Notes under the pieces: model-generated | Told to the model about the DNA's origin: nothing | Databases searched by the model: none | What the model saw: only the letters and a program-made list of their open reading frames with translations | Translations under genes and position numbers: made by a program | Source: a virus | Lineage: Duplodnaviria > Heunggongvirae > Uroviricota > Caudoviricetes | Length of the DNA: 64,000 bases | IMG/VR virus record: IMGVR_UViG_3300032007_000003 | Location: 32,001 to 96,000 of that record | Direction: 5' to 3' (one strand) | In this document: piece by piece, positions 1-64,000 of the stretch | How positions within the stretch are numbered: position 1 is the first letter of the stretch | Layout: every line of letters starts with the position of its first letter

Positions 1-117
1 AAAGAACTTGAATGGTGTCTTGTTTCTAGACAAAAGATTGCCAAGTTCCTTGAGAAAAAGGGATGGACTCTTGATAAGCTTGCAAAACAAGATGAAATTA
101 TTAGAGAAAGGGGACGT

Positions 118-783
118 GTGAAAACGTTAGACTTTGTAGATGATATATCATTTAGGTACAGTGAAAGATATATTGAAAGACCAATTAATATTTTATTGAA
201 GAAGCAAACATATATTGAGCTATCCGAATGTCATGGAATAGTTACGGCAAATGAAGGTAAAATCTCAACAAATATCAAAGTCCAAAAAGAGAAGTGCCTT
301 AAAGATGGAAAATCTGATGAGGAACTTGTAATGGAATTGCTATCAAGCCAGATGGGTGGCAGTGTTAAAAGGGCTTCTAGGGATGAAGATTATAAAGACC
401 ATATTGACTTTTGGTGGAATACCCCTGATGGAAATAAATTCGGCATTGATGTTAAGGGACTAAACAAAGTATGGAGATTTGATGATGGATATGATGATAC
501 AATCCATTGGGTTCGTTTGGTAGATAAGCAAGGGCGTGAAGATAAGTTTTACGTTAAGGCTGATTATATTGCGTTTAGAGCCATGAATAAGGTGATTTTC
601 GTTAAGTGGAAAAAACTAATAGAGTTTGTCTTGGAAATGGTAAAAGGAAAAGAGGTTGTTACTAAAAATCCAAGAAAATGTTATATACCATATAATCGTG
701 ATAGAGATATTGCAGTGATGGTGTTAAATGATGATTTGGAGAAATTGTCTGATTTTGTGCTTCATTATGAAGGTGCTGATTGA
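118..783 (+). CDS. putative PD-(D/E)XK-family nuclease-like protein
   Basis: 221-aa ORF with HIDFW...IDVKG, resembling the D...(D/E)xK core; start codon uncertain. Confidence 0.45.
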   Translation: MKTLDFVDDISFRYSERYIERPINILLKKQTYIELSECHGIVTANEGKISTNIKVQKEKCLKDGKSDEELVMELLSSQMGGSVKRASRDEDYKDHIDFWWNTPDGNKFGIDVKGLNKVWRFDDGYDDTIHWVRLVDKQGREDKFYVKADYIAFRAMNKVIFVKWKKLIEFVLEMVKGKEVVTKNPRKCYIPYNRDRDIAVMVLNDDLEKLSDFVLHYEGAD

Positions 784-800
784 TTTCAGTACCTTTTTTT
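770..800 (+). terminator. rho-independent terminator
   Basis: aaggtgctga...tcagtacc stem followed by a T tract. Confidence 0.6.
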
Positions 801-851
801 GTTATTACCAAATATTTATAGAGAAATAATTTATAAAAATAAAAGAAAAAT

Positions 852-1169
852 ATGAACAGTAATATTTTGGATTATATGTATGAAGGATATGGTTATGATA
901 CAGATAACCCACTTCTTTACGTTGATGTTGAGAACTATAACGAAACACTCAGTGAAAATGGAAAAATGACCACTCGTGGCATGGAGACACTTGCTTATAA
1001 CGATGGACCTATTGGACACGATGCTCCAATCCCAACTGAGAAGGATAACAAGTATATAGAGACAGCTTCATTTATTTCAGAGAGTGGTGCTAAGTATACA
1101 GACCTTAGAGAAGGTATTTGCGATTGCAGTCGTGAGACTGGCGCTGGCGAAGTTGTAGATAACGGCTAA
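852..1169 (+). CDS. acidic hypothetical protein, probably head-associated
   Basis: 105-aa ORF downstream of a TATTTATA motif (813-820). Confidence 0.6.
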   Translation: MNSNILDYMYEGYGYDTDNPLLYVDVENYNETLSENGKMTTRGMETLAYNDGPIGHDAPIPTEKDNKYIETASFISESGAKYTDLREGICDCSRETGAGEVVDNG

Positions 1170-1188
1170 TATCACATTTAATGTTTCG

Positions 1189-3894
1189 ATGGGAAAAACT
1201 ATTACATTCGGAGAGAATAGACTCTTAACTTTAAAGGATAGAATAAATGAAATTATGGTTGGCACAACTGGTGTCAGCCATAATCTTGTTTCCCATGACA
1301 TTAACGAGGCTTCAGCAGAGGTTGATGAGTTTGAACTTGGACAAGAGAGTGATAATCCACCAGTGGGAGGAAACTATTGCCATGTTGAAGAGAGTATAGA
1401 AGAAGGTGGATATGGCTGTACCATTTCCAATTATGATATGTCTGAGGTTGGCGAGGTTCAATGTGAAGATTGGACATATGACGAGGAAGAATATCAAGAG
1501 TGGCTTGTTGACAATGAGCTTCAAGATACACTAGAAAACAAGATAGCCTATATTGAGGATTTCAATGTTGAATTTGATATATCGTTTTTTGACAACCAGA
1601 CTTATCACTTAATGGGTGGCGATTGGGCTTATTATGATGACCTTGTTGAAGTATTTGGTGAAAGAATGGCAAAACAGATTGAAACTGAAATGCTTCAGTA
1701 TGGTAAGAGTAAGTTTGATACTAGCGATTTATATTCAGATGCAACATATGACATAAACAATCCTCAAGAGCTTAATGATATTGCAATGAAGCTTTTACCT
1801 CATGGCGAATATTATCAGAATTGTAGAGGATTTATATTGACAAATGGTATTATTGTCTATACTGAAGGAGAACACAATGATGTTCAAAGAATACCTGGTA
1901 TTAACAGTAAATTCCAATTCATAGAACTTGGTAATATAAGGATATTAGACCATGCAGTAGATATTGGAAAAGAGCCAACTTGGGAACAAGAGAAAGTACT
2001 AAGACAAGTAATTGCCTCTTATGAAGGCGAGGAATTTTATCTTGACATATTTAGTGATGGTGGTGAAATTGGTGCTCAGTATCCAAACGCTAATTACCAA
2101 TATATCATGGGAGAAATTAACAGGTTCTATTCTGAAGGTATAAGACCTCAAGGTGGATATGCTTATGAGAATAAGAAAGGTGAGAAAACAATTGATGAAA
2201 ATATCGATTTTGAGGTAAATTCATCTGATATTGACCTTTCTTCATTTAAGAAGAGAAGTGAGTTAGCCCCAATATGGCTAGATGACGATACATTGGATTC
2301 TAGGGTTAGACTGAGACTATTGGACATTGCAGATGATTTCTGGGAGTTTGTTAATCTAACTTGGGTTAAACCAAGTGGAATTATCTTAACTGGTTCAATC
2401 TGTAACTTCAATTGGTCTAAGTATTCTGACATTGACCTTCACTTGATTGTAGATTTCGATGAAATTGACGAGAAAACAGATTTTGTACGTGATTATCTCG
2501 ATGCCAAGAAGAATGAATGGAACAATGAGCATAATGAATTGACGATATTGGGATTCCCAGTTGAGTTATATGTTCAGAATTTAGAAGAAATGCCTAGAAG
2601 CGGTGGAATATATGACCTTGAAGAGAATGAATGGATTAAGAAACCAAACATGAGCGATATAAGTCCTATTGGTCTTGATAAGTTCTCAATCAAGGATAAG
2701 GCAGCAGAAATCATGACAATCATTGATGACATGTATAATGCCATAAATTCAACAGATGATTCACATAAGATTGAGACAATCGGTGATGATGCTCAGTATC
2801 TTTGGAAGAAGGTTAAGACAATGCGAAAGTCAAGCCTTGAGAGAAATGGGGAGAGTGGAGCTGGAAATATCGTCTATAAGATTCTACGTAGAACAAAATA
2901 TCTTGATAAATTATTTAAACTATTCTCAACCGCATATGACAGAAATAATTCAATAACTGAATCAGTAGAGAATAATAACAATGTTGATGTGTTTGCGTTG
3001 GCTAAAGAGAGATTCGGTGTCACCAATGATATAAGGGAATGTGGTTATATACTTCCAGATGGTAGTATGCTTGACTTCAGTGGAAGACATATGGTAACTG
3101 GAAATACTGATACCTCTCACCTTAACGGAAGAAGGGGTGTTGACCACAGAGACATTGGAGACCTTAACTGGGATACAGATATGACTACTAAAAGCGGTCT
3201 AAACATCAATATGGCAGACTTCATTAGAATGGGCGCAATAAGAATCCATTGCTCAAACACTTGGAGTTCTATAAATCTATTTAAGAAGCCTACTAGGGAG
3301 CAAGTTAACCCAATGTTAAGATTAATTCAATATAGCAAAGGTAACGTGACTGTAGAAATTGGTGATGGTGATAACTCATACGAGTATGCTGAATGGGATG
3401 AAGCTAATCCAAGAAGGGTAGTGAATGACGTTATAAGATATTTTGACGGTGTAACTATTAATCTAGTAGGAAACGTCACAGAGTCAATTAAAAAGTTTTC
3501 TAATGCTATTACCTTATTAAAAGAGGAATGGGTTGGTGATGGAAACAGCGAACATAATCCTTATAAGAAGCGTTGGGATGCTGAAAGAAAGGCACTGAAG
3601 GACTTTGTTTCTAATTATGGTAAGTTAATGCAATCAAAGGAAAATGGTAAGTTATATAAATGTTATTATGATAAAGTGTTATCACAGTTGATTGGATATA
3701 ACTACTGCATTTGCATACAATGGGATAGCATTGAAATGAAACCTAAGAGTGTTCTCTATATAAGAGCATTGGATAAGTTCACACCAAATATTAAACAAGT
3801 CAATTTCGATACAAGAGGAAAAGATAATCAAATGGGTACGGTAGATGATAATTTTAGTACAGTGCCACAACAAACTCAGTATCAATACCAATAA
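1189..3894 (+). CDS. modular polyprotein with a Pol-beta-superfamily nucleotidyltransferase domain
   Basis: IILTGSICNFNWSKYSDIDLH (GS...DxD) and a downstream VELYV acidic strand; flanked by two G(F/Y)ILxxG...H...FIxxGxIRI domains. Confidence 0.7.
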   Translation: MGKTITFGENRLLTLKDRINEIMVGTTGVSHNLVSHDINEASAEVDEFELGQESDNPPVGGNYCHVEESIEEGGYGCTISNYDMSEVGEVQCEDWTYDEEEYQEWLVDNELQDTLENKIAYIEDFNVEFDISFFDNQTYHLMGGDWAYYDDLVEVFGERMAKQIETEMLQYGKSKFDTSDLYSDATYDINNPQELNDIAMKLLPHGEYYQNCRGFILTNGIIVYTEGEHNDVQRIPGINSKFQFIELGNIRILDHAVDIGKEPTWEQEKVLRQVIASYEGEEFYLDIFSDGGEIGAQYPNANYQYIMGEINRFYSEGIRPQGGYAYENKKGEKTIDENIDFEVNSSDIDLSSFKKRSELAPIWLDDDTLDSRVRLRLLDIADDFWEFVNLTWVKPSGIILTGSICNFNWSKYSDIDLHLIVDFDEIDEKTDFVRDYLDAKKNEWNNEHNELTILGFPVELYVQNLEEMPRSGGIYDLEENEWIKKPNMSDISPIGLDKFSIKDKAAEIMTIIDDMYNAINSTDDSHKIETIGDDAQYLWKKVKTMRKSSLERNGESGAGNIVYKILRRTKYLDKLFKLFSTAYDRNNSITESVENNNNVDVFALAKERFGVTNDIRECGYILPDGSMLDFSGRHMVTGNTDTSHLNGRRGVDHRDIGDLNWDTDMTTKSGLNINMADFIRMGAIRIHCSNTWSSINLFKKPTREQVNPMLRLIQYSKGNVTVEIGDGDNSYEYAEWDEANPRRVVNDVIRYFDGVTINLVGNVTESIKKFSNAITLLKEEWVGDGNSEHNPYKKRWDAERKALKDFVSNYGKLMQSKENGKLYKCYYDKVLSQLIGYNYCICIQWDSIEMKPKSVLYIRALDKFTPNIKQVNFDTRGKDNQMGTVDDNFSTVPQQTQYQYQ

Positions 3895-3963
3895 TTGATA
3901 TTTTTTGATAATATGAAATATTTATATTAAAAATAAGTTTGAAAAAAATTAATGCATATTAAT

Positions 3964-5619
3964 ATGGATAATAAAATGAATACAAATGAGCAGATTTCAA
4001 GAATGAAGGCTTTGATGGGATACGGTCTTCAAACTGAGAGTAAGAAAGCTCCATACAGTTCAGTAGAGAACCAGAAGCTTGGTGCTGATGGTAATGTATA
4101 TGGTATTGTACGTGAGGGTACTAAATATTACATTAAGTCTGCTTCTAACAAACAGAATCTTGTAAAAGAAGATTTCAACTACATTGGTGGTTTCAGAAAC
4201 AGAAAGGATTATCAATATGATTCTTTTGCTGATGCTCAGAAGAACTTCGATATGAAGATGATGTCTCTTAAAGAGGCTGCAAACAAGCAAGACTATAACA
4301 TTAGTTCTTGGGATTTGGACAAGAAAGAAAATGTTGTAGTTGAGGCAACTGATAAGATGAGAAGTGAAATTAATCGTTCACGTCAAATCATGATGAATGC
4401 AATGAGAATTGCAGAGGGTAAGAAAGAATGCCAAAATGGTATCTGCGACAAGGATATCAAAAATTCACAGAAGGATAATATCTCTAGTGAGGTAGACGAG
4501 TGTGGTGACGCAGCTTCTGCAAACGCTGGTTACACCAACGCAGAGGTTCCTGCTAGTATGACAGAAGGTGTTGTTAGCGAGGAAGAGGTACTTGGTTGGA
4601 ATCGTGGTAATGATGATTACATGGACAAGTCTCATGGAACTGAGATTGGTGATAGCGCACCATTTGACGGTCCAGAGGCACGTAACATTGACGATGGTGA
4701 CAAGAAGGTAACTAACACTGGTGAAATGAAGAACGGTACTGTTGAGGAAGGTGCTTCAATGCATGATTCAGATAATCAGAATACTCCAACTCCAGGTGTT
4801 GGTGAAGGTCCATCTGATGATAACAACAAACCTTTCGATGGCGAGAAGGGTAAACAAATTGATGAGGCTTTTGATGACTTCGGTGGTGAGGATGTTGATG
4901 ACGCTCCAGCTCCAGAAGAGGGAGAAGGCGAACCAATGGGTGATGAACTCGGTGACGATTTAGGCGCTGAAGAGCCAATTGATGACGAGCCAATGGGTGA
5001 TGAACTCGGTGACGAAGAACCAATTGATGATGAACTTGCTGATGATGAAGAAGTATATGAAGATGATGTTGAATCACGTCTTGATGCTATGGAAGAGCTT
5101 CTTTCACAGATTGCTGACAAGTTGGGTATTGGTGCTCCAAGCGTAGATGCTGATGAGTATGCAGATGATGACATCTTCGGTGACGAGGGTGATGATTTTG
5201 GTGATGAAGAACCAATTGAAGACGAACCAATCGATGATGAAATGCCAATGGAAAGCAGACATAGAAACAATGGCGTTCAAATTTATGAGACCAAAGCGTT
5301 CAAGGCTGCTATGCGTAAGCAGAGAATGAATGAAGATGGTATGAAGCCATTTAAGGATGCGGGCCGTGTTCCAAGTGGTAACATGAACAAGTTAGATGAC
5401 TTTGGTAAGCATCCAGCATATCAGAAGGTAGTTATGGACTTACCTCCAAAGGATATGAAGGAATTCCCAGGTTACTATGATATGAATGACGATTCAGTTA
5501 AGAATGATACTCCTTATGGTGAGAAGATTGGTGATGGTGCTCCATTCGAAATCGACCCACAAGCAATTGACAACGCAATTGCAGAAGCATTCAATCGTTT
5601 AAAAAAAAACATAAAGTAA
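3964..5619 (+). CDS. acidic low-complexity prohead/core-like protein
   Basis: very D/E-rich ORF with EEPIDDE repeats and a TATTTATA upstream; in-frame ATGs at 3952, 3964 and 3976. Confidence 0.65.
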   Translation: MDNKMNTNEQISRMKALMGYGLQTESKKAPYSSVENQKLGADGNVYGIVREGTKYYIKSASNKQNLVKEDFNYIGGFRNRKDYQYDSFADAQKNFDMKMMSLKEAANKQDYNISSWDLDKKENVVVEATDKMRSEINRSRQIMMNAMRIAEGKKECQNGICDKDIKNSQKDNISSEVDECGDAASANAGYTNAEVPASMTEGVVSEEEVLGWNRGNDDYMDKSHGTEIGDSAPFDGPEARNIDDGDKKVTNTGEMKNGTVEEGASMHDSDNQNTPTPGVGEGPSDDNNKPFDGEKGKQIDEAFDDFGGEDVDDAPAPEEGEGEPMGDELGDDLGAEEPIDDEPMGDELGDEEPIDDELADDEEVYEDDVESRLDAMEELLSQIADKLGIGAPSVDADEYADDDIFGDEGDDFGDEEPIEDEPIDDEMPMESRHRNNGVQIYETKAFKAAMRKQRMNEDGMKPFKDAGRVPSGNMNKLDDFGKHPAYQKVVMDLPPKDMKEFPGYYDMNDDSVKNDTPYGEKIGDGAPFEIDPQAIDNAIAEAFNRLKKNIK

Positions 5620-5651
5620 ACGAAATAGCTTTTGAGGAGAGACCAACTAAA

Positions 5652-6122
5652 TTGGAAATACCTAACAGCAACCCTCTAGGTGGTAGTATGGATGGCATGG
5701 GTGATTTAGATAATGCTCCAATGCCACCAATGGGTGCTGACGATATGGGGATGAATGACCCAATGAATGACCCTATGGGTGGAGGCGAACCTCCAATGGA
5801 TGACCAACAACCTCCAATGGATAATGAAATGGGAGGTGGCAATCTAGAAGATGATGAGTTGAACAGCATTGTTGATGGTATGTCAGCAGAGGACAAGGCA
5901 GCAGTTGTAAAGTATGCGAAGAGCATCGCTGATGATTCAGATGCTATGCCTCAAGACGGTGGAATGTCAATGGAATCAACCTTCAACTACAAGGGTATAA
6001 TTGATGAGGTTATAAATGATGTTTTGGATGGTCATGAGGGTACAAAGAGACCTGAAGACACGATGCCAAAAGAATATAGGAATCAACCAATGACACCATT
6101 CCAATCTCCATACTTTAAATAA
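5652..6122 (+). CDS. Met/Gly/Pro/Asp-rich protein; probable -1 frameshift extension of the upstream gene
   Basis: frame is open from 5571 through the slippery TTTAAAAAAAAAC; otherwise only a TTG start at 5652 or ATG at 5688. Confidence 0.6.
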   Translation: MEIPNSNPLGGSMDGMGDLDNAPMPPMGADDMGMNDPMNDPMGGGEPPMDDQQPPMDNEMGGGNLEDDELNSIVDGMSAEDKAAVVKYAKSIADDSDAMPQDGGMSMESTFNYKGIIDEVINDVLDGHEGTKRPEDTMPKEYRNQPMTPFQSPYFK

Positions 6123-6126
6123 TATA

Positions 6127-6156
6127 AAAAGGGATACTTTCGAGTGTCCCTTTTTT
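6127..6156 (+). terminator. rho-independent terminator
   Basis: aaaagggatac-tttcga-gtgtcccttttttt. Confidence 0.75.
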
Positions 6157-6190
6157 GTTTTGTACAGATATTTATATAAAAATTTGCAAT

Positions 6191-6658
6191 ATGAAAATAT
6201 TCGTTAAGAAAGATAATAATTTAAAGCCACTTGGTGAGGGTAAAATCTATTCAAAGAGCCAATTAAGACTAAATGAAGATGGTTTCGATGCTAATTTGGG
6301 GATGGCTAATGGTATTCAGCAAGCTCAAATGAAAGCAAAACAGATGATGAGCAAGAATCCAACAATCAACTCAGCTTCTGCTGACGCTGGTAAGCTTGAT
6401 GGACAGAATGATACAACTGGAGGTGAAGGATTGAATCTTCAAGTGCCAGTTAATGCAACTGGAAGTCAACTTGCACAAGCACAGCGCATGGTTAAAGACC
6501 AATCTGCTGATGATGCACAGATTACGTTTACAAAACCACAATCACAAACTTCAATGAATGATGGTAATGGTTTGGGTGAATCAAGAATAATTGAAATGAG
6601 AAAGAACTCAATTCCATTTACAAAGAAAGAGTTAAGCAATTTCCTAAGTACCTTATAA
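6191..6658 (+). CDS. hypothetical protein, probably head-associated
   Basis: ATG at 6191 follows TATTTATA (6169-6176); has LNE and LGES putative protease sites. Confidence 0.65.
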   Translation: MKIFVKKDNNLKPLGEGKIYSKSQLRLNEDGFDANLGMANGIQQAQMKAKQMMSKNPTINSASADAGKLDGQNDTTGGEGLNLQVPVNATGSQLAQAQRMVKDQSADDAQITFTKPQSQTSMNDGNGLGESRIIEMRKNSIPFTKKELSNFLSTL

Positions 6659-8334
6659 TGAAGAAAATATATCTAAAAGAAGATACAATCGCTAATGTTT
6701 TGAATAAGAGACTTTTACCTCAATTCCTATTCAAAAGTGTTAAGGCGCATGAAACATCATTGGGGGACAATAGTATGTTCCCTAGTGGTGGTGACTACCC
6801 TTTTGACTATACTTTACTAAAGGTTAGATTCGGTGAGGTGTGTGATGCGATAGAGGAATTGGGATTGGAGAGTCTTGACGAAGATTATCTTATGAGTGAG
6901 TTAAGTAATTCCCTCAAGATGTGTAAGGACATGGAAACACCTATTAGAGATACACTTGAGAAGATTTGCGAGAATGCCGTTAATAGATTGTTTGCAATCC
7001 CAGAGGAAATGCTTAACTTGAAATGTAAACTTGTAGATAAAATAAAGTTCAAGAATGCAATAAGATTGAAACCAGAATCGGATGATAAAATTACATATAC
7101 ATTCGATGATGTATCAGACATTGAACTTTTTGATAAATCAGTAGAGAAAAGACGTTTTATTGATTCATTAATTCAAGGTGCTGCATATACCTATTCAAAG
7201 ATATTAGGGTTGTATGTAGAGGACATCGATAAGATTAACAGAGACCTCATACCATTATACATGAAGATTACTGCAATCAACGATTATCTCCTTTTTACAA
7301 AGAAAGAAGAAATGAGTGATGCGAAACCAATGCAAGGTTCGTATGTTGAAGTACATCTTGGTGGTGTCGGTGAGAAAACCACGATAAAGGCACAAGGTAT
7401 TATATTTCCATTATTGCTTCAAGAGACCATTAGAGGGTTATTTGAACTGTTCTCAGCGCATGGATTACCAAGTAATAAGGAGAAAGCAATGTTCGTTGTT
7501 AAAAAGGCTGATTTTGTCCTTGCAGAGCCTTGGGACTTGAGATTTGGTGTTACACTATGGAATAAGATATTTGGCGGTGTTGAAGATACCAATATGATAC
7601 CATATATGTTTACAAGTCTTATTAAACAGTCAAATGAAGAATTCAGCGCAAGCGTGAAGGAAATCCTTTCAAATACGAAAAAAGGAAATGAGATAATCGA
7701 CCAATTAATGAGTGATGCTGAATATGATAATGGTTATCAGCAATTTACCAATAGAATAAATGCAAAGAATATTGATAAATCATTGATTAAAGATTCTTAT
7801 TTCACTGGAGCTGAGACAAATGGATATGAGATTGATTCAGATGAATCAGAGGGTGATGTAATCGAGGAAAACGAAGATGCAGATACAATGGGACAATATG
7901 AGGCAGCACCTCAGAAGCCTATCGAATATTATCAGCAATTGGTACAGTCAGCAACCGTAGAGAACATTGATTTCCTTGAGGGTAATGTTAATGGTGTCAC
8001 TGAGGACTTGATTGTAACTATCAATGGTGAGATAATGCCAAGACAGATGATTCTCCTTATGGCACAGAGCGTTAAGATTAGAATCAGCCCAGATGAGAGA
8101 GTTCCAATGCTTCAGATACACATTATATTGAATGAAGGAATCCAACGTTTGGGATTAGCGCCAAAGATATATACAAAGCTTATCTATGAGTTCGGTGCAA
8201 TCTATAGCGGAGAGGGAAGAAGAATAAATAAGGAACATATAGCAAAGGTTTATGCGAAATTAGCTCAAGACCCAAATATTTATGTATATCATGATGATAT
8301 GTGCTATATGGCAATGCTAAGACAAAATAATTGA
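6658..8334 (+). CDS. hypothetical virion protein with a C-terminal GNAT-like domain
   Basis: MKKIYLKE leader; C-terminal IHIILNEGIQRLGLAPKIY resembles GNAT motif A (QxxGxA). Confidence 0.55.
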   Translation: MKKIYLKEDTIANVLNKRLLPQFLFKSVKAHETSLGDNSMFPSGGDYPFDYTLLKVRFGEVCDAIEELGLESLDEDYLMSELSNSLKMCKDMETPIRDTLEKICENAVNRLFAIPEEMLNLKCKLVDKIKFKNAIRLKPESDDKITYTFDDVSDIELFDKSVEKRRFIDSLIQGAAYTYSKILGLYVEDIDKINRDLIPLYMKITAINDYLLFTKKEEMSDAKPMQGSYVEVHLGGVGEKTTIKAQGIIFPLLLQETIRGLFELFSAHGLPSNKEKAMFVVKKADFVLAEPWDLRFGVTLWNKIFGGVEDTNMIPYMFTSLIKQSNEEFSASVKEILSNTKKGNEIIDQLMSDAEYDNGYQQFTNRINAKNIDKSLIKDSYFTGAETNGYEIDSDESEGDVIEENEDADTMGQYEAAPQKPIEYYQQLVQSATVENIDFLEGNVNGVTEDLIVTINGEIMPRQMILLMAQSVKIRISPDERVPMLQIHIILNEGIQRLGLAPKIYTKLIYEFGAIYSGEGRRINKEHIAKVYAKLAQDPNIYVYHDDMCYMAMLRQNN

Positions 8335-8382
8335 ATATCTTGTGATGTTTATTAGAAAAATAACGAATTAATACGTATTAAT

Positions 8383-8934
8383 ATGAATAAGAAAATAATA
8401 AGACTTACAGAATCAGACCTTCATAATATTGTGAAGGAATCTGTTAATAAAATCCTTTCTGAAATGGATTGGAAAACCTATGCAAATGCTGAAAAGAAAA
8501 TGCGTGGTGAACGTGGAGATGCAGACTATTGGAGGAATAAAGGAGTAAAAGGCTTTGATGCTATAAGAAAAGCAGCAAATGCAAGAGAACGTGCTAAAAA
8601 CTTTGGTGATGCTGCAAAAGATGCTTTCAATAGAGATTTTGGTTATCAGCAAGGAGAACATTATTATGATGACGATTATCAACGTGTTGGTATGGGTGGA
8701 GATTTTGGATATACAGATGAGTTTGCTCCACACGCTGCTGGTTGGAGACACGATGGTGTTGCAAGCTTAAAGCGATTCCCTCACGGTGTATATACAACAG
8801 AAAGAACACCAGAGGAATTCTTTGGAAATAATACCGATGCGGTTCAAGCCTATAATAAAGCAAAAGATGAAGTAGGAAATTATAAGAAAGGTAACTATGA
8901 TTACCAAAGTGGAAAAGGTTGGGTTAAGAAATAA
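8383..8934 (+). CDS. RLTESDL-leader protein (putative internal head protein)
   Basis: N-terminus MNKKIIRLTESDLHNIVKESVNKILSE. Confidence 0.7.
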   Translation: MNKKIIRLTESDLHNIVKESVNKILSEMDWKTYANAEKKMRGERGDADYWRNKGVKGFDAIRKAANARERAKNFGDAAKDAFNRDFGYQQGEHYYDDDYQRVGMGGDFGYTDEFAPHAAGWRHDGVASLKRFPHGVYTTERTPEEFFGNNTDAVQAYNKAKDEVGNYKKGNYDYQSGKGWVKK

Positions 8935-8939
8935 TACAT

Positions 8940-8972
8940 AAGAGCAATCACACTGTTGGTTGCTCTTTTTTT
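8940..8972 (+). terminator. rho-independent terminator
   Basis: aagagcaatca-cactgt-tggttgctctt followed by a T run. Confidence 0.7.
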
Positions 8973-9046
8973 ATTTACAAATATTTATAATTGAAATAAC
9001 TTTTCGGAATATTGTTATATTTATTTAAATTTATACTGTTACAATT

Positions 9047-10924
9047 ATGATTTACGATAGGCAAGAAATGAGTCGTGACTATGCCATGTGCTATGCCGAC
9101 AAATCAAGAATTACATTTATAGAAAAGTATTTTTCAACCTTTAATGCAACTAAGGGTAAGAAAACACAATTCCACTGTTTTCCACGTCAGAGGGCATTCC
9201 TCAAGGCTCTTGCGGAGAACAGAAACGTTGTTGCGATTAAACCAAGACAGTGTGGTATTACAACATTATCAAGCGCTTGGGCTGCTGCCCAGTGTGCATT
9301 TGCATCAGCAGAGGCACCTGAGACTGTGTTGTGTATTGCCAATAAGCTTGAGCAAGCGCAAGAAATTATCATCAAGGTAAGAGATTTCCTTGAGCAAGTT
9401 CCTAGATGGTATTGGGGTAACGAGTATTTCTCAGTTGACCCTAATTCAGAAAAAAACATTAAATCTATTTTTTTAAAGGATGCAAAAGGAGAATTAAAAT
9501 TGTTCAATGGTTGTAGAATCATTGCACGTGCATCTGGTCCTAATGCTTCTCGTGGTATCTCTGCTGTATCCGTCTTGATTCTTGACGAGGCAGCGTTTAT
9601 TGAGGAAGGTGTGGCTGCGTTTACCACTGCTGCTGCAACTATGGCATCTAACCCTAATTCTAAGACTGTTATGGTGTCTACCCCTAACGGTAGAGACGAG
9701 CTTTACTATAACACATATAGGCAAGCATTAAGCCATGAGAATAACTTTGTGGCTGTACAGTTCCGTTGGTATCAAGACCCAAGATTCAATAAGTATCTTG
9801 TGTGGAAGAAGAAAAATGAAGATACTGGTGAATGGGAGTTTGACCAAGACCCAATAATCGACAGTGAGGGAGGAGTGAAGTATGATGAGGAAAGGTGGGC
9901 TAGACTTGAACACAATGGTTGGAAGCCTACAGCACCTTGGTATGATGAAATGTGCAAGCAGTTCAACAATGACTCAATGAAGATTGCCCAAGAGCTTGAT
10001 GTATCGTTCATGGGTTCTGCTGACAACGTTGTTGCTCCAGAGTTCATTGAAATGCAAGAGAAGCTTAATACGAGAGAACCACTTGATGATTTCCATGACC
10101 CATTGGTTGAAGAGACTTGGTTCTGGAAGCGTCCAATGGAAGGACATCGTTATATTCTTGCATGTGACCCATCTAGAGGTGTGTCTGCCGATAGAACAGC
10201 TATTGAGATAATTGATATGGATGGTAGGGATGAGAATGGGCTACCGATTATCGAGCAAGTTGGAGAGTATGTTGGAAAGAAGTTGGGTGATGATATTGGA
10301 GCATTATGTTATCAATATGCAACAATGTATAATGATGCATTCATTGTCGTTGACTGTACTGGTGGTCAAGGAGATGCTGCCATATTAACACTTATAAACA
10401 TGGGTTATAAAAACATGTATTATGAGGATTCAAATCAAAAGACATATACAGTTCAGAGGTCAACAAAGAACTATGATGGATATACGGATAAGCTTCCAGG
10501 TTTCCACTTCCAAGGAAACCGTTATCCAGTACTTGCAAACTTCGCAGGTCTTGTTCGTAACAATGAGTTCAAAATTCGTTCAGCTAGGGTAATCAACGAG
10601 CTTGAGACTTGGATATTCAAGGGTGAGGCAGCTAGAATTGACCACCAAGACGGTGCTCATGACGATACGCTTACGGCATTGGCTATGGGATTGTTCGTTA
10701 TGCAGTACACTGTTAATAGGATACAAAATACCGCAAATAAGGATAAGGCTATTCTTAATGCGTATATGATGAATCGTGCAATCAGCATGAATAAACCAAA
10801 GATGAAGAGTGGAGAGACTATTGCGCCTAAGACTGGTTTACCTTTCTACAGTTCAAAGAAACGTATTGAGAAATATAGCAATATAGGTGGAAGTTGTATG
10901 TGGTTATTTGGAGGAGTTAAGTAA
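9047..10924 (+). CDS. terL: terminase large subunit (T4 gp17-like)
   Basis: KPRQCGITT Walker A, LILDEAAF Walker B, STPNG coupling motif, ACDPS and HDD nuclease motifs. Confidence 0.95.
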   Translation: MIYDRQEMSRDYAMCYADKSRITFIEKYFSTFNATKGKKTQFHCFPRQRAFLKALAENRNVVAIKPRQCGITTLSSAWAAAQCAFASAEAPETVLCIANKLEQAQEIIIKVRDFLEQVPRWYWGNEYFSVDPNSEKNIKSIFLKDAKGELKLFNGCRIIARASGPNASRGISAVSVLILDEAAFIEEGVAAFTTAAATMASNPNSKTVMVSTPNGRDELYYNTYRQALSHENNFVAVQFRWYQDPRFNKYLVWKKKNEDTGEWEFDQDPIIDSEGGVKYDEERWARLEHNGWKPTAPWYDEMCKQFNNDSMKIAQELDVSFMGSADNVVAPEFIEMQEKLNTREPLDDFHDPLVEETWFWKRPMEGHRYILACDPSRGVSADRTAIEIIDMDGRDENGLPIIEQVGEYVGKKLGDDIGALCYQYATMYNDAFIVVDCTGGQGDAAILTLINMGYKNMYYEDSNQKTYTVQRSTKNYDGYTDKLPGFHFQGNRYPVLANFAGLVRNNEFKIRSARVINELETWIFKGEAARIDHQDGAHDDTLTALAMGLFVMQYTVNRIQNTANKDKAILNAYMMNRAISMNKPKMKSGETIAPKTGLPFYSSKKRIEKYSNIGGSCMWLFGGVK

Positions 10925-10972
10925 AGTAACAAATATTTATATTTATAAATAAATTTATTATTTTTTATAAAA

Positions 10973-13015
10973 ATGGCAAAAAAGAATACAGTTTTTCAAG
11001 CCCTAGATAAAGCTATAACTGGACGTTGGACTTCTCCATCTACATCAATAGCAGAGCCACATATTAATTCATATGATTTGACTCCTAGTGATGGTAAGAG
11101 TGTAATATATAGGACAACAGATAGGGATGACTATTTACAGAAGAAACTAGAGCTTCAGCAAGATAAGTACTTGAAGGATAGATGGGTTAAGACTAATGTT
11201 AACTTGGCTGTAACCGCATATAGTGGTTTGAACAATGTCAAGTTAATGTATCGTGATGGTGACTTAATGGATGCATTTCCAGAGATTAGTGCAGCACTTG
11301 ATATTGTTTCTGAGGAAAGTACGATTGTTAATGACAAGGGAATGGTTGTTAATGTTTACTCAAAGTCAGATAGAATCAAGAGTATTCTTGAAGACTTGTT
11401 TGTAAATAGGCTTAACATTCAATTAACTGGTCAGATGATTATCCGTGCTATGTGTAAGTATGGTAATCAATTTATGCTATTGGATATTGACCATAAGAAT
11501 GGTGTTAAGGGTTGGAAACAGCTTCCAGTATTCAATATGGAGAGAATTGAGAATGGGGTTCAAAATCCTTATGGTGCTGGTTCATCAATCGCTGTTAACG
11601 GTGTAACAAAGGATGATGCAGACCTATCAACTCAATTTATTTGGTTGGATGATAATAATTCACAAGTACCATTCAGAGATTGGCAGATTGCTCATTTTAG
11701 ATTGCTCACAAACTCATTGTATTTACCTTATGGCGTGAGTTACCTTAATGGCGCACGTAGGCATTGGAGGATGCTTTCATTAATGGAAGATATGATGCTT
11801 ATCTATCGTCTTGAACGTTCAGTTGAAAGACGTGTGTATAAGATTTTCGTTGGAGCTATTGATGATGCTGATGTTGAAGCATATGTAGAGAGAATTGCCA
11901 ATGAGTTTAAGAGAACACCGATTATTGACCCAGTAACTGGTCAAGTTGACCTTCGTAAGAATATTCTTGGAATTGATAATGATATATTTATTCCAGTACG
12001 TGATGAGAATGCACCAACTCCAATTGATACGCTTTCAGCAGGTCAGAACATGACAGCTCTTGATGATATCAAGTTTGTGCAGAATAAGGTGTTGACCTCA
12101 CTTAGAATACCTAAGTCATTCTTGAACTTCGAGGATGGCGTTGGTGATGGTAAGAACCTTGCACTTATGGATATTCGTTTCACTAGAACAGTAAACAGAA
12201 TACAGCAAGCATTCTTGATGGAACTTACAAAGGTGGCTTCAATACACTTGTTCTTGTTAGGTTTCAATGATGAGTTGACCAATTTCTCATTGACGATGAA
12301 TAATCCATCAACACAAGCTGAAGGATTGGAGATTGAGAATATGCAGAAGAAGATTGATGCTGTTAGAGATGCAGTATCAGACCCAGGTAATGGTCTTCCA
12401 GTTATGTCACAAACTCGTGCTCTTAAGCAGATTATGAAATGGTCTGAAAAGGAGATTAAGGAGAACCTTGAAGAGATACGTCTTGAGAAGGGTATTGCTG
12501 CTGAACTTGAGAAAACCACACAGATTATCAAGAAGACTGGTATCTTCGATACCGTTGATAGAATCTATGGTGAACCAGGAGCAGAATACATGGATGATAT
12601 GCAAGGCGGTCAAGGTGGCATGGACGCTGGTGGAGGCGCAAGCGGTGGAATGGGAGCGCCACCACCTCCAATGGGAGACGCACCTGACATGGGTGGAGAT
12701 ATGGGAGCGCCAATGGATGATGGTAGTGGAATGGCACCAGCCCAAGAGGGTTCAATGCCAACAGCCGATATGGGAAGTGACCCAAATGCGCCAATGGAGT
12801 CTAGATATTCAAACAAGCCACTGATAAATGAGCAGAAGAACAATAAGCTTGATGAAATGTTTAATAAATATCTTTCAACTTTGAAAGAGCGCAATGAGAA
12901 ACATAGGGAAACTGAATACAAGCGTGCAGATGTTTATGATGAGGATTCATTGCTAATTAATGAAGAATTTGATAAGATGATTGATGAACTTGGTAAGTTT
13001 GTTGATAACGAATAA
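10973..13015 (+). CDS. portal protein (T4 gp20-like)
   Basis: LMEDMMLIYRLERSVERRVYKI, IDTLSAGQN, DIRFTRTVNRIQ; directly follows terL. Confidence 0.93.
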   Translation: MAKKNTVFQALDKAITGRWTSPSTSIAEPHINSYDLTPSDGKSVIYRTTDRDDYLQKKLELQQDKYLKDRWVKTNVNLAVTAYSGLNNVKLMYRDGDLMDAFPEISAALDIVSEESTIVNDKGMVVNVYSKSDRIKSILEDLFVNRLNIQLTGQMIIRAMCKYGNQFMLLDIDHKNGVKGWKQLPVFNMERIENGVQNPYGAGSSIAVNGVTKDDADLSTQFIWLDDNNSQVPFRDWQIAHFRLLTNSLYLPYGVSYLNGARRHWRMLSLMEDMMLIYRLERSVERRVYKIFVGAIDDADVEAYVERIANEFKRTPIIDPVTGQVDLRKNILGIDNDIFIPVRDENAPTPIDTLSAGQNMTALDDIKFVQNKVLTSLRIPKSFLNFEDGVGDGKNLALMDIRFTRTVNRIQQAFLMELTKVASIHLFLLGFNDELTNFSLTMNNPSTQAEGLEIENMQKKIDAVRDAVSDPGNGLPVMSQTRALKQIMKWSEKEIKENLEEIRLEKGIAAELEKTTQIIKKTGIFDTVDRIYGEPGAEYMDDMQGGQGGMDAGGGASGGMGAPPPPMGDAPDMGGDMGAPMDDGSGMAPAQEGSMPTADMGSDPNAPMESRYSNKPLINEQKNNKLDEMFNKYLSTLKERNEKHRETEYKRADVYDEDSLLINEEFDKMIDELGKFVDNE

Positions 13016-13018
13016 GAT

Positions 13019-13048
13019 AAAGGCGTGGCAATAACTGTCACGCTTTTT
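13019..13048 (+). terminator. rho-independent terminator
   Basis: aaggcgtggca-ataac-tgtcacgcttttt. Confidence 0.7.
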
Positions 13049-13084
13049 CTGTTAAACATGATATTTATAAGAAATAATGTTTGA

Positions 13085-15382
13085 ATGAAAAATAAAAGAA
13101 TACTAGAGTATTTTGAGGGCAATCCAGATACTGTATACGATACAACTAATCAAGTTACTTGGAAGTGGGATAATGAAATGTCAATATCTTTCGGATATTT
13201 CCCTATTTCATTGGACAACGAGTATCTCTTTATGACTGGTTCAACAACCCATCTTATGATTGGAGCGCAAGCAGCAAAGAAATTGATGGGAAAGGCAATC
13301 AGTCATATAAAGGATACCTATATTCCTTGGATTGAGAGACAGTGTTATGGAAAGTCATATTGTCGTGGAAGGATATGGACATTTGATACTGATAAGTATC
13401 CTAGCATCATGGCATTTTGGTATTTGCCAAGTTCTAGAATGCTTAGAAAGATTGTAAATGAACTTAATATAGACCCATACAACTATATATTGGTAGTGGA
13501 AGACTCCCAGAATGCATTTGAGGAAAATCCAACAGTAGCCGAATACATAGAGTCAAATAGTAATGGTGATGATGGATTTGATGAAATCAACGAGCCATTT
13601 GCCATTGACAAGAGGGTTATTGAGATTATAAGAAGCTATAACGATACCCAAAAAAATTGGCAGACTCAGAAGGAAAAGGAAGGTTGGAAGTCACTTGCTC
13701 AGAGAAATGCGACATTGTATCAAGAGAACAGACAAAGGGTAGATGAGTATTATGAAGGAGACCCAGATACGATTGATGAGTTTGATGATAATGATGGTGG
13801 GCTTATAAAAAGTATAAACTATAGAGATAAGAATGTAATATCATTTGGATTTTTTCAAACATCATTAGATGGTGGAAAGGAATTCATATATAAGTTAGAT
13901 ATTTGCCATCATGATATTTGTAAAGATATTGCAAACAAAATCATAGGAAAGGCAATGGCTTCAGAAGACATTGAGGACTATGAGGTGAAAGAGGTTGCTT
14001 CATCAATATATTCCGCAGCAGCATATAAGGGACGTATTTTCTTGGATGCAAATATAATTACAACATGGTCTAGAGTATCTTCAGCAACACTTCAAGAATT
14101 GCTTAATTTAATGGGTGGTGTTGAAAAGTGGAAACATCTAAGTTATATAGTTCCAAGATGGTATGATAGTATCACTTGGGAAACAGATGAAATATCACAG
14201 AAAAACATCAATGTACTTGAATATATATCCAAAGGTATAGATGCGGATGAAAGTAGGGATAAAAAGCAAATGGAAAGAGACTTTAAGCCATTGGTTGATG
14301 AATGGATTATTGACACTATAAGGGAATATAATAGACCAAATTCAACATTGGCAGCAAAGACTGCAAAGTTGGGTAACATGACGATTGCGCAATACAATTC
14401 ATTAATACATCAGGAAGAGAAAGAACCTAAACAAACTATAAAAGAAAATAATATAAATATGAAAGATAATAAGTATCAAGACTATATTAACATAATGTCT
14501 GAGGCATTACAGAAGGATGACTTCAAGGCATACGAATATGTTAAAGAAATTCTAGATGAAGCTATTGAAGAGAGCAAGCATGATAAAGAGCTTATGAACG
14601 AAATGAATACAACCAATTTCGGTGTGTTGAACCATATCTTCGAGAATGAGCTTCCAACTCTCATCAAGACAAACAAAAAAGCTGTAAGGAATGTCATTAA
14701 GACCATTAAGGAGGATAAGAACCTTATCAACCAGTTCAACTTCTACAATGTCATCAAGGAGCAGTACAATGGAAGTCATGCTGACATGATTTCATCTAAG
14801 GAAGCTCTTGAGAACCTTGCAAAGATTGTTGGTGAGAACATTGACCTCAAGACCGTAAAGGCTTCAAACAAGAAGTTAAGAAACGTGATGATTGAGAGTG
14901 GTGTTAAACCAAGTAACTTTGTTGATGAGGAATCAAGAAAGCTTTATGAAAATGGTGATGTAATCCTCACATCAAAGAGAAATACAAATAACATGATTTC
15001 TCTTGTTGAGAGTTATGATGCTGTTTGCAAATGGATGGATGCACACAAATCAGATAAGGTTAAGGATGGAAAAAATCCAGATGAAATGATTAGAGAATTT
15101 GAGGAGAAACTAAAAGATAACCTTAATGAATCTGAAATATCATTCGTACAACAGATAACTGATTTCAGAACACCAATTGCAGAGCAGAGAAAAGAAAAAC
15201 TATTTAATAAGTTCAAGAATGAATGCATCAGTAAGATTAATGAAATGTTGAAGGAGGATGCAGAAAATGTTGAACTTAAGGGATTGAGTGACCAGATTAA
15301 TGAAATGTCTTTTAATAAGGAAACCATTGTTAAGGACATCGCAAAGTTACTTGAGATAAGAGATATTTTGATGGATGATTAA
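13085..15382 (+). CDS. modular head-associated protein (duplicated N-terminal domain plus helical C-terminal domain)
   Basis: two EY(F/Y)EG(N/D)PDT...ISFG(Y/F)F...GRI repeats; helical C-terminal part from MKDNK (14459). Confidence 0.65.
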   Translation: MKNKRILEYFEGNPDTVYDTTNQVTWKWDNEMSISFGYFPISLDNEYLFMTGSTTHLMIGAQAAKKLMGKAISHIKDTYIPWIERQCYGKSYCRGRIWTFDTDKYPSIMAFWYLPSSRMLRKIVNELNIDPYNYILVVEDSQNAFEENPTVAEYIESNSNGDDGFDEINEPFAIDKRVIEIIRSYNDTQKNWQTQKEKEGWKSLAQRNATLYQENRQRVDEYYEGDPDTIDEFDDNDGGLIKSINYRDKNVISFGFFQTSLDGGKEFIYKLDICHHDICKDIANKIIGKAMASEDIEDYEVKEVASSIYSAAAYKGRIFLDANIITTWSRVSSATLQELLNLMGGVEKWKHLSYIVPRWYDSITWETDEISQKNINVLEYISKGIDADESRDKKQMERDFKPLVDEWIIDTIREYNRPNSTLAAKTAKLGNMTIAQYNSLIHQEEKEPKQTIKENNINMKDNKYQDYINIMSEALQKDDFKAYEYVKEILDEAIEESKHDKELMNEMNTTNFGVLNHIFENELPTLIKTNKKAVRNVIKTIKEDKNLINQFNFYNVIKEQYNGSHADMISSKEALENLAKIVGENIDLKTVKASNKKLRNVMIESGVKPSNFVDEESRKLYENGDVILTSKRNTNNMISLVESYDAVCKWMDAHKSDKVKDGKNPDEMIREFEEKLKDNLNESEISFVQQITDFRTPIAEQRKEKLFNKFKNECISKINEMLKEDAENVELKGLSDQINEMSFNKETIVKDIAKLLEIRDILMDD

Positions 15383-15390
15383 AGATTACA

Positions 15391-15419
15391 AATGCAGTCA
15401 GAAATGGCTGCATTTTTTT
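15391..15419 (+). terminator. rho-independent terminator
   Basis: aatgcagtca-gaaa-tggctgcatttttttt. Confidence 0.75.
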
Positions 15420-15482
15420 GTGTTTCCCTCTTGATTTTTACGAAAATTTTTGTTATATTTTAAAAAGAAAAATATAGCATAA

Positions 15483-15917
15483 ATGAAAAGATTAAATAAA
15501 GAATATAAGTTAGATGTGTGCAATCATATTTCATTAAAATATGGTACGGTAAATAGAAATAACCCACAAGTTGTATATGTAAGTGGAAAGTGTTGGGTAT
15601 CCCCACAAAGAGATATGGATTACGGTAATGTTATTGATAATATAGAAAAAACGATGAGGAAGAATATAAAGTCTTTTTTAATTGATGAAATAAATTTTGA
15701 TAATCGTTTTATATTGGACTTTGATATTAATATAGATGGTCTTGTACCAAGAGAGAAGAAATTCCTTTCCTTTGATTTCTATTTGCGTCAAAATGAAAAT
15801 AATAAGAAGAAGTTGTCAGAGTTAAATGATTTATTTAAGAGAAAGGTTAGTACAATTGCCAATAATCTAGTATATTCTTTTAAGGAAAATGATTTTACAA
15901 TAAATAAGAAGAAATAA
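15483..15917 (+). CDS. hypothetical protein
   Basis: 144-aa ORF with an AT-rich leader. Confidence 0.65.
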   Translation: MKRLNKEYKLDVCNHISLKYGTVNRNNPQVVYVSGKCWVSPQRDMDYGNVIDNIEKTMRKNIKSFLIDEINFDNRFILDFDINIDGLVPREKKFLSFDFYLRQNENNKKKLSELNDLFKRKVSTIANNLVYSFKENDFTINKKK

Positions 15918-15952
15918 ACTCTCAAGAATATTTATTATAAAAATTAGGTATC

Positions 15953-16282
15953 ATGAAGAAGGTAATAAGACTAACAGAATCAGAATTAAAAGCAATTGTT
16001 GAAAATTCTGTAAAAAGAATATTAAGAGAAGACGTGTTGGGAAATGATTGGCGTGAGAACGACAACGTATTGAATAACTATGAACCATTCGAGGGTGAGG
16101 AACATTCTACACCATTTGACGGTATGACGAATGACCATGACTTTGGTATAACTGGTGAACCACTTGACCAAACTCATGATGATATTAATCAAGATGATAT
16201 TGTGAATGGTGATGAAGATGAATGGGCACAAGATAGAATTGACCTTATGGCAAACTATGATGATTTTCCACCAATGGGATAA
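15953..16282 (+). CDS. RLTES-leader acidic protein (putative internal head protein)
   Basis: MKKVIRLTESELKAIVENSVKRILRE. Confidence 0.7.
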   Translation: MKKVIRLTESELKAIVENSVKRILREDVLGNDWRENDNVLNNYEPFEGEEHSTPFDGMTNDHDFGITGEPLDQTHDDINQDDIVNGDEDEWAQDRIDLMANYDDFPPMG

Positions 16283-16288
16283 AAAAAT

Positions 16289-16320
16289 AAGCGAGACTAG
16301 GTTTAGCCTCGCTTTTTTTT
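16289..16320. terminator. bidirectional terminator between convergent genes
   Basis: A-rich run, gcgag..tag / tagcctcgc stem, then T run. Confidence 0.6.
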
Positions 16321-16324
16321 ATTT

Positions 16325-16723
16325 TTAGATGTTCTTAATTCTTACTGTAAAGCTCTTGATGTATGTGTTTCTTACACAAACGAATTCTATATTATCTTTC
16401 ACTGGTGCATAAGCTTTAATTCTCTCCATGAAGGTTTCTCTATCTTTTGATGTATAATCACTCATAGGATAGCAGATATACTCTGTATAACGCCCCATAT
16501 CCTTTGAATTCATATGTCTCCATCCGCATTCCCTTTCAGCCCTTAATAGAGCTTCAATAGCTCTACCATTTGCAGATGAACGATATTCATCAACTTGGTC
16601 TTGGTTAAAAAATAGGTCAGTTTGTCCGTTTGGATAAACACCAATCTCGTTTATAATTCTAGTAACTGATTCATTTATCAAACCATGCAAATCGCTTTCG
16701 GTTAATCTAATAACTTTCTTCAT
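16325..16723 (-). CDS. RLTESDL-leader protein (putative internal head protein)
   Basis: MKKVIRLTESDLHGLINESVTRIINE. Confidence 0.7.
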   Translation of the reverse strand: MKKVIRLTESDLHGLINESVTRIINEIGVYPNGQTDLFFNQDQVDEYRSSANGRAIEALLRAERECGWRHMNSKDMGRYTEYICYPMSDYTSKDRETFMERIKAYAPVKDNIEFVCVRNTYIKSFTVRIKNI

Positions 16724-17678
16724 TTATCTTATTTTTTATGTTATAAAGTTCTTTATCTAAAATTATATTTTCATTAGTATATATACCATTGAATCGCTTT
16801 GATGTTATTTTTTCCTTCCATCTTTTTGATATAACATACAACATCTTTATGTTGTTTTCATCGCATAATTCTTTTTTTGTTATATCTAGTCTAATACGTT
16901 TATCAAGATTTGATTTTAGTTTTAAATTTCCACTAAACTCTTTAAAATGTTGTTCTCCTTGACATTCAATAGCTAATTTAAATTCTGGAATATAAAAGTC
17001 TAATGTTTGTTTACCTAACCAATTAAAATTTTTTTGTCTTTCGAATTTAATGTTATTCTCAATTAGAAAATTTCTAACAATTCTTTCCAATTTACTAGAT
17101 TTACATATTGGACACCCTTCTCCTTGCAGATGCTTATCTGGAGTTTGCCAAAACTCACCGTGAATTGGACATATAATACAAACTTTTGTAGAATTGTTTA
17201 TATAATCAACTTTATCATAAATGTAGTCATCTTTATGAATATTTTTAAATTCTTTAATAACCTCTTCATTAGTTTTGTTTCTACCAACACATTTTGGGCA
17301 ACCTTGTTTTCTTAACGTATGTTTTTCTGGTGATTGCCAAAACTCTCCATGTATGGGACACATAATACAAACTTTTTCTTTTCTGTTTTTGTAAACAACT
17401 TTTGAATAGTCATATTTGTCACCATGAATTGATTTTGCTTCTTCTATAAATTGTTCTGTTGTTTTTCTAGTTGTGTTACCTCTTCTTTCATCATAACACT
17501 TTTGGCAACTAGAACCATTATGCAAAGAATTAGGTTTAGTCCTAAAGGTGTGATTATGTTTTTTACATCTTACTATTACATAGTTCTTATCACCATTATA
17601 TTCAGATAAAAGTTCTAATTCTGGATGTTCAATCAATAAACGTTCTTTAAATTCTTCTGTTGTTAATTTCTTTGGCAT
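16707..17678 (-). CDS. free-standing homing endonuclease (DUF723-like Zn repeats plus Vsr/PD-(D/E)XK-like C-terminus)
   Basis: repeated HGDKYDYSKV/CPIHGEFWQ/GCPxC units and LDFYIP...IECQGEQH; lower GC than flanks. Confidence 0.8.
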   Translation of the reverse strand: MPKKLTTEEFKERLLIEHPELELLSEYNGDKNYVIVRCKKHNHTFRTKPNSLHNGSSCQKCYDERRGNTTRKTTEQFIEEAKSIHGDKYDYSKVVYKNRKEKVCIMCPIHGEFWQSPEKHTLRKQGCPKCVGRNKTNEEVIKEFKNIHKDDYIYDKVDYINNSTKVCIICPIHGEFWQTPDKHLQGEGCPICKSSKLERIVRNFLIENNIKFERQKNFNWLGKQTLDFYIPEFKLAIECQGEQHFKEFSGNLKLKSNLDKRIRLDITKKELCDENNIKMLYVISKRWKEKITSKRFNGIYTNENIILDKELYNIKNKINEESY

Positions 17679-17745
17679 AATATTTAAAATATTTAGTACT
17701 ATATAAAATATAATAATAAATATTCAAAAGACAAGGTTTTTTCTC

Positions 17746-18447
17746 CTAATTTTTCAAAATATTTTTAATTTTTTCTATTTTTTCTGAAATTATGGGTTTA
17801 TTATTTAATCTATCAGCATTCTCAAGCCAAGGTTGTAAACCTTCTTCCCCATTTAACGTTATGAAAGCATTATTGGTGCTAGGGTCACTGACTACATCCC
17901 AACATATAAGTTCAAAATCTTCACCCACGATATATTGTCCAAGTTTTTGTTCGACTGAGCCAACACCTCTTGATGAAACGCCAATCTTAATACCATTCAT
18001 AAGTAGATTAGCCATTTCGTCACCACGTGTGCTTACGATACCATATTTTCTAAATCCATATGAAGTATTGATTTCAAGTTTTCCGACTAATGTTCTACCT
18101 TCCCAATGAAGTTCAATAATATTTATTGCGATTCTTCCCAAATCGATTGTTGATTCTGCTGGATGATTCAATTCACCAATTGCTCTTCTATCATTAATCT
18201 TTTCTTGATATATTTCTACTTGTTTCTTCAATACACCTTCTGGGTATATTCTACCATTTGCGTTTTTAACGCCAAATTTCTGAAATACAGCATCCACAAT
18301 AAATGGATATGGGACACTCCATCCTTCATCTTCAAGGCTTTCTTTAATCTGCTTTGGATTTTTGATATACATGTATCCATCATTTTCAATAAGGATTCCA
18401 TGTCCAGTCTTACCTTCCTTTATTATCTCTAATTCAGCTTTTTTCAT
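17746..18447 (-). CDS. prohead core protease (T4 gp21-like)
   Basis: NANGRIYP, GELNHP, GVSSRGVGS, WDVVSDPS. Confidence 0.93.
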   Translation of the reverse strand: MKKAELEIIKEGKTGHGILIENDGYMYIKNPKQIKESLEDEGWSVPYPFIVDAVFQKFGVKNANGRIYPEGVLKKQVEIYQEKINDRRAIGELNHPAESTIDLGRIAINIIELHWEGRTLVGKLEINTSYGFRKYGIVSTRGDEMANLLMNGIKIGVSSRGVGSVEQKLGQYIVGEDFELICWDVVSDPSTNNAFITLNGEEGLQPWLENADRLNNKPIISEKIEKIKNILKN

Positions 18448-18619
18448 CACTAATATTTTTTATTAATAAATATTTGTCCTTTTCTAAATATTTATATATT
18501 AGTCAATAAAACCAAATAGTAAAATATCTATATTTCCATTATTTTTAGGGGTATATAGAATTTTTTTGGTATTTTTGGTATATTTATAATTAAAATAATG
18601 TATTAAATCTATTTTCTAA

Positions 18620-20068
18620 ATGAGCAAAAATATTAGAAGCAAAGTAGTTAGAGAATCTTTATTGGATTACAACACACTCGCAAATTCTTTGAAGGAAAAT
18701 ACTGAGAGTGCAGTTAAAGCTCTTTTGGGCGAGGCTGTACGTGATACATATGCCAAGTTATTGTCTGAAGACGATGACAAGGACTACGAAGAGGGTGAAG
18801 TGGAAGATACTAGTTCTGATATTGCAAACGATGCAGAATCTAGCGATGTTGTTGACGATGGTCAAGCAGACGCAGACGCTGGTATGGACGCTGAAGGTGG
18901 CGATGTAGAAGGTGGAGAACTTGAGGGTGGTGAAGAGCCAATCGAGGGTGACCCAGTGGATGACGGAGCTGTTGAAGGCGAAGGAGGCGATGAATGGGCA
19001 GAGTTTGATAAATATAAGGTATCAGACGATGAGTATGACTTTACAAATGCGGAAGACGAGGAAATCGTAAAGGTTTACAAATTAATGAAGAATGATGACC
19101 AAATCCTTGTACATAAAGATGACAATGGAAATGTGAACATTCAAGACAATGAAACTGGAGCTGAGTACCTAATCAATCTTGGTGATAATGATGATTCATT
19201 TGATTCAAGTGACGATGAAGTAATTACTGATGACAGTGCAGAAGATGATTTTGAAAATAACATGGATGATATGAATGAATCAACAGAGAGAATGTTTGAA
19301 CTTGTACTAGAGTATGATTCAAACGTAGGCTACACTGACAATTATCAGAAGAAGGATGTAATGACAAATCCAGGTATGTCAGAGCCAGGTAAAAATGTAA
19401 ACGATTGGGATGCAGGTGTACCAAAGGGCGATTCAAAGCCTTGGTCTGGATACCCAGGTAAGAAAAATAAGGCAGATAAACCATTCAACGCTGGTAAAGG
19501 TAAAGAACTCGAAGAGGAAGAGAACCTTGAGGAATCAGCAGCAGAGTGCGGTGGAAGAATGGGTGCTCATGGTAGAATGATGGGAACGAAATCTCATAAC
19601 CCTATTAAGGCAAAGAAGAATTCTCCAATGAACCAACATCACGTTTCAACTGCTGGTGAGTACGATGGCAATCCAACCAATGAGAGCTTCATTAAGAGAG
19701 CGAATGCAGTTCTTGAGGAAAACAAGGAGCTTAAATCTACCTTGACTGACCTTATGGAGCAGTTGAAGAAGGTATCTGTAACAAACCACAATCTTGCACA
19801 GATTATTAAGTTGGTTTCTGAGAACACAACCTCTAAAGATGAGAAGAAGGAGATTATCAACAGATTCAAGAATGAGGGTAAGACCATCGAAGCTTCTCAA
19901 GCACTTTATGAGTCAATCAGTCGTGAGTTGCAGAAGACCAACAAAATGAACATCACTGAAGAGAAGAGTCTTACAGTTGAGGGTTCACAGAAAATCAATG
20001 AGACACCTATTTATAAGTCACAAGATTTGTTAGATTCTCTTGATTTAATGCATAGAATGATGAAATAA
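18620..20068 (+). CDS. prohead scaffold/core protein (gp22-like)
   Basis: acidic protein with a C-terminal coiled coil, directly upstream of the major capsid gene. Confidence 0.75.
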   Translation: MSKNIRSKVVRESLLDYNTLANSLKENTESAVKALLGEAVRDTYAKLLSEDDDKDYEEGEVEDTSSDIANDAESSDVVDDGQADADAGMDAEGGDVEGGELEGGEEPIEGDPVDDGAVEGEGGDEWAEFDKYKVSDDEYDFTNAEDEEIVKVYKLMKNDDQILVHKDDNGNVNIQDNETGAEYLINLGDNDDSFDSSDDEVITDDSAEDDFENNMDDMNESTERMFELVLEYDSNVGYTDNYQKKDVMTNPGMSEPGKNVNDWDAGVPKGDSKPWSGYPGKKNKADKPFNAGKGKELEEEENLEESAAECGGRMGAHGRMMGTKSHNPIKAKKNSPMNQHHVSTAGEYDGNPTNESFIKRANAVLEENKELKSTLTDLMEQLKKVSVTNHNLAQIIKLVSENTTSKDEKKEIINRFKNEGKTIEASQALYESISRELQKTNKMNITEEKSLTVEGSQKINETPIYKSQDLLDSLDLMHRMMK

Positions 20069-20140
20069 TTAAATTTTTCAAATTTCGTGTATATTTATTA
20101 GAAAAAAAATAACTAAGTAAAATAAACTTCATTTATCTAT

Positions 20141-22174
20141 ATGAAAGAATTTTTATCAGCTGGTGTAGTTGGAAATATTGAGTACAACGCACAAAAACAG
20201 ATACGTGAGAGCATTCAGAACCGTTGGGACAATCTTGGTTTCACCGAGGGTCTTCCAGAGGGTATCAAGGAGAATGTTGCTACATTGTATGAGAATGAGG
20301 CAAAGCACTTGATTTATGAGGCTACTGCTTCTGATAACAGTGGTTCTTTTGAAACCGTTGTTTTCCCAATTATTAGACGTGTATTCAGCAAGCTTCTTGC
20401 TAATGACATCGTATCAGTACAGGCTATGAACCTTCCAGTAGGTAAGTTGTTCTTCATTCTTCCTGTAACTTCAGAGAGAGAGTGGGAACTCCCAGCAGAT
20501 GCAACTGGTGCAACTCCTGGTGATATTATCGATGGAACAACTGGTCGTCATAAGGGTCTTATGGGTTATGACCGTGTAAACCGTAATAAGGAAGGTCGTG
20601 TAGAGCCAAGATATTATCTCCCAGATGAGACAATTAATGAACTTCAGAATGCATGGTATATTCCAGTTCTTAGTGACGAGGATACCTATGACACATTCGA
20701 GGCAGCAAAAGAAGCAGCAGAGGCAGCTGGTCTTAATCCAACAGCTATCCGTAAGGTAGGTCCTGAGGTAACTCAGTACTTCCAGAAGTCACTTTACGAT
20801 TTGTTCTACAATGACTTCTTGTATGACAACTCTAAGGGTAAGGTTACTATCAAGGTTGGTGAGGCAATCCCAGTATTCTTGACCCCTGGTGGTGTTCGCC
20901 CATTCGGTGCTGACAATCTTAATCAGTACTTCAAGAGTGGTTTCGATGGTACTATCCGTAACGTCATCCTTGAGATTGATGGTTTCTCTTCATTCAACGC
21001 TTCTAAGTTGACTGGTCCTGACGGAAACGAAATGGACACTGAAGGATTCCTTGCTTCTCTTAAGGTTATCACTCAGAAGGAATTTGCAGCAGCTAATGTT
21101 CCTGGTTCAGAGAGCGTAATGACTGCATCTTTCAGAAAGTTTGAGTCTGTTCCATTCAGAGTTGTTACTCAGAAGTATGGTAAGGGTATTGTAGAGTACG
21201 GTGCAGCTTGCGATGCAGAGGGTAAGATGTATATTGAACTTGACTTGGCTAAACCAGTAGTTCAGCAAGCAGGTACAATCGATGGTTATGTTGGTGTTGA
21301 CGCAGCAGCTCTTGATGCAGCTATCGTTAAGAGTGGTAGCACTATCGATTATGAGGCAACTAAGGAGAACATGAAGGCTTTGTTCAAGATTGCTTGGGCA
21401 CAGTATGATTCTCTTGAGCTTGAGACCGAAATCGGTGAGGTTAGCTTCAAGCTTGATTCAGTAACCGTATCAGTTGAGGAGAGAAAGCTTCGTGCAACAT
21501 GGTCTCCAGAGTTGGCACAAGACGTTTCTGCATTCCACAACATTGACGCAGAGGCTGAGTTGACAGCTATCCTTTCAGAGCAGATTGCAGCAGAAATTGA
21601 CCGTGAGATTCTTCGTGACTTGCGTAAGGGTGCTCCTTGGCAAGCTCGTTGGGATGTTAATGGTTGGAGACGTATGGCTGCATTCTCAACCAACTATACT
21701 CAGAAGGATTGGAATCAGGAGTTGATGACTAAGATTAACCAGATTTCTGCACAGATTCACAAGTCTACACTTCGTGGTGGTGCTAACTTCATTGTAGTAT
21801 CTTCAGAGATTAGTGCGTTGTTCGATAACCTTGAGTACTTCCACGTTTCTGACGCTAGCGCAGAGAGCGACCAGTACAACATGGGTATCGAGAAGATTGG
21901 TGCTCTTGGTGGACGTTACACCGTTTACCGTGACCCATATTCTCCACACTGGTCAATGATTATTGGTCATAAGGGTAAGTCACTTCTTGACACAGGTTAC
22001 ATCTATGCACCATATGTGCCAATGCAGTTGACCCCGACAATGTATAATCCATTCAACTTTGCACCTGTTAAGGGTATTATGACGAGATATGCAAAGAAGA
22101 TGGTAAATAATCGTTACTACGGACATGTTCGTGTAGATGGTCTTGTACATTGGAGCATTAATGAATTCAGATAA
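20141..22174 (+). CDS. major capsid protein (T4 gp23-like)
   Basis: VSVQAMNLPVGKLFF, RKLRATWSPELAQD, AEIDREIL, YAPYVPM, PVKGIMTRYA. Confidence 0.97.
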   Translation: MKEFLSAGVVGNIEYNAQKQIRESIQNRWDNLGFTEGLPEGIKENVATLYENEAKHLIYEATASDNSGSFETVVFPIIRRVFSKLLANDIVSVQAMNLPVGKLFFILPVTSEREWELPADATGATPGDIIDGTTGRHKGLMGYDRVNRNKEGRVEPRYYLPDETINELQNAWYIPVLSDEDTYDTFEAAKEAAEAAGLNPTAIRKVGPEVTQYFQKSLYDLFYNDFLYDNSKGKVTIKVGEAIPVFLTPGGVRPFGADNLNQYFKSGFDGTIRNVILEIDGFSSFNASKLTGPDGNEMDTEGFLASLKVITQKEFAAANVPGSESVMTASFRKFESVPFRVVTQKYGKGIVEYGAACDAEGKMYIELDLAKPVVQQAGTIDGYVGVDAAALDAAIVKSGSTIDYEATKENMKALFKIAWAQYDSLELETEIGEVSFKLDSVTVSVEERKLRATWSPELAQDVSAFHNIDAEAELTAILSEQIAAEIDREILRDLRKGAPWQARWDVNGWRRMAAFSTNYTQKDWNQELMTKINQISAQIHKSTLRGGANFIVVSSEISALFDNLEYFHVSDASAESDQYNMGIEKIGALGGRYTVYRDPYSPHWSMIIGHKGKSLLDTGYIYAPYVPMQLTPTMYNPFNFAPVKGIMTRYAKKMVNNRYYGHVRVDGLVHWSINEFR

Positions 22175-22201
22175 TAACTGATTGAAAATCAATACTTTAT
22201 A

Positions 22202-22235
22202 AAAGTTGCCAAGTAAGTTACTTGGCAACTTTTTT
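22202..22235 (+). terminator. strong rho-independent terminator after the capsid gene
   Basis: aaagttgccaagta-agt-tacttggcaacttt perfect stem. Confidence 0.85.
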
Positions 22236-22445
22236 ATTTTATATGCTAAAATTGTATTGGGAAAGTTATCTTTTTTTATTACATCAAAATATTTATTGTA
22301 TGGAAAAAGTTATTATATTTTATAATGAAAGTATAATAAAAAATACTAGTAATTTTATTAAAAATACCACTTGCATAGAAAAAGTTATCAAAAAAATTGC
22401 TTTTTAGAAATAATTTATATATCTTTGCATAAATTAATAATGTGT

Positions 22446-23267
22446 ATGAAACCAATGAATTATTGGAATAACAAGGAGAATTGTCTAAATGAAGCTAAGA
22501 AATACAGAACAGCCTATGAACTACAACGTGCTAATTGTGGCTGTTATGCTGGTCTTAGACGTAATGGGTGGGTATATGAAGCATATCCTACCAAGGATGG
22601 AATTAAACAAATGAACTACTGGAAGAATAAGGACAAGGTAATAGAAGCAGCTAGACAGTGTTCTACCAAGATGGAGTTCAAGAGAAGGTTCGGTGGTGCA
22701 TTCAATGCTGCAATCAGATATGGCTGGGAAGATGAGGCTTTCAGTGGGTTTACGAAAACAATAAAATATGCTGACCTAGATGCAAAAATACATTGTGTTT
22801 ATGTATATGAGATTATTGAGTTGAAAACTTGTTATGTTGGTAGAACATCAGACTTACATAAAAGAGATTTGTCTCATAAACGTGGTAGAAGGCACAAGGA
22901 CGGGTCTATAACATATGATTCGTTGTATATGTTCTGTGCTAGCAACAACATACAGATACCAGAGCCTTCTGTGAAAGACAAAGAGCTATCTGGTGAGGAG
23001 AGTCTGATTAGAGAAGATTATTGGGTTAATTCATATAGAGAGAATGGGTGGAATGTGATTAATAAGGCAAAGACTGGGAGGCTAAGTGGTTCTCTTGGTG
23101 CTATTAAAAAGTGGAATTATGAGACTTGTAAAGAGTTCTGCAAGAGTTACACATATAAAAGTGAAGTAAAAAGTGCGAATTACAGTTGTTATTATACTTG
23201 TTTAAAGAATGGTTGGTTTGAAGAATTTGGAATAAAAAATAAATATAACTATGGGAAGAATAGGTAA
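22446..23267 (+). CDS. GIY-YIG-like homing endonuclease with repeated helical DNA-binding units
   Basis: CVYVYE...YVGRT; MNYWxNK repeats; E..WV..Y..NGW.VIN. Confidence 0.7.
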   Translation: MKPMNYWNNKENCLNEAKKYRTAYELQRANCGCYAGLRRNGWVYEAYPTKDGIKQMNYWKNKDKVIEAARQCSTKMEFKRRFGGAFNAAIRYGWEDEAFSGFTKTIKYADLDAKIHCVYVYEIIELKTCYVGRTSDLHKRDLSHKRGRRHKDGSITYDSLYMFCASNNIQIPEPSVKDKELSGEESLIREDYWVNSYRENGWNVINKAKTGRLSGSLGAIKKWNYETCKEFCKSYTYKSEVKSANYSCYYTCLKNGWFEEFGIKNKYNYGKNR

Positions 23268-24462
23268 GGTTATTGATGCCGAAGAGCTGCGTAAGGCATA
23301 TGAGGAGATTGGCAACATAAAGGAGCTTGCAAAGAAGTTCCACACATCAAACAACAGGATGATAAAGCTTCTTGCAGATAATGGAATTGAGACTAAGAAG
23401 GTTGGTAACAAGATAGAAGTATCAAAAAATGAAATTAAATCAATTGTCAATGATTACGAGAAATATAATTTGACGATGAAGGAGATATGTGAAAAGTATA
23501 ATCTCAAGGTTGATAAGGTTAGAGAAATTCTATCTGGTAATGGGGTTGTTGCACATAGGTGGCACGGACACACAAAGAGTTCCAATGCTAGTAAAATAGG
23601 CATAATAAAGAAAATAACAAGCATCCTTGAAGATAATGAAATTGGTTTTGAAATGAATTCTAAAATATCAAAGAACTTAACTGTAGGCTTGGTCGCAAAT
23701 GGTGTATGTGTTGATGTTTACAAAAACAAATACCTTGTTGAATCAATAAATGAAAATAACAAGACCCTTCTATTGAAACGTAATGAGATGTGTCTTAAAT
23801 ATGGCTACAAGTACATACAGATATTAGAAGATGAATACAAGGATAATCCAAGTATTGTCATATCTAAGGTAACACATATTCTTGGATTAGATGACCCAAT
23901 AAGAAAAATACCAGCAAGGAAATGTACAGTTCAAGAGATTTTTAAGGAAGATGCAGAACGTTTCCTTAATGAAAATCACATACAAGGGTTTGTTAGTTCA
24001 ACTGTGTACCTTGGGGCTGTTTTTGAGGGCGAAATAATAGGCGTAATGGCATTTTTGAATGAGAACAAGGGTAACTGGAATCTTACAAGATTTGCTTCAT
24101 TGAATGGATATATATGCCAAGGTCTTGCAAGCAAGATGTTAAAACATTTCACTAGGAATTATAACCCAGAGTATATACGTTCATTTGCAGATAGGAGGTG
24201 GACTCTTGATAAGGACAACAATGTATACACAAAAATTGGATTTGCATTAGATGAAATTCTAAAGCCAGAATATAGATATTATAATCCACAAGTTGATAAA
24301 TACAAGAGATTTCATAAGTTCGGGTTTAGAAAAGCAACTCTACATAAAAAATATGGGTTTCCAATGACAATGACAGAGCTAGAAATGACAAAGGAACTTG
24401 GGTATGATAGAATTTGGGATTGTGGATTATTTAAATATGTATGGAGAAAGTCTTTAAAATAA
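23251..24462 (+). CDS. Hef-like homing endonuclease-family protein
   Basis: ARKCTV...FLNENHIQG...LTRFAS...SFADRRW...RIWDCG. Confidence 0.75.
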   Translation: MGRIGKVIDAEELRKAYEEIGNIKELAKKFHTSNNRMIKLLADNGIETKKVGNKIEVSKNEIKSIVNDYEKYNLTMKEICEKYNLKVDKVREILSGNGVVAHRWHGHTKSSNASKIGIIKKITSILEDNEIGFEMNSKISKNLTVGLVANGVCVDVYKNKYLVESINENNKTLLLKRNEMCLKYGYKYIQILEDEYKDNPSIVISKVTHILGLDDPIRKIPARKCTVQEIFKEDAERFLNENHIQGFVSSTVYLGAVFEGEIIGVMAFLNENKGNWNLTRFASLNGYICQGLASKMLKHFTRNYNPEYIRSFADRRWTLDKDNNVYTKIGFALDEILKPEYRYYNPQVDKYKRFHKFGFRKATLHKKYGFPMTMTELEMTKELGYDRIWDCGLFKYVWRKSLK

Positions 24463-24536
24463 AAGTGAAGTTTTTAATATTTATATATAAGTTTTATATG
24501 ATTTTTTACTAATAACTATTTTTAATTTTATATTTT

Positions 24537-24848
24537 ATGAAGTACAATTTTATTAATAATTCAGAATTTAAGGACAACATTTTATTAATTCCATTCACAG
24601 AGAATGTTTTAAAAAGAAGTAATATCAAGACTGAAACAATAACAATAGATGATTGGGATTTGGATAGAATCTATCTGACGATAGATGGGAAAGAATATAC
24701 TATTAGGATGTGGAATATATGGGAAACGGAAAAAATGGTAAACTTTGAGTGGAGTCTCATTACTTGGTTAAATGGTGAATCTAGTGGAACTACATTAACA
24801 AGAGGTTACTCAAGATTTAGAAAATCTGATTATAAAGATAAACAATAA
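24537..24848 (+). CDS. hypothetical protein
   Basis: 103-aa ORF followed by a hairpin. Confidence 0.6.
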   Translation: MKYNFINNSEFKDNILLIPFTENVLKRSNIKTETITIDDWDLDRIYLTIDGKEYTIRMWNIWETEKMVNFEWSLITWLNGESSGTTLTRGYSRFRKSDYKDKQ

Positions 24849-24875
24849 CTACAAGCAATAAACAATTAAATATCA

Positions 24876-24904
24876 AGCAGTCAAGTTTTTTGACTGCTTT
24901 TTTT
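24876..24904 (+). terminator. rho-independent terminator
   Basis: aagcagtcaa-gtttt-ttgactgctt followed by a T run. Confidence 0.75.
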
Positions 24905-24984
24905 ATGCCATAATGAATTAATGAAAGTGAGTAAATATTTATATAAAAGAAAATAACTAATAAAATTAAAATATTTCAAGAATT

Positions 24985-27900
24985 ATGGCAGATAATGCAA
25001 GAGGAATACATGTTTCACCTGGTATCTATACTCGTGAGATAGACATCAACTACGCTGTACGTAGCCTTGGAATCACAACACTTGGTGTTGTTGGTGAGAC
25101 CTTGAAAGGTCCAGCTTTTCAAGCAATGGACATTGCTAACTGGCGTGAGTTCCAAGAGGTGTTTGGTGGAACAAGTACAGAAAAGTTCAAAGGAAGTCAA
25201 TATCCTAAATACGAGTTGCCTTATATAGCTAAGTCTTACTTGAGCGAGTCAGAGCAACTTAAGGTTGTTCGTGTTCTTGGTCTTAGTGGCTATAACGCAG
25301 GTCCTGCTTGGCTTGTTACAGCAACAGATGGCAATAGTGGTAGCACACCAATAGCTGTTGCTGTAATCCGTTCAAGAGGTACTTATAATCCATACGAAAC
25401 TGGTTCTACTACTGCATGTACATGTGAGGAGACAAAATATGACGTTCTTAAGTACTTTGTTGGAGAAAAAGCAACTAGTGGATTAGCTGGAAATATTTGT
25501 GCCAAAAATGGTTATAATATGAAAGCTCTTCAAATTAGACCTTATGTACCAATGGATAGCAATGGAGATGAATGTTCTGGCTATGGTATGGGTGCTGACA
25601 GTGGAGCAACAAATTTTTTGATTTCTCAAACTAATCATGGAAGATTCAAACTTGTTGGCGTTGTTGGTGTATATAATGCTAGCGGAGACACTGGTACAGA
25701 TGAAATTATAAAAGCTGGAGAAGGAAAGTCTAGTAATACAGCCCACACACGTTCTTGGGCAGAATCGATGGGTTACTTTGAGTATCCTGTAACTCTTAAT
25801 CCATATGATAAGGAGTATATTCTCAACGTTCTTGGTTCAAAACCTTACGATGGTGATGCTCCAATCTTTGTTGAATCTCTTTATGACGTTGCTCTTGACC
25901 AAGCAATCATTGAGGGTAGTGTGAACAAAATTAGTAGCGCACTAACCGAGTATGATGCTTTTTATACAGCAGATTATTGTCATCATGAACCAGTATCTAG
26001 CTTGATGGTGAAGGCTCCAGAAACTCTTAGAAGAAAGGATGTTGGTGTAAGAGTTTTGGCAGATGGTGAAGCAATTAAACTTGGAATGTATGCAACACCT
26101 TATGACTATAATACAAATAAGCCTTATACAGTAAAGACAATTCCAAGTGGTTATACAATTGTTAATGTAATGCCAGAAGCTATTGCTGCTGGAACCGATG
26201 AACAGAAAGCTACTTGGTCAGCAAACACATTAGCACAAGTTGCAGTACTTGCAGGACAAATTTACACTGTAAGACAATATACAAATGCTGATGGTAAGAG
26301 AGATTACCATTATGGATATTATGACAAAGCAAGTGTATCAGCATTTACTACTTCATATGCCACTGCTACCCCTATCAAAAAGGTTGACCCAACAAATCTT
26401 TATGGAAACCTTAAGGGTGGAGGTACAAAGGGTATGGAAAGCGATAGTAATCTTGCTACTATGGATTGCGACAGCAGATTCGCTACTCTAGTGCTTAACA
26501 CTTATGATGGTCTTTACTATAAGATGGTAGGTGATGAGGTTAAGTATGTACAACTTGATATGAATGATTATAAGTCAGCATACAGATATGCTTCAACTCC
26601 TTGGATTGTATCTAACTTGAAGGGTGACTATAATCACGTTGAACTTAACAAGTTGTTCAGATTCCATACAATCACAGATGGAAACAACGCTAACTACGAG
26701 GTTAAGATTTCTATCGAGAATATCAGACCAGATGATGGTGTATTCGATGTAGTAGTACGTAGAATTGACGATGCTGATGAGTCAATCGTTCCACTTGAGA
26801 GATTCAGTAAATGTTCTATGATTCCAGGTGATAGCAACTATATCGCTTACAAGATTGGTTCATTCGATGGAGTATATGAGTCTAAGTCTAAGTACATTAC
26901 TGTTGAGGTAAATGAGACAACTGCTGCTAAGATGTCTGTTCCAGCAGGTTTCTTGGGATATCCAATCCCTCAGTACAGTGGTATCACAATTACTGGAAGC
27001 GGTTCATCTGTTAACTTCCCAATATTGAAGTATAATAGATTCTTTGACCCAGATATCAAGAATAGAAAACAGTACTTTGGTCTTTCTTCTTGGGTAGGTG
27101 TTGATATTGACAACTTCACATTCAAGGGTAATAAGGCATATATTGATAATCCAGCATTCTTAACTAGAGGTTTCCATCTTGATTCAAGACTTGATGCTGA
27201 TAATGGAGGTATTTCAGCATACACAGTTGATGGAGAAAGTGGGTATAAGTTCGATTGCGTTTCTACAAACTCTAGAACATCTACATTGTCTGAGCCACCA
27301 ATTATCGGTACTGAAGATGATATGTATGGTTCAATCTACGAGTATGTAAATCTTCGTAAGTTCACTGTATTCTTCTACGGAGGATTCGATGGATGGGATG
27401 ATTACAGAGACCAGAGAACCAATACTGACGGTTACAAGATGTCTCAGTACAGAGGATTCATCAATCAAGGTAGCGGTGAGGGTTACGCATTCAATAGAAT
27501 CAAGAATCCAGACCTTCTACAATTGAATCAGAACGGTATTACCTCTGACTGGTATGCTTACTTAAGTGGTATCAGACAGTTCTCTAATCCAGAGGCTACA
27601 GATATTAATGTATTCGCTACTCCAGGTATCGACTATGTAAACAATAGACTTCTTGTTGAGGAAGCAATTGAAATGGTTGAGGAGGAGAGAGCAGATTCAA
27701 TTTATGTTGTAACAACTCCAGATAAACCAAGTGGCGCAGGTGACTACGTTGATGAAATGTTTACACCAGAAGAGGCTGTAGATAATCTTGAGGATGCTGA
27801 AATTGATTCTAACTATACTTGTACATATTATCCTTGGGTTAAGTATCTTGACCAAGATAACAATCAGTATATTTATCTTCCAGCAACAAAGGATGCAGTT

Positions 27901-28428
27901 AGAAACTTTGCACAGACTGATAACACAGCTTATCCTTGGTTTGCACCAGCAGGCGTTGGACGTGGTAACGTTGACTGTGTAAGAGCACACTTCATCACTA
28001 AGCTTGGAGACGAGGATGTTCTTTACGAGGGCAGAATCAACCCAATTAAGACATTTGCTCAAGACGGTCCAAAGATTTGGGGTCAGAAGAACTTGCAGAT
28101 TAATGAGTCTCAACTCAATAGAATCGCAGTTCGTAGATTGCTTCTTAGAATGAGAAAGTTGATTGCAATCTCTTGTATCGGTCTTATCTTCGAGCCAAAC
28201 GATGCTACTGTTAAACAGTCATTCTTGTCAACAGTTACTCCAATCATGGATAGCATCAGAAGCAACAGAGGTATCTCTGACTACAGAATCGAGATTAATG
28301 ATACAATCGAGTCAAGGGAGAGAAGAGAGCTTCCAGTGAAGATTTACTTCAAGCCTTACAATGCATTAGAGTACATTACAATCGACTTCATCATCACACC
28401 AGAAGGAGTGAATTTTGAGGACATTTAA
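24985..28428 (+). CDS. tail sheath protein
   Basis: SPGIYTREID N-terminus, WFAPAG.RG, INPI, WGQKNL, RIAVRRLL, EYITIDF. Confidence 0.95.
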   Translation: MADNARGIHVSPGIYTREIDINYAVRSLGITTLGVVGETLKGPAFQAMDIANWREFQEVFGGTSTEKFKGSQYPKYELPYIAKSYLSESEQLKVVRVLGLSGYNAGPAWLVTATDGNSGSTPIAVAVIRSRGTYNPYETGSTTACTCEETKYDVLKYFVGEKATSGLAGNICAKNGYNMKALQIRPYVPMDSNGDECSGYGMGADSGATNFLISQTNHGRFKLVGVVGVYNASGDTGTDEIIKAGEGKSSNTAHTRSWAESMGYFEYPVTLNPYDKEYILNVLGSKPYDGDAPIFVESLYDVALDQAIIEGSVNKISSALTEYDAFYTADYCHHEPVSSLMVKAPETLRRKDVGVRVLADGEAIKLGMYATPYDYNTNKPYTVKTIPSGYTIVNVMPEAIAAGTDEQKATWSANTLAQVAVLAGQIYTVRQYTNADGKRDYHYGYYDKASVSAFTTSYATATPIKKVDPTNLYGNLKGGGTKGMESDSNLATMDCDSRFATLVLNTYDGLYYKMVGDEVKYVQLDMNDYKSAYRYASTPWIVSNLKGDYNHVELNKLFRFHTITDGNNANYEVKISIENIRPDDGVFDVVVRRIDDADESIVPLERFSKCSMIPGDSNYIAYKIGSFDGVYESKSKYITVEVNETTAAKMSVPAGFLGYPIPQYSGITITGSGSSVNFPILKYNRFFDPDIKNRKQYFGLSSWVGVDIDNFTFKGNKAYIDNPAFLTRGFHLDSRLDADNGGISAYTVDGESGYKFDCVSTNSRTSTLSEPPIIGTEDDMYGSIYEYVNLRKFTVFFYGGFDGWDDYRDQRTNTDGYKMSQYRGFINQGSGEGYAFNRIKNPDLLQLNQNGITSDWYAYLSGIRQFSNPEATDINVFATPGIDYVNNRLLVEEAIEMVEEERADSIYVVTTPDKPSGAGDYVDEMFTPEEAVDNLEDAEIDSNYTCTYYPWVKYLDQDNNQYIYLPATKDAVRNFAQTDNTAYPWFAPAGVGRGNVDCVRAHFITKLGDEDVLYEGRINPIKTFAQDGPKIWGQKNLQINESQLNRIAVRRLLLRMRKLIAISCIGLIFEPNDATVKQSFLSTVTPIMDSIRSNRGISDYRIEINDTIESRERRELPVKIYFKPYNALEYITIDFIITPEGVNFEDI

Positions 28429-28444
28429 ATAACACTATAACGAA

Positions 28445-28479
28445 AAAAGTGGAGGAATTTAAGTTCCCCCACTTTTTTT
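28445..28479. terminator. bidirectional terminator
   Basis: aaaagtggaggaa...ttccccacttttt between convergent genes. Confidence 0.65.
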
Positions 28480-29131
28480 ATAATCCGTATTCAGAAAGGT
28501 CTATATCGACTTCCTTTGCAGCTTCCCTATCAATGTCCCTCACAACCAAATCTCTCATCTTGGAGAGCATTCTAATAGCTTCTATATTCTCACAGCGAAT
28601 TGCTTGTGTTAAAGCTGAACAATCAATATCGTTAATTGCATTGATGTCAACATCTTTTTTAAGGAGTAGTTCTTTAGCAACCCAATTTAAGCGTTTCCAA
28701 GTGCAACAAACAATAAGAGCAGTATCTTCAGTGAGGTCTTTGGCATTGAAGTCAAATTTTGCAGATTCTAAAGTCATTTTAATCATCTTTTCAAATACCT
28801 CTTTCTCTTGCGGTAATTTACAGATTTCTTCAGAACCATACATATATAATAATGACCCAAGAAGAGTTTCACCAAAGCCATCTTCAACAGCAGAATCGAA
28901 TGTTGGATGATTCACAATCACCTCAAACAAATCGTACATATTGGAATTGATTGCCGAGAAAATAGGAACTCTCTGATTATACTCATAAGACACATCAATA
29001 CCTCTCTCAGAATTAATAAGATTGATTGCGCCTTGTTCATCACCACTATCAATCAGTTTGTGTAATTGAATGCAAGCATCGACATTTTTCTCAACCTTGC
29101 CAATACCTTTTAAACTAAATCCTTTTTTCAT
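28478..29131 (-). CDS. ankyrin-repeat protein
   Basis: D.FGETLL, KDLTEDTALIVCC, VDINAINDIDCSAL repeats. Confidence 0.75.
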   Translation of the reverse strand: MKKGFSLKGIGKVEKNVDACIQLHKLIDSGDEQGAINLINSERGIDVSYEYNQRVPIFSAINSNMYDLFEVIVNHPTFDSAVEDGFGETLLGSLLYMYGSEEICKLPQEKEVFEKMIKMTLESAKFDFNAKDLTEDTALIVCCTWKRLNWVAKELLLKKDVDINAINDIDCSALTQAIRCENIEAIRMLSKMRDLVVRDIDREAAKEVDIDLSEYGL

Positions 29132-29206
29132 ATATAAAAAATGTTTTTGCAAAGGTACGAAAAAAAATTGGATTAACCAAGTAAGTTAACCCAATTTAAC
29201 ATATAT

Positions 29207-29587
29207 TTACCATATTTGGCATAACAACACCCATGTTACAATCACTTGTAGAAGGTGTATTGTTTGGTCAGCCATGAGATTTATATGGAGTTTGTTGCAT
29301 TTTTCATTATCAATCCAATAGTGTATAATGGTGTTGATGATAAATGCACCTAGCAATAGATACGATGAGACTGTAGGCAATAATATCATGCTTGGGATAA
29401 GTATCATTATAGACCAAGACATCGAATGAATTAGCAATGCCATTTTATAGTCATATTTATACAGTGACTTATATTCAAATAATTTTTCCCACCATACCTT
29501 TTGTTTCATCTTTGCCAAGTTACCTTGGAGATAGAAATCATCTACAATATGGGCTAGAATCATAAATAGTAGTAGTTTTATCGTCAT
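29207..29587 (-). CDS. DUF3307-like membrane protein
   Basis: hydrophobic, with HxxDDFYLQ, HYWID and DQxxH. Confidence 0.7.
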   Translation of the reverse strand: MTIKLLLFMILAHIVDDFYLQGNLAKMKQKVWWEKLFEYKSLYKYDYKMALLIHSMSWSIMILIPSMILLPTVSSYLLLGAFIINTIIHYWIDNEKCNKLHINLMADQTIHLLQVIVTWVLLCQIW

Positions 29588-29729
29588 ATGTTATATGCTT
29601 TATAGTGGCAAATATATAGAAAATAATTAAGAATTCCAAAAAAATATGTGAAAAAAACTATGTATTTTATATTTATTAATAAAAATAGGGTAAGAATAAT
29701 AAAATAATCTAGATTAAATATTTGTAAAA

Positions 29730-30218
29730 ATGAGTGATTTACTTTTGAAAATGCCTCTTAACTATGAGCCGTTAAGAAAAAATAGATGGTTGTTAAGATT
29801 CCCAGCTGATTTGGGTATTCAAGAGTGGTGGTGCAAGAGTGCAAGCAGACCACATATCCAGCAAGAAGGAAAGGCAATTGAATTTTTAAACACAGAGACA
29901 TACGTTGTTGGAAGATACAAGTGGGCTACAATTCAAGTAACTTTGAGAGACCCAATTGGACCTTCTGCTTCGCAAGCAGTTATGGAGTGGATTCGTCTTC
30001 ACTCTGAGTCTGTAACTGGTCGTCAAGGCTATGCAGCTGGTTACAAGCGTGATGTTGAGCTTGAAATGCTCGACCCAACTGGTGTTGTTGTATCTAAGTG
30101 GATTCTTAAGAATGTAATGGTTACTGACGCAGATTTCGGAAACCTTGACTATTCTTCAGATGACTTGGCAGAGATTACATTAACATTGCAGATGGACTAT
30201 GCAATCTTAGCATACTAA
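29730..30218 (+). CDS. tail tube protein (gp19-like)
   Basis: EPLRKNRW, GR.KW, YKRDVELEMLDPTG, LDYSS, near the sheath gene. Confidence 0.9.
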   Translation: MSDLLLKMPLNYEPLRKNRWLLRFPADLGIQEWWCKSASRPHIQQEGKAIEFLNTETYVVGRYKWATIQVTLRDPIGPSASQAVMEWIRLHSESVTGRQGYAAGYKRDVELEMLDPTGVVVSKWILKNVMVTDADFGNLDYSSDDLAEITLTLQMDYAILAY

Positions 30219-30324
30219 AAAAGAGGTTTTAAAACAATCAATAATAAGTGTGAGAAACTATTTGTTTCTTGCACTTATTTTTTTATTATTTAAGAAATAA
30301 TAACAATTTAAAATAGTAAGAAAT

Positions 30325-31275
30325 ATGCCAACAGGTAGAAGTTATTCATTAAATGATTTAAAATCTGCACTAAAAACTAGAATGGCAGAGTTTGAAATGC
30401 TTAATAAGACACTCATAGAAGCAATCGAGAAAGGCTCTAGTGAGGTAACTATTGATGCAATTAAGGAAGCAATTAAGGATGCTGAAGAGAATATTAAGAC
30501 TCTGAGGGATTGGATTGAAACAAAGACAAATGATAAGGATGAAGCTAGTAAGACCACTTATTCATTCTATAATGAAATAAAGAAACCTACACTCCCAAGG
30601 TCAGTTAAAGTTGAAAGAAGTAAAAAGCTATCTGAAATTAAGAATAATCTTGATAAACTAGAAAACGAGCTTAAGGATTTGAAGGAAACAAAGAACAATT
30701 TCTTTGATGGTATTAAAAAGGGTACAAGTTCAAAGAAATTGGATGATGTGATTAAGAAAGACCTATCAAGTGACTATAAGCCTTACGATAGTCCTTACAA
30801 CAATCTTAACTATGATGAGATATATAAGAAGCCAAATACAATCAATTTCTTGAATAGTATAACTGACTGTAACGATGAAAAGTGTAAGGACTCAGAGTAC
30901 TGTAAGTATATTTGCAATACAAATAGATTTCTTGTAAAATTCAACGGATTCCCTATCATAATCAATGAATGGCTAGTTAAGAGACTTGACTATCTTTGTA
31001 CAAGTCAAATCAGTGTTACAATACAAGACCATCTTGTAAATAATAGACCAGTTATTGCAGATATAAGGGAATGGTTCAGAAGAGACTATGGAAATAAGTT
31101 TGGTATAACAATTGAGCATCTTGATAGAACTGGACATACATTATATTCTGAATGTTTACATGAATGCGAGATAAGTGATATTGTTAGAAGCAGTTTGGAC
31201 TACACTGTAAACGATTTTTCAACAATTACAATGCTTATTACCTTTAAAGAGGTTACTTATGAAACAGCCCATTAA
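30325..31275 (+). CDS. coiled-coil protein with a C-terminal tail-tube-like domain
   Basis: C-terminal NRFLVKF...LDRTG...LDY parallels the adjacent tube protein. Confidence 0.5.
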   Translation: MPTGRSYSLNDLKSALKTRMAEFEMLNKTLIEAIEKGSSEVTIDAIKEAIKDAEENIKTLRDWIETKTNDKDEASKTTYSFYNEIKKPTLPRSVKVERSKKLSEIKNNLDKLENELKDLKETKNNFFDGIKKGTSSKKLDDVIKKDLSSDYKPYDSPYNNLNYDEIYKKPNTINFLNSITDCNDEKCKDSEYCKYICNTNRFLVKFNGFPIIINEWLVKRLDYLCTSQISVTIQDHLVNNRPVIADIREWFRRDYGNKFGITIEHLDRTGHTLYSECLHECEISDIVRSSLDYTVNDFSTITMLITFKEVTYETAH

Positions 31276-31780
31276 AAAGCGTGGAACTTCCATAATTAAA
31301 AATAAATCGAAGAAGCGTACAGTTCCAAAAACAAAATCAGTTATAGGAACTGTGCGTCCTCATCACCAGAAATATGGGACATCAAAACTTGAGGAAGACT
31401 TTGCAAGAGAATTTTTAGATAAGTTAGAAGTAAAATATGTGTACCAATTTGAGGCAAAAGATATCGGTAGGTTTTTTGATTTTTACCTCCCAAGTCACAA
31501 TCTTATCATTGAAGTTGATGGAGGATATTACCATAGTGACCCAAGAGTTGTTGATGAAAATCAACTTAACCCAATGCAGAAACACAATAAACGAGTGGAC
31601 GAGCATAAGAATAAATGGGCGTTAGTACATGGGATACCAATTATGAGAATTTGGGAGAAAGATATTCGTGAGAATCCAAAGATGGTAATGGAAGAATTAA
31701 AGAAAAGGTTATATATTGAGGATAAGAAAATTACAATCGCTGAAAAGAAAAATAAAAGACATATTAATAAAATAAAGTAA
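31259..31780 (+). CDS. DUF559/Vsr-like endonuclease
   Basis: SKLEE, FDFY, IIEVDGGYYH, D..K..A...G...RIWE. Confidence 0.8.
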   Translation: MKQPIKKRGTSIIKNKSKKRTVPKTKSVIGTVRPHHQKYGTSKLEEDFAREFLDKLEVKYVYQFEAKDIGRFFDFYLPSHNLIIEVDGGYYHSDPRVVDENQLNPMQKHNKRVDEHKNKWALVHGIPIMRIWEKDIRENPKMVMEELKKRLYIEDKKITIAEKKNKRHINKIK

Positions 31781-31811
31781 GATATATTTATTTTTTACAA
31801 AGTTAAAAGTT

Positions 31812-32429
31812 ATGGAAGTTACATTATATTTACCTTACTATGATTATAATGATGGAAACTTTGACGTGAGCAATGATTATTACAATGAGAACGAATATTC
31901 AGATGCCATGTCTAAGGATTTCAATAAAAGTAAGGACATTGTTTATAATTCTGTCCTAGCTGCAAAAGAGGGTACAGGAAGCCTTATTCAAGGTACAGAT
32001 GGACACACATACAAGTTTGGACAGAAAACCTCTCAGAGCGAAGATAAAGTGGCTTATTCGAGCTGTATTGGCGAATTATCTGACATTAATGGCAGCAGTG
32101 AGACAGTTGATGGGTTTATAAGCAAGTTTGCACAACAGAAACAGTTCTTGGAACTTGTTGAATTTAATTTGGATACCTCTGAGGAAGAATTTGAAACTGA
32201 ATTATCTTTGTGGTCTAGGGAGCATGCTAGCATTAACAAATATAAGGATAAGTTAGGAGAGGATTGGGTATTGGCAAAAGAGCCAAAGAGAAATTTAAAG
32301 GTACAATTTAAGAACAATGCGAATCAAGATACTTATGCAGTATTGGAAGATTGCAGAATAATGGATATTATTGATGGTAATACATTTGTGTTGTTTATTG
32401 AGAGAATAACATTGGTAGATAAAATATAA
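31812..32429 (+). CDS. hypothetical protein (tail region)
   Basis: 205-aa ORF. Confidence 0.65.
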   Translation: MEVTLYLPYYDYNDGNFDVSNDYYNENEYSDAMSKDFNKSKDIVYNSVLAAKEGTGSLIQGTDGHTYKFGQKTSQSEDKVAYSSCIGELSDINGSSETVDGFISKFAQQKQFLELVEFNLDTSEEEFETELSLWSREHASINKYKDKLGEDWVLAKEPKRNLKVQFKNNANQDTYAVLEDCRIMDIIDGNTFVLFIERITLVDKI

Positions 32430-32433
32430 TAGA

Positions 32434-33759
32434 ATGGCAAAGAAGAAATTAACACAAGAGCAAGAGAATGAAATTAAGACTCTTCTTGCAAACAATGAAA
32501 TGCTTGAAAAGACCAAGAAGGAAGCTGAAAAGAGAGGCAATAAGAATTCCGTTCAGCAGATTGAGAGGGCGCAGCAAGAGGTTATAGACCATATTAGCAT
32601 GATTGACCCAAGCGCAATATCAAATGCTCCACGTAAGACATCTTTGAGTTCAAATAAGAAAGTAATAAAACAAGACAACTTATTTGATACTGACATGTCA
32701 ATTTTTGACATTTTAGAGGAAAACGAGAAGAACAAGCAAGACTTGGTTGAAAGTCAAATCAAAGAAGAGATAGAACAAGAGGTTTCTTGGAGTGCTGATG
32801 ATTTAGTTCCAAGTGAGACAACAATTGCCACAGAGACAACCTTCAATGATATTGACCCATCAATTCAATATGATGTAATTCAATTGCCAAGTAACGGTCA
32901 ATGTTATAGAAACAAAATGGATAGATTGCCAGTGGCTTATTTGACAGCATATGATGAGAATATCATTATGTCACCAAACTTGTATAAGGATGGACTTGTT
33001 ATTGATTTCTTGCTTAAGAATAAGATTATGAATAAGGAAATCAATGTTGATGACCTTGTTAGTGGCGATATTGACGCAATTGTTTTGTTCTTGAGAGCAA
33101 CTAGCTACGGTCCAGATTTTCCAATTGTTGTGGCTGACCCAGAAACAGGAGAACAGATTGAGACAACTGTTGACCTTACAACATTGAAACCAAAGGAGTT
33201 TAAGCTTGTTGGTGATGAGAATGGTTGGTTTGAATATATTACACCAATTAAAAAGGATACAATTAAATTCCGTTATCTCACTAGAAAACAAGAGAAACAG
33301 CTTAAGAAGGTCACTGAGCTTGAAAGCATAGGAACAAAGGCATTTATGCTTAATGAGGAAAAGGAAACCCTTTTAGCTGCATTAGTTGGTGATGAATATA
33401 TTGCCGAGAATGATAAGAAGGTAATTAAGGCTGCAACATCTGTCATTGAAAGATGGACTGAAAAACTTAAGAAAGTTAATGAATCCAAGTTTACAAAGAT
33501 TATGACAAATGCAATGCAGTTGCAGATTGTGGCTGTTAATGGAAACACTGATAGGGAATTCATCAGAAAGTATATTAATATGATGCCAGCTAGAGATTCA
33601 TTGATGTTGAGAAAATATATAAATGACAATAGACCTGGAATTGACTTTAATATCGAGGTTCAGAGACCAGAGAGTCTTGGAGGTGGCTCGTTTAAGACCT
33701 TTCTTAACTGGGACGATTCTGTTTTCCTCAATATCTCCGATGGCAGAGAGGAATCTTAA
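32434..33759 (+). CDS. baseplate hub/tail assembly chaperone-like protein (gp26-like)
   Basis: LPSNGQCY, YLTAYDENI, GDIDAIVLFLRATSYG, MPARDSLMLRKYI..PGID. Confidence 0.7.
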   Translation: MAKKKLTQEQENEIKTLLANNEMLEKTKKEAEKRGNKNSVQQIERAQQEVIDHISMIDPSAISNAPRKTSLSSNKKVIKQDNLFDTDMSIFDILEENEKNKQDLVESQIKEEIEQEVSWSADDLVPSETTIATETTFNDIDPSIQYDVIQLPSNGQCYRNKMDRLPVAYLTAYDENIIMSPNLYKDGLVIDFLLKNKIMNKEINVDDLVSGDIDAIVLFLRATSYGPDFPIVVADPETGEQIETTVDLTTLKPKEFKLVGDENGWFEYITPIKKDTIKFRYLTRKQEKQLKKVTELESIGTKAFMLNEEKETLLAALVGDEYIAENDKKVIKAATSVIERWTEKLKKVNESKFTKIMTNAMQLQIVAVNGNTDREFIRKYINMMPARDSLMLRKYINDNRPGIDFNIEVQRPESLGGGSFKTFLNWDDSVFLNISDGREES

Positions 33760-33991
33760 AGATGAGTTATTCGCTTGTCACATGTATGTTAAGATTCCAT
33801 ATGAGGCGTTGATGAAGATGCCAGTGATGGATAGGAAATACTACATACATAAGTACAATGAATACATGGAGGCTAGAAATGAGGCAATGAGTGGAAATGA
33901 AGGTGGGTCATCCTCACATGATATTTCCAAATTCACAAGCATGAGTCAAGGACTCGATGGCGATGATATTGCAGAAGAAATGGGGTTATAA
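33740..33991 (+). CDS. small tail/baseplate assembly protein (gp51/GT-like C-terminal partner)
   Basis: YEALMKMPVMDRKYYI motif; overlaps the upstream gene in the +1 frame. Confidence 0.6.
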   Translation: MAERNLKDELFACHMYVKIPYEALMKMPVMDRKYYIHKYNEYMEARNEAMSGNEGGSSSHDISKFTSMSQGLDGDDIAEEMGL

Positions 33992-34020
33992 AAATAAAAT
34001 CATAAATATTTTACAATATA

Positions 34021-34245
34021 ATGAAACAAGCAATAAACCAAGATAATACTAGTAGAATAACTGAGGTAATACAAATTGGAAAAGAGGTTATTTTCCATAT
34101 GAGAGAGGGAATTGACGGAAGACATTTGGGAACATTCTTATGCGGAACGCAAGAAATGGCTGATTTTGATTTTGAAGAACTTGTTAAGGAAAATAATCTA
34201 AAAATAATAAACAATGGTGAATGGAAAAGCGAGAATCTTTGTTGA
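34021..34245 (+). CDS. hypothetical protein
   Basis: 74-aa ORF ending in a terminator. Confidence 0.5.
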   Translation: MKQAINQDNTSRITEVIQIGKEVIFHMREGIDGRHLGTFLCGTQEMADFDFEELVKENNLKIINNGEWKSENLC

Positions 34246-34262
34246 CTCTCGCTTTTTTTTTT
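34226..34262. terminator. bidirectional terminator
   Basis: aaaagcgaga...tctcgctttttttt. Confidence 0.65.
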
Positions 34263-34267
34263 CTTTA

Positions 34268-35263
34268 TTAAGAATTCGCAAATGCATAATCATGAGCTTT
34301 CTTAAGTTTCTCAGCAATTTCAATTCCATATTCGGAAAGGTCAATGCCATATTCATCAGCCATTTTCAAATCATCAATACTGACATTTAAATCTTTTCGT
34401 TTGGCGATAATCTTAAGTGCTTCAAAACTCTCATTTTCAATGCAATTTTCAATCAAGCTACCAAATATGTCATCACAAATATTAACATCAACATCTTTTC
34501 TTTCAGAAAGTATTGTAGTAAGCCACACTGAATTGTATTGACAAGCAATACAGATTGGTGTCATATTAGAGATATCTTTTTTATTTAAGTCAGTCTTTGA
34601 ATTGTTTAAAATAGCAATAATTATTTCTTTATAATGATTACATAACGATTCATTTGCTTGAACTTCATCATTGGCGAAGAATAAAATCATATGATGTAGA
34701 AGTGATTCTCCAAATCCATTATCACTATTTGGATTAAAATTTGGATGATTTATAATAGAAATAGCTAATTTTGTCATATTGTGGTTTACTGCTTGTATAA
34801 GCAAAGGAGAATAATAATAAAAATTGACATCCATATCTTTATTATTTTCAATAATATCAAGAGCTAAGTTTTCTTCTCCATTCCAAATGTGCATTAGACA
34901 AACTGTTTCTGATGTTTGTTCCTCGTGTTCCAATTGTTTCATCCTTACATTTGAAGAAATATTAGTTATGTCAATTTCAATTGTATCGTCACAACACATT
35001 TTTATTTTACCCTCAAAATACAATAATGCGGTCATATCAATGTTTTTGACCACTTCGTCATAATTTTCAATCTTACCTTTACGAATATAACAAGGAATGC
35101 AGTAGTTATCTTCTCGTACAATAACTCTTTTTACTGTACCATTCTTTTTACCTTCACATTCAGACCAATCAATGAGTGATTCTACTTCACCGATAAAATG
35201 TACTTCATTACCATTTTTAACTTCTCGACTTGTAATAATGTCCTTAATTGTTTTAATTTTCAT
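34268..35263 (-). CDS. ankyrin-repeat protein with an extra N-terminal domain
   Basis: SPLLIQAV, NGFGESLL, KDISNMTPICIAC, DVDVNICD; paralog of 28478-29131. Confidence 0.75.
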   Translation of the reverse strand: MKIKTIKDIITSREVKNGNEVHFIGEVESLIDWSECEGKKNGTVKRVIVREDNYCIPCYIRKGKIENYDEVVKNIDMTALLYFEGKIKMCCDDTIEIDITNISSNVRMKQLEHEEQTSETVCLMHIWNGEENLALDIIENNKDMDVNFYYYSPLLIQAVNHNMTKLAISIINHPNFNPNSDNGFGESLLHHMILFFANDEVQANESLCNHYKEIIIAILNNSKTDLNKKDISNMTPICIACQYNSVWLTTILSERKDVDVNICDDIFGSLIENCIENESFEALKIIAKRKDLNVSIDDLKMADEYGIDLSEYGIEIAEKLKKAHDYAFANS

Positions 35264-35360
35264 ATGCATTGCTTTTAATTAATATATTTGTGGTGTAAAG
35301 ATACGAAAAAAAATTGGAATAACAAAGAAAATTAATACTAATTAACAAAGAAAAAAACGC

Positions 35361-35999
35361 TCAAGGGTTTCCTTGGGCGTTTGCTTTTATCTGATTATAT
35401 TCTCTATTTAAGTTGCTTATATAATTCCCTAATGCATCATATATTATATTGCTGTATTGGGATATTTCATTTGGATATTTATTTGTTAGGTCTTGATATC
35501 TTAGCGATATCTGTGACAAGTTTCTAAGTGAATCTGCCAATTTAACACTTGGCACATTATTGGGGTTATTAGTATTGGTATTGCCGTTTGTGTTACCATT
35601 TGATTTACCGTTTACACCATTGCCAACATATCCCCTCTTGTATAGATTTCTTCTAGCCCAATTTGCACCCTTATAAAGACCATTCTCAAAGTCATTCCAT
35701 AGATTACCTCCCAATTCCGCTGGATATTGCACACCATAATCAGATAGTCTGAAATCCTCATTCAGACTATTTGCTTTAACACATTTGTCAATTCCAAATA
35801 CAACTTGAAGAATATATGTGCATATGTCATTCAAAAACGCATCCACTTCCTTATTGTTACAATATCCAATATTCCTTAAGTCAGAAACACATTTCTGCAA
35901 TGGTTGAATGTATTTTGACAATGGAGAAACATCTATTGCTTCAGATAATATCAATCTGTTTATTTCTTCTCTTATAATTCTTTTGTAATTAATACCCAT
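35361..35999 (-). CDS. hypothetical protein with a head-cargo-type leader
   Basis: KRIIREEINRLILSE; TATTTATA on the minus strand at 36019-36026. Confidence 0.6.
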   Translation of the reverse strand: MGINYKRIIREEINRLILSEAIDVSPLSKYIQPLQKCVSDLRNIGYCNNKEVDAFLNDICTYILQVVFGIDKCVKANSLNEDFRLSDYGVQYPAELGGNLWNDFENGLYKGANWARRNLYKRGYVGNGVNGKSNGNTNGNTNTNNPNNVPSVKLADSLRNLSQISLRYQDLTNKYPNEISQYSNIIYDALGNYISNLNREYNQIKANAQGNP

Positions 36000-36041
36000 A
36001 AACTGTTTTTTATTTATGTATAAATATCAAGATAAAAGAAA

Positions 36042-36065
36042 AAGAGCAAACACGTGTTTGCTCTT
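36042..36065 (-). terminator. palindromic terminator
   Basis: aagagcaaacacgtgtttgctctt perfect inverted repeat with an A run on the + side. Confidence 0.7.
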
Positions 36066-36114
36066 GTATTAGTTCTTATTACGAATTGTAACCATAGTTT
36101 AATATTTTTTAAAA

Positions 36115-36603
36115 TTATAATGAGAATTCCTTTTTATTATCGCCTCTTATAAATTTGTACATTGGATTGCAATCTTTTACACAATCTGAAAGATAACCAT
36201 TCATAAGATGCGACCATGTTATTTTATTGTTTTCAACTGTGAATGCCACGACACAAGCATTGTTTGTTGAGAATTCTTTGGTGAAATCAAACGCAATATA
36301 CTGTTGGTTTTTACCATTTTTTGTATATCTTTTGTAAGATATTTCAGCGAATTCTCCCCAATTACGATTAGTTTTTGGTACACAATAGCACCAATGGCAA
36401 GCAGAGTTGTTATTTTCGCCTTTCTTTAGAGACTTGATAGAAACAAACAGTTCTCTGAATGGTTCAACTGAAAATGTCTGTACTATAAGTAAACTTGGTT
36501 CGTCCTTGACTATCTTACACGTCTTCTGTGGCAATTGAGCAATTAATTCTTTAATCTTATTATAACTCCAATTCTCTTTACAAATTTTATTCATTGTATT
36601 CAT
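36115..36603 (-). CDS. hypothetical protein
   Basis: 162-aa ORF with an HWCYC motif. Confidence 0.6.
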   Translation of the reverse strand: MNTMNKICKENWSYNKIKELIAQLPQKTCKIVKDEPSLLIVQTFSVEPFRELFVSIKSLKKGENNNSACHWCYCVPKTNRNWGEFAEISYKRYTKNGKNQQYIAFDFTKEFSTNNACVVAFTVENNKITWSHLMNGYLSDCVKDCNPMYKFIRGDNKKEFSL

Positions 36604-36608
36604 ATTTT

Positions 36609-37025
36609 TTAAAATAAAGTTGATATTGTAAACATTAATTTTGATTTTCCCTTTTTAATATTATATGGTGTGAGGTCAATCGTTGGTGTGATATTCATAC
36701 CATATTTTCTATTGAAATCATTAGTCATTCTCTTGAATTCAGTTCCATGACTACATTGTGGGTCGATTCCCATATAAGCGAGATAATAATGAATCATTTC
36801 GTGTACAAGAATGTCCCTTAGCTGAGATTCAGTGTAATCATAACTATCACTTAACTCAATGGTTTGATTAAACATATATCCATCTTCATCATACTCACAA
36901 GAGAAAAATCCCAATGTTCTGTATGAATGTCTAACCTTGAAATTCGGTGCTGGCAACTCATTGCCAAAGTATTCAAAGTTATAAAGATGAAAAGATATAT
37001 AAATCGTATCTCTAGTAATCTCCAT
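36609..37025 (-). CDS. SprT-like zinc metalloprotease
   Basis: ILVHEMIH (HExxH) and HGTEF. Confidence 0.85.
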   Translation of the reverse strand: MEITRDTIYISFHLYNFEYFGNELPAPNFKVRHSYRTLGFFSCEYDEDGYMFNQTIELSDSYDYTESQLRDILVHEMIHYYLAYMGIDPQCSHGTEFKRMTNDFNRKYGMNITPTIDLTPYNIKKGKSKLMFTISTLF

Positions 37026-37030
37026 GATAA

Positions 37031-37180
37031 TCAACAGTATTTACCAATTAGATATAATCCTACAATTACAATTACAAGTCCAATGATAGTCCCAAGGACT
37101 CTTCCAATTAATGCTTGAATGTACTCCCAAAAGGAGTTGTATTCCCAAATAAATCCCCCCCATTCTTCGTAAAATCTCAT
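37031..37180 (-). CDS. small membrane protein (49 aa, not in the ORF track)
   Basis: MRFYEEWGG...VLGTIIGLVIVIVGLYLIGKYC; first gene after the host-type promoter at 37204-37213. Confidence 0.6.
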   Translation of the reverse strand: MRFYEEWGGFIWEYNSFWEYIQALIGRVLGTIIGLVIVIVGLYLIGKYC

Positions 37181-37300
37181 AACCTTTATTTTTTTAATTC
37201 TGATGCAAAGATACGAAATAATTTTGAAATGACAAAGAAATAAATGTTAAAAAATGATAAATATCATATTTATAGATAATTTAAATAGGTAATCGATTAG

Positions 37301-40300
37301 ATGAATACATTATTAGCTAATACTTTAATAGCCACAGCTGGTATCATACGTGGCACTCTTGCAAGTGCCTTAAACTACCTTAATACCCTCATAAAGAGTG
37401 GTACTGATAGTGCTATGCAGTTCCATAAAGAAGGTATTGCATTTGCACGTGAAATGGGTATGAATGCCAAGGAAGCCCAAGCTTATACGGAGGTATTGAC
37501 TGACCGCACTGAGAGGCTTGCGATGAAATATGGTGTTGCTGCCGAACAAGTCAAGGAACTACAAAGGAATATCTCTGTTGCGACTAGCAGACAGTTGATG
37601 CTCAATGAGTCTCAAGCTGAGGGTTTCTTACAGTTAAACAAGCTTGTTGGGTCTAGTACAGTAACCAAGTTCACTGAACAGATGATGAATGGTATGGGTG
37701 GACAACTCGATACTGTTCAAGGTGCTGTGTCTAAGGCTTATGCTACTGCTGCAAAGAGTGGTCTTAATGCTCAGAAGGTTAGTGAAAAGATTGCCAATAA
37801 CCTAAATATGGCAAACAAGCTTTCATTCCGTACTGGTATTGAAGGACTTACTCGCATGGCAATGCAAGCTGAGAAGGTTGGATTAAGTCTTAACTCTGTT
37901 GAATCAGCAGCCAATGCATTCATGGAAATTGACGATGCAATACAAGCATCAGCAAAATTGAATATGCTTGGTGGACAATTCGCAATGCTTGGTGGAAATC
38001 CACTTGATATGGCATACGAAGCAAATGCTGACCCAGAAGCATTCCAGAAGAGACTTATAGGAATGGCTCAAGGTGCTGCCAAGTTCGATGCTCAAAAGGG
38101 AATTGCAACAGTTGACCCAATGATGATGGATATGTTGAGGAATGCTGCAAAGGCAATGAACTTGAATCCAGATGAATTGGTCGGTAGCGCAAAGAAACAA
38201 GCATCAAATGCATATAAGGAAAGTAATATAAGTTCAAGCATAATGAATGGACTTACCAAAGAACAACAAGACTTCTTAATTAATAAGTCAAATGTTGCAA
38301 ATGGTAAGGTTATGTTTACAACAATTGGAGGTAAGGAAGTTGACTTAAGTAGTGGTGGAACTATTGATAAAGCTGTTCTTGAGGAAATGATGAAATACCA
38401 AGGCATGTCTGACCGTGACATCATGGAAGAAAATGCTAGAAGTCTTTCATCAATTAATGAGATATTGACTGGAATTAAGGAGTCTATTAAGGCAATGTTC
38501 GCTAAATTTGTTGAAGGGCTTTTCCCTAAAATGCAGGGGGACTTAAAACAATTTGGGGCTTGGGCTAAAAACAAGTTAGAACCTTTGGCAAAGAATGTTG
38601 GTGAATCTGTTCGTAGTGCTTATGATTGGCTTAAAGAACACAAAGAACCAATTAAGTCGCTTATAAGTCATGTGATAGGTTTTCTTAAATTTGCAACAGA
38701 ACATTGGAAAATACTACTTAGTGTTTTAGCTGCAAAGAAACTATTCGGGATGGCTAATAACCTAGGAATAGGTAAGGGACTTGGAGGAAAGGCTGCTAGA
38801 GGGGCTGCTAAAGGTATCGGTAATTTATTTACAAAAGGTAAAAACTTAGTGACATCTCGTGGTTTTTGGGATGTTCTTTTAGGGAGACAGCATAAAAATA
38901 CTGCTGGTAGATGGGTAAACTCTAAGGGTAGATTTATTTCAAATAAACTAGCTAATATTGGCAAATTTGCAAAAGTTGGTGGGGCTATGGCTGGAGTTGG
39001 CTTAGCCGCATTCCAAGGTATTGGTGCTTGGAATGCTCGTGCAGAAGAGGCTGAAAGAATTAGAAATTCAAATATGTCTGACGTTGATAAAGCCAAAGCG
39101 CTAGAACAGAATAGAATTGATAGAAATAGTGAAGTTGGTGGTGCTGTTGGGCAAGGAGTAGGTTCTATTTTAGGCACAATCTTCTTTGGACCTCTTGGTG
39201 GTATGATTGGTGGAGCAGTTGGAAAATTTGCTGGTGAGTTTATTGGCAAATATTGGGACCCAATATTTGATGGCTTGAAGAGCTTTGGAAAAACAGTTCT
39301 AAATGGCGTTAAATGGCTTGTTGATAATAATCCAATATCTTGGATGGTTAGAGGCATAGGCGAATTATTTGGTAAAGATTGGTCTCCAACAAAACTCATT
39401 GGTGATATGTTTAGCGGTAGCGAAAAACATGCTGAAGGTGGTGTTATTGGAGGAAACTCATACAGTGGTGATAAAGTGCCAATATTGGCAAATAGTGGTG
39501 AGGCTGTAATCACTCCACAACAATTCAATGCTGTATTTGGTGAAACAAATAATAAAAACTTCTATAATAGCACTTGGAACAATAGAAACGTATCATCTAC
39601 TATAATGCCACAGAATACAAGTACAACTACTAATTTAACTAATAATAGTAATGTTTGGAATAACAGTAGTGCCTTATCTACTGTGATGCCGCAGAGTACT
39701 ACTAATTCGGCTAATAGTAATGTTTGGAATAACAGTAGTGCCTTATCTACTGTGATGCCGCAGAGTACTACTAATTCGGCTAATAGTAATGTTTGGAATA
39801 ACAGTAGTGCCTTATCTACTGTGATGCCGCAGAATACAAGTACAACTACTAACTTAACTAAAAATAGTACTTTGAATAACAGTAGTGTCTTATCTACTGT
39901 GATGCCGCAGAGTACTACTAATTCGGCTAATAGTAATGTTTGGAATAACAGTAGTGTCTTATCTACTGTGATGCCGCAGAGTACAGATATAATTAAGCCA
40001 AAGAATTCTCTTGGGGAGGCTGAATATATTTATAAACCAAATAGGACTGAGATATCAAATATAAATGGTAACACAGTAACAGTTAAAGACTTCAATATCA
40101 ATATAAATGGAACATTAAAACTTGATGCTGGAACTTATTCTAAGTCTATTAATGGTCGTGACTTACTTAACGACTATGCATTTATGACTCAGATTAAGAA
40201 CATGATTAGAGAGTCTATTAACAGAGATATTAATGGCGGTATGTTATCTAATGACCTTGCAACAGTCAATGGTTATCCAGCACAGACAAGTATGTATGGT

Positions 40301-40315
40301 AAGATAAAGCATTAA
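37301..40315 (+). CDS. tape measure protein
   Basis: 1004 aa, Ala/Gly/Met-rich helical; GG.IGG..G repeats and HAEGGVIGG..GDKVP..NSGE. Confidence 0.85.
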   Translation: MNTLLANTLIATAGIIRGTLASALNYLNTLIKSGTDSAMQFHKEGIAFAREMGMNAKEAQAYTEVLTDRTERLAMKYGVAAEQVKELQRNISVATSRQLMLNESQAEGFLQLNKLVGSSTVTKFTEQMMNGMGGQLDTVQGAVSKAYATAAKSGLNAQKVSEKIANNLNMANKLSFRTGIEGLTRMAMQAEKVGLSLNSVESAANAFMEIDDAIQASAKLNMLGGQFAMLGGNPLDMAYEANADPEAFQKRLIGMAQGAAKFDAQKGIATVDPMMMDMLRNAAKAMNLNPDELVGSAKKQASNAYKESNISSSIMNGLTKEQQDFLINKSNVANGKVMFTTIGGKEVDLSSGGTIDKAVLEEMMKYQGMSDRDIMEENARSLSSINEILTGIKESIKAMFAKFVEGLFPKMQGDLKQFGAWAKNKLEPLAKNVGESVRSAYDWLKEHKEPIKSLISHVIGFLKFATEHWKILLSVLAAKKLFGMANNLGIGKGLGGKAARGAAKGIGNLFTKGKNLVTSRGFWDVLLGRQHKNTAGRWVNSKGRFISNKLANIGKFAKVGGAMAGVGLAAFQGIGAWNARAEEAERIRNSNMSDVDKAKALEQNRIDRNSEVGGAVGQGVGSILGTIFFGPLGGMIGGAVGKFAGEFIGKYWDPIFDGLKSFGKTVLNGVKWLVDNNPISWMVRGIGELFGKDWSPTKLIGDMFSGSEKHAEGGVIGGNSYSGDKVPILANSGEAVITPQQFNAVFGETNNKNFYNSTWNNRNVSSTIMPQNTSTTTNLTNNSNVWNNSSALSTVMPQSTTNSANSNVWNNSSALSTVMPQSTTNSANSNVWNNSSALSTVMPQNTSTTTNLTKNSTLNNSSVLSTVMPQSTTNSANSNVWNNSSVLSTVMPQSTDIIKPKNSLGEAEYIYKPNRTEISNINGNTVTVKDFNININGTLKLDAGTYSKSINGRDLLNDYAFMTQIKNMIRESINRDINGGMLSNDLATVNGYPAQTSMYGKIKH
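39572..39984 (+). repeat. tandem repeat with a 69-bp (23-aa) unit, about 6 copies including variants
   Basis: AATAGTAATGTTTGGAATAACAGTAGTGCCTTATCTACTGTGATGCCGCAG at 39644, 39713 and 39782, plus variants. Confidence 0.9.
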
Positions 40316-40354
40316 GCGTTTAAATAAAACAAAATATAGATTATATTTTATAGT

Positions 40355-43300
40355 ATGAATATAGGTGATTCTATAAAGAATGCAGCTACAGATTTATTGA
40401 CAAACAGTGATTTCATATCTAGAACGATTGGAATGACTGCTTCTTATGATGATATCATGTTTATTGTGCAAGCACTTGGACGTGAGCCTATCAGTTTGTT
40501 GGGAAAAGACTATCCATTCATATTTGACCATGTTAGAAGGAATTTCCAACAAGGTGTCAGTGTGCCTAGTACAATAAACGAAGGTTGCCCTAAGTTTACA
40601 TTCTATAAGGAAGTACCAACTGTTAGATTTGCAGACCCATATCATGACCCTCTTAGGTTATTGGATAGATGGATTCCTAATATGGAATTTGGAGACACTG
40701 GAGGTCATGAAGGAAATGCAGCACATGGCTTAACAAAGCATTATTCTGAGTCAAATGATGGTGTAACCAATAATAAGGTAATTGGTTTGACAAGTGAGTT
40801 GGATAGTGGTAATCCTGGAACATACTTTGGAGCAATCCAGAGTTACGGTCCAGAATTATCTACTTGTGATTTGATTAAGAAGACAAATGATAACTTTAAT
40901 CATGGAAAATATAAAACCCTTATAGCTAGATTCCATACCAATTCAGATGATTCAAGAAGTGGTGATAACCCAACACAGACAGCCATATCTAATCAATATG
41001 GAATGTCTCATGGTAGGAACTTGTTAAAGATTACACCTACAACAGAGAATGGGTATGATAACCCATATTGTAGGGTATGGACTTATCACCATCAATATAA
41101 TCAAATTCAAAGGTTAATAAGACCTTTCAGTAATGTTGATAGTGCTGAAAATCTTGAGAAGAATGAGACAAGTCTTGGTTCAAGCGTTGGTTTCAGAACA
41201 ATTGGTGATGAGGATTTCGATGGTGGAAGCAGACGTTTGGATAAATATGGAGTTCTTAATTATAAAAATGGGTTCGTAAATATTGCCCCAACAGCAAAAA
41301 TTAAGGACTATTTCGATAATAAACAAGATACTGAGGATTCCATTTCTATAAAGAAATGTATGTTCTCAATCGAAAACCTTGCTTGGAGAGATGATAAGGC
41401 AAAGGTTAAGGAATATGAACAGCAAGGTCTTTCAGCGGAACAGAGAGGTCCACTTGGCGGTAGAATAATGTGGTTTCCACCATATGATTTAACATTTAAT
41501 GAGGATGTATCTGTTAATTGGAATAATAATCAATTTATAGGTAGAGGTGAGGGGTTATATACCTATACAAATACAGAGAGAAGAGGCAATCTATCATTTA
41601 CACTTATAATTGACCACCCTTCAGTACTTGACTATTGGACTGGGCATAAACGTAGTGGAATGAAGAATAACGGTAGGGAACTAGCCGAAGGAAACATTGG
41701 AGGTGTTGATAACAAGTACAATCAAGAGAATACATTGCTTCGTTTCTTCGCTGGTTGTGATATCCTTACAGCAAAACCTCAAGATTACTATATGAGAGTT
41801 GAAGAACCAAAGGTAGAGGTGAAGGAAACAGAACTAGAACCAGAGGTAGTTGAACCAGATGAAACTCCAACAAAGACGAAAAAACAGATACAAGTTCTAT
41901 TATTCTACCCAAACAACTATAGTGGTAAGGATGATGGAAGTAATTCTGTAAATCCTATATGGTATTTGATGGCTGGTGTCGGTACACAAAAATATGTTGA
42001 TATTGATGATGAAGGTAAAGGTACTAAAAATGCAATTGATATTCCAACAACAATTAATTTTTTGTCAGCATCAACAAATACAGGATATGAAATGAATGGT
42101 TCTAAGGGTATTTCAATAGTAGATGAACAAATAGCTTGGAATGTTCCTGATGCTTCGAAGCATAGCACAATAGTTATGTCATATGCTGATAAAACATCAA
42201 AAGAAAGAAAAGCACAATATTTAACTGACGAAAATGGTAATACAATTACAGTTACATACACATATCCTACTACTGTTTTAAATGATGAAAAAAGAGAGGT
42301 TAGTGGTTCTACGACCAAGAATTATAAATTAGCTAAGATTATAGGTTCTCAAGCAATGGGTCTTGGTAGTGCATATGGTAATAACTTAACTGGTGAAGAC
42401 CATCTTTGGTATCGTAAGCGTTACTACTACAGAGTTGATAAAGCATATGAAAATCAAGACTTTTCAAATAGCGATAGCTACTTGGATACACAGTCTTTTA
42501 AACTTAATTCAACTGGTTATGCTTCTGCAACAGCCGTTACAGAATTCCAATTAGAGAAGGAATCACTATACAGCTTTAGTGACTTATTCGCAGCATTGGA
42601 AACTTCAAATAAAGTAGTGCCAAACACTGACAAATCAAAGGAACTTAAAAAGATTTTAACTGATAAAGATAGATATGAAATAACTAGTCTTAAGTACTTC
42701 GGTCATGCTTCTTATCAAGGTAGAAAAAATTCTAACAATGACCTAGCTAAGAATAGAGCAAACACTCTTAAGAAGTGGCTTGAAGGATTTGACCAATTTA
42801 AGGGTGTTCAATCAGAAGAGCCTATTATTAAAAATCAGAGTGAGAAACCAGTAATTAATGTTGGTAGTAATAGTGAACTTAACACTAAGTTATGGAGAAG
42901 TGCTTCTGTAATCATTGAATATAATGAGTTATCAGTATCAAAGGCGGTTGAAACTCCTGCAAAGCAGAATATTGATAAGGTGGAGATTCCAAATGGTATA
43001 ACTTCCAATAAGTTAAACAATCTTTCTGTTAGTGGTCTTAGAATAAGTCCATATAGTGTACTTTCAGACCCAAAGAATGATATGATGAATTATAGGTTTG
43101 ACCCTAAGAGTGGAAAGTTCATCTATGTAGAGCCTAAAGAACCACAACCATCAGATACTGCTGAAACTAGTGTTGTACAAAGATACGATAATGAGGGCGA
43201 ATTCTTTGAGTTACTTGATAAGGAAGCTCCATTCTTGCATCATTTAATTAGTGAGAAGATAAGATACTTTGACCCAGCATTCCATTCTATATCACCAGAG

Positions 43301-43813
43301 GGCTTTAATTCTAGATTAACCTTCTTACAACAATGCACAAGACAAGGTTCAACCATTGAGAATGGTAATCCAAATCAGATTACAGCCTATAACTTGGCAT
43401 TTGGTAGACCTCCAATTTGTGTGTTGAGAGTTGGTGATTTCTATAATACAAAGATTATCATCAATAGTTTGAATATTCAGTATGATAACACACAATGGGA
43501 TTTAAACCCAGAGGGTATTGGTGTAATGCCGATGTTTGCAAAGGTATCAATAACATTCACATTCCTTGGTGGTAGTGACCTTGCTGGACCGATTGCACGT
43601 CTTCAGAATGCTGTTTCATTCAATTATTATGCGAATGCTGGAGTATATGATAATCGTGCTGAAATGGTTGAATATGACCCTAATGGTAGTGGAAGACCAG
43701 TTAAATTCAAAGGGTATGTATATCCTAATTTAACTAAGAAAGGCACAGTAGATGTATCTGAGGCGTATGGAGACAATGGACAAAAGATAACTAAAAATGG
43801 TAATACTAAATAA
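40355..43813 (+). CDS. baseplate/tube-initiator-like protein with an inserted OmpA-like domain
   Basis: FIGRGE..YTY.NTER and PPICVLRVGDFY..PM.A motifs; GHASYQG..NNDLAKNRA. Confidence 0.65.
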   Translation: MNIGDSIKNAATDLLTNSDFISRTIGMTASYDDIMFIVQALGREPISLLGKDYPFIFDHVRRNFQQGVSVPSTINEGCPKFTFYKEVPTVRFADPYHDPLRLLDRWIPNMEFGDTGGHEGNAAHGLTKHYSESNDGVTNNKVIGLTSELDSGNPGTYFGAIQSYGPELSTCDLIKKTNDNFNHGKYKTLIARFHTNSDDSRSGDNPTQTAISNQYGMSHGRNLLKITPTTENGYDNPYCRVWTYHHQYNQIQRLIRPFSNVDSAENLEKNETSLGSSVGFRTIGDEDFDGGSRRLDKYGVLNYKNGFVNIAPTAKIKDYFDNKQDTEDSISIKKCMFSIENLAWRDDKAKVKEYEQQGLSAEQRGPLGGRIMWFPPYDLTFNEDVSVNWNNNQFIGRGEGLYTYTNTERRGNLSFTLIIDHPSVLDYWTGHKRSGMKNNGRELAEGNIGGVDNKYNQENTLLRFFAGCDILTAKPQDYYMRVEEPKVEVKETELEPEVVEPDETPTKTKKQIQVLLFYPNNYSGKDDGSNSVNPIWYLMAGVGTQKYVDIDDEGKGTKNAIDIPTTINFLSASTNTGYEMNGSKGISIVDEQIAWNVPDASKHSTIVMSYADKTSKERKAQYLTDENGNTITVTYTYPTTVLNDEKREVSGSTTKNYKLAKIIGSQAMGLGSAYGNNLTGEDHLWYRKRYYYRVDKAYENQDFSNSDSYLDTQSFKLNSTGYASATAVTEFQLEKESLYSFSDLFAALETSNKVVPNTDKSKELKKILTDKDRYEITSLKYFGHASYQGRKNSNNDLAKNRANTLKKWLEGFDQFKGVQSEEPIIKNQSEKPVINVGSNSELNTKLWRSASVIIEYNELSVSKAVETPAKQNIDKVEIPNGITSNKLNNLSVSGLRISPYSVLSDPKNDMMNYRFDPKSGKFIYVEPKEPQPSDTAETSVVQRYDNEGEFFELLDKEAPFLHHLISEKIRYFDPAFHSISPEGFNSRLTFLQQCTRQGSTIENGNPNQITAYNLAFGRPPICVLRVGDFYNTKIIINSLNIQYDNTQWDLNPEGIGVMPMFAKVSITFTFLGGSDLAGPIARLQNAVSFNYYANAGVYDNRAEMVEYDPNGSGRPVKFKGYVYPNLTKKGTVDVSEAYGDNGQKITKNGNTK

Positions 43814-43818
43814 TTTTT

Positions 43819-44136
43819 ATGAATTACAGCAGATATAAATCATTTGTTTCAAATGGAAGTTATAAGAATGTACCTTTTATTGGGATTCCAGTAAGAGGTA
43901 CTGACTGTTATACATACTATGAAGTTGGTAAGACTAGATTGGATTTATTATCTTATCAGTACTACAATGACCCTAATTATGGTTGGTTGATATTACAAGC
44001 TAACCCAAGTTTGGGTTCTTTGGAATATAGGATAGAGAATAATTCAAAGATACGTATTCCTTATCCATTGGATATTGCGATACAAGGTTACGAGGATGAC
44101 ATAAACAATTATGTAAAATTATACGGTTTAAATTAA
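43819..44136 (+). CDS. baseplate wedge protein (gp53/LysM-like)
   Basis: RLDLLSYQYYNDPNYGWLILQANP...IRIP. Confidence 0.8.
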   Translation: MNYSRYKSFVSNGSYKNVPFIGIPVRGTDCYTYYEVGKTRLDLLSYQYYNDPNYGWLILQANPSLGSLEYRIENNSKIRIPYPLDIAIQGYEDDINNYVKLYGLN

Positions 44137-44142
44137 AAATAG

Positions 44143-47100
44143 ATGGCTGCACATTCAAGTGTACAATACGTAGAACCAAATAGTGATTTAGAGAATATCA
44201 GCAATTATAGCGAATATTTGACAACAGATGGAAGGGTTTATGATAAGGTCATAGACCCTGAAGACTATTGTATTGGTCTTTCCATTTCAACTGTGCTTTG
44301 TAATAGAGGACAATCATTGGCTGATGGAAATCAGCTTCTAACACTTTCATGGGAGAATACAAAGGAGAATACAAAGGTGAATTTCATGAGTGGTACACTA
44401 GTTTCTTCAACCAAAAATGACAGTATCAAAGATAACCTTAACATACCATATTTGACAACCAACTATGCTGATATGTATGTTACTGATATAAAACATTACG
44501 GTACAACTGAAATGATTGGTATTAAGTCAGTTAACATCGATTTTGAGAATGCCGTATTACCAGTAATTACAGTTCAGTTCACTGACGTTAGGGGTATGTC
44601 TTTATTCACACCAAGAGAGTTTAGTGGATTAGATAAATTGACTGCAAATGGGGTTGTTGATGCAAGTGATGTTGCACAGTGTTTCTTCCAATGTTTCTTC
44701 AAATTCCCTTATCCAAAGTTCAATATAACGGTTAAGGGTTTCTATGGAAAACCAGTATCTTATGAGGTTACATGTGATAAATTCGAGACAGATTTCAATG
44801 CTGAGAACGGTAATTTCGATGTGACTGTAAGGTTTATTGGATATAAATATTCATTTCTATCTGATATAACCACTGAGATGCTTTTGCTTGCGCCATATAC
44901 TGATTATCTAGGAGAACAGTATTGGGAGGAACAGAAGCATAATCATCACTTTGTGGTCACTGATGCATATGGTCAAGAAAAAGAGATGCCAAGATTACTT
45001 GAGATATGGAGTAGCATTAGTGATATCATAACAAACGGGGGGGACGGTTCTAACGGCACAACGATGACTCGTGAGGATGACACCCATGACGAGGAAAGAA
45101 GACAGCTAGAAGCCATTAAAAACACTTATACGGCATGGTATGAGCAACTATGGAAGGAAGTGGTTAAGAAGTATGGTAAGGACAACTGCTTCATAAGGGT
45201 TTTGAATAGTGGGGAATATGATAGAATTATTGTATTGATAGATAGTAATAACACATCTGAAAATCTATCTGACGATGCAAAACAGTTCTCAAATGAGATG
45301 CAGAAAATAAACACTGATTTATATGCATTGATTGAGGAATATAATAGTACTTTTGCTGATATCAGTCCATTGGAGAAATTATCACAAGATTTTTCCAAGT
45401 ACCTTAATGTACCTTTATTTAATTCTGTAACCATAAATGACAAGAATAGGTTCATATTCAATGGTTATGATGAAAGCACACCAATTTCAAAGGACATTGC
45501 CGATGAAATGGTAATGAACCGTATTGGAATTGATGGAGAACAAAACCTTGGAAGTTCAGCAAGGCATCAAAAGACATTGAAGACTGTATACAATGATGGA
45601 AGTGTACAGAAGACAAATTGTTTCCATATAGATGTTGATTATACAAGTATTCAGATTAGGATAAACAAGCTCACTGCCGATGCCAACAAATCTTATAATG
45701 AGAAGAAGAGAAACAAGGATATACACAACAGAAATATAGAGCTTGTAAGACAATTGGGTTTTAAACCAACCATTGAAAATTTCACCAAGATTATAATGGC
45801 TCATGTTGAAACATTGATGCATATGATTTATACAGTTACGGATGAAATCAAGGCTGATTCAACTAGAACACCTAATGGTCTTGGAATGACAACTGGTAAG
45901 GAAGGAAACTTATCTGACGTAAAAGATGATTTTCAAGATGGTTTAATACCACCATTCCCTAGGGTTACAAAATCAATAACAGAGGATGATGGCACGCAGA
46001 AGCAACAAGACGTATGGATTGGCGAATTCGATAAAGACCAATTTAAGGAGGTTGACCTTGTTGAGACGTTTTTCAATGCTGCTGAGAAGTTCATGCAGTT
46101 GAGACAGCAAATGGCTGAGAAAATAGAACAAAAGAAGAAAGATAGAATGGATGCTGAGAAGGGTATTGAGCATGGTGTCGTGAGATATCCGTTGACATCT
46201 TATGACTTCTTCCTAAAGTCAAATATATATGGCGATGATGTTATAGAAACTATGGATAAATTCGCAGGTGCTGTGGCTGTTAGAATGTTTGATATTCTAT
46301 CCATTAACTTCTTTGCAAATGAGTTTAACAAAGATTGGCATAAATATGCTAAAAATTTGGGTAGAGTAGAAGCACATAACTTCTATAAGAGTGTTGATAC
46401 AACCTCCAATAGTGAAATTAGAGAATGGATTACACTTGATAATGGCGTATTTGACTCCAACTATATAACAAGTGTAATGAAATCTACAGAAGGTAAATAT
46501 CCTTGGTCATTCGATAGTGGAAGCAAAGAAGCAAAGGCTCTATTTTCAAATGATAAATGGTTGAGAAGATATAAGTTTACAAATCAAGCTGGTTATGGCG
46601 GTGAATCTTATATGTATCAAGTTCAGAACATATCATTTGATACAATGAGGGAAAACTATAACTTGTTTAATGGTCCTAATGAGAATTTCTCAAATAGTGA
46701 TGTCATTCTAGCCATGAAGACAAAACAAATAGATTCCCTTGATTTCAAGTCACTTACTGATGATTATAATGGACATTATAACTTGATAATTGTTGATGAC
46801 TATACAAAGGTCAAGAATATGATGGATGTAGCAATATCCGAGACATTTAACTCTTATAGTGGTATTTCAGAGAATATTTCAAACTCTTGCAGTCTAGATA
46901 ATGCATTGGAGGGGTATTATAAGAATTTATTCAAGGATGAAGGTGTTTCATCATTCTGCAAAAAGGACAAGGACTTTAACATAAGTGAAAAAATAAGTAC
47001 AAAGATTTTCAATACAGATGCATTCTATGTCTTCGGAAAAGATAGGAATATATTGAAAGACAAAGATGGAAACAAGAAAAAATACACTAGTTCAAAACAA

Positions 47101-50100
47101 GACCTTGAGGATTATTTCAAGACTGAAATCAATGGAAAATATATCAATAGTTGCTTCTTAAGTGAAGTTTTCAATTATGGTAATGATGGTAAGATAAACC
47201 ATAAGTCATCTGTTCTAAACAATGATTTTTCACCTTATGAGTTCTTGATGGGTATTGATTGTATCAATTATAATACTTTGTCTGATTTATTAAAAAGAAA
47301 AACAAAGGGGGATAAGACGTTTATTTATCTTCCTAGATTCCTTGTTCTCCAACTTGGAGCAATACTCCAATATTCTGTTGATAAATCTGGTGGTATAAAC
47401 ACTTCGTTGACAATTGGGGATGACCTTAAAATGCAAAAAGAATTAAGAGACCTTGCAAGTACCTATTTAAATCAGATTAGTATATACTCTAGGATGATTT
47501 TAATGCAATATTATCAAGATTGGGCTTCAAAGGAATTCAATGACATAAAAAATAAATTAAGTGGTGAAAATTCAAATAGAAATGTTGCAGTAGCTGATGT
47601 TGAAAAAGGTAGGGTATTACTTAATCAAAATAGTGAAGATATTAAAAATTTAACAAATAAGATGATGTTGCCTATACTGCTTGTAAATGGTAATGTTAAC
47701 CATTTTGTTGATGATAATAGATATTGTCTCGAAACAAAATTATATAAGGTTGAAAATGACACTGTTTATCAAGACTATTTGGATGGTTTCATTGATGAAT
47801 TGAATCAGTTGTTGGGAGTTGATTATAAGGCTGATGAGAACGGTAACATGGTAAGAAGGTCTAAGGATGCCAATAACACCTCAGACGAGATGAGAATGGA
47901 ATTATACAGATATCTAAAGCAGATATATGACAAATGGATTCCTTCTTCAACCGAAAAGGATTGGAACTATCAGAACTTCTTTGACAAGAGTGGGGCTGAC
48001 TATCAATTCTATTTCATCGATTCTTATTACAACAAAATTGGCGATAAGTTGTTATTAAATCCACAAAAACTGTTTGAGAGAATAGACACCTTAACAAGCT
48101 ATAGTGATATCAAGTCAAACGTACTTTCATTCTTAAGCTGCGTTTATACTGATAACAGATGTATGTTTAAATGTATACAGAACTTCATTGACTTGTCAAA
48201 GAGGGAATCAATGGAGAATATGTTCAAACCATTACCATATTCAAATGCGTTTGACCCTAAGAATATAAGGAATGGTCAAGACTTTGTTGTGTGTTATACA
48301 TATGAACCATCAAAGCACTTGGACATACAAGGTGCTGAATATGAGGATGATAGTTTCATGCTTAATAATGAGTCAAAGACTCCTATGTCAATTAGGACAA
48401 GAGGTGCAAAAGGTGATTTCTATACAATACCTGCATTTGGTGTAACATATGGAAAACAATATCAGAGTTTCTTCAAGAAAGTATCTGTGAATACAAGGGG
48501 AGCAATACAAACTGAACAGAGTATCATGGCTAAGTTCTCAATTTTGAATGAGAAGAGTGATAAAAACAAGAATGCAACACAAGGTCAAGATATGTTTGAT
48601 ATCTATGCTGGGCAATCCTTCACTTGTACAGTTGAGATGATGGGATGTGCATGGGTACAACCAATGATGTATTTCGTACTTCTTAATGTACCAATGTTTA
48701 GGGGTTCTTATCAGATTTATAAGGTTAGCCATAGTATAACACCTGGAAATATGTCAACCAAGTTCATAGGTAGTCGTATGCCTAATGTTGGTAATAAATT
48801 GGTTAAGGATGTATTCATTAGTCCAGAAGGTGATGATACAGAATATATACCAAATGATGCAGTTACATTCAATAATGCAATGGCAAATAATGACAATGAT
48901 TGTCCATATGCAGTGTTCCCAATATTTAGCACAAGCACAAATGGTGCATCAGCTAGTCCAAATGCACAAACTGCAATGAGTATTTTACTCCCTTATCTTA
49001 ATAACAATGCTAAAGCTGCTGCTGGTATCTGTGGCAATATAATGCAAGAAAGTGGATTTAATGAGTTTGCAGTTAATAAGTCTAGTTTTGCAGCTGGTCT
49101 ATGCCAATGGATGCCAGCATATCACTTATTTTCTGACATGTATAATAACAGAACTTCAGAATATGGACATTGGCCAGGTGGCAATGAAACTGGTTTAAGT
49201 AAAAAATCTGATGTTTATGAACTTATTAAAAATAAAAGTTTTGAAGCCCAAATAAGATTTGCAATAGAATCTGTTAAGAATAATAATCATAATGATTTTA
49301 AGAATGTATATAATAAGTTAGCTGCTGCTACTACTGTTGGAGAGGCTGTTGGAATTTGGTTATGGGGTTATGAAAGGCCTGGAACAGCAGAAACTCATCA
49401 AGCTCAAAGAGAGAAGTTTGCAATGGATATTTATAACGTATTTACTGGCGGTTCACAACAAAATGATAGTACTAAAGAATTAACAGAAATGAATGAGGAT
49501 ATTTATGAATTATTCTTCAGTGCGATTAACAAGACAGCACAAAATACAGAGTCAATGAAATTCGAGTTGAAGAACAGTTATTATCCAAATAAGAACGATA
49601 GCAATAAGGTTATGATGGTTAGTGCTGCTAATTCTCAAAATAATGCGAAATTGGCAAAATTATTTGATTGTATATTAAATACTAAAGAATATTTTAGATA
49701 TGTGAAGGATTTATATTGGGTATATGACAATAATGTTGTATCTAATATTGTTAGAATCGATTTGAAACTGTCTTCAAAGGATGTACCAACTAATGAACAA
49801 CACGTACATTTCTTCTTGAGTGGCACTAAGTCTAGTGATGCACAAGCATCAAAAGATAAGTGGAATGTTGAAGATTTCAGTGATGATTTGAAACATTCTC
49901 TTGGAAAGACATATGGTGATATAGGTAAAGGAAACATTAATAAACTTTTAAATGGATGCTTAAACGATATTGATAGTTTATCAGCTTATTCTCCAAGCGA
50001 TTGTGCAAGTGTTGGCAATGATATCATTGCGTTGGGCAGCGAAATAAGTAAGGGAGACGCTGGTTTCATTGATGGTTGGAATGTTGGCAAAGCATGTGCT

Positions 50101-50499
50101 ACACTTATTAAAAGAGCTAAACCAAAATACATAAAAGGACAATGCGGAAATTGTGCAGCTTATGTTGAATATGCAATAAAAGAAGGTGGAGGTCCGAGAA
50201 TGAATTGTGGTGATGGAAAATATGCAACTAATTTAAGATATAGAGGAATTCTTAAAGAAAATGGATTCGTAATGATTGATAGCGGTATAGTTAAACCTTA
50301 TGGAGACGCAAAGATACCATTACAATCTGGCGATGTTGCTATTATTGGTAAGGATGCACTTACAGAGGGTGGAAAATATCATGCTTGTATGTTCTCATCA
50401 CAAGGTTGGATTTCAGACTTTAAACAAAAACACATGAGTCCATACGATTCAAGCTTGCCTTATGCTATTTATAGATTCCATAATAAACAAAAAGCTTAA
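44143..50499 (+). CDS. baseplate hub protein with phage tail lysozyme and CHAP-like domains
   Basis: AAAGICGNIMQESG...GLCQW...YERP; GNCAAYV...GDV...HACM...WISDF; hub-like VEMMG..QP..F..GSY..VSHSI. Confidence 0.75.
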   Translation: MAAHSSVQYVEPNSDLENISNYSEYLTTDGRVYDKVIDPEDYCIGLSISTVLCNRGQSLADGNQLLTLSWENTKENTKVNFMSGTLVSSTKNDSIKDNLNIPYLTTNYADMYVTDIKHYGTTEMIGIKSVNIDFENAVLPVITVQFTDVRGMSLFTPREFSGLDKLTANGVVDASDVAQCFFQCFFKFPYPKFNITVKGFYGKPVSYEVTCDKFETDFNAENGNFDVTVRFIGYKYSFLSDITTEMLLLAPYTDYLGEQYWEEQKHNHHFVVTDAYGQEKEMPRLLEIWSSISDIITNGGDGSNGTTMTREDDTHDEERRQLEAIKNTYTAWYEQLWKEVVKKYGKDNCFIRVLNSGEYDRIIVLIDSNNTSENLSDDAKQFSNEMQKINTDLYALIEEYNSTFADISPLEKLSQDFSKYLNVPLFNSVTINDKNRFIFNGYDESTPISKDIADEMVMNRIGIDGEQNLGSSARHQKTLKTVYNDGSVQKTNCFHIDVDYTSIQIRINKLTADANKSYNEKKRNKDIHNRNIELVRQLGFKPTIENFTKIIMAHVETLMHMIYTVTDEIKADSTRTPNGLGMTTGKEGNLSDVKDDFQDGLIPPFPRVTKSITEDDGTQKQQDVWIGEFDKDQFKEVDLVETFFNAAEKFMQLRQQMAEKIEQKKKDRMDAEKGIEHGVVRYPLTSYDFFLKSNIYGDDVIETMDKFAGAVAVRMFDILSINFFANEFNKDWHKYAKNLGRVEAHNFYKSVDTTSNSEIREWITLDNGVFDSNYITSVMKSTEGKYPWSFDSGSKEAKALFSNDKWLRRYKFTNQAGYGGESYMYQVQNISFDTMRENYNLFNGPNENFSNSDVILAMKTKQIDSLDFKSLTDDYNGHYNLIIVDDYTKVKNMMDVAISETFNSYSGISENISNSCSLDNALEGYYKNLFKDEGVSSFCKKDKDFNISEKISTKIFNTDAFYVFGKDRNILKDKDGNKKKYTSSKQDLEDYFKTEINGKYINSCFLSEVFNYGNDGKINHKSSVLNNDFSPYEFLMGIDCINYNTLSDLLKRKTKGDKTFIYLPRFLVLQLGAILQYSVDKSGGINTSLTIGDDLKMQKELRDLASTYLNQISIYSRMILMQYYQDWASKEFNDIKNKLSGENSNRNVAVADVEKGRVLLNQNSEDIKNLTNKMMLPILLVNGNVNHFVDDNRYCLETKLYKVENDTVYQDYLDGFIDELNQLLGVDYKADENGNMVRRSKDANNTSDEMRMELYRYLKQIYDKWIPSSTEKDWNYQNFFDKSGADYQFYFIDSYYNKIGDKLLLNPQKLFERIDTLTSYSDIKSNVLSFLSCVYTDNRCMFKCIQNFIDLSKRESMENMFKPLPYSNAFDPKNIRNGQDFVVCYTYEPSKHLDIQGAEYEDDSFMLNNESKTPMSIRTRGAKGDFYTIPAFGVTYGKQYQSFFKKVSVNTRGAIQTEQSIMAKFSILNEKSDKNKNATQGQDMFDIYAGQSFTCTVEMMGCAWVQPMMYFVLLNVPMFRGSYQIYKVSHSITPGNMSTKFIGSRMPNVGNKLVKDVFISPEGDDTEYIPNDAVTFNNAMANNDNDCPYAVFPIFSTSTNGASASPNAQTAMSILLPYLNNNAKAAAGICGNIMQESGFNEFAVNKSSFAAGLCQWMPAYHLFSDMYNNRTSEYGHWPGGNETGLSKKSDVYELIKNKSFEAQIRFAIESVKNNNHNDFKNVYNKLAAATTVGEAVGIWLWGYERPGTAETHQAQREKFAMDIYNVFTGGSQQNDSTKELTEMNEDIYELFFSAINKTAQNTESMKFELKNSYYPNKNDSNKVMMVSAANSQNNAKLAKLFDCILNTKEYFRYVKDLYWVYDNNVVSNIVRIDLKLSSKDVPTNEQHVHFFLSGTKSSDAQASKDKWNVEDFSDDLKHSLGKTYGDIGKGNINKLLNGCLNDIDSLSAYSPSDCASVGNDIIALGSEISKGDAGFIDGWNVGKACATLIKRAKPKYIKGQCGNCAAYVEYAIKEGGGPRMNCGDGKYATNLRYRGILKENGFVMIDSGIVKPYGDAKIPLQSGDVAIIGKDALTEGGKYHACMFSSQGWISDFKQKHMSPYDSSLPYAIYRFHNKQKA

Positions 50500-50501
50500 A
50501 G

Positions 50502-50533
50502 TTTGGAATTTTAACATTTTTTATATATCTTTG
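50502..50533 (+). promoter_or_regulatory. Bacteroidota sigma-A-type promoter
   Basis: TTTG(50502)-N20-TATCTTTG(50526). Confidence 0.7.
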
Positions 50534-50554
50534 CATAAATTGGTAAAAAGTGTT

Positions 50555-51142
50555 ATGATTTTAGGCTATATTGTTACGGAAAGGAAACTTACAAACATTG
50601 ATGGCTTTGTGGAGCAAGTTAATGACATTTCATTGGCAGACTCCACGAAGCCAATACTTATTGTAGGTTGGAAGAAAGCAAAGGAAGACCCAAGGTACAC
50701 ATCCATTTTGGAGAAACAGCTTGATGAAAACATATATTGGACTTTTAGTAGAACTGAAAGCCGTTCTGATTTTGAAGATGATTTAAAAATCTTCTATAAT
50801 ATAATATATAATAATATATTAAATAATATAAAATATTATTATATTAATATATTTAAGTTAAAGTATAGTAATATAAAGAAATTATATAATATAATATTAA
50901 ATTCTGAAGAAATTAAAAATATTTATTTAAATAAGAACGTATTATATATTCCGCATGAAGGTAAAATCTTTGGATTATCACTTACAGTATTGGAATATTG
51001 TGGTATACCAATGATAAAGGTTCTTGATAAGATTAAATCTAAGGGAATTAATATCATTGAGGATAACAAGAAGTTTATCTTCAAGTTATCAAAACAGCTT
51101 GGAAATAAGAAGTATGCACTTCCATACTTTATATCTAGTTAA
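50555..51142 (+). CDS. hypothetical protein
   Basis: ATG at 50555 follows the host-type promoter. Confidence 0.65.
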   Translation: MILGYIVTERKLTNIDGFVEQVNDISLADSTKPILIVGWKKAKEDPRYTSILEKQLDENIYWTFSRTESRSDFEDDLKIFYNIIYNNILNNIKYYYINIFKLKYSNIKKLYNIILNSEEIKNIYLNKNVLYIPHEGKIFGLSLTVLEYCGIPMIKVLDKIKSKGINIIEDNKKFIFKLSKQLGNKKYALPYFISS

Positions 51143-51154
51143 ATACATTTAGTA

Positions 51155-51562
51155 ATGGCAGAACATGGAATAATAATTGGAACATTTGTAAAGAAAAACA
51201 GAATTTTATCATTTATAGAAACTCTAAAAAATAGTTTTGGTATCAAGCTTGATAAATTATTTATTTATTCAATCGATACCAATAAGCGTGAATATTTGGT
51301 TACATTCAAGACTTTTGATAAAGAGAGGTTTATTAAGAATCTTGAGAATGCAACTGTTATGCACGTTAAGAATGGATGTTTATTTTCCATCAATGCCCTT
51401 AACAAGTTAATTGAAAGAGACAATGAAGGTTATGATTTACCAAACAATGAATTTGTTGTTGATTGGGATAAATATAAAAACAAACTTATAATTATAACAA
51501 ATGGTGAACTCTCCATATCTAATCTATCCAAAATAGAGGATAAGTCGTTGTTTTTCAACTAA
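51155..51562 (+). CDS. hypothetical protein
   Basis: 135-aa ORF with FSINALNKLI. Confidence 0.7.
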   Translation: MAEHGIIIGTFVKKNRILSFIETLKNSFGIKLDKLFIYSIDTNKREYLVTFKTFDKERFIKNLENATVMHVKNGCLFSINALNKLIERDNEGYDLPNNEFVVDWDKYKNKLIIITNGELSISNLSKIEDKSLFFN

Positions 51563-51594
51563 TGAGATATTTATAGTAAATAAATTCATAGAGT

Positions 51595-51840
51595 ATGGGA
51601 AAGTTTATTATAAAACACATAAACAGTATGAAACCTCAAAAGAGGTTTGTAAATAATATTGAAGAAAATAAGCAAGTTATGACTACAAGTGAAAAGATAG
51701 CTATGGCTCAAAGTGTACTTAGTGGTACAGAGGCAGCAGCACCAGTTAAGAGAGTAAAGAAGGACAAGGGTCTTATTGAGAGAACTGAGAGTTCTAAGAC
51801 CATCCTAACTGAAGACAATAAGGAACTTTTGAACGATTAA
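51595..51840 (+). CDS. hypothetical protein (late)
   Basis: follows TATTTATA at 51568; C-terminal GLIERTE..ILTEDNKELLND. Confidence 0.65.
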   Translation: MGKFIIKHINSMKPQKRFVNNIEENKQVMTTSEKIAMAQSVLSGTEAAAPVKRVKKDKGLIERTESSKTILTEDNKELLND

Positions 51841-51847
51841 TATAACA

Positions 51848-52717
51848 ATGGCAAAGACTAACGTTAAGTATCTTAAGGAAAATAATTTGTATGAGGCACA
51901 TAAACATTTTATGCGTCTCAGTGAAGCATATATACCAACATCATTCCCAGAGGAAGACTTGGAGGAAGCTGGTGAAGACCAAAACCAAGACCCTAACGCA
52001 ATGGGTGCTGACCCAATGGCTGGGGGCGACCCTAATGCAATGGGAGGTGGACAAAACCCTATGATGGGTGGTGGTGCAGACCCTATGGCTAATGGTGGTA
52101 TGCCTCAAGACCCTAGCGCAATGGGTGGAGACCCTAACGCTATGGGCAGTGGTGAAGCAGACCCTAACGCAATGGGTGCTGACCCAATGGCAGACCCAAT
52201 GGGAGGTGCAGACATGGGTGGAGAAGACCCTTTGGCTGACGCTAGTGGTGATATGAGTGAAGATGATGGTGAGACAATTGACATCGATGGTTTGACAAAA
52301 GCACAAGATAAACTTAATGTTAAGCAAAACCATATCGGAAGAGATTTGTCGAAAGTTGATACAAGAATCACATCGTTGATTGATACCATCAATAACCTTT
52401 TGTCTAAGGTTGACAGTAACAATAGTGAGATTGAGTCTTTAAAGGCTGAGTTTGAAAAGAGAAATCCAACACAAACTGAAAAACTTAATCTTCGTTCACT
52501 AGATTCGTATCCATTTAATATCAAGCCAAATGAGTATTGGGATGAAAAGGCAAAGCAAGGTGGATATGAGGCATACTCAGACAATGCAGAACCTACAACC
52601 AAGGAATATACAATCACCAACGATGATGTAGATAACCCATCTGATGACATCGCAAAGACATTCTTCAAGATTGACGATGATGATGTCCAGACACTTGATA
52701 AATTGTTCAATTTCTAA
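51848..52717 (+). CDS. acidic protein with DPNAMG repeats and a coiled coil, probably head-associated
   Basis: DP(N/M)AMG repeats and LRSLDSYPFN. Confidence 0.65.
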   Translation: MAKTNVKYLKENNLYEAHKHFMRLSEAYIPTSFPEEDLEEAGEDQNQDPNAMGADPMAGGDPNAMGGGQNPMMGGGADPMANGGMPQDPSAMGGDPNAMGSGEADPNAMGADPMADPMGGADMGGEDPLADASGDMSEDDGETIDIDGLTKAQDKLNVKQNHIGRDLSKVDTRITSLIDTINNLLSKVDSNNSEIESLKAEFEKRNPTQTEKLNLRSLDSYPFNIKPNEYWDEKAKQGGYEAYSDNAEPTTKEYTITNDDVDNPSDDIAKTFFKIDDDDVQTLDKLFNF

Positions 52718-52962
52718 TGAAGACGATTAATTTAAAAGAGGAAGCATATAAAAAGCTAATCAAAGAAATTGGATATGGTAATGATGATTTATCAAACTTA
52801 TTCAATGAGATTGGATATAGTATTGATGATGCAATTCAAGTTGTTAGAGACCATATGATAATGTGCAATAGATTGGGACAAGAACCAAACAGCATTGTTA
52901 TACAGATAAATGAGCACCTTAATGCCATTAAAAACCTAGTTGAATCTTCTAACGCAATTTAA
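52717..52962 (+). CDS. small protein with a cargo-type leader
   Basis: MKTINLKEEAYKKLIKE. Confidence 0.6.
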   Translation: MKTINLKEEAYKKLIKEIGYGNDDLSNLFNEIGYSIDDAIQVVRDHMIMCNRLGQEPNSIVIQINEHLNAIKNLVESSNAI

Positions 52963-53005
52963 ATATATTTTTCCACCAATTATCTGGAAAATAGTTGGTG
53001 GGAAA

Positions 53006-53037
53006 TTTGTTTTTTTCAAAATTTTTTTATATCTTTG
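53006..53037 (+). promoter_or_regulatory. Bacteroidota sigma-A-type promoter
   Basis: TTTG(53006)-N20-TATCTTTG(53030) upstream of the SSB gene. Confidence 0.7.
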
Positions 53038-53102
53038 CAATATATTTTAAGCATGTGTTTAGGCATGCATTTTAAATAATTTTTTTAATAACAATTTAAT
53101 TT

Positions 53103-54098
53103 ATGAGTAACAAAAATTTTAGCGTTAACATTGATGATGACGCAGTAAAGAATCAGTATGAACAAGAACAGAAACAACCTGTTAAGAAAACTCAGTTTGA
53201 CACTAAGAATTATTTGCAAGCTAGACTTGCGTCAAACGAAGACACAAAGACACTTACAATCAGACTGTTGCCATTCTCCCCAGAAGGTGGTAGTCCATTC
53301 AAGAAAGTTTTTATGCATACCGTCAAGGTAAATAAGGAGGTTTCACCTAGTGGGTGGAAGACTTTCGTGTGCCCTACACACAACAAGAAAGATGGCTCTG
53401 TAATGGGTGATAAATGCCCATTCTGTGAGACATCTGCAAAGGCACGTGAGCTTAAGTCCAAGTCACTTGATGAACCTACAAAGAAGAAGTACGGTGATGT
53501 TGAATTCCTTAATCGTGTTAAGGAAATGTGGATTGTGCGCTGTATCGAGCGTGACCACGAGGAAGATGGAGTTAAGTTTTGGCTCTTCAACAGCTCAAAG
53601 AAGAAGGATGGAGTCTATGACAAGATTATGAACTTGGCAAAGATTCGTTCTGAGGCAGCAGCAAAGAAGGGAAATACCTACAGCATCTTCGACCTTAACA
53701 ATGGACTTGATTTGGTTGTAACCCTATCAAGAACCTCAGACAATAAGACAGCAGTTCAGATTATTGATGCTGGTCTTCCTTCACCACTTTCAGAGGATTT
53801 CGACCTTGGCGAGAAGTGGATTCACGACAGCAAGAGGTGGGATGAGGTATATACCGTTAAGCCTTATGAATACATGGCAATCATCGCAATGGGTGGTGTT
53901 CCAGTATTTAGCAAGGAAGAGAATAAATATGTTGACAAAGAAGAGCTTGACAAACTTAAGGAGGAAGCTGAGAAACAGAGAATTGATGAAGCTCTAACAG
54001 AACCAACAAAGGATTTCTCTGATATAGCAGAATCTAGCGGTGTAAATATAATTGACGGTAATGATGTCAAAGATGACGATGATGATTTACCATTTTAG
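53103..54098 (+). CDS. single-stranded DNA-binding protein (T4 gp32-like)
   Basis: IRLLP, H..CP...CPFCE Zn motif, acidic DDDDDLPF tail. Confidence 0.85.
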   Translation: MSNKNFSVNIDDDAVKNQYEQEQKQPVKKTQFDTKNYLQARLASNEDTKTLTIRLLPFSPEGGSPFKKVFMHTVKVNKEVSPSGWKTFVCPTHNKKDGSVMGDKCPFCETSAKARELKSKSLDEPTKKKYGDVEFLNRVKEMWIVRCIERDHEEDGVKFWLFNSSKKKDGVYDKIMNLAKIRSEAAAKKGNTYSIFDLNNGLDLVVTLSRTSDNKTAVQIIDAGLPSPLSEDFDLGEKWIHDSKRWDEVYTVKPYEYMAIIAMGGVPVFSKEENKYVDKEELDKLKEEAEKQRIDEALTEPTKDFSDIAESSGVNIIDGNDVKDDDDDLPF

Positions 54099-54118
54099 TA
54101 GGCAATGTTACAATTAAT

Positions 54119-54745
54119 ATGAATAAACTCTTTTATTATTATGGCTCAATGGCTTCAGCTAAGACGCTGAGGCTATTGAGTACAGCTTACAATTTTGAGG
54201 AAAAAGGTGTGCAGATAATGGTACTTAAACCATCATTAGATACTAGGGATGGAGAAGGTCTTATTCGTTCTCGTGCTGGTCTTGAACGCAAATGTATAAT
54301 GATTGATAAGGATATCAACTTATATAAAGCTATCAAAGCATATAAAAACGTATTGAATGCACAATTTGAAACGCTTAAATGGGTCTTAATAGATGAATGT
54401 CAATTCCTTACTGAAGAACAAGTAGAACAACTTTCAGATGTTGTAGATTTTTTAGGTATCAATGTGATGTGTTTTGGTCTTAGAACAGATTTTCAATCTA
54501 GACTATTTCCAGGTTCCAAACGGCTTTTTGAACTTGCAGACGATATAGAGGAAATAAAGTCAACTTGTGAATGTGGCGATAGGAAGACCTCAATTAATGC
54601 TAGATTCGATGAAAATGGTGAGATTATTACTGAGGGTAGCCAAGTTATGATTGGTGGAAATGAGAAATATAGAGCCATTTGTAGAAAGTGTTGGAAGGAT
54701 AAGGTTAGAGATAAATTATTGAAAGAAAATGAGATTGAAACGTGA
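54119..54745 (+). CDS. tdk: thymidine kinase
   Basis: YGSMASAKT, DTRDG, LIDECQFL, GLRTDF, C.CG, Y.AICRKCW. Confidence 0.95.
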   Translation: MNKLFYYYGSMASAKTLRLLSTAYNFEEKGVQIMVLKPSLDTRDGEGLIRSRAGLERKCIMIDKDINLYKAIKAYKNVLNAQFETLKWVLIDECQFLTEEQVEQLSDVVDFLGINVMCFGLRTDFQSRLFPGSKRLFELADDIEEIKSTCECGDRKTSINARFDENGEIITEGSQVMIGGNEKYRAICRKCWKDKVRDKLLKENEIET

Positions 54746-54938
54746 TTATAAAATCGGAACACCAATTTGTTTCAAATGGTATTATGATTGGAAAGATGAA
54801 TATGAAAATCCAAATAGATTTGAGATTATAGAAGGTGTTGTAGATTCGAATACATTTTTAAATGACGTTATAGTTTTTAATAGAAAGGAAAATAAGTATT
54901 ATTCAGTCCCAACTGAAAATATTGTTAAAGAATTTTAA
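54729..54938 (+). CDS. hypothetical protein
   Basis: 69-aa ORF packed between tdk and the recombinase gene. Confidence 0.55.
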   Translation: MRLKRDYKIGTPICFKWYYDWKDEYENPNRFEIIEGVVDSNTFLNDVIVFNRKENKYYSVPTENIVKEF

Positions 54939-54941
54939 GTT

Positions 54942-56132
54942 ATGAAGCAACCAATTAAGAAAAAAGAATTTAAGAAGCCAAGTATTGCTAGTTTTAAGGA
55001 AAAATATGGTTTAACAATGAAATCAGATAAGGATTTGGTAAAGTCTGTTGCTGATAAACCAACAGATTTCATTCCACTTCCAGAGGCATTTGCTGATGCA
55101 ATTAAACTTCCAGGTATACCAAAGGGTTATCTTACAATTGTAACTGGATGGTCAAACACTGGTAAGTCAACCATTAAAAATTGTCTTATTGCAAGTTGTA
55201 TTAACAATGGGATTATTCCAGTTATATATGAAACAGAGAATAACTTCGACTTCCAATATGCAATTGATTGTGGTATGAAAGCAACACCTATATATGGTGA
55301 TGTTGAGGTCGAAGATATTGATACAGAAACTGGAGAAATTACTTATCATACTGAAAATAGAATCATTAATTACGATGGTGAATTTATGTATTTCGACAAT
55401 AAGATTCTAGCTGAAATGTATGGAAACCGTGATTATTCAACTGGTAAGGAGTGTAAGACAAAGCGTAAGGAAGCAGTTCTTGAAGATATTGCTTATTCAA
55501 TTAACGACTTGCTAGATGCCCAAGAAAGAGGTGAGATTAATCAGCCACTATGTTTTATTTGGGACTCAATTGGTTCTATACAGTCATTTAAATCTCTTGA
55601 GAGTAAGAGTGGCAATAACATGTTCGATGCTGGTGCTATTTCTCAATCATTCAGTAATATTATTAACAATAGAATACCATCTTCAAAGAAGGTTAGTGAA
55701 GAGTTTACAAATACATTCTTCTGTGTTAATAAGATTTGGAATGATTCAATGAATTCAATGGGTGGTGTTCCATCGATTGAGCTTAAGGGCGGTAAGACAT
55801 TCTTCTATGGTGCTAGATTGATAATTCACTTGGGCGGTATTGGTAAGGCATCTACAAAGAAGCTTGATGCGACTGCAAAGGGTAGTAAATATCAATATGG
55901 TATTACAACAAAAATTAGAACAACAAAGAATCAGTTGCCGACCCCTTGGAATGTAACATATGAAGGTGAAATGTCATGCGTGCATAATGGTTTATTAAAT
56001 CCAAAGACTTTAGAGGAATACAAGAAAACTTATATGAAGGACATTCTCGCAAAGATTGAAGAAACAAGTGGTAAGAAACTTGACATCACAGAAGATGATG
56101 TGCAATTTACTGAAGAAGATTCTGATGAGTAA
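54942..56132 (+). CDS. RecA/UvsX-like recombinase
   Basis: GWSNTGKST Walker A, YETE, FIWDSIGS Walker B, KGGKTF, KNQ. Confidence 0.85.
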   Translation: MKQPIKKKEFKKPSIASFKEKYGLTMKSDKDLVKSVADKPTDFIPLPEAFADAIKLPGIPKGYLTIVTGWSNTGKSTIKNCLIASCINNGIIPVIYETENNFDFQYAIDCGMKATPIYGDVEVEDIDTETGEITYHTENRIINYDGEFMYFDNKILAEMYGNRDYSTGKECKTKRKEAVLEDIAYSINDLLDAQERGEINQPLCFIWDSIGSIQSFKSLESKSGNNMFDAGAISQSFSNIINNRIPSSKKVSEEFTNTFFCVNKIWNDSMNSMGGVPSIELKGGKTFFYGARLIIHLGGIGKASTKKLDATAKGSKYQYGITTKIRTTKNQLPTPWNVTYEGEMSCVHNGLLNPKTLEEYKKTYMKDILAKIEETSGKKLDITEDDVQFTEEDSDE

Positions 56133-56284
56133 TGAGTTTTGATTACAATTTTAGATTTGATTTTCCAATTAAGGATAATCTTATCATGGATACATCATTT
56201 GATGGAGCTTTCCTATTGATTAGATATAATAATGGGGAAGTAATAAGGCTTAATGTAACAGATTTGGTAGGGTATGAAGCTTGA
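56132..56284 (+). CDS. small hypothetical protein (50 aa)
   Basis: ATG overlaps the upstream TAA; MSFDYNFRFDFPIKD... Confidence 0.45.
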   Translation: MSFDYNFRFDFPIKDNLIMDTSFDGAFLLIRYNNGEVIRLNVTDLVGYEA

Positions 56285-56429
56285 ACATGTGATAAAGAAA
56301 GTCTATGAGCCTATACATAGAGGTGGATGGGAATTTACATTTACACCACCACAATGGGTTATAGATTGGTTGGTAGATAGAGAGAATGGAAAACATAAGG
56401 CATTTATTGAAACCGTAGAATACATATAA
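56274..56429 (+). CDS. small hypothetical protein (51 aa)
   Basis: MKLEHVIKKVYEPIHRGGWEF..., followed by a hairpin. Confidence 0.5.
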   Translation: MKLEHVIKKVYEPIHRGGWEFTFTPPQWVIDWLVDRENGKHKAFIETVEYI

Positions 56430-56462
56430 AGAATGGGAGGACTGAAAAAGTCTTCCTATTTT

Positions 56463-56494
56463 TTTGGAATTTTAACAAATTTTCTATATATTTG
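56463..56494 (+). promoter_or_regulatory. Bacteroidota sigma-A-type promoter
   Basis: TTTG(56463)-N20-TATATTTG(56487). Confidence 0.65.
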
Positions 56495-56511
56495 CAAAAA
56501 GGTGTTAAAGT

Positions 56512-56811
56512 ATGTTACGTGAATACAAAGGAGAAATGTATAGAAAGTTTGCCTTAAAGCTTAAAAAAGAAGGGCTTTGGCAAAAGTTCACTATCCTCGA
56601 ATATTATTTTAGATTCTATACTAATCCAAGTAATAGTTTATTGGAGCTATACAAATATATTAAGAATGAGAATAATATCGAAATACTCCCATTGAGGTGG
56701 TTTAGAGGGTGTGAAAAGGGTAGATATGGTACATATTTGGATAATATGTTAATTTCAGATAATGATGAAACAGTATTATTAAGTGATTTTTTTAAACATT
56801 ATAAAGTATAA
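56512..56811 (+). CDS. hypothetical protein
   Basis: 99-aa ORF. Confidence 0.6.
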   Translation: MLREYKGEMYRKFALKLKKEGLWQKFTILEYYFRFYTNPSNSLLELYKYIKNENNIEILPLRWFRGCEKGRYGTYLDNMLISDNDETVLLSDFFKHYKV

Positions 56812-56814
56812 AAT

Positions 56815-57378
56815 ATGACAGACGAGCAAAGAGAAAAAAACCTAGAGCTTTATGTAAAGAAACTAGGACAAGTTGGTGTCGATACAAGTATTTTGGTTGA
56901 CAAGTATGGGGAACTTTTAAAGAATGGTTCTTTCACACAAACAAATGAGTTTGGAAACGCTTATAATGGTTCACTGCTTGAGATTATTTTAAAGGTTGTT
57001 ACACCTTATGCAGTGAAATTGAATGAGTTACTTCCAGAGGAAAAAAGGGTTGATAAACCTACTCTCGTAAAGGTATGCCTTTTGCATCAGATTGCAAAGG
57101 CAGTCAGATTAATTCCAAATGATAATCAGTGGGAGGTTGAGAAACGTGGATTTATCTACAAATATGATAATGATTTACCTTCCATTCGTACTGGATTACA
57201 TTCCATTTCAATGTGCTTTGAGTGTGGAATACCTTTAACAACTGAAGAGATTGAAGCAATGACAGTTAATGATAGGGATTTATCAGATGACCAAGCACGT
57301 TGGCATTCAAGTATCATGGCTACAATCGTAAGACAAGCTAGCGAACTAACATACCTACAAATTAATGATAAGAAATGA
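56815..57378 (+). CDS. HD-domain-like protein with degenerate metal ligands
   Basis: AYNGSLL...CLLHQIAK...LTTEEIEAM pattern of phage HD proteins, with HD changed to HQ. Confidence 0.55.
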   Translation: MTDEQREKNLELYVKKLGQVGVDTSILVDKYGELLKNGSFTQTNEFGNAYNGSLLEIILKVVTPYAVKLNELLPEEKRVDKPTLVKVCLLHQIAKAVRLIPNDNQWEVEKRGFIYKYDNDLPSIRTGLHSISMCFECGIPLTTEEIEAMTVNDRDLSDDQARWHSSIMATIVRQASELTYLQINDKK

Positions 57379-57983
57379 CAGATGTACAAGTTTTTAAATG
57401 GTTTTGTAAAGAACAAGGAATAATGGCTAATATAAGGGGAATGTATTATGTATGTTCCCCTAAGAGATATAGTTCAAGGATTAGGGATAATGGCATGATT
57501 AAACTAACATTTGAACAATGGATTCATGAAATAATTGCAACTCGTGGTTTTAAAGGGATATTGGCTAGACTCGTTGAATCTTACAACTGTAATTCAGCTT
57601 ATAATAGATATGATAAAAATGCAGTTATAATAGATGGTTTGGTTACGGACAATTTTAAAAAAGCAATGAAACACTGGAATTATTTTGTTTCAAATAATCT
57701 AATGTTGGATGAAAGGTGTTTAAAGGTAGGTGACATTGTATCTTATAAAAATCCATTTCTTTGGAATGAAGAAACAACTGAAAAAATTATAATTGATGAT
57801 ATCAATATCAAAGATGGATATGTAAGTGGTCATCTTCTAGGCACAGTAGGAGAAGATTGGAAAGATAAGAGAGATTTTATGACTCTTAATTCTTTGAGGA
57901 AAACGGATAATCTTAAGGAAGAACTTGAAATGAGTTATAGTGTTAAAAGAAACAGGAGGATTTATAATGGGGCTAATAAATGA
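57375..57983 (+). CDS. hypothetical protein
   Basis: 202-aa ORF. Confidence 0.6.
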   Translation: MTDVQVFKWFCKEQGIMANIRGMYYVCSPKRYSSRIRDNGMIKLTFEQWIHEIIATRGFKGILARLVESYNCNSAYNRYDKNAVIIDGLVTDNFKKAMKHWNYFVSNNLMLDERCLKVGDIVSYKNPFLWNEETTEKIIIDDINIKDGYVSGHLLGTVGEDWKDKRDFMTLNSLRKTDNLKEELEMSYSVKRNRRIYNGANK

Positions 57984-58791
57984 GAAAGTATGTTATACGT
58001 ATGAAGACCTAACAATTAAACCATGTGTTGTTAGTAATATAAACCATCGTATAGAATGTAATCCTTATGATGAGAAAGATATGCTACCATTATTTACAGC
58101 ACCAATGGACACTGTTGTGGATGAGGATAATGTTAACTTATTTGAAATGAATAAGATTAATGCAATATTGCCTAGAATAGAACAATATCCGATTGACGTA
58201 AGAGTTAAGTATGCTACTGGAGGAAAATGGGCGGCATTTTCTCTTGATGAGTTTATACATTATTTCTGTACACCTGTAATTCCAATGTTTAAGGGTTATC
58301 CAATGAGGGCTTTAATTGATGTTGCAAATGGACACATGCAAAGACTGTTTGATGCTGCTAAGAAAGCAAAATCAATATGGGGTAATAACTTAATACTTAT
58401 GGGTGGAAATATTGCCAATGAAGAAACATATGAGCTTTATGCAGAGAGTGGCTTCGATTATGTCAGAATAGGAATTGGTGGAGGCTGTTTTGTTGGCAAT
58501 ACTAATATAACTTTGAGTGATAACACCAAAAAATATATAAAAGATGTTCAAGTTGGTGATAAAGTAAAAACTATTAATGGTAATTATGATGTTGTTGGGA
58601 AAAAAGAAGAAAAAACAAATACACTAGTTAAAATAAATGATTCAGTTACTTGTACTCCAAATCATAAGTTTTTAGTTATAAATAAAGATGATATAGAAAA
58701 AGTAAATGAAAATAATATTGGAGAATATTCTTATTATGTTGAAGCTAAAAAATTAGATAAGAATAAACAGTTATTGGTCAAAATGTTATAG
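57967..58791 (+). CDS. guaC: GMP reductase/IMPDH N-terminal half fused to split intein N-fragment
   Basis: PLFTAPMDTV, IDVANGH, GGNIA, RIGIGGG, then intein block A CFVGNT and block B CTPNHKF. Confidence 0.88.
   Translation: MGLINEKVCYTYEDLTIKPCVVSNINHRIECNPYDEKDMLPLFTAPMDTVVDEDNVNLFEMNKINAILPRIEQYPIDVRVKYATGGKWAAFSLDEFIHYFCTPVIPMFKGYPMRALIDVANGHMQRLFDAAKKAKSIWGNNLILMGGNIANEETYELYAESGFDYVRIGIGGGCFVGNTNITLSDNTKKYIKDVQVGDKVKTINGNYDVVGKKEEKTNTLVKINDSVTCTPNHKFLVINKDDIEKVNENNIGEYSYYVEAKKLDKNKQLLVKML
58486..58788 (+). mobile_element. split intein N-fragment (IntN, 101 aa)
   Basis: Cys1 CF..., IKDVQVGDKV, TPNH, ending at a stop codon. Confidence 0.88.
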
Positions 58792-58842
58792 TAATGTTAA
58801 ACATTTTTATCCTATCCTAATATTTATATTAAAAGGAATATT

Positions 58843-59874
58843 ATGGAAAAATTAGTTTGTAAAATTTGCGGAAAAGAATTTGAGTATGAGAAACTCAGAT
58901 ACTGTAGAGCACAGTTAAATAGACATTTGAAAATAGAACATAAAATTAGTGTTGAAGATTATTTGGTTAAGTATGAATTAAATGGTGTTCATCCTAAGTG
59001 TTTATGTGGTTGTGGTGAAAATGTGTCTTTGGATAAAAATTGGAAATGGCATAAATATGCAAAAGATTCACACGTTGGAAGAGTTTTTAATGAAGATGCA
59101 AGAAGGGTTAAAGAAGAAATGATAAAAGCTAGGAAAGTTGTATTCGATATACAAGAATATTACAAATCTAAATATGATATGGAATTAGCTAGAAATTCTG
59201 CGAGAGATTTTTTAACTAAAACATATTCATTATCTGAACTTTCTGAGAAATATAACTTAGATAAAAGGACTCTAAAACGAATGTGGATTGAACTTAATTT
59301 AATTAGTGGTGAGGAATATGCAAAAATTACATCATATTTGAAATATACATTATCATCAAAAAAAAGAAACGAAGATAATTTAGAAGAAGATAATTGTTAT
59401 CGTTACATTTATACCCTTTTGAAAGAAAATCCACAAAAATACAATATTAGAACTGCTATTAAAGAATACAATAATAAAGATGAATATAAAATTAACACAG
59501 ACCCTTGGGTGTTTTATTGCCAAATGAAAAAAATGTATGGTGATGAAATAGATTTATATTCTAATAAAGGTTATCATAGCAAAGAAGAATATGAATTTTT
59601 AACTGTTCTACAGTTTTTCTTTAATAGCCATAAAATTAATTTAGGATATAAAATAGGGGGTAAAAGATATGAATATATTTATGATTTCTGTATAGATGAT
59701 AAATTATTAATTGAATACGATTCTAATGGTAAATTTCATTTGGATGAAAATTTAGATAGGGATAAAGACAAAGAAAAATATGCATTAGAAAATGGTTTTA
59801 AGTTTATCAGATTAGATTTTGAAAGTAGTAGAGATATTAATGTTTTAAAGGAAATAGAAAAATGTTTGAATTGA
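58843..59874 (+). CDS. free-standing homing endonuclease (Zn-finger N-terminus, Vsr/DUF559-like C-terminus) between the intein halves
   Basis: CKICG...HLKIEH, CLCGCG, SKEE, YDFCI...IEYDS..FH...D..K..A..NGF..IR. Confidence 0.8.
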   Translation: MEKLVCKICGKEFEYEKLRYCRAQLNRHLKIEHKISVEDYLVKYELNGVHPKCLCGCGENVSLDKNWKWHKYAKDSHVGRVFNEDARRVKEEMIKARKVVFDIQEYYKSKYDMELARNSARDFLTKTYSLSELSEKYNLDKRTLKRMWIELNLISGEEYAKITSYLKYTLSSKKRNEDNLEEDNCYRYIYTLLKENPQKYNIRTAIKEYNNKDEYKINTDPWVFYCQMKKMYGDEIDLYSNKGYHSKEEYEFLTVLQFFFNSHKINLGYKIGGKRYEYIYDFCIDDKLLIEYDSNGKFHLDENLDRDKDKEKYALENGFKFIRLDFESSRDINVLKEIEKCLN

Positions 59875-59981
59875 TTGAAATTGAAAAAATAGAAATATAT
59901 GAATGCGAAGAAACAAAAGTATATGATTTAGAGGTTGAAGATGAACATTCATATATTGCAAATGATTTTGTTGTTCATAAT
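59862..59981 (+). mobile_element. split intein C-fragment (IntC, 40 aa)
   Basis: blocks F and G ending in HN, followed by Cys+1. Confidence 0.88.
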
Positions 59982-60491
59982 TGTGGCTGTTTGAGCAGTT
60001 CCAATACTGGTATTCACAAGCCTATGGCATCATTGGTGAATGATACTTATTTCATAAAGAAAAAACTAGAAGATGAAAAGAAATATGAAAAACTCCCATA
60101 TATCATTGCAGATGGTGGTATAAGAGGCTATCGTGATATAATAAAGGCGATTGCTCTTGGCGCTGATTACGTCATGATAGGAAGTGTATTTGCTAAAATG
60201 GCAGAATCAGCAGCTCCAAAACAAGAAATAGATGGCGAAACATATGCTACATTTTATGGGATGGCATCAAGAGAAGGACAGATTGCAATGAATGGGCAAA
60301 AAACAAAAACTAGTGAAGGTGTAAAGAAACTCCTTAAGGTTGAATATACGATGGAAGGATGGACGAAAAACTTTACTGATTATTTACGTTCAGCAATGTC
60401 ATACCTTGGTACTAATACATTGGATGAAGTGAGAGAAAAAGCAATTTTGTTAGTAAATTCTCAAAATGCTGTAAATGTTGTAAATAAATGA
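59862..60491 (+). CDS. guaC: split intein C-fragment fused to GMP reductase/IMPDH C-terminal half
   Basis: VYDLEVEDEHSYIANDFVVHN|C, then CGCLSSSNTG, IIADGGI, GADYVMIG, FYGMAS, SEG, LRSAMSY. Confidence 0.88.
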   Translation: MFELIEIEKIEIYECEETKVYDLEVEDEHSYIANDFVVHNCGCLSSSNTGIHKPMASLVNDTYFIKKKLEDEKKYEKLPYIIADGGIRGYRDIIKAIALGADYVMIGSVFAKMAESAAPKQEIDGETYATFYGMASREGQIAMNGQKTKTSEGVKKLLKVEYTMEGWTKNFTDYLRSAMSYLGTNTLDEVREKAILLVNSQNAVNVVNK

Positions 60492-60500
60492 TTAAAATTA

Positions 60501-60536
60501 AAGTGAATAAGAGTTGATTTCTTATTCACTTTTTTT
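60501..60536 (+). terminator. rho-independent terminator
   Basis: aagtgaataaga...tcttattcactttttt. Confidence 0.75.
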
Positions 60537-60554
60537 ATCTTTTAAATAAAACCT

Positions 60555-61247
60555 ATGGATAAAAGCATTGCAATTGTTGTTTGTTCTAAGAAAACAACAG
60601 AAGAGAATAAAGATTTTATTGAACACATCAAGAATACTTGTGATTGTGATACACATGTATATATGATACATAATCCTGGAGGAGTTTCAATTTCAAAGAT
60701 TTATGCCGATATGGTTGTTAACAATGAAATTGATAGTGATGTATTAGTTTTCATACATGATGATGTTGAGTTTCTAAGAGAAGGATGGGGTAGAGAAATA
60801 TTGAGACTTTTCAACGAACACGAGGATTATGGAATCATTGGCGTTGCTGGCTCTGCTCAATTTGATGATAAGGGTGCTTGGTGGAATTATGATAAAAAAT
60901 TCGGACAAGTGCTCCACAGACATGATGGAAAGTCTTGGTTAACCGCATTTTCACCATTGCTTGATAAGGATTTACAAGAAGTGGTGGTTATTGATGGATT
61001 GTTTATGGCGGTACATAGAAAAAGAATAGCAGAGAATTTCAGTAGAGAACTTTTGGGTTTTGATTTCTATGACATTTATTTCTGTTTGGCTAACTATTTT
61101 GAGAAAAAATGTAAGATTGGTGTAACAACTAATATCAGAATGGCTCACAATTCTGTTGGTGCTTTAAAGGATAGTTGGTATAAGAATAGGGAGATAATAA
61201 ATGAGAAATTTGGTAATAAGTTCCCAATTGATATTTTAAAGAAATAA
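60555..61247 (+). CDS. GT-A (GT2-like) glycosyltransferase
   Basis: VFIHDDV, GIIGVAG, VVIDGLFMA, FDFYD. Confidence 0.8.
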   Translation: MDKSIAIVVCSKKTTEENKDFIEHIKNTCDCDTHVYMIHNPGGVSISKIYADMVVNNEIDSDVLVFIHDDVEFLREGWGREILRLFNEHEDYGIIGVAGSAQFDDKGAWWNYDKKFGQVLHRHDGKSWLTAFSPLLDKDLQEVVVIDGLFMAVHRKRIAENFSRELLGFDFYDIYFCLANYFEKKCKIGVTTNIRMAHNSVGALKDSWYKNREIINEKFGNKFPIDILKK

Positions 61248-61271
61248 TTTGGCATAGTTTTTGCGGTTGAT

Positions 61272-61499
61272 ATGGAGCTAGATAAATTAATTACATTATA
61301 TGGTGCGATAAGTAGTATTTGTCAAGATTATTCTAGGATGACTGATGGGTATTCACTCGCAACTGGAGATAATCAGTTTGAACATATTCCAGAGGATATA
61401 AGGAATATGATTTCAGAAAGACAAGAATTCTTTTCATACAGAGAAAAAGTCAGAGGTTTATTAAAATCTAAGATAAGAGAGGAAGTTAAAAAAATATGA
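61272..61499 (+). CDS. hypothetical protein
   Basis: 75-aa ORF. Confidence 0.6.
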   Translation: MELDKLITLYGAISSICQDYSRMTDGYSLATGDNQFEHIPEDIRNMISERQEFFSYREKVRGLLKSKIREEVKKI

Positions 61500-62482
61500 A
61501 CAAGTTAAAGAAAATATTATTGAATATTTGGTATGGATTACCATTTGGTCTTAAGGCTGCTGGGGATGAAATTATGGGCAGTGGTGAAGCAGACCAAGCT
61601 GGAACAGAAGTAAATCAACAAGTTACTGATAAGCGTGTTGCGAAACACTTATTAAAGGGCGAAGTTACCCAAGAAGTTGAGGAACTTAGATATAGAACAT
61701 ACAGAGTGGCAAATGAATCTGAGAAATATAAATATGTTGGTAACGGTGTTGCTATAAAGGAAGAAAAAGAAAAACCAAAGGATAAGACACGATTTAAGTT
61801 TTCTCAAGAGAATGAAAATATCTGTCAATCTGTATTAGATACCATGAATCAAATTGGAAATTATGGAATTGAGAGATATCGTCTTGAAATAGATTATAAT
61901 TCGTTTGTTAGATTTAAAGTTGAGAAGTTTGCAAAGAAGATTGATGTTGATATTGACGAAAAGATTGGTAAGGTTGAAACAACATTACACTTTAATACGG
62001 AACCAGACCCATATGATGCAGCTTCAATGCCATTTATAAATGAGTTAAAGAAATTATTGAATGCAAATGAATATGAAATTTCAAGAAATGAAATAGCAAC
62101 TTCAATATATAATTTATCGTTTACAACATATAAGGCATATAATGAAGATGACTTAGTGAATTATTCATTTATAAAGGGTGGTAAGTTTAAGGAGTTTAAA
62201 CAAGATGGATATGAATATCTTTTAACTCTTGAATGGAATGAATATTTCAGATTACCAACTGACCTTGAATCAAAATATTATTCAAAGTCTATGGCTGAGA
62301 AATATGCCAAGAAGGAGAGAAAGGATGTAGCACCAGAAATGATTAACTCTGAGAGAAAGAGATATTGTTCCGTATGTGGCAATGAAATGTCAGTTTATGA
62401 TGCTGATATACAAGAGGCAGATGGGCATAAGCCAATTTGTAAAGATTGTCTTAATAAAGCCTTGAAAAAAGAAGAAAAATGA
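61496..62482 (+). CDS. hypothetical protein with a C-terminal CxxC...CxxC motif
   Basis: LLKGEVTQEVEELRYRTY; CSVC...CKDC. Confidence 0.65.
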   Translation: MNKLKKILLNIWYGLPFGLKAAGDEIMGSGEADQAGTEVNQQVTDKRVAKHLLKGEVTQEVEELRYRTYRVANESEKYKYVGNGVAIKEEKEKPKDKTRFKFSQENENICQSVLDTMNQIGNYGIERYRLEIDYNSFVRFKVEKFAKKIDVDIDEKIGKVETTLHFNTEPDPYDAASMPFINELKKLLNANEYEISRNEIATSIYNLSFTTYKAYNEDDLVNYSFIKGGKFKEFKQDGYEYLLTLEWNEYFRLPTDLESKYYSKSMAEKYAKKERKDVAPEMINSERKRYCSVCGNEMSVYDADIQEADGHKPICKDCLNKALKKEEK

Positions 62483-62506
62483 TTATTTTTTATATAAAGA
62501 AATATT

Positions 62507-63106
62507 ATGTTAACAATTGGAATTGAATTAAATCATGTTGTAAGAAATATCAACAGACAAATTCTAAAGAATTATGCAAAAGAATTTGACCCATCAATGG
62601 AATGGGAAGACCTAGATGATAAGGTGGATATATTCAAGAAATATCTTAAGTTTGAAAGCAAGTATATTAAGAACAATTTCTTATATATTGATTATCCATT
62701 TGAAATATTTGGAGCTTGTCCAGCAATGGATAAGAATCTTCCAAGAGATATTAACAATTGGTTGGCAGAAATCGAGAATATGGAGGATGAGGACATTAGA
62801 ATCATTTTCTATAGTTTGGATGAGGTAGCATTAACAATTCAATCTAGTTATTTCTTCTTGAGCAAGATTGGTTCTAGAGTTAGAAAGGTGATTTTCCCTA
62901 CTAATCTTGATGAGGTTTGGGAGGAATGCGATGCAGTTATTACAGCAAGGAATGAGTTCTTTGAGAAAGAGAAACCAGAAGGAAAGAAGATTGTTCTAAT
63001 TAATCGTGAATTCAATGAACAACATAAGGATGAGGCAGATTTGAACTATGATAGTTTATCTGACATTATTACGGATAATAATTTTTTCAATAAGGTTAAG
63101 GAATGA
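62507..63106 (+). CDS. HAD-fold 5'-nucleotidase-like protein with a degenerate motif I
   Basis: IGIELNHVV in place of IGIDxDGV; ..NREFN C-terminal motif. Confidence 0.55.
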   Translation: MLTIGIELNHVVRNINRQILKNYAKEFDPSMEWEDLDDKVDIFKKYLKFESKYIKNNFLYIDYPFEIFGACPAMDKNLPRDINNWLAEIENMEDEDIRIIFYSLDEVALTIQSSYFFLSKIGSRVRKVIFPTNLDEVWEECDAVITARNEFFEKEKPEGKKIVLINREFNEQHKDEADLNYDSLSDIITDNNFFNKVKE

Positions 63107-63438
63107 CAAATACACCATACATTTTTGACTTAAACAACATTACAAGTTTTATATTTGGAAATCCGAATGAGAAAACCAATGAAGTGGAAATTACAGACAA
63201 CTTCATCTATGATAAGGATTCGAAATCAATGATTCCAAATACTAGGGAAGTTAAGGAAGTTAAGGTTAATGATTACACTGGACAAAATACCATTCGTTAT
63301 GATATGATTAGAATGTTTATTGACATTCTTGATTCAATTGAAGACCCAAAGGTATTGACAATGGGACAGAATATCACACTTAATACACTAAAGGCATATG
63401 AGCTAATAAAAGATATAAACGAGGAAAACAATGAGTGA
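63103..63438 (+). CDS. hypothetical protein
   Basis: 111-aa ORF. Confidence 0.65.
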   Translation: MTNTPYIFDLNNITSFIFGNPNEKTNEVEITDNFIYDKDSKSMIPNTREVKEVKVNDYTGQNTIRYDMIRMFIDILDSIEDPKVLTMGQNITLNTLKAYELIKDINEENNE

Positions 63439-64000
63439 TAAAGATTTAAAGGTTATCGAGAATATCGAAAAAGAGATTTCAAAGATAGATAAGAAAGAGA
63501 ATAGAATATACTTCTTCGTAATTGATACTAAAGGAGTAGCAAGTGGCTCTCTTGAATACATCTATAATTTAGCACTTATCCTAAAGGATGAGGGATATGA
63601 TGTTAATATGCTTCATACTGAGGAAGAGTTTGTAGGTGTTGGCGCATGGTTAGGAGAGGAATATACTAGTCTTCCACACTTTAATGTTAATAAGGGAGAG
63701 GTTGGTACATCACCTAGTGATGTGTTGTTTATTCCAGAGATTTATTCACAAGTTATGAATCAAACAAAAAATCTTCCATGTAAGAGAGTAATTATTTTGC
63801 AGAACTATGATTATGTGGTTGAACAAATGCCTTATGTGGCTCAGTTTGGTGATTTTGGTATTTTAGAGGGTATAACCAATTCAGATTATCAAGCAGCAGA
63901 ACTTAACGAATCATTCCCTTATATGAAACTTAAGAAGGTTAGACCATTCATTTCAAAGATATTCGGTTCTACAATTGCACCTAAGAAGATGGTTATTAAT
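63431..64000 (+). CDS. probable GT-B glycosyltransferase, truncated by the window end
   Basis: open frame from ATG 63431: ASGSLEYIY.LA..L...GYDV, DVLFIPE, ILQN. Confidence 0.55.
   Translation, partial: MSDKDLKVIENIEKEISKIDKKENRIYFFVIDTKGVASGSLEYIYNLALILKDEGYDVNMLHTEEEFVGVGAWLGEEYTSLPHFNVNKGEVGTSPSDVLFIPEIYSQVMNQTKNLPCKRVIILQNYDYVVEQMPYVAQFGDFGILEGITNSDYQAAELNESFPYMKLKKVRPFISKIFGSTIAPKKMVIN

Follow-up and report, generated by a model that had tools for sequence, protein, structure and literature searches.

Why should three proteins with unrelated bodies, encoded near the packaging and head genes of a large phage, begin with almost the same leader of 26 or 27 residues? The window in which they lie is a 64,000-nucleotide stretch of DNA; its source is the 412-kb genome of an uncultured, T4-like phage of rumen Prevotella. 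The three open reading frames singled out in the initial annotation, 8383-8934 (+), 15953-16282 (+) and 16325-16723 (-), start as quoted there letter for letter, and a strict six-frame motif scan of the window returns these three leaders and no others. Their bodies are indeed unrelated. Neither the leader nor the bodies of the three proteins (P0001-P0003) rise above the thresholds of Pfam, PHROGs and NCBIfam, and the ESM Atlas holds nothing for leader or bodies. The features of the three cassettes and of the genes around them are collected in table 1.

Table 1. Leader cassettes and neighbouring packaging and head genes, in window coordinates
Feature	Position	Strand	Description
Promoter-like and 5' untranslated block of leader gene 1	8337..8382	+	Degenerate late-type motif inside
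Leader 1	8383..8463	+	27 aa, MNKKIIRLTESDLHNIVKESVNKILSE; HMM E 6e-15
Body 1	8464..8934	+	156-aa folded domain of a large unnamed family
Terminator hairpin closing cassette 1	8940..8975	+	Stem-loop, then T run
Large terminase subunit	9047..10924	+	PHROG 2, E 3e-39
Portal protein	10973..13015	+	PHROG 213, E 8e-65
Leader 2	15953..16030	+	26 aa; HMM E 6e-13
Body 2	16031..16282	+	83-aa very acidic tail, net charge about -22; first residues DVLGNDWR
Body 3	16325..16645	-	About 95-aa alpha/beta domain; pLDDT 80-91 (AF2)
Leader 3	16646..16723	-	26 aa; HMM E 4e-14
HNH homing endonuclease	16707..17678	-	Between protease gene and leader gene 3; PHROG 559, E 4e-66
Prohead protease, Peptidase_S77 (T4 gp21 family)	17746..18450	-	PF03420 E 2.4e-23, 83 bits (cut-off 27); PHROG 207
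Putative scaffold/core protein	18620..20068	+	Acidic, no family match; exact late motif upstream
Major capsid protein, gp23 family	20141..22174	+	PF07068 E 8e-73; aligns to T4 gp23

The leader consists of a short strand-like piece, KIIRL, followed by an amphipathic, mildly basic helix. A ribbon-helix-helix reading of this strand and helix was dropped because nothing is conserved past the first helix. Conservation stops abruptly, with information content falling from 3.5 bits at Glu26 to less than 0.6 bits from residue 27 onward, and among 363 instances position 26 is Glu in 332 and Asp in 3. Three [LIVM]-x-E motifs recur along the leader, in 94%, 75% and 91% of these instances (the last figure being that of [LIVM]24-x-E26), the motif being the one for which T4-type (S77) head proteases are specific (PMC9026906, PMC5694885). 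The initial annotation had the leader clipped by the head protease; the leader does end in the motif, but it holds three of them, not one. In leader 1 the [LIV]xE motifs occupy residues 8-10, 17-19 and 25-27 and body 1 is free of them, the cutting motif being confined to the leader in both P0001 and P0002. More generally, the bodies carry 0.95 motifs per 100 aa against 1.85 for the proteome. Two points temper a proteolytic reading of these numbers: [LIV]xE is a short, common motif, which counts against prohead targeting, and Glu9 is as invariant as Glu26, so that the requirement for Glu could be structural.

The peptide, rather than the DNA that encodes it, is the object of selection. DNA identity among the leader copies of the genome is only 60%, and the residues have been preserved by codon changes that are synonymous or take two steps. 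Where two copies share a residue, the codons differ in 57% of pairs, and both TCN and AGY codons stand for Ser. Residues that persist through such codon variation mean selection on the peptide, and the freely varying synonymous sites rule out a DNA element in its place.

A leader profile scan of the whole genome found nine strong copies (HMM E-values 1e-13 to 1e-16, well outside what chance would give) and, additionally, two weak internal ones, and a scan of relatives found 10-16 copies in each of five phages of 317-401 kb. Weaker versions had also been suggested at 1189, 6658, 35999 and 52717, but none was detected with a 9-sequence profile or with a 363-sequence profile at E<=6 across the 539 proteins of the genome. 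In public metagenomes the leader profile matches 6,277 protein clusters (50% identity), whereas searches of 50,697 phage records by megablast and tblastn did not find the tag in any cultured phage, and no mention of the string RLTESDL or of the term DUF3008 was found in the literature searched. Some 90% of copies stand at the N-terminus; in IMG/VR loci, 140 unique instances comprise 120 that are strictly N-terminal, 13 that are ambiguous and 7 that are internal. The 119 bodies examined fall into 80 BLASTP clusters, and the leader behaves, as had been claimed, as a portable and separable N-terminal module on unrelated bodies. Against a pure leader, some copies are internal, tandem or C-terminal, with nothing behind the C-terminal ones. 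The internal and C-terminal copies, the triple motif and the copies in Prevotella chromosomes described below are all absent from the initial annotation.

The three window copies lie around the portal and protease genes. The gene at 17746-18450, which had been called a protease, does belong to Peptidase_S77 and adjoins a gp23-type capsid gene (Pfam). We propose that its product is the enzyme that processes the leader. The product of 18620..20068 is probably the scaffold or core protein, to judge from its gp22-like position between the protease and capsid genes, and we propose it as the docking partner of the leader; its N-terminus is acidic and bears [LIV]xE at residues 12, 26, 38 and 50. In the capsid protein the same motif occurs at residues 40, 44, 51 and 60, around the T4-equivalent maturation cut. 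The late-motif operons reported earlier are likewise present, with ATATTTATA upstream of the terminase gene, the portal gene, a 765-aa gene and the putative scaffold gene. Four of the nine leader genes have a late-type motif of their own with at most one mismatch, including leader gene 2, where it lies 25 nt upstream with one mismatch, and at least three other leader genes (at genome positions 40383, 122446 and 136151) follow by 1-48 nt genes with the exact motif. The clustering around portal and protease that had been described holds for three of the nine strong copies but not for the six at genome positions 114-162 kb, whose neighbours are helicase, glycosyltransferase, HNH and SbcC-like genes, and this counts against prohead targeting.

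The association with the protease recurs when loci are sampled by the protease (>=68% identical) and not by the leader. Among 17 such loci, 13 have a leader gene within about 3 kb of the protease gene, and in six of those the leader gene starts at, or no more than 9 nt from, the protease gene end, often at 8-9 nt. In relative L114, where the inserted HNH gene of the window is missing, leader gene 3 begins 8 nt past the protease gene. The bodies of protease-adjoining leader genes vary among loci; a gene for the leader followed by EDVLGNDWR adjoins the protease in at least seven related loci. Four of the five large relatives also encode an S77 protease. In more distant phages with S77 proteases the tag occurs in 0-1 of 63 loci, so that it is not a general partner of that protease family.

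Based on this anatomy and synteny, we lean toward reading the 26-residue leader as a portable propeptide for prohead targeting, comparable to the T4 capsid-targeting sequence (CTS) but longer; this view, drawn from sequence, we hold to be somewhat more probable than its negation. We infer a succession of docking, cutting, retention and injection. The leader genes would be transcribed late, and the helix would dock the nascent protein on the acidic scaffold or core as the head shell closes. The S77 protease would then cleave behind the Glu of as many as three [LIVM]-x-E sites (residues 9, 18 and 26), which would shred the tag and free the body within the head. Folded bodies with few sites would remain and could exit with the DNA, while very acidic, disordered bodies may be core filler like T4 gp67 and gp68; by analogy, body 2 may occupy the place of these small core proteins.

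The T4 precedent is as the initial annotation stated: the CTS is carried by the internal proteins IPI, IPII, IPIII and Alt and is removed by the prohead protease gp21 (PMC9026906, PMC5694885), and in the internal proteins it is 10-20 residues long (PMC5694885). The likeness is one of anatomy and protease motif. In both systems an N-terminal peptide closing in (L/I)-x-Glu is common to unrelated proteins, the protease and capsid belong to the S77 and gp23 families, and the cargo genes vary among related phages. Unlike the T4 CTS, the leader has 26 residues (16 in a form found in some orthologues) and three cutting motifs where T4 has one, is much more strongly conserved and more widespread (9-16 genes per genome, thousands of clusters), also occurs in internal, C-terminal and tandem positions, and often precedes acidic, not basic, bodies. 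A second comparison is with the propeptides of SPN3US, phiKZ and 201phi2-1, which contain several protease motifs and are thought to yield small fragments that leave the head; the SPN3US proteins gp53 and gp54 are diverged paralogues with identical N-termini, and giant phages also show C-terminal processing (PMC5694885). The leader resembles these propeptides in being N-terminal with multiple protease motifs and in its occasional C-terminal placement. They are often more than 100 residues long, restricted to a few paralogous families and marked by (A/S/G)-x-Glu, whereas here one short module serves dozens of unrelated bodies. Encapsulin cargo-loading peptides and phage scaffold-binding helices are further cases in which a short helix addresses varied cargo into an HK97-fold shell; encapsulin tags are usually C-terminal, uncleaved and unrelated in sequence to the leader.

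The leader might instead be a stable docking or oligomerisation helix that is kept on the protein and ties small late proteins to a hub other than the prohead core, such as a phage chaperone, the replication or transcription machinery, or a host protein. Extreme conservation of residues across thousands of proteins fits a specific partner of this kind. Also in favour are the internal, tandem and C-terminal copies, the location of most copies of this genome among non-structural genes and the presence of the tag in bacterial chromosomes. In the AF2 model of P0001 the leader helix is fairly confident (pLDDT 75-87), which favours a retained helix, counts against prohead targeting and suggests that it may pack on the body, itself modelled well (mean pLDDT 89, pTM 0.80). 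In the model of P0003 the leader is a helix over residues 9-26 with pLDDT below 50, separate from the confident body, in keeping with prohead targeting. Neither model has an informative Foldseek match, and a wide VIA-align search, run on the P0001 model alone, gave at best a generic helical hairpin (Z<=6.2). Body 1 has no informative match in the PDB; its homologues number 197 at E<=0.001, and many span the full length. A retained helix leaves unexplained why conservation stops at [LIVM]-x-Glu, why Asp is avoided and why the bodies are poor in the motif, as well as the close synteny with the protease gene and the leader-gene starts that nearly abut it. It also does not account for the orthologues of body 3, whose leader has either the 26-aa length or a short form of 16 aa, each closing with L/I-x-E and then IGG. 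We regard this alternative as rather unlikely.

Alternatively, the block could be mainly an expression or recombination cassette whose peptide has no address function, with the late promoter, untranslated region, well-translated first 26 codons and terminator serving the expression and swapping of small accessory genes. Exchange of this type does occur: in a close relative an unrelated body replaces body 1 exactly between leader and terminator, with flanks 89-90% identical and similarity to our phage resuming at 8940. Moreover, the DNA similarity among Prevotella copies stops at the last leader codons, and insertion-sequence (IS)-borne cassettes agree in DNA with the 8383 gene over its promoter, leader and terminator. 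Nevertheless, copies with 60% DNA identity that keep their residues show selection on the peptide, a copy placed internally or at a C-terminus cannot serve translation initiation, and a homology arm has no need of an invariant Leu-Thr-Glu, so that as the principal explanation a cassette seems improbable to us. As a secondary role it is compatible with a prohead-targeting propeptide: the variable bodies are framed by a conserved promoter, leader and terminator, and the block therefore doubles as homology arms when bodies are swapped.

The same block also appears to have been captured by an IS1595 element, which carries it as a passenger and shuttles into Prevotella chromosomes. A search of 596 Gb of bacterial genomes with a degenerate DNA pattern of the leader gave 19 matches, and in 11 of these 19 Prevotella loci a convergent IS1595 transposase or its remnant lies directly behind the leader gene, the leader gene standing tail to tail with a DDE_Tnp_IS1595 transposase. 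This arrangement is like that of IS1595 "transporter IS" elements with passenger genes, unlike the three leader genes of the window, which have no transposase nearby; tblastn found no IS1595 transposase in the whole 412-kb genome. Within the window the IS-borne match covers the promoter, leader and terminator of the 8383 gene only. There, the 8337..8382 block and leader 1 are 86-88% identical in DNA to the IS1595-linked Prevotella counterpart, and 37 nt at the terminator are 92% identical to the stretch behind IS-linked Prevotella leader genes. The outermost 65-80 nt of the bacterial block are missing from the phage gene, as would be expected if the IS captured a phage cassette, and the Prevotella copies retain the phage's late-type motif upstream. 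Short GGC-initiated inverted repeats of 9-11 nt lie at the predicted outer IS ends of two loci only, and no clear terminal inverted repeats beyond these surround the leader gene. The promoter-to-terminator match with IS-borne copies is new here, as are the protease synteny, the body swap and the triple-site anatomy.

No capsid genes lie near the chromosomal copies, which counts against prohead targeting, and two of the matches are in isolate chromosomes, between ordinary glycoside hydrolase and other housekeeping-type genes. IS-borne copies are present in the chromosomes of S. bryantii DSM 11371 and Prevotella sp. MA2016. That the family is primarily an IS1595 passenger of Prevotella, serving the bacterium or transposition and with secondary copies in phages, is nonetheless very improbable, for even though transposases or remnants accompany most bacterial matches and also stand beside leader genes in four viral contigs, bacteria hold one or two copies against 9-16 per phage, our phage genome has no such transposase, the bacterial copies bear a phage motif, the 8383 gene is without the outer part of the bacterial block, and the 19 bacterial matches compare with more than 582 viral candidates (to a looser pattern, 139 of them confirmed by tblastn). 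A further idea, which we offer as a long shot, is that the Prevotella transposon gene, with its phage late promoter and head-loading tag, stays silent until a megaphage infects and that its product is then loaded into progeny heads. The product would act as a stowaway that sabotages particles or as a rider to the next cell, and the three protease sites of its tag would make that tag an address label that shreds itself.

If the tag loads heads, its sequence alone would identify as virion-internal thousands of rumen and gut megaphage proteins that cannot otherwise be annotated, and the tagged proteins would be probable first-strike proteins against host defences. The T4 CTS principle would be extended to a long, modular, triple-site form, and the tag would offer a handle for packaging reporters or enzymes into Bacteroidota phages. 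The exact body swaps and the apparent capture of the cassette by IS1595 show turnover of cargo repertoires. A Pfam search of 123 representative cargo proteins and seven longer members found no recognisable effector domain, with scattered sub-threshold matches. A cassette like those of polymorphic toxins was considered for the body swap and rejected, as the same 123 representatives and seven longer members have no toxin or recurring Pfam domain. A hit resembling an RNA-ligase cargo, P0220, was likewise set aside: it lacks a leader and is fused to the C-terminal half of the P0001 body.

The best-supported mechanism for the leader, the peptide of about 26 residues that unrelated small proteins of this phage share, is that of a prohead-targeting propeptide resembling the capsid targeting sequence (CTS) of T4 internal proteins, and we regard this as somewhat probable. 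The leader would be removed, and probably shredded, by the S77 protease, and the tagged proteins would dock on the scaffold, be cut, be retained, and be injected. We set this beside what is observed here of leader anatomy, portability, peptide-level selection, protease family, synteny, and late-type promoters. In T4, a 10-residue CTS is enough for loading and processing requires Glu; propeptides may be C-terminal too, and several cuts within them are common (PMC9026906, PMC5694885). Identical N-termini can persist on diverged paralogues (PMC5694885). The principle is already known from T4; new here are its form, its scale, and the link to an IS.

The window covers bases 32001-96000 of one 412,435-bp contig whose G+C content is 34%. 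The three open reading frames for which the initial annotation had proposed a capsid-loading tag translate exactly as quoted there, and a strict six-frame motif scan of the window matched only these three (8383, 15953, and 16723). The whole-genome profile scan that it had suggested recovers nine strong copies, with E-values of 1e-12 to 1e-16, and two additional weak internal leader-like repeats, both in one 661-aa protein, whereas the "weaker versions" placed at 1189, 6658, 35999, and 52717 went undetected, also with a 363-sequence profile. The 661-aa protein (L004:3803-5788, genome 387803-389788) has a Dps/DUF5856-like N-terminus, and its repeats lie near residues 353 and 515 (E about 1e-3). 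The leader begins 2-3 residues past the first Met in seven of the nine strong copies; one of the others lies behind a DUF3008 domain and one within a 474-aa ORF. This 57-aa DUF3008 domain is fused N-terminal to the leader in L001:14446-15099 (genome 122446-123099) and in protein P0223, with a V-x-Glu motif immediately preceding the leader, and the architecture is found again in metagenomic proteins whose body is of the P0001 type.

Leader genes and head module in the window
Feature	Position	Strand	Remark
Leader gene 1 (P0001)	8383-8934	+	183 aa
Large terminase	9047-10924		
Portal	10973-13015		
Leader gene 2 (P0002)	15953-16282	+	109 aa
Leader gene 3 (P0003)	16325-16723	-	132 aa
HNH homing endonuclease, free-standing	16707-17678	-	between protease gene and leader gene 3
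Prohead protease, Peptidase_S77	17746-18450	-	
Acidic protein at scaffold position	18620-20068		
Capsid protein, gp23 family	20141-22174		

In the alignment of the nine copies, Leu-Thr-Glu, Leu13, and the last Glu are invariant. Across 140 unique leader instances drawn from IMG/VR loci, positions through Glu26 carry 3-4 bits of information each, and those from residue 27 onward, where Gly, Asp, Ser, and Asn predominate, carry less than 0.6 bits. The leader, with a mean net charge of +2.2, holds three [LIVM]-x-Glu motifs (residues 7-9, 16-18, and 24-26), found in 94%, 75%, and 91% of 363 instances, respectively, with Ser usually next after the first two; position 26 is Glu in 332 of these and Asp in 3. 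The bodies, that is, the remainders of the proteins, have half the [LIV]xE density of the proteome (0.95 versus 1.85 per 100 aa), and P0001 and P0002 have no such motif beyond the leader. The leader of P0003 orthologues is either 26 or 16 aa long, and both forms finish in L/I-x-Glu, followed by a common IGG-VYP body start. In the AF2 model of P0003 the leader is a helix (pLDDT <50) separate from a confident alpha/beta body. That it is a stable docking helix for a different hub seems unlikely to us beside the motifs in the leader and their scarcity in the bodies.

BLASTP sorts the 119 bodies that follow an N-terminal leader into 80 clusters; these bodies have a median length of 105 aa and are high in Asp, Gly, Gln, Asn, and Trp and low in Ile, Leu, and Val; 47% are clearly acidic. 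No recognisable domains were found in the cargo proteins, and the P0001 and P0003 models gave no informative fold matches among solved structures. The P0001 model is confident (pLDDT 89, pTM 0.80). Its body (window 8464-8934) is modelled as a long helical hairpin plus a small sheet, in a family of 197 detected members (E<=0.001).

Comparison with L114, a related phage of 412,753 bp, reveals an exact body swap at the P0001 locus. Identity to L114 is 89% over window 7274-8453, the match stopping three codons short of the leader end; a 486-nt body (window 8454-8939) then stands against an unrelated 769-nt body, and similarity picks up again at the terminator hairpin 8940-8967, with 90% identity over 8940-15392. 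Such a swap might be read as the work of a mere expression and recombination cassette, which we consider quite improbable: selection acts on the leader peptide. Leader DNA is 60% identical between copies, the codons differ in 57% of the pairs in which two copies share a residue, and Ser is encoded by both TCN and AGY.

At E<=0.001 the nine-sequence profile matched the representatives of 6,277 clusters built at 50% identity, of which 608 also pass E<=1e-10. Proteins in which an N-terminal copy is joined by one or two more, internal or C-terminal, are over-represented in the best-scoring part of the list. Internal copies often retain the M(N)KK start, with an x-Glu-Ser motif ahead, and such proteins resemble tandem cassettes that have become fused. 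In the IMG/VR set, retrieved by a degenerate leader pattern, the leader is strictly N-terminal in 120 of 140 instances and single in 151 of 153 ORFs. The tag is absent from the deposited phage records searched. Five relatives of 317-401 kb carry 10-16 copies apiece; four have an S77 protease, and the fifth, which is incomplete, ends beside two leader genes. In two large relatives, L082 (G002:265560-269036) and L084 (G003:21003-24167), the S77 match is broken in two inside ORFs 601-609 aa long, which suggests an inserted element in the protease gene, possibly an intein.

When viral contigs were sampled via the protease instead of the leader, a leader gene lay within about 3 kb in 13 of the 17 loci whose protease is at least 68% identical. 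In six of those 13, it starts at, or at most 9 nt from, the protease gene end, and at least four distinct bodies occur among these genes. The acidic gene of P0002 type (leader plus EDVLGNDWR) adjoins the protease in seven loci; fixed beside portal and protease, it may be part of the core and not an effector. The 63 loci with distant proteases (<=54% identity, other habitats) lack the tag, save for one marginal half-match. Together, these distributions argue that the tag is specific to this phage clade and linked to the head-maturation operon.

The window contains a T4-type head module, in which the HNH endonuclease gene overlaps the start of leader gene 3 by 17 nt. A close relative (protease 84% identical) is without this endonuclease, and its leader gene 3 begins 8 nt past the protease gene; in the same comparison, DNA similarity is also gone across the last ~45 protease codons (17746-17880). 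When the capsid protein is aligned to T4 gp23, the T4 maturation cut would map near residues 45-60, where there are four [LIV]xE motifs, one of them I-Y-E followed by Ala. The motif ATATTTATA sits 16-66 nt 5' of 39 genes, including TerL, portal, a 765-aa gene, and the scaffold gene (in the window, for example, upstream of 9047, 10973, 13085, and 18620), and 34 of its 47 plus-strand occurrences in the whole genome are at most 60 nt from a gene start, making it a candidate late promoter element. Of the nine leader genes, four are themselves preceded by the motif, and at least three others (genome 40383, 122446, and 136151) lie 1-48 nt downstream of genes with an exact one, from which we infer late expression.

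A degenerate DNA pattern for IRLTESDLHxIV, with a chance expectation of about 0.15 in 596 Gb, matched 19 stretches in a bacterial genome collection. Eighteen belong to rumen Prevotellaceae or Bacteroidales; the 19th is a 3-kb contig binned as an alphaproteobacterial MAG, with a G+C content (35%) like that of the phage. Each genome has one or two copies. Two of the genomes are from isolates, Segatella bryantii DSM 11371 and Prevotella sp. MA2016, in which glycoside hydrolase, kinase, and further ordinary genes flank the leader gene. In 11 of the 19 loci, the leader gene is directly adjoined by a convergent IS1595 transposase or by what remains of one. When the loci are compared, their DNA matches in two separate blocks, the first running from about -130 to the final codons of the leader and the second being the transposase, with a variable body in between; only weak terminal repeats were found. 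The phage late-type motif, GTGATATTTATTAGAAAAAT, is retained 5' of N-terminal bacterial copies, window 8337-8451 (promoter, untranslated region, and leader of the 8383 gene) is 86-88% identical in DNA to the bacterial block, and the terminator of that gene matches the stretch behind IS-linked leader genes. The outer 65-80 nt of the block are not in the phage, and this 412-kb genome has no IS1595 transposase. In our reading of this pattern, an IS picked up a cassette of phage origin and moved it into host chromosomes; that the leader family is primarily IS-borne seems to us very improbable.

In Prevotella sp. MA2016 (L099:5795-6823, minus strand), as in L104 and L086, a bacterial protein has an unannotated N-terminal domain of ~200 aa ahead of a full leader and a variable tail. 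DNA identity between L099 and L104 is 76-82% through the leader end, and beyond it the two are unrelated. L026, a 135,815-bp IMG/VR contig classed as viral, encodes a full-length IS1595 transposase (6991-7959) about 2-3 kb from a leader gene, and L018, L022, and L028 have transposase remnants 300-900 nt behind theirs.
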